Shown: positions 1-32,000, counted from the stretch's first letter. The stretch is DNA of 32,000 nucleotides from Vibrio cholerae ATCC 14035 (GCF_000621645.1 NZ_JHXR01000027.1:1-32000); one strand, 5' to 3'. Made by a program: numbers and translations. Notes: generated by a model from the letters alone, not told the origin.

Positions 1-31
1 TCCGATTTAAATTTTGTTTAACCCTAATGAA

Positions 32-60
32 ATGAGCACTATGGTTAGTGCTCATTTTTA
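32..60 (+). terminator. Terminator-like hairpin at the window edge. It probably ends a + strand gene lying upstream of the window.
   Basis: Perfect 9-bp inverted repeat ATGAGCACT (32-40) / AGTGCTCAT (47-55) with a 6-nt loop, followed by a T-run at 56-59. All three + frames hit stop codons within nt 1-35. Confidence 0.55.
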
Positions 61-806
61 TAGTCTCGATTGCTCATTTCTCGCGGCTCGCTACAACCAT
101 TGTTGATGCCATGGTGTGGATGATCAATAAAGTGATGCTGATTGCGCCGATTGGTGTATTTGGCTTAATGGCTGATGCCGTGGGTACTTTTGGTTTCAGC
201 GCGCTGATGGTGGTGTTTAAGCTGTTCGTCGTTTACGTAGCGGCGATTGCGATTTTTGGCTTTGTGGCTTACCCAGTCATGATCCAACTGTTCAGCAAAA
301 CATCGGCGAAAAAGTTCATTCAAGCAATGAAAAAGCCACAAGCGGTTGCACTGTCTACGGCCTCTTCTATGGCGACACTGCCTGTCACTATGGATACGGT
401 GAAAAACGATCTGGGTGTGCGCAACTCAACGGCTTCTTTCGTACTGCCTTTGGGCGCGACCATCAATATGTCAGGTAACGCGATCTACTACGGTCTGGTG
501 GCTATCTTCTTTGCTCAGCTGTTTAATATTGACCTGAGCATGGGCGCTTACATTGCGATCATCGTGACGGCGACTTTAGGTGCGGTTGGTCAAGCGGGTG
601 TTCCGGGGCCTTCATTCCTTGTGGTGGCGGTTCTGCTCTCTGCCGGTATTCCTATTGAAGGTCTACCACTGCTGTTTGCACTGGATCGTATCTTTGACAT
701 GATCCGTACTGCGCTCAACATTACCGGCGATGCGGCTTGTGCAGTGATTGTGGATTCGATGATCACTGAGGAAGCGGCGGCTGAGCTGGAAAAACGTGAA
801 GCTTAA
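48..806 (+). pseudogene. Dicarboxylate/amino acid:cation symporter (DAACS, sodium:dicarboxylate symporter family). Only the C-terminal ~250 aa are present, so this looks like a 5'-truncated remnant.
   Basis: The translation has typical C-terminal-half DAACS motifs (STASSMATLPVT, LGATINMSGNA, GVPGPSFLVVA, ALDRIFDMIRTALNITGDA). Full-length family members are about 400-420 aa. The in-frame stop at 33-35 and the stops in the other frames exclude an N-terminal half directly upstream. The only start available (GTG at 48) lies inside the hairpin at 32-55. Confidence 0.6.
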
Positions 807-830
807 TCGCTGATCATTATCATTCATAAA

Positions 831-860
831 AAAAGCCAGACATTAACTGTCTGGCTTTTT
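831..860. terminator. Bidirectional rho-independent terminator between the symporter remnant and tdk.
   Basis: Stem GCCAGACA (835-842) / TGTCTGGC (848-855), loop TTAAC. It is flanked by an A-run (831-834) and a T-run (856-860). Confidence 0.8.
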
Positions 861-907
861 CTTTATTGAGTCACGGGCAAATTATCCCGCGAAGGAGATG
901 GGTTCGC

Positions 908-1486
908 TTAGCGTCCCAACGCCTCTTTATAGTGCTGGCGACAGACTGAAACATACTTATCATTACCGCCAATCGCCACCTGATCCCCTTCGCTGATGGC
1001 GTTGCCATGCTCATCGGTACGGATCACCATGTTGGCTTTGCGTCCACAGTGGCAAATGGTTTTCAGCTCAATCAGTTTATCCGCCCATGAGAGTAGATAT
1101 TTACTGCCTTCAAACAGCTCACCGAGAAAATCGGTACGCAAGCCGTAACACAGCACAGGGATATCCAGTTTATCCACTACTTCGGTCAGTTGGTAAACCT
1201 GCTCTTTAGAGAGAAACTGACACTCATCCATCAAAATACAGTGACGAGGTTCAGCCTCATGCAATGTTGCGATCACGTGCAACAGATCGGTATCGGCATG
1301 GAAAAGGTGCGCTTCGGCCTCAAGCCCAATCCGAGAACTCACTTTGCCAACACCAAACCGATCGTCGATCGCGGCGGTAAAAATCAGTGGGTTCATGCCG
1401 CGTTCTTGGTAGTTAAACGCCGATTGCAATAAGGTGGTCGACTTACCCGCATTCATTGCCGAGTAATAAAAGTACATCTGAGCCAA
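908..1486 (-). CDS. tdk: Thymidine kinase.
   Basis: 192 aa. The N-terminus [17 protein letters not shown] matches E. coli Tdk ([17 protein letters not shown]), including the P-loop, and the C-terminal zinc-ribbon cysteines (CHCGRK...VCRQH) are present. The start codon is TTG at 1486, with AGGA 7 nt upstream. The ATG three codons downstream is the alternative start. Confidence 0.95.
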
Positions 1487-1541
1487 AGAAGAAATCCTGT
1501 TTGTATCATTTTACTGTCTGCGCTCTCGTGCCGCGCAGGTT

Positions 1542-1570
1542 AAAAAAAAGGGTGGCTAATGCCACCCTTT
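1542..1570 (-). terminator. Rho-independent terminator of aspS.
   Basis: Stem GGGTGGC (1550-1556) / GCCACCC (1561-1567), loop TAAT. On the minus strand it is followed by a run of eight U (plus-strand A-run 1542-1549). Confidence 0.85.
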
Positions 1571-1582
1571 GCAAGGCGTTGA

Positions 1583-3358
1583 TTACGCTTTATCTTTCGT
1601 TGCAAGCTTGACCGCAATCGCCAACTCTTCGAGGGCGGCAGGGTTTGCCAAACTTGGTGCATCGGTCATTAGACACGCGGCGGCTGTCGTTTTCGGGAAG
1701 GCAATGACATCACGGATGTTTTCCGTACCGCACAGCAGCATCACCAGACGATCCAGACCAAATGCCAGACCTGCGTGTGGTGGCGTACCAAACTTCAGCG
1801 CATCGAGCAGGAAACCAAACTTGAGACGTTGCTCTTCTGGCGTGATACCCAGAATGTCAAATACGGCTGATTGCATTTCTGCGTTGTGAATACGGACTGA
1901 ACCACCACCGACTTCGTAGCCGTTCAATACCATATCGTAAGCGTTTGACAGCGCCTCTTCTGGGTTGGCTTTCAACTGCTCAGGAGAGAGGTTCAGAGGG
2001 GATGTGAATGGGTGGTGCATCGCTGCCACGTTACCTTCATCATCGCTTTCGAACATTGGGAAATCCACGACCCACAATGGAGCCCACGCCGATTCATTAG
2101 TAATACCCAACTCTTTACCCGCTTTCAGACGCAGTGCGCCCAGCGCTTCAGCAACCACTTTGGCAGAATCGGCACCGAACAGAATGATATCGCCAGTTTG
2201 CGCTTGAGTACGCTCGATAATCGCTTGAATGATCTCTTCAGTGAGGAATTTCGCTACAGGCGATTGAATACCTTCCATGCCCGCAGCCAAATCGTTGACT
2301 TTCAGCCATGCCAAGCCTTTTGCGCCGTAAATAGCCACAAATGCGGTGTACTCATCAATTTGTTTACGAGTCAGTGCTGCGCCACCTGGGATGCACAGTG
2401 CAGCAACGCGGCCTTTTGGATCGTTCGCTGGACCAGAGAACACTTTGAAATCGACGTCTTTCAGCAGATCCGCCACATCCACCAACTCCATTGGGTTACG
2501 CAGATCTGGCTTGTCTGAGCCGAAACGACGCATCGCTTCGCTGTAAGGCATGATTGGAAAATCGCCCAGATCCACATTCAGCAGTTCAAGCCACATTTCA
2601 CGAATCATCTTCTCAGTCACTGCGCGTACTTGTTCTGCGGTCATGAAAGAGGTTTCAATATCGATCTGGGTGAATTCTGGTTGACGGTCAGCGCGCAAAT
2701 CTTCGTCACGGAAACATTTTACGATTTGGTAATAACGATCAAAGCCAGACATCATCAGTAGCTGTTTAAACAGCTGTGGTGATTGTGGCAGCGCGTAGAA
2801 ACTGCCTTTGTGTACACGGCTTGGTACTAGGTAGTCACGCGCACCTTCTGGTGTCGCTTTGGTCAACACTGGGGTTTCGATATCAAGGAAACCGTGTGTA
2901 TCCAAGAAACGGCGTACAAAGCTTGAGGCTTTCGCACGCAGTTTAATGCGGTCACTCATCTCTGGGCGACGCAGATCCAAATAACGGTACTTGAGGCGTT
3001 GCTCTTCTGAGTTCTTTTGGTTGAAATCGAGCGGCAGAACATCTGAACGGTTAATGATCTCAAGGCTACGTGCCAACAGTTCTACTTCACCGGTTGCCAT
3101 CTCTTTATTGACTTGGCTTTCTGGACGCGCACGCACTTCACCGGTCAATTTGATACAGAATTCGCTACGCAGTTGGTTAGCCACGGCGAATACATCCGCC
3201 ATATCCGGATCCACTACTACCTGAACAATACCTTCACGATCTCGCATATCAATGAAGATCAGACCGCCTAAATCACGACGGCGATTAACCCAGCCGCACA
3301 GCTCTACAGTTTGTCCTACCAAGGACTTGTTCAGGTGACCACAATAATGGCTACGCAT
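1583..3358 (-). CDS. aspS: Aspartate--tRNA ligase (class II).
   Basis: 591-aa ORF, full length and collinear with bacterial AspRS. It has an N-terminal OB anticodon-binding domain and the class II motifs ([34 protein letters not shown]). ATG start at 3358. Confidence 0.97.
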
Positions 3359-3649
3359 AGTGAATTTCCCAATCTCAATTAGTCATCAAATTTAACGCTG
3401 AAAGGTCGTGGAGTACTCGACAGACTGCCTATTCAGCAAAGTTCCATTTATACGCCGAAAGAGATTTAAGATCGACCTTCCCACGTACAATTTGTTGTCT
3501 TTTCTTACCCCTTGCTGCTTTTTAACGCAATAATCCCGTCAACCGGAGATTAAAGGCTAACCAGAAGGGAAAAATAGGCGCTGATTATAGCGCTAAAATC
3601 TCGTATTCTTCAAAACTCTCGTGATGATGATTTAAGGAGCTCGAGCAGA

Positions 3650-4519
3650 GTGACGTCCTCTCTTCCCTTGCGACTCGGTTTAACCCTGTGGTCTCACCCT
3701 GCATGGCAGAGTGAGTTTTATGGCAGCGGCACGCAAGCTTCTGAACGCCTTGCGAAATACGCCAGCGTTTTTCACACCGTGGAGGGGAATACCACCTTTT
3801 ACGCGTCGCCCTCGCCCAGTACTGTGCTCAACTGGCGCGCCGCGACTCATGATGACTTTCGCTTCACCTTTAAGCTGCCCAAAAGCATTACCCACCAGCA
3901 TTTACTGCGCGACTGTAAAGAAGAGCTGCTGAGTTTTTTGCGTTTAATGCAGCCCTTGCACGACCGAATTGGCATGTGGACGATTCAGCTGCCCGCCGCT
4001 TTTGGGCCTGAACATCTGGCGCAATTGAAAAACTTTCGAGACTGGTTTCCAGCCGATTTTCCACTGGGCGTGGAGGTGCGTCATTTGGCCTTTTTTGGCA
4101 AAGGCGAAGCGGAAAAAGCGCTCAATCAATGGCTGATTGAGCAAAACATTGATCGCATCATTATGGACAGTCGCCCCGTTTTTTCGGCGCTGCCGAATAC
4201 CGAAGCGGTAATTGATGCGCAGCAGAAAAAACCGAAAGTGCCGGTGCATGCGATTGCCACCGCCAAGCATCCGATGATCCGTTTTATCGGCCATCCTGAG
4301 ATTGAGGCCAACCTACCCTTTTTCGGTGCTTGGCTACATAAACTGCCCGAGTGGATTGCCCAAGGTAAGCAGCCTTATCTAATGATTCATACACCGGATA
4401 ATGATTTCGCGCCTCAGCTGGCGGTGCAACTTTACCAACAATTACAACAGGCTATCGCGCTGCCTGACTTAGCCCCTTTTCCCGTCACACCAGAACAACC
4501 ACAACTGAGCATGTTTTGA
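3650..4519 (+). CDS. DUF72 family protein (YecE-like).
   Basis: 289 aa. The N-terminus (LGLTLWSHPAWQSEFYG) is typical of DUF72/YecE. Its position between aspS and cmoA mirrors the E. coli aspS-yecD-yecE-yecN-cmoA-cmoB neighbourhood. GTG start with AAGGAG at 3634-3639. Confidence 0.75.
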   Translation: MTSSLPLRLGLTLWSHPAWQSEFYGSGTQASERLAKYASVFHTVEGNTTFYASPSPSTVLNWRAATHDDFRFTFKLPKSITHQHLLRDCKEELLSFLRLMQPLHDRIGMWTIQLPAAFGPEHLAQLKNFRDWFPADFPLGVEVRHLAFFGKGEAEKALNQWLIEQNIDRIIMDSRPVFSALPNTEAVIDAQQKKPKVPVHAIATAKHPMIRFIGHPEIEANLPFFGAWLHKLPEWIAQGKQPYLMIHTPDNDFAPQLAVQLYQQLQQAIALPDLAPFPVTPEQPQLSMF

Positions 4520-4569
4520 ACTCACAATCCGGTACGGCTGATTTACCCTAAAGGCGATGTGTTTAATGA

Positions 4570-5385
<816 letters not shown>

Positions 5386-5496
5386 ATCGCTTATTTTGTT
5401 AACTATTTTTGTCATTTATCTTCATGTTAGCGACTCTCTGCGCCACGTATGATCCTGAAGTCATGTGCAGAGAGCATAGTTTAGGTATTTAGCCCC

Positions 5497-6468
5497 ATGT
5501 TCAACTTTGCCAACGTTTACCAACAGATCGCTCAACATCCGCAGTTACAGTTGTGGCTCAACACCCTGCCTCAGCAATTGACGGATTGGCAAGCTAAGCA
5601 GCACGGAGATCTCGATCGCTGGATGCGTAACCTCAAGAAAATTCCGGTCGGTCAACCGGAGGTGATTGATCTGAAAAATGCGGTAGCGGCACACAATCAT
5701 CAGCCACTCGCGCAAGGTGAACAGAAGAAATTGGAAGCGGTGCTCAAAACCTTTCACCCTTGGCGTAAAGGTCCTTACCATCTGCACGGCATTCATATTG
5801 ATACCGAATGGCGATCCGATTGGAAATGGGATCGCTTACTGCCACACATCTCGCCACTGAAAAACCGTTTGGTACTTGATGTGGGTTGTGGCAACGGCTA
5901 TCACATGTGGCGCATGCTGGGTGAAGGGGCGCAGCAAGTGTTCGGCATTGACCCTTCCGAGCTGTTTCTGATCCAGTTTGAAGCGGTACGTAAACTGCTG
6001 GGCGATGACCAACGCGTTCATCTCTTGCCACTCGGTATTGAACAGATGCCGGAGCTCAACGCCTTTGATACTGTGTTCAGCATGGGCGTGCTTTACCACC
6101 GTCGCTCACCACTCGATCACCTGCTGCAACTGAAAAATCAGTTGGTTGCTGGCGGTGAATTGATCCTGGAAACCTTAGTCGTAGAAGGGGATGAACATAC
6201 GGTACTGGTGCCGTTTGATCGCTACGCCCAAATGCGCAACGTCTATTTCTTCCCTTCTGCACTGGCTCTTAAAGTGTGGTTAGAAAAGACAGGGTTTGTC
6301 GATGTGCGTATTGTCGATGAAAATATCACTTCACTCGGTGAGCAGCGTACCACAGAGTGGATGACACACAATTCACTGCCCGATTACGTTGACCCACAAG
6401 ACCCAAGCAAGACCATTGAAGGCTATCCGGCGCCGCGACGTGCCATTCTGATTGCCAAAAAGCCATAA
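5497..6468 (+). CDS. cmoB: tRNA U34 carboxymethyltransferase.
   Basis: 323 aa, the same length class as E. coli CmoB. It has the SAM-MTase motif [11 protein letters not shown] and the conserved HPWRKGP and TEWRSDWKW blocks, and it lies directly downstream of cmoA. Confidence 0.93.
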
Positions 6469-6515
6469 TTGACACAGTTTTAACTCGCTTATTCGGGTAT
6501 CACGTTACCCTTGGT

Positions 6516-6538
6516 AAAGGATGCGCTAAGCATCCTTT
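6516..6538 (+). terminator. Weak hairpin downstream of cmoB. It may act as a partial terminator or an operon boundary.
   Basis: AAAGGATGC / GCATCCTTT 9-bp stem with a 5-nt loop. There is no extended U-tract beyond the three U in the stem. Confidence 0.3.
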
Positions 6539-6587
6539 GCTATAACTTATCTATACAATCACTCATTAGAAAATAATAAGGTCGCAA

Positions 6588-7325
6588 ATGTTTAAGCGAA
6601 TTGCACCCTTTGCCGCATTGAGTTTGCTTTCGGGCTGCGCACTCACCAATGGCGATGAATACCATCAAGCGACGCTCTCCGCGATTCAAAGCTCTGAAGC
6701 CAATATGACCCAAAAAATGACGAACTTAGAATCACAAATGGGTCTGCAGAATGATTATATTGAAAGCCTTGAAAAACAAATTACTGAGCTAAAAACTCAA
6801 GTTAGCCAAATTAAACTGCCCCCCCCCCCTGCCCCGAAACGAGTCTCCACTGCGAAACCGTCTAATGATCAGAACACCGCTATCAGCAAGCCTCGCCATG
6901 ATGTGGTGCTGGGCGAAATTGAGAGCGTCACCATTGATGCGATTAAGCAAACCTTTGATGCTCGTATCGATACGGGTGCCGCCACCTCATCACTGAACGC
7001 CGTCGATATTGAAGAATTCGAACGCAATGGCAAAAACTGGGTGCGTTTCCACCTCGCTGATGAGAAAAACCCTAAAACAGAGGCTAACTGGATTGAAGCG
7101 CCCGTCTTGCGTTATGTGCGTATTCGTCAATCCACCAACGACAATACCGAGCGCCGCGCCGTTGTCGAGCTTTGGGTAAAACTGGGCTCTATTCATGAGA
7201 AAGCGCAGTTTACCCTCGCCGACCGTTCGCAAATGACACATCCCGTGCTGCTTGGCCGCGAGTTTATCCGTGATATCGCCCTGGTCGATGTCAGTCGCAA
7301 ATACATTCAGACCGAACAAAAATAG
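6588..7325 (+). CDS. Lipoprotein with a C-terminal retropepsin-like aspartic protease domain. The family is usually annotated 'putative ATP-dependent zinc protease' (DUF785, RimB-like).
   Basis: Lipobox LLSG-C (Cys17). A heptad-like linker follows, then a PPPPAP hinge, then ARIDTGAATSSLNA carrying the D-T-G-A protease signature (Asp128, nt 6969-6971). The SD TAAGG lies upstream of the ATG. Confidence 0.75.
   Translation: MFKRIAPFAALSLLSGCALTNGDEYHQATLSAIQSSEANMTQKMTNLESQMGLQNDYIESLEKQITELKTQVSQIKLPPPPAPKRVSTAKPSNDQNTAISKPRHDVVLGEIESVTIDAIKQTFDARIDTGAATSSLNAVDIEEFERNGKNWVRFHLADEKNPKTEANWIEAPVLRYVRIRQSTNDNTERRAVVELWVKLGSIHEKAQFTLADRSQMTHPVLLGREFIRDIALVDVSRKYIQTEQK
6819..6829 (+). repeat. Homopolymeric C11 tract inside the lipoprotein-protease gene.
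   Basis: Counted directly: CTG CCC CCC CCC CCT encodes L-P-P-P-P (aa 77-81). Confidence 0.95.
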
Positions 7326-7333
7326 GCGAGACG

Positions 7334-8842
7334 ATGACTTCGAAAATTCCTTTTTATATTTCTGTCTTTCTGCTCTTTGCTACAGGTATCACATTGAGTG
7401 TTTTGCGCCACCAAGATTATGGTGTGCCATGGACCCCCGGCGAAACTCGTCAAGTCTGGGATATTGAAGCGAGGATCGAGTTTGCAGCGCAAGGGAAGGA
7501 GGCCAAAGTTTCCCTTGCCGCACCGCTCACGCAAGAAGGCTATACCCTGATCAACGAAACCGCGTCCTCCCCGGGCTACGGCATTTCTTACCTGAATACC
7601 GAATCAGGTCGCCGTATTGAGTGGTCGATTCGTCAGGCGAGCGGCCCGCAAACCATCTACTACAAAGCGCAATTTCTGGTCGACCCACAAGCCAAAGCAG
7701 TACAAATTCCGCCAACACAACCGATCACAAAACCCGCCTTTGATGGCCCCGAAGAGTCAGCGGCTATCGCCTTGATCGACAGTGCTTCGCAGCGCTCAGC
7801 AGATCACGTTACCTTTGCTCGCGAGCTGATTAAAGGACTCAACGATAGCGAGAGCCAAAACGCCTCTTTGCTGCTGAATAAAATGAGTAAAGTCGATGCC
7901 ACGCAAAAACTGCTCTCTTACGCACTCGTACCCAATAAAGTGGTCGGAGTGATCCAGTTAGAAGATGGTCGCCGCCGTCAGTCGATTCAGCATATGAATG
8001 AAGTGTGGAATGGCAGCGCTTGGATCCTGTTTAATCCAGAAACAGGCACCCAACCAACACATCCGAATCTTCTGGTGTGGGATGAATCCAACGTCTCTCT
8101 ACTCGATGTGGTCGGTGGGCAAAATAGCCAAGTCATGTTCAGTATGATTTCGCAAAAAGTCTCGCCTCAACAAGCCACCGACAGCAAAGTTGAGGCAGAC
8201 GGTTTACTCAATCTCTCAATCCATAGCTTGCCGCTTGAAGAGCAAGCCATGTTCAAGACCATCATGTTGATCCCGATTGGTGCCTTGATCGTGGTGTTTT
8301 TGCGCGTGATTGTCGGACTCAAAACCTCGGGGACTTTCATGCCCGTCTTGATCGCGGTGGCCTTTGTACAAACCCAGCTCACCACGGGTATTGTCGGCTT
8401 TCTGCTGATTGTAGGCACTGGCTTAATCATTCGTAGTTACCTCTCCAAGCTCAATCTCTTACTGGTTGCACGGATTTCAGCCGTGATCATCACCGTGATT
8501 TTGATTATTTCGGTGTTTACTGTGGTGGCGTTTAAAGTCGGTTTAACCGAAGGCTTAACCATCACTTTCTTCCCGATGATTATTCTGTCGTGGACCATTG
8601 AGCGGATGTCCATTCTGTGGGAAGAAGAAGGCGCTAAAGAGGTGCTACTGCAAGGCGGTGGCTCACTGTTTACCGCTATTTTGATCTATCTGGCGATGAC
8701 CAACACGTATGTACAACACTTAACCTTTAATTTCATTGGGTTACAGTTGGTTGTTCTCGCGGCAATCCTACTGTTGGGAACTTACACCGGTTATCGAATT
8801 TCTGAGCTACGTCGCTTCAAGCCTTTGGTGGAGGAGAAGTAA
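7334..8842 (+). CDS. Membrane protein with one N-terminal TM helix, a ~280-aa extracytoplasmic (inactive transglutaminase-like) domain and a C-terminal 7TM bundle.
   Basis: 502 aa. The hydrophobic segment at aa 5-24 and seven hydrophobic segments between aa ~305 and 490 were read from the translation. The architecture and operon context match the family described as 'inactive transglutaminase fused to 7 TM helices'. It starts 8 nt after the stop of the upstream gene. Confidence 0.7.
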   Translation: MTSKIPFYISVFLLFATGITLSVLRHQDYGVPWTPGETRQVWDIEARIEFAAQGKEAKVSLAAPLTQEGYTLINETASSPGYGISYLNTESGRRIEWSIRQASGPQTIYYKAQFLVDPQAKAVQIPPTQPITKPAFDGPEESAAIALIDSASQRSADHVTFARELIKGLNDSESQNASLLLNKMSKVDATQKLLSYALVPNKVVGVIQLEDGRRRQSIQHMNEVWNGSAWILFNPETGTQPTHPNLLVWDESNVSLLDVVGGQNSQVMFSMISQKVSPQQATDSKVEADGLLNLSIHSLPLEEQAMFKTIMLIPIGALIVVFLRVIVGLKTSGTFMPVLIAVAFVQTQLTTGIVGFLLIVGTGLIIRSYLSKLNLLLVARISAVIITVILIISVFTVVAFKVGLTEGLTITFFPMIILSWTIERMSILWEEEGAKEVLLQGGGSLFTAILIYLAMTNTYVQHLTFNFIGLQLVVLAAILLLGTYTGYRISELRRFKPLVEEK

Positions 8843-9831
8843 TGGGGTTCTCCTTTTCGTTCTCGGATTACACCTCCCCTTTTAAGCTACGCCGCAAAGG
8901 TATCATGGGGATGAATAAGCGTAACCACGCTTATATCGGACGTTACAACGATCGTTCCAAGTACCCTTTAGTGGATGACAAGCTCAAAACCAAGCTGATC
9001 GCTCAACGGGCTGGGTGTACGGTTCCAAAGCTCATCGGCGTGATCAGCAATCAAGCCGAAGTGAAACACATCCATGAAATGGTCAAAGACTGGCCGGGCT
9101 TTGTGATTAAGCCTGCGCGCGGCAGCGGTGGGAAAGGCATTTTAGTCGTCACCTCCCATCAAGCCGGTGTGTATACCAAACCCTCAGGTTCGAACATGAA
9201 TAAAGAGGATGTGGAACGCCACATCAGCAATGCCCTCGCCGGACTTTTCTCTCTTGGCGGCAAAAACGATGTAGCCGTGGTCGAAAACTTAATTCAGTTT
9301 GATGACTGTTTTGAGGGGTTCAGCTATGAAGGCGTACCCGATGTGCGGATTATCGTGTTCAAAGGTTATCCGGTCATGGCGATGATGCGCCTCTCCACTT
9401 CCGCTTCGGATGGAAAAGCCAACTTGCACCAAGGTGCGGTCGGCGTGGGAATTGATATTGCCACCGGTAAAGCGGTGCGTGCCGTGCAATTTAATAAACC
9501 CGTTACTCATCACCCCGATACAGACAAAGAGCTGGCCACCTTAGTTGTACCCCACTGGGAAAGACTGCTGACATTAGCAGCCAGCGCTTGGGAGATGACT
9601 GGATTAGGCTATCTCGGAACCGATATGGTACTGGATAAAGAAGAAGGCCCCATGGTGTTAGAACTCAACGCGCGTCCCGGACTCGCGATTCAGATTGCTA
9701 ATGGCGCAGGACTCTTGCCTCGTTTGCAGCACATTGAAAGTTTAGGTTCTTCACTGATCTACCCAACACCCGCCGAGCGTGTAGCGTATGCAGTGCGTAA
9801 GTTTGGGGTTCACTCACCGATAGCGCAGTAA
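8842..9831 (+). CDS. RimK-related ATP-grasp enzyme (alpha-L-glutamate ligase-like protein).
   Basis: 329 aa. ATP-grasp motifs are present: FVIKPARGSGGKGILVV, DVRIIVFKGYPVMAMMRLS and MVLELNARPGL. The start ATG overlaps the upstream stop (TAATG, 8840-8844). The N-terminal KLRRKGIMGMNKRN block is typical of this clade. Confidence 0.8.
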   Translation: MGFSFSFSDYTSPFKLRRKGIMGMNKRNHAYIGRYNDRSKYPLVDDKLKTKLIAQRAGCTVPKLIGVISNQAEVKHIHEMVKDWPGFVIKPARGSGGKGILVVTSHQAGVYTKPSGSNMNKEDVERHISNALAGLFSLGGKNDVAVVENLIQFDDCFEGFSYEGVPDVRIIVFKGYPVMAMMRLSTSASDGKANLHQGAVGVGIDIATGKAVRAVQFNKPVTHHPDTDKELATLVVPHWERLLTLAASAWEMTGLGYLGTDMVLDKEEGPMVLELNARPGLAIQIANGAGLLPRLQHIESLGSSLIYPTPAERVAYAVRKFGVHSPIAQ

Positions 9832-9861
9832 TCCTGATTTTATTTACCGCGCCAACATGAC

Positions 9862-9888
9862 AAAAGGCTTCCGAATGGAAGCCTTTTT
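9862..9888. terminator. Bidirectional rho-independent terminator between the ATP-grasp gene and serC.
   Basis: Stem GGCTTCC (9866-9872) / GGAAGCC (9877-9883), loop GAAT. It is flanked by an A-run (9862-9865) and a T-run (9884-9888). Confidence 0.85.
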
Positions 9889-9911
9889 CTTGATCTATCA
9901 ACCACATGCCA

Positions 9912-11006
9912 TTAAGCGTATTGCGCTTCAAACTCTTTCATAAAATCGACCAGCGCTTGCACACCCTCTAGCGGCATCGCGTTATAGATAGAGGCACGCA
10001 TCCCCCCCACAACACGGTGCCCTTTCAATGACACCAAGCCACGCGCTTCAGCCAGTTCCAAGAAGGTATCGTCCAACTCGGGTTTCGCCAGTTGGAATGG
10101 GACGTTCATCAGCGAACGGTTGTCTGGATGGATCTCGTTACGGTAGAAATCGGATGAATCAATATAGCCATAAAGCAGCGCCGCTTTTGCACGGTTCACT
10201 TCTTCAATCGCTTTGACGCCACCTTGTGCTTTCAACCATTGGAAAACAAGGCCGGAGAGATACCAAGCAAAGGTAGGCGGGGTATTAAACATCGACTCTT
10301 GCTCAGCAAGAATTTTGTAGTTAAGTACTCCCGGTAACAGATCGCTAGCCAAATCCAGCAAATCATCGCGCACGATGGCGATACAGATCCCCGCAGGTCC
10401 AATATTCTTCTGCGCGCCAGCGTAAATCACGCCGTATTTCGATACATCAATTTCACGAGATAAAATGGTCGAAGACATATCGGCAACAATCGGTTTGTCT
10501 GTGACAGGCAAATCGTTGATTTCAATACCATCAATCGTTTCATTCGGGCAGAAGTGCACATAGGCAGCATTGTTCGCAATGCGCCATTCGCTCGCAGGTA
10601 ATACGGCAATTTTGCCTTCTTTTTCAATTTTGGCGTCAAAAACATCGACGGTGCAGTATTTCTTCGCTTCTTTCACTGCGCTCATCGCCCAGTAACCGGC
10701 ATCAATGTAGGTTGCCGTCTCTGCATCCCCGAGCAAGTTAAGTGGTACAGCCGCAAACTGTGCACGCGCTCCGCCTTGGCAAAACAGTACTTTGTAATTA
10801 TCTGGGATATTCAGAAGATCGCGCAGATCGCGCTCAGCATGCTCGGCCACTTGAATGAATGGCTGACTACGGTGGCTAATTTCCATCACCGAAGTGCCAA
10901 GATGATTCCAGTTTACAAACTCCGCTTGTGCTTGCAGCATCACAGCCTTAGGCAAGGCGGCGGGACCCGCACTAAAGTTATAAACCGTATCGGTGTTGTG
11001 CTCCAT
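9912..11006 (-). CDS. serC: Phosphoserine aminotransferase.
   Basis: 364 aa from the ATG at 11006, preceded by AGGAG. It is collinear with E. coli SerC (362 aa): [17 protein letters not shown], the PLP region GAQKN, and C-terminal [12 protein letters not shown]. The 15-codon upstream extension in the ORF track has no homology support. Confidence 0.95.
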
Positions 11007-11065
11007 GTGTTCATTGCTCCTGCTAACGAAAAGTGTTGTGATTAATACCACTTTTTACGCCAGAT

Positions 11066-11097
11066 AAAAAGCGAGAAAAGAGGCCTTAACGCCTCTT
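11066..11097 (-). terminator. Probable terminator of the DUF945 gene.
   Basis: Stem AAGAGGC (11078-11084) / GCCTCTT (11091-11097). On the minus strand it is followed by a U-rich stretch, UUCUCGCUUUUU. Confidence 0.45.
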
Positions 11098-11127
11098 TCC
11101 CCAAGCAACGAACGACCGCGCGAGTTT

Positions 11128-12393
11128 TTAGCCTTGTGACATCATCAGCGGCATTAACAACATGACGAGTGGCATGGTTTTTCCGTTCGGGAATACCACA
11201 TTACCCTCTTTGATTTCCGCTTGTAGGGTGTAGCCTTTATCATCTTGAGTCATCATTTCCATCATCATGAGCTGGTCAATCCCTTGTGCAATAAATGGGA
11301 AAGCCGTCACCAACTGGTTGGAAATATACGTTTTAGTCTGCCCGGTCAGCGCTGGGATCACCGCCATCGGATCTTGCAGTAGATTTTCCGTCCCTTCAGG
11401 CACATTCAGTCGCCAATTCGATGCAAAATCACCACCAGAAATATTGGCCGAGAAGTTATCCACTGAAACGAAGAACCCTTTACTGAACAGTGCTTCCACT
11501 TGTGGCAAGATCTGCTCAACATCCTGCTCGGTCATCTCTGGCGCACCTTGATAAAGTTTAGACAGCGCTTTGGTGGCCGTGGTATCCAAGTCCCCCAACG
11601 TGAAATCTAAAGCGAACTCTTTAAACTCGCCGCCGCTGTATTTGGCATCGGCAATCTTCATTTTGTGAGCCGTGGTAAAACGAGTCTGTGTGGTATCCAA
11701 CCCTGAAGTGAAATGGTAAGTAAAACCACCCATATCAAACTCCGTTTGTCCCTCTTGGTTGACACTCAGTTTATCCAGCTTGAAATTCTGTGCGCCTAGC
11801 CACAAACCATCACTCTCTTTACCTTGACCGTCACCGGTGATCTGGCTGAGTACCATCTGCGCTTGGTTTTCAAAATCCAAAATGATCTTTGGTACGTTCA
11901 GTTGGAACGTCATTTCACCCAATGTCGTTAAAGAACCGCTCATTTGCGCCGGTTCAATGGTCACTGCAACAGGCTCTTCACCTTGGAATACGTAGTTCCA
12001 CTGTTCCAGCTTCACCGTGTAATCGGTGTTACCGTTTAACTTGGTATTCGAAAGAATCTGCAGTGGAAACTCAGGGAATTGCGGCAATGTTGATACCGCT
12101 GACACCCCCATCAGGCCATGAGTCAGTGTACTGTCGACTAAAATTTCGGTCGGAATACCTTCTGCTTCTAACTGCGCCACAATCGTCGGGTCTGTGATTT
12201 TGTAACGCGTCTGCATTTGTGATGACAGATAACCGCGCTGATAGTTAACCAGTTCAGCCTTGGTTGATGAGCTTTCAAAATTGTTGAGGCCATCTTTGAT
12301 CGCAGATTCACCGATTTGGCCCACCGCGAGTGGCCAACACAAACCTAGCGCAACAGCCCCACCCACTGCACCGATCATTTTTATTGATTTCAT
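11128..12393 (-). CDS. YdgA-like DUF945 family protein (N-terminal signal or anchor, extracytoplasmic).
   Basis: 421 aa. The N-terminal hydrophobic segment is MIGAVGGAVALGLCWPLAVGQ, and the remainder is a low-complexity beta-rich region resembling YdgA/DUF945 proteins. The family assignment is from recognition only. Confidence 0.55.
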   Translation of the reverse strand: MKSIKMIGAVGGAVALGLCWPLAVGQIGESAIKDGLNNFESSSTKAELVNYQRGYLSSQMQTRYKITDPTIVAQLEAEGIPTEILVDSTLTHGLMGVSAVSTLPQFPEFPLQILSNTKLNGNTDYTVKLEQWNYVFQGEEPVAVTIEPAQMSGSLTTLGEMTFQLNVPKIILDFENQAQMVLSQITGDGQGKESDGLWLGAQNFKLDKLSVNQEGQTEFDMGGFTYHFTSGLDTTQTRFTTAHKMKIADAKYSGGEFKEFALDFTLGDLDTTATKALSKLYQGAPEMTEQDVEQILPQVEALFSKGFFVSVDNFSANISGGDFASNWRLNVPEGTENLLQDPMAVIPALTGQTKTYISNQLVTAFPFIAQGIDQLMMMEMMTQDDKGYTLQAEIKEGNVVFPNGKTMPLVMLLMPLMMSQG

Positions 12394-12615
12394 AGTCGAA
12401 TATTTCCTTGGGATTGAGTTTCCTTAGTTTAGGTGACGAAACTCGTACAAGATACAAATAATTGTCAACATTTGTGCAAACAACGGGAAAAGTATGAATC
12501 AAATCAGAGTATTGAATTGCAACAGTCTTGATTGGAAATTCTCCAACTCTGCTCCCACTTCATCAGCGCCATCCCTGCTAAAGTAACGGCGTGAACCCTT
12601 GCCAGAGAAAAGGTT

Positions 12616-14571
12616 GTGAATCGCTACGCCCTGCTCATTTTAGATAACAATCCGTTCAGTATTGAACAATGGCGTCAAGAACTGTCTGGTTTTGCCAGTA
12701 AATTCGACCTATGCAGCGCTGAATCTATTGATGAAGCTCAGCAGTGGCTTGAATTTATTGAACAACGTGAACAGATCGCCGCGTTAGTTATCGCCAGTCA
12801 TCACGAAGCGCTCAATGGTGCGGATTTTTTGATTCGATTAGATAAAGTGGCGCACACCAAACACGCTCGCAAAGTTCTGGTGAGTGGTGGACAAGATATC
12901 CAAGCCATTCTGAGCGCGGTCAACGAAGGTCGCTTAGACTACTGCTTGACTAAACCACTGCAAGATAACGTGCTACGCAAAACGGCTTTACAAGAACTGA
13001 CCTCCTTTGTACTTGAACACGATAAAGACAATATCTTGAGCTACAGCACGGTGTTGGATCAGCAGCGTCTGTTACGCGCGCACATCGATAATAAAATGCG
13101 CAGCTACCGTGAAGGATTCATCACGGATTATCACCGCTTATCCGATAGTGAATTAGCCGAAAAAGTGATTGGTGCGCTGTACCAGTTTTTTGATGAGAAA
13201 GACGAGACTCAAGCGTGCCGAACCTATTCCGCGCAGCATTTACTGACCGAAGAGGGCGAGCCTAACCGTTTCTTATGGTTTATCACCGAAGGCGAAGTGG
13301 CTTTATATAAGCGAGACGATCTTGGCCAACAGCGTGAAGTGGTACGCCATAAAAAAGGCAATATTATCGGCGGTATGTCATTTGTGACTGGCGAACCCTC
13401 TTTTTCGACTGCGATCACCCTAACCCAGACTGAAGTGATAAAACTTGATCGTGACGTGTTCGCCAAAGTCATGCACAACGACACCAGTCTACTGCCTCTG
13501 TTTACCAACTTACTTCTGCGCCATTTTAATCGTCGATTGCAACGCAGTATTACCACGAAACTTGAACTGCAAAAAACGTTGGAGTCTTTAGAGTCTGCCC
13601 ATCAACAATTGATGGAGCGTGAAAAAATGGCGATGTTAGGACAACTGGTGGCAGGCGTTGCCCACGAGTTGAATAATCCGGTCGCTGCCATTTTGCGCGG
13701 TACTGAAACCTTATCCAGCCATATTGGACATTTGATTGAGGGTGAAGAGCGAGCGCCAACCGAGCAATTAGGTGCGCAACTATTGCAAAAAGCCATGCAG
13801 GCTAAGCCGATCTCCACTTCCGAAGAGCGTCACAAAGCCAAACAGTTAGAAGAGCTTATCCATCACCGTTTAATCGCCAAGAAAATGGTCAAATTAGGCT
13901 TGGATGACGATGAGGCCATGATCCAACTCGCCAAAAGCCGACCGGAAATAGCGCAAAAACAACTTGAACAGCTGGAAAGCTATCACCTCACCGGCAGTAC
14001 TCTGCGTTCAATCCAAGTCTGTGCACAGCGGATTGCTGACATGGTGAAAAGCCTTAAAGGCTATGCACGTCCTGACGATGAAACTTATCGACTCTCCGAT
14101 ATTCATGAAGGGATAGAAGATACCTTGGTCATTTTTGAAAATCGCCTAAAACGGCATAGTGTCGAAAAAGAGTACGCACAATTACCATTAATCTATTGTT
14201 TGCCAATTGCGCTACAGCAAGTGTGGACTAATCTCATCTCAAATGCGATTGACGCTTTTCCTGAACATGGCGTATTGCGTATTGAAACCGAGCAGCAACG
14301 TCGTCAAGATATCGACTACGCCGTGATTCGCTTCACCGACAATGGTTGTGGCATTCCACAAGCGTTACAGCAGAAGATTTTTGCCCTCAACTACACTACC
14401 AAACGAGAAGGTAACTTTGGTCTTGGGATTGGCCTATCTGTCTGTCAACAGATCATTATGCAACATCAAGGTTGGATTGATGTCGACTCCCAACCTAACC
14501 ACTACACCACCATGACGGTGTGGCTGCCTTTAATGGTATCCGCACCCACCTTGGCAAGGAGCAAGCCATGA
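12616..14571 (+). CDS. Soluble multidomain histidine kinase: N-terminal pseudo-receiver, cNMP-binding-like domain, then HisKA and HATPase_c.
   Basis: 651 aa with no hydrophobic TM segments. The REC-like fold at aa 1-125 has Ser61 where the phospho-acceptor Asp is expected. The cNMP-like beta-barrel spans about aa 205-310 (FLWFITEGEVALYK...GGMSFVTGEPSFSTA). The kinase core has the H-box VAHELNNP, N-box NLISNAIDA, G1 DNGCGIP and G2 GLGIGLS. GTG start at 12616. Confidence 0.85.
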   Translation: MNRYALLILDNNPFSIEQWRQELSGFASKFDLCSAESIDEAQQWLEFIEQREQIAALVIASHHEALNGADFLIRLDKVAHTKHARKVLVSGGQDIQAILSAVNEGRLDYCLTKPLQDNVLRKTALQELTSFVLEHDKDNILSYSTVLDQQRLLRAHIDNKMRSYREGFITDYHRLSDSELAEKVIGALYQFFDEKDETQACRTYSAQHLLTEEGEPNRFLWFITEGEVALYKRDDLGQQREVVRHKKGNIIGGMSFVTGEPSFSTAITLTQTEVIKLDRDVFAKVMHNDTSLLPLFTNLLLRHFNRRLQRSITTKLELQKTLESLESAHQQLMEREKMAMLGQLVAGVAHELNNPVAAILRGTETLSSHIGHLIEGEERAPTEQLGAQLLQKAMQAKPISTSEERHKAKQLEELIHHRLIAKKMVKLGLDDDEAMIQLAKSRPEIAQKQLEQLESYHLTGSTLRSIQVCAQRIADMVKSLKGYARPDDETYRLSDIHEGIEDTLVIFENRLKRHSVEKEYAQLPLIYCLPIALQQVWTNLISNAIDAFPEHGVLRIETEQQRRQDIDYAVIRFTDNGCGIPQALQQKIFALNYTTKREGNFGLGIGLSVCQQIIMQHQGWIDVDSQPNHYTTMTVWLPLMVSAPTLARSKP

Positions 14572-15065
14572 ACAAATTTTTGATTTTATGTGTGGATGAC
14601 GAACGAGAAGTGCTCGACAGTGTGGTGCAAGATCTCGACTGTTTTGAAGAGCATTTCATTATTGAAGCGGCCGAATCGGTTGCGGAAGCGAAATCCGTGA
14701 TTGAGGATTATCGCCAAGAAGCGATCCCCCTCGCCCTGATCCTGTGTGATCACATCATGCCGGAGCAGACTGGCATTCAATTTCTTATTGAGCTCAACCA
14801 AGAAGCCGATACCACCCGCACACGCAAGATGTTACTCACAGGCCAAGCGGGGCTGGAAGATACCGTACAAGCCGTTAACCATGCCAGTTTACACTTTTAC
14901 ATCGCTAAGCCTTGGCATGGAGAACAACTGCGCCAAGCCGTAAAAGAGCAATTGACTCATTACGTGATTGAGAACGAAGAGGACTTAATGCCTTGGATTC
15001 AAATTCTCGATGCAGAAAAAATTCTAAATGCGATCGCCGCTAAAAGAATGAGCTTTGGCGAATAG
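14568..15065 (+). CDS. Stand-alone receiver-domain response regulator with a ~40-aa C-terminal tail and no DNA-binding domain.
   Basis: 165 aa from the ATG at 14568, which overlaps the kinase stop (ATGA, 14568-14571). The canonical REC residues are present: DD (VDDE), the phospho-acceptor Asp in LILCDHIMP, T in LLTG and K in AKPW. Confidence 0.85.
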   Translation: MNKFLILCVDDEREVLDSVVQDLDCFEEHFIIEAAESVAEAKSVIEDYRQEAIPLALILCDHIMPEQTGIQFLIELNQEADTTRTRKMLLTGQAGLEDTVQAVNHASLHFYIAKPWHGEQLRQAVKEQLTHYVIENEEDLMPWIQILDAEKILNAIAAKRMSFGE

Positions 15066-15255
15066 GGAATTTGGCACTCTAATTGCTTAAATTTCATATG
15101 AACGACAAAACTCTGACATTTTTTGATAGTAGCTTGATACATCAATGCTTTATGATGTCAAACCATGAACCCGGAGTCGATTTTAAGGCTTCAGTCACTG
15201 CAACTTTCAGGTAGTGGCCTTGGAATTAATCAGAAGATAAAGGTTTATCTTAATT

Positions 15256-15804
15256 ATGCGTAAAACAATCGTTGCAACTGCACTACTTCTCGTCGCTGGC
15301 TCGGCACTGGCTGAAGGTGAGCGTGATAGCCGTACCGTAATGAGCAACTTTAGCTATGACTATGTAGAAGCGCGCATCGGCACCAGCCCTATGACTTTTG
15401 GTGCTGCGATGAGCCGCTCTGTTCACCCTAATGCTCATGTGATTGGTCGAATCGACTCAGAATTTGAAAGTGACTACGATGTCGCGGCCGGATTTGGATT
15501 CCACGCGCCGGTCAATAACTGGGCAGATCTTACCGGTGAAATGCTGTTTCGTTTAGTCGATGATCGCAAACGCTCTAGCGCCGATACCGGCATGGAACTG
15601 AACATTGGTATTCGTCAGTGGTTAGGGCCTCAGCTTGAGGTGGGCGGTAAAGCAGGTTACGTCTCTATCGACAACAATGATGATTGGCTAGGCTCAGTAT
15701 ACGCACGCTTCCACGCAACCGAGCTGTTCTCTCTCGGTGCAGAAGCTCGCATAAACGACTTTTACGACGATCAGTTGATGTTCACAGCTCGCTTTAACTT
15801 CTGA
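15256..15804 (+). CDS. Small outer-membrane beta-barrel protein (OmpA-like/Ax21-like porin family).
   Basis: 182 aa. It has a signal peptide ending in ALA-EG, alternating amphipathic beta-strand patterns and the C-terminal ...TARFNF with terminal Phe that is typical of BAM substrates. Confidence 0.6.
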   Translation: MRKTIVATALLLVAGSALAEGERDSRTVMSNFSYDYVEARIGTSPMTFGAAMSRSVHPNAHVIGRIDSEFESDYDVAAGFGFHAPVNNWADLTGEMLFRLVDDRKRSSADTGMELNIGIRQWLGPQLEVGGKAGYVSIDNNDDWLGSVYARFHATELFSLGAEARINDFYDDQLMFTARFNF

Positions 15805-15830
15805 TCCGTTAGGGTTCGTCGCGATACAGT

Positions 15831-15870
15831 AAAAAAGCCATAAGCCAGAAATCTGGCTTATGGCTTTTTT
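15831..15870. terminator. Strong bidirectional terminator shared by the OMP gene and tfoX.
   Basis: 12-bp stem GCCATAAGCCAG (15837-15848) / CTGGCTTATGGC (15853-15864), flanked by A6 (15831-15836) and T6 (15865-15870). Confidence 0.9.
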
Positions 15871-15899
15871 ATGATTGAGAACGTGGCTAACGCTTTAAC

Positions 15900-16493
15900 T
15901 TAACGCTGCTGACAACTTTCTAACAGTTGGCGCTTACGCGGCTCTTGCAGCAGTTTCCAGTGAATGCCTTCAATCGCACCCGCAAACTTCCACAGTAGTT
16001 TTACATCGACATCACTTCCATAAGCTTGACGCACCTTATTAAACACTTCTGGCGCACCGAGGCTCATAAAAGTTTCCACATCGTCAATGCCCGCTTTTTT
16101 TACCATACGCTCCAAAGTCAGTTGCATATTGGGTAAATCCCGTAGACGACGACTGGCTGCTGAGCGTTGAAATTCCCGCTGATTCACAGAAAACTGAATC
16201 GAGCGTTCAATAATCGAGTCTAGCTCAGGGTGATGTTGCTCATACAGTTCAGTGATGTCGTAATAGTTTACGGTTGCCGTTGTCTGTTTTTTAACATGGC
16301 GATATTTCTCGCACCCTAAGGCCAAGAGCTCAGGGTCGAGCTCTTCTCCACCACGCACAAAAATGCGGTCTTCACTGACCAACACATACATAGCGTCGTG
16401 TTGAAACAAGCCAATACCACCAAACATCGAGCGTTTTTGGTAGGCGCCAAACTTAGTTACGTAGTCGAAAAACTGTTGCTCATTCATATCCAT
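15900..16493 (-). CDS. tfoX: TfoX/Sxy, master regulator of natural competence.
   Basis: 197 aa from the ATG at 16493 (MDMNEQQFFDYV...). It has the TfoX N domain (RSMFGGIGLF) and TfoX C domain (RLRDLPNMQLTLERMVKKAGI, helix-hairpin-helix-like). AAAGGA lies 5 nt upstream of this ATG. The longer ORF-track start at 16508 lacks an SD. Confidence 0.9.
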   Translation of the reverse strand: MDMNEQQFFDYVTKFGAYQKRSMFGGIGLFQHDAMYVLVSEDRIFVRGGEELDPELLALGCEKYRHVKKQTTATVNYYDITELYEQHHPELDSIIERSIQFSVNQREFQRSAASRRLRDLPNMQLTLERMVKKAGIDDVETFMSLGAPEVFNKVRQAYGSDVDVKLLWKFAGAIEGIHWKLLQEPRKRQLLESCQQR

Positions 16494-16496
16494 TGA

Positions 16497-16524
16497 TCCT
16501 TTAATCACGTTCCCCGATTAAGGA
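16497..16524 (-). promoter_or_regulatory. Hairpin in the tfoX 5' leader that sequesters the Shine-Dalgarno sequence.
   Basis: On the tfoX sense strand: UCCUUAAUC - GGGGAACGU - GAUUAAAGGA. The 3' arm contains the SD AAAGGA, 5 nt before the AUG. The complementarity was read directly from the sequence and includes one bulged A. Confidence 0.5.
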
Positions 16525-16644
16525 AGATCACCAGATAGCAGCAATAAAGCGAAAATAATGAAATTGTTTAGCAAGTCTATTCAATCGTTCGTATGAGCTT
16601 GCTTGTTTTATGAAGCTAATGATAGTTTACGAAGAGAAATAAGT

Positions 16645-16660
16645 CTGGACTTATCTCACA
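16645..16660. promoter_or_regulatory. Weaker CRP-like site, with a candidate -10 (TATCAT on the tfoX strand, 16619-16624) at class II spacing.
   Basis: On the tfoX strand: TGTGA-GATAAG-TCCAG. One half-site is perfect and the other matches 3 of 5 positions. The hexamer lies about 31 bp downstream of the site centre. Confidence 0.3.
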
Positions 16661-16687
16661 TCGATGCAATACTTTTGCGCCAGATTA

Positions 16688-16703
16688 TGAGACCAGTATC
16701 ACA
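16688..16703. promoter_or_regulatory. CRP-like binding site upstream of tfoX.
   Basis: TGAGA-CCAGTA-TCACA differs from the TGTGA-N6-TCACA consensus at one position. It lies about 200 bp upstream of the tfoX ATG, in the spacer between the divergent tfoX and HDOD genes. Confidence 0.45.
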
Positions 16704-16864
16704 GCGTCAATTTTTTGTTGCTCCTCTATACTTAAACCTCATCTATTAAATCGCTCAATAGTTCAACGAAAAAACCAGCGTAATCGGTAAAATGCATGGA
16801 ACCGTTTGCTTATTTAGTTTAGCGATAGTTAAAATGCTACCAACTTTGCTTGATCGTGTATTTT

Positions 16865-17785
16865 ATGAGTCACCTATCTTTTTACTGGTTACCCGAAACC
16901 AAACATAAACTCATCCAAGGATTGGAAAGTGAATTTGCGCAATTGGTCGAGCTTTCTATCAGTACCGGGAAAATTTCGCTTCCCCCAATTCCAGATGTCG
17001 TTTTAAAAATTCAGCGCCTGTGCTTAGCGGAATCGACATCCATATCCGATGTCGCGGACTGCTTAATTGAAGATCCTGGGCTCTCTGCGATTGTGATTCG
17101 CGTGGCGAACTCAGTTGTGTTTAATCGTCGAAACATTACGTGCACCGATATTGTCACGGCCGTTTCACGTCTTGGCATTTTGCGCGTTCGTGATATTGTG
17201 ACGGCGCAAGCTATTGAACAGTTGAAGTACTCCGTCAACCTCAGTAAAGAGTGCAATCGCATCTTACTTAAAAGTGCGACCATTTCTCGCGAAATGGGGG
17301 CCACCATGTTACTGGTGACCCAGACATTTAAGTGTGTGGATGCGAAGAAATACCAGTACCTTGAGCTAGAAAAGGCACTACTAGTCGGTTTGTTGGCGGA
17401 TATCGGTATCTTCTGTCTGGTCAATGAGTACCATTTATATCTACAAAATGGTAATTATCTGGATCCCACTATTGCACTGAAGATTTTCCAATCTCAGTGC
17501 TCACCAATCAGTCAATTGGTGTTACGTCACTGGGGATTTGATCATGACTTTTTGGAAGTCGCTTGCAACACTGAGCTGGTAACCGAGCGACAAGAAGTCA
17601 CTTACCTCGATATTGCTCGTATTGCTCATCACTTACTGATGTTCAGAAAGAAAGATGATGCGATTGACGATCACAATGTCGAGATCAACTCTGAAGGCGC
17701 TGAAGTGCTCTACCAGCTCAGCAACTTAAGTGAAATGGAATTTAACAACAAGCTAAGTGATGTGATCAGTGCCAGTGGCATCTGA
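16865..17785 (+). CDS. HDOD domain-containing signalling protein.
   Basis: 306 aa from the ATG at 16865. The HDOD hallmark region is present: LPPIPDVVLKIQRLCLAESTSISDVADCLIEDPGLSAIVIRVANS...AVSRLGILRVRDIV. The TTG at 16850 in the ORF track is less likely to be the start. Confidence 0.8.
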   Translation: MSHLSFYWLPETKHKLIQGLESEFAQLVELSISTGKISLPPIPDVVLKIQRLCLAESTSISDVADCLIEDPGLSAIVIRVANSVVFNRRNITCTDIVTAVSRLGILRVRDIVTAQAIEQLKYSVNLSKECNRILLKSATISREMGATMLLVTQTFKCVDAKKYQYLELEKALLVGLLADIGIFCLVNEYHLYLQNGNYLDPTIALKIFQSQCSPISQLVLRHWGFDHDFLEVACNTELVTERQEVTYLDIARIAHHLLMFRKKDDAIDDHNVEINSEGAEVLYQLSNLSEMEFNNKLSDVISASGI

Positions 17786-17805
17786 AGTACCACTGTGAGG
17801 ATGTT

Positions 17806-18711
17806 ATGCTGTCAGGGATGATCTTTGTTTTTGCACCACTCGTGGTGGGTTATCTATTCATTATTCGTAACCCATCTCATCTCCATCGTTTGAGTCGAGC
17901 AACCTCGCATCTCGTTTACGTCATCTTATTTTTGATGGGTCTCAGTCTCGCGGGCTTAGATAACCTACAAAGTAACTTACAAACCATTGTCAAATACACG
18001 GCCGTTTTTTTCGTGGTGCTAGGGACATGCAACCTCTTAGTCTTACCTTTAGTTGATCGCTATCTGCCACTTAGTACCGATATCACTCATAAAAAAGTCC
18101 CGCTCTCAAGCATGATGTTGGAGTCTGCGAAGCTTATTTTGGTGGTCGGTGCAGGCCTGGTGGCGGGTGTGTTACTGAATCAAGACTTACATTGGGTCGA
18201 ATCCGCGAGCGGCTGGATCCTCTTCCTTTTGCTGTTTTTTATTGGTATTCAACTGCGCAACAGTGGTTTATCGCTCAAACAGATCTTGCTAAATAAGCAC
18301 GGAATGGTTATTGCGGCAGTGATCATCCTAACCAGTTGGCTAGGTGGCGTGATTGCTGCGTGGCTACTCGACATGCCAATTTACCAAGCACTGGCGATGG
18401 CCTCAGGTTTTGGCTGGTACTCATTAGCCGGTATCTTAGTCGGCGATGCTTTTGGGCCGGTACTCGGCGGAGCCTCTTTTATGATTGAGCTACTGCGCGA
18501 GCTAGTCGCGCTGGTGTTAATTCCCATGCTGATCCGGCGCAAACCCTGTACCGCGATTGGTTATGCAGGAGCGACAGCCATGGATTTTACCCTGCCCGTC
18601 ATTCAAACCACTGGCGGTGTAAAATGTGTTCCGGTGGCGATTGTTAGCGGCTTTATTCTGAGTCTATTGGTGCCGGTTTTGATCCTGTTCTTTGTTTCTC
18701 TTGCAAGCTAG
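17806..18711 (+). CDS. lysO: Lysine exporter LysO (YbjE, DUF340 family) inner-membrane protein.
   Basis: 301 aa, collinear with E. coli YbjE along its whole length (GYL..., FLMG-SLA-LDNL, IGIQLRN-G--LKQI-LN, ALAMASGFGWYSL-GIL, GATAMDFTLPV-Q-TGG). GAGGA lies 4 nt upstream of the ATG. It starts 20 nt after the HDOD stop. Confidence 0.85.
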   Translation: MLSGMIFVFAPLVVGYLFIIRNPSHLHRLSRATSHLVYVILFLMGLSLAGLDNLQSNLQTIVKYTAVFFVVLGTCNLLVLPLVDRYLPLSTDITHKKVPLSSMMLESAKLILVVGAGLVAGVLLNQDLHWVESASGWILFLLLFFIGIQLRNSGLSLKQILLNKHGMVIAAVIILTSWLGGVIAAWLLDMPIYQALAMASGFGWYSLAGILVGDAFGPVLGGASFMIELLRELVALVLIPMLIRRKPCTAIGYAGATAMDFTLPVIQTTGGVKCVPVAIVSGFILSLLVPVLILFFVSLAS

Positions 18712-18899
18712 ATCGCAGGATTTCCCTCTGAGCTCGTTTACAATGTTTCGCCTTGAGATTTACAATTTAGTAAACAATATTTTAACCTAACGCCCCTAAA
18801 TGATTGGGTAGAACAATTCTCTTCGGGTTAGGGGTTAAGGTTTATCTCAATGAAGTCCCATCAAGAACGACTAAAAATAACAATTCAAAAGGAAAGATT

Positions 18900-19409
18900 A
18901 TGAAACGCCTGAGCACTGTTTTACTGATGTCGGTCGTCTCCGCTTCAGCCTATGCGGATAACACCTGCTTCAGCCAAAAATACGATGCCTACATCGATGC
19001 TTCATTGAACTGGTATGCCGATCTCACCAAACTGACCAGTGAACGTAACCCAGATTTAGCCGAAGTGAGTCAATGGTTTTTAGAAGGAAGGCAGCACCAC
19101 TTTGCCTTGAATCGCGCGGCTGTTCATTACTACTTACAACATGACCCAAGTAAAGTCGCAACCACCCAACATGTTGAATCATGGTTAAAACTAGAACAGC
19201 CAGAAATCAAACAATTGGCGACACGCAGCGATGAGCTTGGCAAGTTAGCCAGCGTAACCTTTGCCGACCGACAAGCCACACCTCACCCGAAAAATTATGA
19301 ACTGCGCTCCGCGTTGGCAGACCTGCTCAGTCACCCTAAGCAGATCGAATCGGCGCTGAATCGCTATAATCAGGCGATTGAAAAAGTCGAAGCGATGAAG
19401 TGCCAATAA
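18900..19409 (+). CDS. Secreted or periplasmic hypothetical protein.
   Basis: 169 aa from the ATG at 18900, preceded by AAAGGAAAG. The signal peptide is MKRLSTVLLMSVVSASAYA-DN, and the mature part is predicted helical with Cys near each terminus. The 32-codon upstream extension in the ORF track is unsupported. Confidence 0.6.
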   Translation: MKRLSTVLLMSVVSASAYADNTCFSQKYDAYIDASLNWYADLTKLTSERNPDLAEVSQWFLEGRQHHFALNRAAVHYYLQHDPSKVATTQHVESWLKLEQPEIKQLATRSDELGKLASVTFADRQATPHPKNYELRSALADLLSHPKQIESALNRYNQAIEKVEAMKCQ

Positions 19410-19445
19410 TCACACACCAATGCAATCAAGGCTTTCCGAATTAAG

Positions 19446-19467
19446 ACGGGACATTGTTCCCGTTTTG
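19446..19467 (+). terminator. Probable rho-independent terminator after the secreted-protein gene.
   Basis: ACGGGA (19446-19451) / TCCCGT (19458-19463) stem with a 6-nt loop, followed by TTTT. Confidence 0.5.
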
Positions 19468-19518
19468 AATTAGATTGTCCCGCTTGAAGCCCATCAATCA
19501 GAATAATAACGACGCTGT

Positions 19519-21165
19519 ATGGTATCAGAACACAAATCCGCGCAAGTCAACTTCGATTCTCTGCTCAAGATCTTCACCGTACCGGAAGGTCCAGACTCAA
19601 CATTAACTAAAATCGATGAAGAGCTTTCTCGCAATTTAAACCACTTCTTGCGCAAACACATTGTGGCAGAAGAAAAGCCGCTCAAAGAGATTGAGAAAGA
19701 TTTTTCCAACGCGCACATTCCCGAACAGCCTCAATTCGTTTCCGATCATACCCAATATTTACTGGATACTCTGGTGTCACACTCAGTGCACACCGCATCG
19801 CCCAGTTTTATTGGCCACATGACATCGGCACTGCCCTACTTCCTGATGCCGCTGTCAAAAATTATGATCGCTCTCAACCAGAATCTGGTCAAAATTGAAA
19901 CCTCGAAGGCATTCACGCCGCTAGAGCGTCAAGTGCTAGGCATGATCCATCGCTTGATTTATGGCGAGACGGATCACTTCTATCAACAGTGGATGCACAG
20001 TGCTGAGCACTCACTCGGCGCTTTCTGCTCAGGCGGAACCATAGCCAACATTACGGCACTTTGGGTTGCTCGTAATAATGCGCTTAAAGCAGAAGGCGAT
20101 TTCCCCGGCGTTGAAAAAGCTGGGCTCTTCAAAGCCATGCGCCACTACGGTCATGAAGGTTTAGCCATTTTGGTTTCCGAACGAGGCCACTACTCGTTGA
20201 AAAAAGCGGCCGATGTGCTGGGTATAGGCCAAGAAGGCTTGGTCGCGGTCAAAACCGATGCGCATAACCGTATCTGCCCACACGATCTAGAGCAGAAAAT
20301 CACCGAGTTAAAAGCCAATAAGATCAAAGTGTTTGCCGTTGTCGGAGTCGCCGGCACCACAGAAACCGGCAATATTGACCCACTGCGCACCATTGCTCAG
20401 ATTTGTCAGCGTGAACAGATCCACTTCCATATCGATGCGGCTTGGGGCGGCGCGACGTTAATGTCAAACCGTTATCGAGGACTGCTTGATGGTGTCGAGT
20501 TGGCCGATTCAGTGACCATTGATGCTCATAAGCAGCTCTACATCCCTATGGGTGCGGGTATGGTCTTGTTTAAAGACCCGAATGCGATGCGCTCAATTGA
20601 GCATCATGCCCAGTACATTTTGCGTCAAGGCTCTAAAGATTTGGGTAGCCATACCCTAGAAGGATCACGCTCAGGCATGGCGATGTTGGTTTACGCCAGC
20701 ATGCACATCATTAGCCGCCCAGGCTATCAGCTACTTATCGATCAAAGTATTGAAAAAGCGCGATATTTTGCCGACCTGATTGATGCGCAAACTGACTTTG
20801 AGTTGGTTTCGCAACCGGAACTCTGCTTGTTGACTTATCGCTATCTACCCGAGCATGTCCGCATGGCGCTAGAAAAATCGCAAGGGGTACAGCGTGCGCA
20901 GTTGAATGAGCTACTGAACGAACTCACTAAGTTTATTCAGAAGAAACAAAGGGAAACGGGTAAATCCTTTGTGTCACGTACCCAACTCAATCCACACCAA
21001 TGGGATAAATTGGCAACCATAGTCTTCCGAGTGGTATTGGCCAACCCGCTGACGACCAAAGAAATTTTGCATAACGTGCTGGATGAACAACGAGAAATCG
21101 CGCAACAAGCGCCAAAGTTGATGCGTCAAATCGAACATCTAACCCAATGCATTCTGAACCAATAA
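19519..21165 (+). CDS. panP: Group II PLP-dependent decarboxylase, most like the putative PLP-dependent aspartate 1-decarboxylase (PanP) clade.
   Basis: 548 aa. The PLP-lysine motif is SVTIDAHKQLYIPMGAG, and the fold-type I decarboxylase blocks are present (GGTIANITALWVARN, HIDAAWGG). Size and sequence fit the gammaproteobacterial family proposed to replace pyruvoyl PanD. The substrate call is inference. Confidence 0.6.
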   Translation: MVSEHKSAQVNFDSLLKIFTVPEGPDSTLTKIDEELSRNLNHFLRKHIVAEEKPLKEIEKDFSNAHIPEQPQFVSDHTQYLLDTLVSHSVHTASPSFIGHMTSALPYFLMPLSKIMIALNQNLVKIETSKAFTPLERQVLGMIHRLIYGETDHFYQQWMHSAEHSLGAFCSGGTIANITALWVARNNALKAEGDFPGVEKAGLFKAMRHYGHEGLAILVSERGHYSLKKAADVLGIGQEGLVAVKTDAHNRICPHDLEQKITELKANKIKVFAVVGVAGTTETGNIDPLRTIAQICQREQIHFHIDAAWGGATLMSNRYRGLLDGVELADSVTIDAHKQLYIPMGAGMVLFKDPNAMRSIEHHAQYILRQGSKDLGSHTLEGSRSGMAMLVYASMHIISRPGYQLLIDQSIEKARYFADLIDAQTDFELVSQPELCLLTYRYLPEHVRMALEKSQGVQRAQLNELLNELTKFIQKKQRETGKSFVSRTQLNPHQWDKLATIVFRVVLANPLTTKEILHNVLDEQREIAQQAPKLMRQIEHLTQCILNQ

Positions 21166-21174
21166 TCCTTCGCT

Positions 21175-21221
21175 AAGAGTTACAGCAAACAGAAATAAAA
21201 TTTCAGTTTGCTGTAACTCTT
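21175..21221 (+). other. Long, near-perfect 47-nt hairpin immediately downstream of the decarboxylase gene, with no U-tract.
   Basis: 16-bp perfect arms AAGAGTTACAGCAAAC (21175-21190) / GTTTGCTGTAACTCTT (21206-21221). After one A-A mismatch, a further GAAAT/ATTTC pairing extends the stem and leaves a 5-nt loop (AAAAT). Confidence 0.6.
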
Positions 21222-21472
21222 GCGTCAATCATGGGCTAGAAGCACCAGATATGGGCAACACCACACCTCAAAAGTGTAGTTTTTATAAAATTTAATTGAG
21301 GCTTGTCATATTCTCACGGTCTTTCTGAGAGTTTCGTTTCTGGATCCATCACGCTTAGGTTTATACTCGGTTTATTGGCGTTGGTGGGTTTAGCATTTGG
21401 AAGCCATTGATTTCTCCCCTATTGTTTCCAAAGCCCAGACCAACGAGTTGTTCTCTAGCCTGCGTGAACACT

Positions 21473-22327
21473 ATGAATACATTAGAAAAAATTCAAAAAA
21501 ACCTGGAAAACTTTAGCAAGTCTGAGCGTAAGGTTGCCGAAGTGATTATGGCATCACCACAAACCGCTATTCATTCCAGCATTGCTACACTGGCGAAAAT
21601 GGCGGACGTGAGTGAACCTACGGTGAACCGTTTCTGTCGCCGCCTTGATACCAAAGGTTTTCCGGACTTTAAACTGCATTTAGCTCAAAGCCTTGCAAAC
21701 GGCACGCCTTACGTTAACCGTAACGTAGAAGAGGATGATGGCCCAGATGCTTACACCCACAAGATTTTCGAATCGACTATGGCGTGTCTGGATGTGGCGA
21801 AAAACAGTTTGGATCCCGTGCAAATCAACCGTGCTGTTGACCTGCTCACTCAAGCAAAACGTATTTCGTTTTTTGGCTTAGGCGCGTCCTCTGCGGTCGC
21901 ACGCGATGCACAGAATAAATTTATCCGCTTCAATATTCCGATCAGCTGCTTTGAAGATATTGTGATGCAGCGAATGAGCTGTATCAACTGCACCGATAAT
22001 GATGTGATTGTGCTGATTTCTCATACTGGCCGTACCAAAAGTCAGGTTGAAATCGCCAATCTTGCTCGTGAAAACGGAGCAACGGTGATCGCGATTACCG
22101 CTAAAGATTCACCACTGGACAAAGCCAGTTCATTATCGATCTGCTTAGATGTGCCTGAAGACACAGACGTGTATATGCCAATGGCAAGTCGCGTAGTGCA
22201 AATGACCGTGATCGATGTATTGGCAACCGGCTTTACATTGCGCCGAGGTTCAGGCTTTAGAGAAAATCTCAAGCGCGTGAAAGAAGTGCTGAAAGATTCT
22301 CGCTACGACAAACTGCCGCCTTACTAG
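21473..22327 (+). CDS. hexR: RpiR-family transcriptional regulator HexR (central carbon metabolism).
   Basis: 284 aa from the ATG at 21473. It is almost collinear with E. coli HexR (LEKIQ..L...SKSERKVAEVI.ASP..AIHSSIA, VSEPTVNRFCR, GFPDFKLHLAQSLANGTPYVNRNV, and the SIS domain with LISHTGRTK). The 22-codon upstream extension is unsupported. Confidence 0.9.
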   Translation: MNTLEKIQKNLENFSKSERKVAEVIMASPQTAIHSSIATLAKMADVSEPTVNRFCRRLDTKGFPDFKLHLAQSLANGTPYVNRNVEEDDGPDAYTHKIFESTMACLDVAKNSLDPVQINRAVDLLTQAKRISFFGLGASSAVARDAQNKFIRFNIPISCFEDIVMQRMSCINCTDNDVIVLISHTGRTKSQVEIANLARENGATVIAITAKDSPLDKASSLSICLDVPEDTDVYMPMASRVVQMTVIDVLATGFTLRRGSGFRENLKRVKEVLKDSRYDKLPPY

Positions 22328-22347
22328 GCCACACACAAAGACAGAAT

Positions 22348-22377
22348 AACGGAGCCCAGTGGCTCCGTTTTCATTTT
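22348..22377 (+). terminator. Rho-independent terminator of hexR.
   Basis: AACGGAGCC (22348-22356) / GGCTCCGTT (22361-22369), loop CAGT, followed by TTCATTTT. Confidence 0.7.
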
Positions 22378-22417
22378 GAGTCAGAATAATGATGGTTTCC
22401 AATAAGGAGGAATAGGC

Positions 22418-23665
22418 TCAATGTTGCCCGCTCAAGCGGCTTCCTTCCTCTTTTAGCAAATGGCGAATCTCCACCTCACCTTGTGATGCTCGAGGCTCTA
22501 TCGCCGCAAGTGGTTGACAAGAGCAGACTTGATGCAGAATGTGAGTCAAGCGCTCCATGGTCAAAGGGATCGGGTTACCTTTAATCGCTGTTGATTTCAG
22601 TGCATCTGCGGCCACGCGTTCAAAAGAGGTCGCGCAGACACCAAAATCGGTCAAATTAGGAATCGATAATTTTTCTAGCATCATATTGACCCATAAGATG
22701 CCATCTTCCACACCGGCATTTTTACGGCCAGTCAGAATGCGCGAAACGATCTTATAGCGCTGTAGAATATCACTGCGCCCAGCCTCTTTAGCCACATCAA
22801 TATTTTCTCGCATCACAATCGGCGCAAGTCGCGCGGTAATCACACTGTGTGGCGCATCCAATTTGCCGCCCAGTGCAGAAGCCAGTCCATGGGCGGCCCC
22901 TAATTTGGCATTGGTTGTCGCCATTCCCCCCAGCATGGCAGCGAAGGAGAGATCACTGCGTGCTTTTTTATCATCGCGCAAGCAGCCCGCGATCATCGCT
23001 CGGCTTAAACGCCGTAACCCTTCCTCACAAATCATATCGGTTAGAGGATTGGGCTCTCCACACACGTAAGCTTCCATAAGATGGGTAAACGCATCCATGG
23101 CTCCTCGACCAGACGTCACAGGATCTGTACCGTAAGTCAAAGTGGGATCAATGATCGCAACGTCCGCTAACATCTCAGGACTGCGCAAGCTAATTTTGAC
23201 TCTGTCCTGCGCCGATTTCAGCACCGCATTACGCGTCACTTCAGAACCCGAGCTAGCAGTAGTCGGAATCGCGATAAATGGCAGTGGTTTGGCTTTGAGT
23301 GGCACACTGCGCCCAACCACCTCAACATAGTCATACACGTTGCCTTGATTGGGGATAATCGCCGCGACCGCTTTCCCCATATCCAACACACTACCGCCGC
23401 CTATCGCAATCACCATGTCAGGTTTAAAGCGACGACCAAGCATCGCGGCTTCTTCAACCATAGTGATGTTGGGCTCGCCAGAAACTACAACATGTTGGTA
23501 GCGCATGTTCTGCTGTTGTAGATAGGCCGTTAGAGGAGCATAGCGCTCAGCGTTTTTCCCCGAGACCAGTAGCACGCTGTATCCGTACTGGCTGATTATC
23601 GAAAGGGAGCTCTCTAGCGACCCCTCACCAAAGATGATCCGTGTCGCGGTCATAAACTGGAACAT
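22418..23665 (-). CDS. Iron-containing (group III) alcohol dehydrogenase family oxidoreductase.
   Basis: 415 aa from the ATG at 23665, with GGAGGGAG immediately upstream. It has the NAD-binding motif AIGGGSVLDMGKA and the metal ligand pattern (DAFTHLMEAY, AAHGLASALGG...APHS). About 35 extra C-terminal residues have no family counterpart. Confidence 0.85.
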   Translation of the reverse strand: MFQFMTATRIIFGEGSLESSLSIISQYGYSVLLVSGKNAERYAPLTAYLQQQNMRYQHVVVSGEPNITMVEEAAMLGRRFKPDMVIAIGGGSVLDMGKAVAAIIPNQGNVYDYVEVVGRSVPLKAKPLPFIAIPTTASSGSEVTRNAVLKSAQDRVKISLRSPEMLADVAIIDPTLTYGTDPVTSGRGAMDAFTHLMEAYVCGEPNPLTDMICEEGLRRLSRAMIAGCLRDDKKARSDLSFAAMLGGMATTNAKLGAAHGLASALGGKLDAPHSVITARLAPIVMRENIDVAKEAGRSDILQRYKIVSRILTGRKNAGVEDGILWVNMMLEKLSIPNLTDFGVCATSFERVAADALKSTAIKGNPIPLTMERLTHILHQVCSCQPLAAIEPRASQGEVEIRHLLKEEGSRLSGQH

Positions 23666-23973
23666 GCTCCCTCCAAGGCCTTTCACACATCAGATAGTGC
23701 TAAGCTTGCATCCAAATGGGGGAAATTTGTTTGACCCAGTGCAACTTGCCGAAATTAACCACAAAAAATCTGCTAGTTCTTGCACAACCTCACATAGAAA
23801 TTGAGGATTTTCAATCTCTTCCATGATAACTGCGAGCCAAGAAGAGTGGTGAAAAAAAGCGAAGCATAGAGTAAAACCATTGTTTTTATCTATTAAATCA
23901 AGAGGAAAAATCACGCTTTATTTCCCCCTTTGAATCGGGCATAGTACCCGCAAACAAAATGAAGGAGAAAGAT

Positions 23974-24237
23974 ATGTTTGTGGTCATTTTTGGTCGTCCT
24001 GGCTGTCCTTACTGTGTTCGTGCCAAAGAGCATGCTGAAACATTGAAAGCAAAGCGTGATGATTTTAACTATCGCTATGTTGATATCCACGCCGAAGGCA
24101 TCACTAAAGCCGATCTAGAAAAAACCATCGGCAAGCCAGTCGAAACCGTTCCACAGATTTTCATCGATGAACAACACATCGGCGGCTGCACAGACTTCGA
24201 AGCGTACGCAAAAGAGAATCTAGGTCTATTTGACTAA
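23974..24237 (+). CDS. grxA: Glutaredoxin 1.
   Basis: 87 aa from the ATG at 23974, with AAGGAG 6 nt upstream. FVVIFGRPGCPYCVRAKE matches E. coli GrxA (TVIFGRSGCPYCVRAKD), including the CPYC active site. Confidence 0.93.
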   Translation: MFVVIFGRPGCPYCVRAKEHAETLKAKRDDFNYRYVDIHAEGITKADLEKTIGKPVETVPQIFIDEQHIGGCTDFEAYAKENLGLFD

Positions 24238-24257
24238 TAAAATGATAAATCGAAAAA

Positions 24258-24282
24258 GCCTGTGAATATCGCAGGCTTTTTT
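24258..24282 (+). terminator. Rho-independent terminator of grxA.
   Basis: GCCTGTG / CGCAGGC 7-bp stem (one G-U pair), loop AATAT, followed by T6. Confidence 0.75.
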
Positions 24283-24438
24283 GTTCGTACGAGATTCTGC
24301 AGACTTAGGATTTTTTAGCTATTTCGCTCCAAATAATGCGCATCCGCGCAAAAATTCACTTATCTTTTTGCAATATTCGGATACAATTCCCAAAATTTTA
24401 TTATTTCCCCTCTTGTCACGCGTGAATTGAGTTAAATC

Positions 24439-26115
24439 GTGAACATCGACGTCGTTTTGTTGCTAGAGCAAAATCCAATTTTGCTGATATTTGTTGTCCT
24501 CGCCATCGGTCTCTCTTTCGGGAAAATTCGCTTTGGCAGCTTCCAATTGGGTAATTCGATTGGAGTGCTCATCACCTCTCTGATCATGGGGCATCTTGGT
24601 TTTTCCTTTACACCGGAAGCATTAACCATCGGCTTTATGCTCTTTATTTATTGTGTCGGCATTGAAGCGGGTCCTAACTTCTTTGGTATTTTCTTCCGCG
24701 ATGGTAAACACTACTTAATTCTAAGCTTAGTGGTCTTGATCACTGCGACTTGGATTGCCTACTTTGGTGGTTACTATCTTAATCTGGATTATGGCTTAGC
24801 CGCCGGGATGATGGCGGGCGCATTAACCTCAACACCCGTACTGGTTGGTGCTCAGGATGCGCTCAATTCTGGGCTTGCCGCGGTACCAAGACATATGGAT
24901 TTATCACTGATTTTAGATAATGTCTCGGTCGGTTATGCGATGGCCTACTTGATCGGCCTTATCAGCATGATCATGTTTGCTAAATTACTCCCTAAGTTGC
25001 AAAAGCAAAACCTGTCCGATTCGGCTCAACAAATCGCGCAAGAACGAGGGTTAGGCAGTCAGCGTAAAGTCTATCTGCCGATCATCCGTGCCTATCGAGT
25101 CGGACCTGAACTGATTAACTGGATCGACGGTCGTAATCTGCGCGAGCTGGGTATCTACCGTCAAACAGGCTGTTATATTGAGCGTATCCGCCGACATGGC
25201 ATTTTGGCCCATCCTGATGGTGATGCCATTTTGCAAGAAGGGGATGAAATTGCTCTCGTAGGTTTCCCAGATAGTCACGCTCGTCTTGACCCGAGCTTTC
25301 GCAATGGCAAAGAAGTGTTTGACCGTAACTTACTCGACCTACGAATTTCAGAAGAAGAGATCGTGGTAAAAAGTGACAGCATTGCGGGAAAACGTCTCTC
25401 CGATCTTAATCTTTCGGAATACGGCTGCTTCCTTAACCGAGTCGTTCGTGCGCAAATCGAAATGCCGATGGATCTGGATATCGTGCTCGCCAAAGGCGAT
25501 GTCCTGCAAGTCAGCGGCGAGAAAAGCAAAGTAAAGGGGCTGGCAGATAAAATCGGTTTTATCTCTGTACACAGCCAAATGGCTGATCTGCTTGCTTTCT
25601 GTAGCTTTTTTATTCTTGGCATTCTGTTTGGTTTGGTCACCATGACCTTTGGCCAAGTGTCGTTTAGCTTAGGTAATGCGGTGGGGTTACTGCTCTCTGG
25701 TATCACTTTGGGCTTTTTGCGAGCCAACCACCCGACTTTCGGTTATGTTCCGCAAGGCGCACTCAATATGGTCAAAGACCTTGGTCTAGCCATCTTCATG
25801 GTCGGTATTGGGCTCAATGCAGGTAGCAAAATGTTCCAGCATCTCTCCGAAGTAGGTGTGCAAGTGATCGGTTTAGCCTTTTTAGTGAGCGTTGTACCTG
25901 TCGTGTTCGCTTACTTGGTTGGCGCCTACATTCTAAAGATGAACCGCGCTCTATTGTTTGGTGCGATTATTGGCGCGCGCACCTGTGCTCCGGCGATGGA
26001 TGTGGTTAATGAATACGCTAAGTCTACCATTCCAGCACTGGGTTATGCGGGCACCTACGCGATTGCCAATATCTTAATGACCTTAACGGGTACCATCTTT
26101 ATCTTGCTCAGTTAA
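24439..26115 (+). CDS. ybjL: Putative transporter YbjL (AAE family, two membrane domains flanking tandem TrkA-C/RCK_C domains).
   Basis: 558 aa, GTG start. The N-terminus [43 protein letters not shown] parallels E. coli YbjL ([43 protein letters not shown]). The central soluble region spans about aa 200-370. Confidence 0.88.
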
Positions 26116-26141
26116 ATTGGAGTTATCCAATACTGTGGATC

Positions 26142-26167
26142 AAAAAAGGCACCTTGCGGTGCCTTTT
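26142..26167. terminator. Bidirectional terminator between ybjL and clpA.
   Basis: GGCACC (26148-26153) / GGTGCC (26158-26163), loop TTGC, flanked by A6 and T4. Confidence 0.8.
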
Positions 26168-26183
26168 GCGTATTGTGAGATGT

Positions 26184-28454
26184 CTAGTGGACCACCTCTT
26201 CGCGAGTACCGAAATACTCGAAAGCCAGTCTGTCATCACTCAGCGTCACTTTCACTGTGCCACCATCGACTAACGAGCCAAACAACAGCTCATTGGCGAG
26301 TGGTTTCTTCAGTTGTTCTTGGATCACACGTCCCATCGGACGAGCGCCCATCTCACGGTCATAACCTTTCACTGCTAACCAGTGGCGGGCATCTTCCGAG
26401 ACTTCCAGAGAAACGCCACGCGCATCCAACTGAGCTTGCAGTTCCACGATAAATTTATCGACCACTTGATGAATCACACGCTCATCTAAGCTATTGAACC
26501 AGATAATGTGATCAAGACGGTTACGGAATTCGGGAGTGAACACCTTTTTAATTTCCGACATCGCATCATGACTATTATCTTGCTGGATCAAACCAATCGA
26601 TTTTTTCACCGTTTCGGCCACACCCGCGTTGGTGGTCATCACAAGAATCACGTTACGGAAATCGGCTTTACGGCCGTTGTTATCCGTCAGCGTACCGTTA
26701 TCCATCACTTGTAGGAGCAAGTTAAAAATATCGGGGTGCGCTTTTTCAATTTCGTCCAACAAAACAACCGAGTGCGGGTGCTTAATCACAGCGTCCGTCA
26801 ATAACCCACCTTGGTCATAACCCACATAACCTGGAGGTGCACCAATCAAACGGCTTACCGAATGGCGCTCACCGTATTCAGACATATCAAAACGTAGCAG
26901 TTCGATACCGAGCAGCTTAGAAAGCTGCAGAGTCACTTCTGTTTTACCAACCCCAGTTGGACCTGCAAACAGGAAAGAACCGACTGGCTTATGTTCTGCG
27001 CCTAATCCAGCACGGGTCAGCTTGATCGCCTCTGTCAGCACATCAATCGCCGCATCTTGTCCAAACACCAACATTTTCATCTTCTGATCCAGATTCTTCA
27101 GGATGTCTTTATCAGAAGAGGAGACGGATTTTTCTGGGATCCGCGCCATTTTGGCGACCATGGATTCAATTTCCGCCACACCGACCGTTTTCTTACGACG
27201 GCTTGCTGGCATCAAACGTGCCCGCGCACCCGCTTCATCAATCACATCAATCGCTTTATCAGGCAGATGACGCTCATTAATGTATTTGGCTGAAAGTTCA
27301 ACCGCAGCACGCAGCGCTTTATTGGTATAGCGCACATCATGGTGAGCTTCGTATTTGGTTTTCAATCCCATCAAAATCTTGGTGGTATCGTCCAATGAAG
27401 GCTCAACAATATCAATCTTTTGGAAGCGGCGAGATAGCGCACGCTCTTTCTCAAAAATGTTGCTGTACTCTTGATAGGTGGTTGAGCCGATACAACGCAG
27501 TTTACCGCTACTGAGCAGAGGCTTAATTAGGTTCGCCGCATCGACTTGACCGCCAGAAGCGGCACCCGCACCGATGATGGTGTGAATTTCATCGATAAAC
27601 AGGATGGCGTCTTTCTCTTTCTCAAGCTGTTTCAAAATCGATTTGAAACGTTTTTCGAAATCACCACGATATTTGGTGCCCGCTAACAGCGAACCAATAT
27701 CCAGTGAATAAATCACACTGCGCTGAATCACTTCCGGCACATTGCCTTCAACAATTCGCCATGCCAAGCCCTCCGCAATCGCAGTTTTGCCGACACCCGC
27801 TTCTCCCACCAGCAGTGGGTTGTTTTTACGACGGCGACACAGAACTTGAATCGTACGTTCCAACTCTTTGTCACGGCCAATCAGTGGATCGATCTGGCCT
27901 TGTTTTGCTAACTGATTAAGGTTGGTCGCAAAACTTTCCAAACGCTCGTCAGCACTCACCTCTTCAGAAGTATCACTGCTGCCAAACGAATCGGAAGAAG
28001 AGTCTTCACTATGGTTAGACGCTTTGGTAATGCCGTGCGAAATAAAGTTAACAATGTCCAAGCGGCTGATGTCATTTTTCTTCAGCAGATAGGCCGCGTG
28101 CGACTCTTGCTCACTGAAAATCGCCACCAGCACGTTGGCTCCCGTCACTTCGCTTCGACCGGAAGATTGCACGTGGAACACCGCGCGTTGCAGTACGCGT
28201 TGGAAACTCAACGTCGGTTGTGTCTCGCGAGTTTCGTCATTTTTGGGGATAAGAGGCGTGGTCTGGTCGATAAAAGTATCCAGCTCACGGCGTAATACAT
28301 CAATGTCGGCTTGACAGGCTAACAGGGCTTCCCGCGCTGCATCGTTTTCCAACAATGCAAGTAGGAGGTGCTCGACGGTCATAAATTCATGTCTTTTGTC
28401 TCGTGCCCGAGCGAACGCGCCGTTTAGACTCGACTCTAATTCTTTGTTAAGCAT
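26184..28454 (-). CDS. clpA: ATP-dependent Clp protease ATP-binding subunit ClpA.
   Basis: 756 aa. It has the Clp N domain and two AAA+ modules with Walker A motifs GEAGVGKT and GPTGVGKT, and it lies directly downstream of clpS. Confidence 0.97.
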
Positions 28455-28492
28455 AAGGCCTCCTTAAGGAACAACCACATTGCCCGGCAAGT

Positions 28493-28813
28493 TTAAGCTT
28501 GCTCCATCGTGCACAAAAGTGGGTGCTCATTTTCCCTTGAGTACATCGTTACTTGAGCGACTTTCGTCTCTGCAACTTCTGCAGTAAACGTGCCACATAT
28601 TGCTTTTCCTTCGTAATGCACTTTGAGCATCACTTGCGTCGCTCTCTCTATATCCATAGAGAAAAAGCGCTCAAGAATCTCAATTACAAAGTCCATCGGT
28701 GTGTAATCATCGTTGTTTAACACCACGTGATACATAGATGGTGGCTTAACCGCCGTCTTTTCTTTCTCCAGCAAATCAAAGTCTGGAGAGATCCATTCAA
28801 AGTTTTTACTCAT
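28493..28813 (-). CDS. clpS: ClpS adaptor protein (N-degron recognition).
   Basis: 106 aa. The conserved core is [28 protein letters not shown] 38-nt gap separates it from clpA. Confidence 0.95.
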
Positions 28814-29046
28814 GACACTTCAATATTTGAGGGCTTCTTACAGAGAATTCAACTATAAAGTGCTGTAAAACTAGCCGTTTAAACTCACTGACGGCATCCG
28901 CACTTTAATGAATTTCGCCTCTTACTTAGAGACTAATGCAGCAATTGTAACGCTGCAAATAAAACATTGCGAATGACGATCACGAATAGCGCGATTGCTT
29001 ACTTTACCGACACCAATATGCAAGCTTGTTAATGATTTGCTTCGCG

Positions 29047-29104
29047 ATTTGCAAATGACAAATTTATATAATTGCAATTGCAAAATTGAGTTTGCATATC
29101 AAAC
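29047..29104. promoter_or_regulatory. Cluster of TTGCA(A)-core dyad symmetries in the clpS-cspD divergent spacer. These are candidate operator sites.
   Basis: Perfect 10-bp palindromes ATTTGCAAAT (29047-29056) and AATTGCAATT (29070-29079), plus GTTTGCATATCAAAC (29090-29104). All were read directly from the sequence. Confidence 0.35.
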
Positions 29105-29129
29105 TGTGTGCTTTTATACGTTCGTCCTA

Positions 29130-29157
29130 TTGACTGCGTTCAATCATCGTCTAAATT
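29130..29157 (+). promoter_or_regulatory. Candidate sigma-70 promoter for cspD.
   Basis: TTGACT (29130-29135), a 16-nt spacer, then TAAATT (29152-29157). This would give a ~120-nt leader, which is typical of csp genes. The call is by pattern only. Confidence 0.3.
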
Positions 29158-29285
29158 GGTCAATTAGTGACTAACGTTAAGCATAGGCTGAATCGCTATT
29201 CACTTTTGAGAAGTCAGGAAGTCCTAGGGACAAATTGACGTTTCTCTTAAAACATCAGTTATAAAATGCATGAGGGATGTATAGC

Positions 29286-29507
29286 ATGGCTACAGGTACA
29301 GTGAAATGGTTTAATAATGCCAAAGGCTTCGGTTTTATTTGCCCGGAAGGTGAAGACGGAGATATTTTCGCTCATTACTCAACCATTCAGATGGACGGAT
29401 ACCGTACACTCAAAGCCGGTCAACAGGTTTCTTATCAGGTGGAGCAAGGTCCTAAGGGATACCACGCGAGCTGTGTTGTGCCAATCGAGGGACAATCAGC
29501 AAAATAG
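29286..29507 (+). CDS. cspD: Cold-shock-domain protein CspD (stationary-phase replication inhibitor family).
   Basis: 73 aa from the ATG at 29286, with GAGGGA 8 nt upstream. GTVKWFNNAKGFGFICPEG..DIFAHYSTIQMDGYRTLKAGQ is nearly identical to E. coli CspD. The cspD-clpS-clpA synteny is conserved. Confidence 0.93.
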   Translation: MATGTVKWFNNAKGFGFICPEGEDGDIFAHYSTIQMDGYRTLKAGQQVSYQVEQGPKGYHASCVVPIEGQSAK

Positions 29508-29552
29508 TGGATTGATTGCCACACTAGCGTGCTTTGGCAATTTGCAAAGCAC

Positions 29553-29590
29553 AAAAATAGAAACCCGCCCAATTGGGCGGGTTTTGTTTT
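29553..29590. terminator. Bidirectional terminator between cspD and icd.
   Basis: AAACCCGCCC (29561-29570) / GGGCGGGTTT (29575-29584), loop AATT, with a T-rich 3' flank and an A-rich 5' flank. Confidence 0.85.
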
Positions 29591-29605
29591 GGTGTCTAAA
29601 CTAGA

Positions 29606-31840
<2,235 letters not shown>

Positions 31841-32000
31841 CTATCTGTTCTAACAGCACCATTGGATGCAATGACACTGTGTGACTGTCCGTTCTCAAGT
31901 CGGCGACATCCCCTCAACCTGAGTACGATCTTCTCACTCTTGCAAATCCTGTGTTCGAATGACGTTGAGCCGCCTTCGAGCTCGTCCTTGAGTGAAGGTA

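Follow-up and report, generated by a model that had tools for sequence, protein, structure and literature searches.

A VxrAB-dependent cassette of Vibrio cholerae as the near-certain orthologue of Pseudomonas rloABC, and a proposed ligase, membrane-conduit and protease pathway

The three-gene cassette at positions 6588-9831 of the window (the whole 32,000-nt stretch of V. cholerae ATCC 14035 DNA that was analysed) is almost certainly the V. cholerae rloABC operon, VC1162-VC1161-VC1160, an envelope-stress operon that depends on VxrAB and is orthologous to the Pseudomonas system. The initial annotation described the cassette as uncharacterised and stated that no substrate, product or phenotype had been shown for it. 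This no longer applies, as Pseudomonas rloABC was characterised genetically in 2025 and its structures, polyGlu cleavage and phenotypes are published (PMC12239564). Direct orthologues thus have an experimentally supported function on record (Lormand et al., mBio 2025, PMC12239564), which the annotation had named as grounds for giving up its description. The same authors named rloABC, solved structures of RloA and explicitly identified its V. cholerae counterparts as orthologues (PMC12239564). Taken as a whole, the observations are on balance best explained by the rloABC identity combined with a pathway made up of a ligase, a membrane conduit and a protease.

Identity and layout of the operon

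The product of gene 2 (rloB) is 99% identical to a V. cholerae protein, and VC1160, VC1161 and VC1162, with matching annotations, all drop 2.3- to 3.3-fold in a vxrB deletion. VxrAB is the cell-wall-damage response of V. cholerae and controls VC1160-1162; gene 1 is entered in the VxrB-dependent list as 'peptidase aspartic lipoprotein VC1162'. The genes and flanking hairpins are as follows:

6512-6542, + strand: upstream hairpin in the cmoB/gene 1 intergenic region (arms 6512-6524/6530-6542), 13 bp, dG -19.7 kcal/mol, z -5.8
6588-7325, + strand: gene 1, rloA (VC1162), lipoprotein retropepsin-like aspartic protease (PF05618), 245 aa
7334-8842, + strand: gene 2, rloB (VC1161), 502 aa, with TM1, an inactive transglutaminase-like domain in the periplasm and a polytopic membrane domain
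8842-9831, + strand: gene 3, rloC (VC1160), cytoplasmic ATP-grasp ligase, 329 aa
9862-9888, both strands: bidirectional intrinsic terminator between the convergent rloC and serC (arms 9862-9872/9877-9887), 11-bp stem

The earlier gene map was reproduced base for base, with three + strand ORFs, an 8-nt gap between gene 1 and gene 2 (GCGAGACG, 7326-7333), flanking hairpins and a TAATG overlap (8840-8844) in which the stop codon TAA of gene 2 has one A in common with the start codon ATG of gene 3. The neighbours cmoA, cmoB and serC were likewise found beside the operon. That the cassette is a discrete operon also held, as both hairpins are real and VC1160-1162 are in the VxrB-dependent list while the flanking genes are absent from it. 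The co-oriented A-B-C organisation seen here is conserved, as the check on gene order proposed earlier bore out: the order was A-B-C in 79 of 80 genome loci, the RloB and RloC genes were adjacent in all 88 loci, and the spacing at the B-C junction was -17 to +8 nt in 76/76 loci.

The upstream hairpin is most likely the cmoB terminator. This is its simplest reading, because it aligned with canonical T-tract terminators of the form GGATGC...GCATCC(T)6 in loci of other Vibrio species that have cmoB upstream. For the downstream hairpin, dG is -18.0 (+ strand) or -18.4 (- strand), with z scores of -4.6 and -3.9, and the stem has an A-tract on one flank and a T-tract on the other. It was not picked up by a consensus terminator scanner, because the A-tract pairs with the T-tract.

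Features of RloA, RloB and RloC

All three family assignments of the initial annotation were upheld by Pfam and NCBIfam profile matches. For RloA, the features along the gene are:

6588-6638, + strand: signal peptide and lipobox LSG-C17, with Ala at +2
6666-6812, + strand: coiled-coil-like heptad stalk, residues 27-75, from the heptad score
6819-6829, + strand: C11 run coding for a PPPP linker, length-polymorphic in V. cholerae
6906-7316, + strand: retropepsin-like protease domain, residues 107-243, with catalytic Asp128 in DTGA (codon GAT at 6969-6971)

Gene 1 encodes an exported DTG(A) retropepsin-like protease, matching Zn_protease (PF05618) at 4e-53 and the RloA structures 9g58 and 9g59 in the PDB at 7e-19 and 2e-16. 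Its top NCBIfam models were RloA3, RloA2, RloA1 and RimB, all below cutoff; for RloA1/2/3 the scores were 114, 92 and 85 bits vs 210, 250 and 280. The NCBIfam RloA and RloB models are narrow 'exception'/equivalog models built on Pseudomonas, and the V. cholerae proteins fall under their cutoffs. Counterparts of the basic polyGlu-coordinating residues (K46, R114 and R137 of P. aeruginosa RloA) are present: R126, R190 and R213 are 97-100% conserved in 77 sequences, and the 23 residues between R190 and R213 equal the R114-R137 spacing of P. aeruginosa RloA.

A strict lipobox was found in 73 of 76 RloA orthologues, with near-lipobox sites in the other three, and none of the 76 has Asp at +2. The E. 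coli +2 rule predicts the outer membrane as the destination of Vibrio-type RloA. The stalk is significant, with 86% hydrophobic residues at its a/d positions vs 3% elsewhere and a heptad score of 5.8 vs 3.0 ± 0.5 for shuffles (n=200, maximum 4.6); its median length is 92 aa in 74 orthologues, and lipobox and stalk occur together in effectively all 76 close orthologues. A PPP variant of the linker was present on 58 V. cholerae contigs, and one 'partial' RloA record begins at the C tract and has five Pro. The sole Cys of the protein is the lipidated C17, and none of the 77 stalked orthologues has a Cys in the protease domain. A disulfide Cys pair has been published as 'conserved in periplasmic orthologs', yet it is absent from the gene 1 product; L081, L082 and L088, which are stalk-less loci, do have it.

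RloB carries the following domains:

7421-8203, + strand: periplasmic beta-sandwich and transglutaminase-like pseudo-enzyme domain, about residues 30-290
8234-8779, + strand: conserved polytopic '7TM' membrane domain, about residues 301-482
8798-8833, + strand: basic C-terminal amphipathic helix, residues 489-500

The protein matched Transglut_i_TM (PF14400) at 1e-54 and 7TM_transglut (PF14402) at 2e-107. Its match to the RloB model NF052267 is colinear over residues 9-500, the full length, at 1.9e-105, with a score of 353 bits vs a cutoff of 900; all 90 diverse RloB family members examined match no NCBIfam model but RloB. An AlphaFold model (pLDDT 92.4) retained the expected TM1, external domain and helical membrane bundle, with the beta-rich plus helical external domain at about 250 aa. 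TM1 and the positive-inside rule put this domain on the periplasmic side. Foldseek matched it to 3isr (E 3e-9), then 3kd4 and TG2. The Cys-His-Asp triad of active transglutaminases and papain-like peptidases is absent, and RloB as either kind of active enzyme is ruled out by this; in agreement with the earlier label 'inactive', RloB has no Cys at all and there is no conserved Cys or His in the periplasmic domain across 90 sequences.

Conservation in RloB is highest in the membrane domain (0.61 vs 0.38 for the periplasmic domain), where all the invariant residues lie (P314, G328, G333, T334, F335, L339, R367, E423, R424 and E431). Such clustering of the invariants in the membrane half, with the charged R367, E423, R424 and E431 among them, is typical of a transporter or enzyme, not of a passive anchor. 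The model of the membrane domain (pLDDT 95.7) had no match in the PDB (best E 1.7), and no solved transporter was significantly similar to it, LtaA, WzxE and MurJ appearing only at E>1. The C-terminal helix has a net charge of +3, which is also the family median, and follows a family motif, GRYTGYRLxELxRF, at about residues 482-495; this helix is a candidate cytoplasmic docking site for RloC.

RloC scored 552 bits against TIGR02291 'alpha-L-glutamate ligase-like' (cutoff 314), and its best Pfam model was ATPgrasp_ST (PF14397) at 5e-101, a family named for its association with sugar transfer. No TM segment or signal peptide was found, so that RloC is a cytoplasmic ATP-grasp enzyme of the RimK-related clade. 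The catalytic positions K90, GSGGKG, E148, D261, E274, N276 and R278 do not vary across 77 sequences, and the enzyme is predicted to be catalytically intact. Its nearest PDB relatives (four RimK entries, TTLL7 and cyanophycin synthetase) are all ligases that polymerise Glu or Asp. The kinship with RimK is distant (E about 1e-5, match partial), and the Pfam RimK match was weak and partial. Thus, while Zn_protease, Transglut_i_TM and 7TM_transglut turned up as foreseen, the RimK/RLAN architecture expected for gene 3 did not, as neither an RLAN N-domain nor Rimk_N was detected with Pfam at E<=0.01.

The likeness to S6 polyglutamylation by RimK/RimB(/RimA) lies in a pair of enzymes, a glutamate ligase of the ATP-grasp type and an endopeptidase of the retropepsin-like type that acts on polyGlu. 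RimK makes poly-alpha-L-Glu, and RimB has the double role of trimming this product and stimulating its synthesis; RloA is able to cleave RimB substrates in vitro (PMC12239564). The Rim system differs in being wholly cytoplasmic and without a membrane protein, and RimK has the Rimk_N domain that RloC is without. The cassette was rejected as a RimK/RimB ribosome-modification system, with the Rim cutoffs missed (TIGR00768, 52 bits vs 143; PRK10446, 21 vs 331; the RimB model, 73 vs 200), no Rimk_N/RLAN and an exported protease.

The Pseudomonas system and a proposed pathway

In P. aeruginosa and P. fluorescens, rloABC (PA14_41690/41710/41730 = PA1768-PA1766) comprises the same three families in the same order on one strand. 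Both Pseudomonas and Vibrio export a retropepsin-like protease that has the DTGA motif and conserved basic residues in its channel, and both have an RloB that combines an inactive transglutaminase-like with a 7TM domain, as well as a TIGR02291-type ATP-grasp RloC. The two differ in RloA, which in Vibrio is a lipoprotein with about 90 aa of coiled-coil stalk and Pro-rich linker and a Cys-free protease domain, whereas in Pseudomonas it is stalk-less, contains a disulfide and is exported by a plain type-I signal peptide. Also, VxrAB regulation is that of the V. cholerae operon, whereas the described phenotypes come from Pseudomonas. Pseudomonas RloA cuts runs of at least eight Glu in vitro and is blocked by interrupting residues, and R114A and R137A each lose both cleavage and complementation (PMC12239564). 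A strain without any of the three RloA paralogues does not survive on salt-free (hypo-osmotic) LB, and deletion of rloB or rloC gives full rescue; phenotypes of the system include biofilm, sensitivity specific to beta-lactams, altered cell shape and hypo-osmotic lysis, and mutants in rloB or rloC alone also show phenotypes (PMC12239564).

The topological puzzle raised by the initial annotation, a cytoplasmic ligase next to a protease and a transglutaminase-like domain in the periplasm, is real. Its most likely solution is that RloC makes a polyGlu-type product, which RloB delivers and RloA trims. RloC would join L-glutamate units into a chain of the poly-alpha-glutamate type, which could be free or attached to a carrier. 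RloB would be made in step with RloC, probably docks it via its conserved cytoplasmic face, and may carry the product over the inner membrane to the periplasmic side through its polytopic domain; we infer this export purely, as the 7TM domain is unlike any solved transporter. The catalytically dead transglutaminase-like domain could then handle the product in the periplasm, although simple electrostatic binding of a polyanion does not fit, as this domain is acidic to neutral (net charge -7; family median -2). RloA would act as a dimeric retropepsin-like endopeptidase whose basic channel takes runs of at least eight Glu, and without trimming the product of RloB and RloC would accumulate in the envelope and be toxic, most visibly at low osmolarity. 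The phenotypes of single rloB and rloC mutants in Pseudomonas suggest that the product is more than toxic waste. Vibrio-type RloA would not be free in the periplasm. Held on a coiled-coil stalk of about 45 residues and a Pro-rich linker, its protease would be pre-dimerised and confined to the periplasm.

Analogous logic is found in the Gram-positive poly-gamma-glutamate systems PgsBCA/CapBCA with PgdS/CapD, where a cytoplasmic ATP-dependent amide ligase is combined with membrane components that tie synthesis to export, and the length of the polymer is set outside the cytoplasm by a glutamyl hydrolase. The fold of PgdS is papain/transglutaminase-like (NlpC/P60), of which the dead external domain of RloB is a transglutaminase-like version. 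PgsB is a Mur-ligase-type enzyme unrelated to ATP-grasp, and the linkage is gamma vs the alpha presumed for Rlo; no homology between Pgs/Cap and Rlo proteins was detected in any search.

The initial annotation also raised signalling, in which RloB would be a transmembrane sensor or regulator that detects an envelope cue with its periplasmic pseudo-transglutaminase domain and switches RloC on allosterically, RloC would modify a cytoplasmic target much as RimK acts on ribosomal protein S6, RloA would control the periplasmic cue or ligand and nothing would be exported. Many pseudo-enzyme domains serve as sensors of ligands, the 7TM domain is unlike known transporters, the operon lies within a two-component envelope-damage regulon, and an RloB that is an obligate activator would fit the epistasis, as rloB deletion would abolish RloC output. 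We nevertheless regard signalling as unlikely. Within RloB, conservation is lowest in the periplasmic domain and the polar and charged invariants are intramembrane, the reverse of a ligand sensor. Furthermore, RloA depends in vivo on the residues that coordinate polyGlu, yet the P. aeruginosa genome encodes no periplasmic polyGlu protein (PMC12239564), which argues that polyGlu made by the ligase must reach the periplasm.

A cell-wall pathway, where RloC modifies a peptidoglycan precursor, lipid-linked intermediate or glycan with Glu or a different amino acid, RloB flips or presents the modified molecule and RloA takes the modification off again or regulates peptidoglycan enzymes, appears more doubtful still. 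It would suit the wall-like phenotypes in Pseudomonas (shape, beta-lactam-specific sensitivity, hypo-osmotic lysis), the control by VxrAB and the 'sugar-transfer associated ATP-grasp' family of RloC, as well as a published Shewanella rloB transposon mutant that over-produces membrane vesicles. LtaA, WzxE and MurJ, which are among the proteins that the 7TM domain weakly resembles in structure, are flippases of lipid-linked substrates, but none of these similarities is significant. None of the 88 loci had a glycosyltransferase or Mur-type gene linked to the operon, and RloA requires at least eight consecutive Glu and is blocked by interruptions; to our knowledge a Glu run of this length occurs in no known peptidoglycan or lipid-linked structure.

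The original framing, an uncharacterised peptide-tailing cassette without known phenotype and possibly a periplasmic version of RimABK, is scarcely credible: the protease and ligase are homologous to RimB and RimK, and one metagenomic cluster (L082) joins rimK, rimB and rloABC, but a rimB deletion has no genetic interaction with rloA mutants (PMC12239564), the RimK and RimB NCBIfam cutoffs were missed, phenotypes, structures and an in vitro substrate are published, and RloA, exported as a lipoprotein, has ribosomes out of its reach.

Within the ligase, conduit and protease pathway, we tentatively suggest that RloC and RloB form a synthesis-coupled exporter that places non-ribosomal poly-alpha-L-glutamate in the periplasm as a trapped, tunable polyanion, with RloA as the release valve. 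If so, periplasmic polyGlu would be comparable to the anionic osmoregulated periplasmic glucans. Mid-chain cuts by RloA would give approximately 4-mers, which are near the porin size limit and could exit the periplasm, and protease-null cells would keep the polyanion and burst in low-salt medium. The valve of the Vibrio type would hang from the outer membrane by a dimerising coiled-coil stalk. In V. cholerae this stalked protease may exist as a single copy, and it might therefore offer the clearest system in which to look for the product.

Layout and identity of the rloABC cassette

Three ORFs on the + strand were found exactly where the initial annotation had placed them, and both hairpins that it described on the flanks were confirmed as real. 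The features are as follows.

6588-7325, + strand: gene 1 (rloA), 245 aa
7334-8842, + strand: gene 2 (rloB), 502 aa
8842-9831, + strand: gene 3 (rloC), 329 aa
6512-6542: hairpin upstream of rloABC, 13-bp stem, dG -19.7 kcal/mol, z -5.8
9862-9887: hairpin downstream of rloABC, 11-bp stem with A-/T-tracts, about -18 kcal/mol on both strands

Genes 1 and 2 are separated by an 8-nt spacer (GCGAGACG, 7326-7333), and the stop codon of gene 2 (TAA) overlaps the start codon of gene 3 (ATG) by one base (TAATG, 8840-8844). A consensus scanner did not report the downstream hairpin, as its A-tract and T-tract pair with each other. The cassette is preceded by cmoA and cmoB and followed by serC, which is convergent with it. 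Further out, a DUF72/PRK10302-like protein is encoded directly upstream of cmoA (3650-4519, + strand), and between serC and a histidine-kinase/response-regulator pair (12616-15065) lies the gene for a 421-aa DUF945 protein (11128-12393, - strand; 3.9e-44) with a hydrophobic N-terminal segment and no NCBIfam name.

The families proposed for the three genes in the initial annotation were all recovered by Pfam and NCBIfam, but the RimK/RLAN architecture it expected for gene 3 was not found in the Pfam search. Gene 1 matched Zn_protease (PF05618, 4e-53), gene 2 Transglut_i_TM (1e-54) and 7TM_transglut (2e-107), and gene 3 ATPgrasp_ST (5e-101). The NCBIfam models matched were 'retropepsin-like aspartic peptidase RloA1/2/3' and 'RimB' for gene 1, 'osmotic stress tolerance membrane protein RloB' for gene 2 and TIGR02291 'alpha-L-glutamate ligase-like' for gene 3 (552 bits vs a cutoff of 314). 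The NCBI models for RloA and RloB have too narrow a scope for the Vibrio proteins to be renamed by them. Public records still use legacy names: 'ATP-dependent zinc protease' for gene 1 (one record has 'RimK/LysX family protein'), 'gonadoliberin III' for gene 2 and 'glutathione synthase/glutaminyl transferase' for gene 3.

Gene 2 is 99% identical to a V. cholerae 'inactive transglutaminase family protein' that carried the 'gonadoliberin III' name earlier, and at least 1000 contigs of V. cholerae encode exactly the gene 1 protein. The RNA-seq supplement on a vxrB deletion (Cheng et al. 2015) lists VC1160 ('glutathione synthase/glutaminyl transferase') as down 3.3-fold and both VC1161 ('gonadoliberin III-related protein') and VC1162 ('peptidase aspartic lipoprotein') as down 2.3-fold; VC1159, VC1163 and VC1164 are absent from that list. 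Another study gives VC1160-1162 as a single operon. The cassette is therefore almost certainly VC1162-VC1161-VC1160, that is rloABC. In V. cholerae rloABC belongs to the cell-wall-damage regulon of VxrAB, which drives tolerance of beta-lactams and colonisation of the gut.

Immediately 3' of the cmoB stop and upstream of the terminator-like hairpin, the sequence TTGACACAGTTTTAAC (6469-6484) gives an 11/14 match to the published Vxr box (TTGACAAAA-N2-TTGAC). Its TTGACA half is the sole conserved part, in Vibrio loci with cmoB upstream. Matches of this kind to the Vxr box are no more frequent in the window than expected by chance (5 seen vs 5.5 expected), and for that reason we make no claim of direct VxrB binding at this site.

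The published Pseudomonas system and the stalked RloA of Vibrio

The initial annotation stated that no phenotype was known, which is out of date, and a published function of direct orthologues, which it had named as a refutation, is given by Lormand et al., mBio 2025 (PMC12239564). They describe P. aeruginosa rloA-rloB-rloC (PA14_41690/41710/41730), with the same architecture as here, and explicitly cite the V. cholerae genes as rloABC orthologues. The feature is thus real and was accurately read, but the system is a known one, which received its name and a partial characterisation in 2025. The Iyer/Aravind survey of 2009 is cited for this domain architecture by a 2025 paper.

Crystal structures revealed Pseudomonas RloA enzymes as retropepsin-like dimers whose substrate channel is basic; in vitro they cut stretches of at least 8 Glu, and R114A or R137A abolished both cleavage and complementation (PMC12239564). 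A triple rloA1-3 deletion did not grow on salt-free LB and had biofilm, beta-lactam and cell-shape defects; the osmotic defect was fully rescued by deleting rloB or rloC (PMC12239564). The P. aeruginosa genome encodes no periplasmic polyGlu protein, and the authors therefore suggest that RloA acts on free polyGlu or on post-translational polyglutamylation (PMC12239564). They left the biochemistry of RloB and RloC open (PMC12239564), and our search of later literature found nothing that resolves the chemistry of these two proteins.

Both motifs that had been pointed out in gene 1 are present, the lipobox as LSG-C17 and the DTGA with its Asp128 codon at 6969-6971. Residue 100 of the window RloA aligns to position 19 (of 178) of the Pseudomonas RloA1 model, and therefore about 85 mature N-terminal residues of the Vibrio protein have no Pseudomonas counterpart. 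This extra N-terminus consists of a lipidated Cys17 with Ala at +2, a 49-residue heptad segment (residues 27-75 in continuous register, significant vs shuffles) and a Pro-rich linker. In contrast, the annotation of Pseudomonas PA1768 gives a type I export signal, and the words 'lipoprotein', 'lipobox' and 'coiled' do not occur in the text of the mBio paper (PMC12239564). The lipobox-stalk architecture is found in effectively all 76 close orthologues, with a strict lipobox in 73, a near-lipobox in the other three and never an Asp at +2. By the E. coli Lol rule, Vibrio RloA is predicted to be anchored in the outer membrane. The protease domain is free of Cys in all 77 stalked proteins, so the disulfide that the paper calls 'conserved in periplasmic orthologs' (PMC12239564) is specific to the stalk-less class.

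D128, G130 and A131 are conserved. R126, R190 and R213 (equivalent to K46, R114 and R137) are 97-100% conserved across RloA orthologues, and R190 and R213 are 23 residues apart, as are R114 and R137 in Pseudomonas RloA. The catalytic and polyGlu-binding features are thus retained.

The PPPP linker of RloA is encoded by a run of 11 C (6819-6829), a tract missing from other Vibrio species. A V. cholerae variant of 244 aa, with PPP, is encoded on 58 contigs; a further record, labelled 'partial' and 170 aa long, starts at the C tract and has five Pro. This variation may be due to slipped-strand events or to homopolymer sequencing errors.

RloB and RloC as the core of the system

RloB gave a confident AlphaFold model (pLDDT 92.4, pTM 0.85). 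The structural matches of its external domain were transglutaminase-like 'putative cysteine proteases', first 3isr (E 3e-9), then 3kd4 and TG2. RloB has no Cys and its external domain no conserved Cys or His family-wide, so this domain is truly inactive. The invariant residues (P314, G328, G333-T334-F335, L339, R367, E423-R424, E431, Y484, G486 and F495) are all located in the membrane half or in the C-terminal tail after it, and mean conservation is 0.61 in the membrane half vs 0.38 in the external domain. A role of RloB in signalling is unlikely, as this conservation pattern argues otherwise. The 7TM half modelled alone reached pLDDT 95.7, and no solved relative was found for it: the best hit of a domain-only search had an E of 1.7, the best TM-score was 0.44 (RnfA/NqrD), and the full-length structure search returned transglutaminase-like matches only.

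The conserved C-terminal helix of RloB is basic, which agrees with a cytoplasmic location, and it is a possible docking site for RloC, which is predicted to contact the GTFMP loop of RloB as well. Electrostatic capture of polyGlu by the periplasmic domain was unsupported (net charge -7 here, family median -2). The C-terminal '...VEEK' was rejected as a RimK-type Glu-Glu acceptor, as the last residues are not conserved; across the family the final six hold a mean of 1.0 acidic residue and the terminal residue varies.

The ATP-grasp catalytic residues of RloC are invariant in 77 sequences, suggesting that RloC, unlike the transglutaminase-like domain of RloB, is an active enzyme. In a profile search against the PDB, the nearest solved relatives were RimK (four entries, 1e-5 to 8e-5), the tubulin polyglutamylase TTLL7 and cyanophycin synthetase. 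Each of these is an amino-acid-polymerising ligase, and each is distant. RimK produces poly-alpha-L-Glu, and its retropepsin partner RimB trims the polymer and stimulates synthesis.

RloB forms a large, uniform family (1,794 clusters at 50% identity, E<=0.001; members about 500-530 aa). A genome scan recovered 80 loci, from Vibrionaceae, Aeromonas, Zobellella/Oceanimonas, Halomonadaceae, Cellvibrionaceae, Methylophaga, Shewanella, Psychromonas, the Alteromonas group and a few MAGs. The order A-B-C on one strand was seen in 79 of them, the remaining locus being cut by a contig end, and identity to the window proteins decreased from RloC (53-88%) over RloB (51-84%) to RloA (32-82%). Among the 76 analysable loci the B-C junction was always between -17 and +8 nt, and the A-B gap ranged from -4 to 108 nt. 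No Glu-rich precursor-peptide ORF or RNA element was found adjoining the operon.

Eight more distant RloB loci (31-45% identity) were also examined, and RloB and RloC were adjacent in all eight. The protease partner was variable: a stalk-less protein with a plain signal peptide and a Cys pair near residues 120 and 167 (L081, L082, L088), a protein with a plain signal peptide and no Cys (L084), a stalked lipoprotein (L083) or a fragment (L087). At L085 (1-4348) an rloB-rloC pair lies downstream of a cold-shock-domain gene; no protease gene adjoins it and DTGA is missing from every forward frame of the 4.3-kb contig, which shows that the pair can stand alone. RloB-RloC is therefore the invariant core and RloA a modular accessory. 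An 'F-[I/L]-G' vs 'F-P-E' motif in RloB was dropped as a marker of the stalked class because L083 combines a stalk with P-E.

The MAG contig of L082 (66-5479) carries, on one strand, rimK (Rimk_N + RimK), an AstE/AspA-family hydrolase gene, rimB, rloA, rloB and rloC, several of which overlap at their ends. The RimB-like gene has no signal peptide and the RloA-like gene has one together with the Cys pair. Cytoplasmic and envelope polyGlu systems thus appear in one apparent operon, which fits the proposed evolutionary link of the rim and rlo loci.

A proposed polymerisation-transport-trimming mechanism

In Pseudomonas it has been shown that RloA cleaves polyGlu and that the phenotype of protease loss needs RloB and RloC (PMC12239564). 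We propose four further steps, for which the chances seem about even. RloC would polymerise Glu, RloB would carry or present the product across the inner membrane, at low osmolarity the product would be toxic if left untrimmed, and the Vibrio stalk would dimerise the protease and tether RloA to the outer membrane. Modification of a peptidoglycan or lipid-linked substrate is quite unlikely, as RloA acts strictly on at least 8 Glu and none of the 88 loci has a glycosyltransferase or Mur gene linked to the operon.

Our additions to the known system, the lipoprotein-stalk variant of RloA and the invariant RloB-RloC core, are modest. The residual interest of this locus lies in its membership of the lipoprotein-stalk class and in the central chemistry, meaning the product of RloC and its putative passage across the membrane via a fold with no solved relative. 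The cassette is part of a widespread gammaproteobacterial envelope system, in which loss of the protease arm is lethal for Pseudomonas in low-salt medium and which also influences biofilm formation, cell shape and resistance to beta-lactams.
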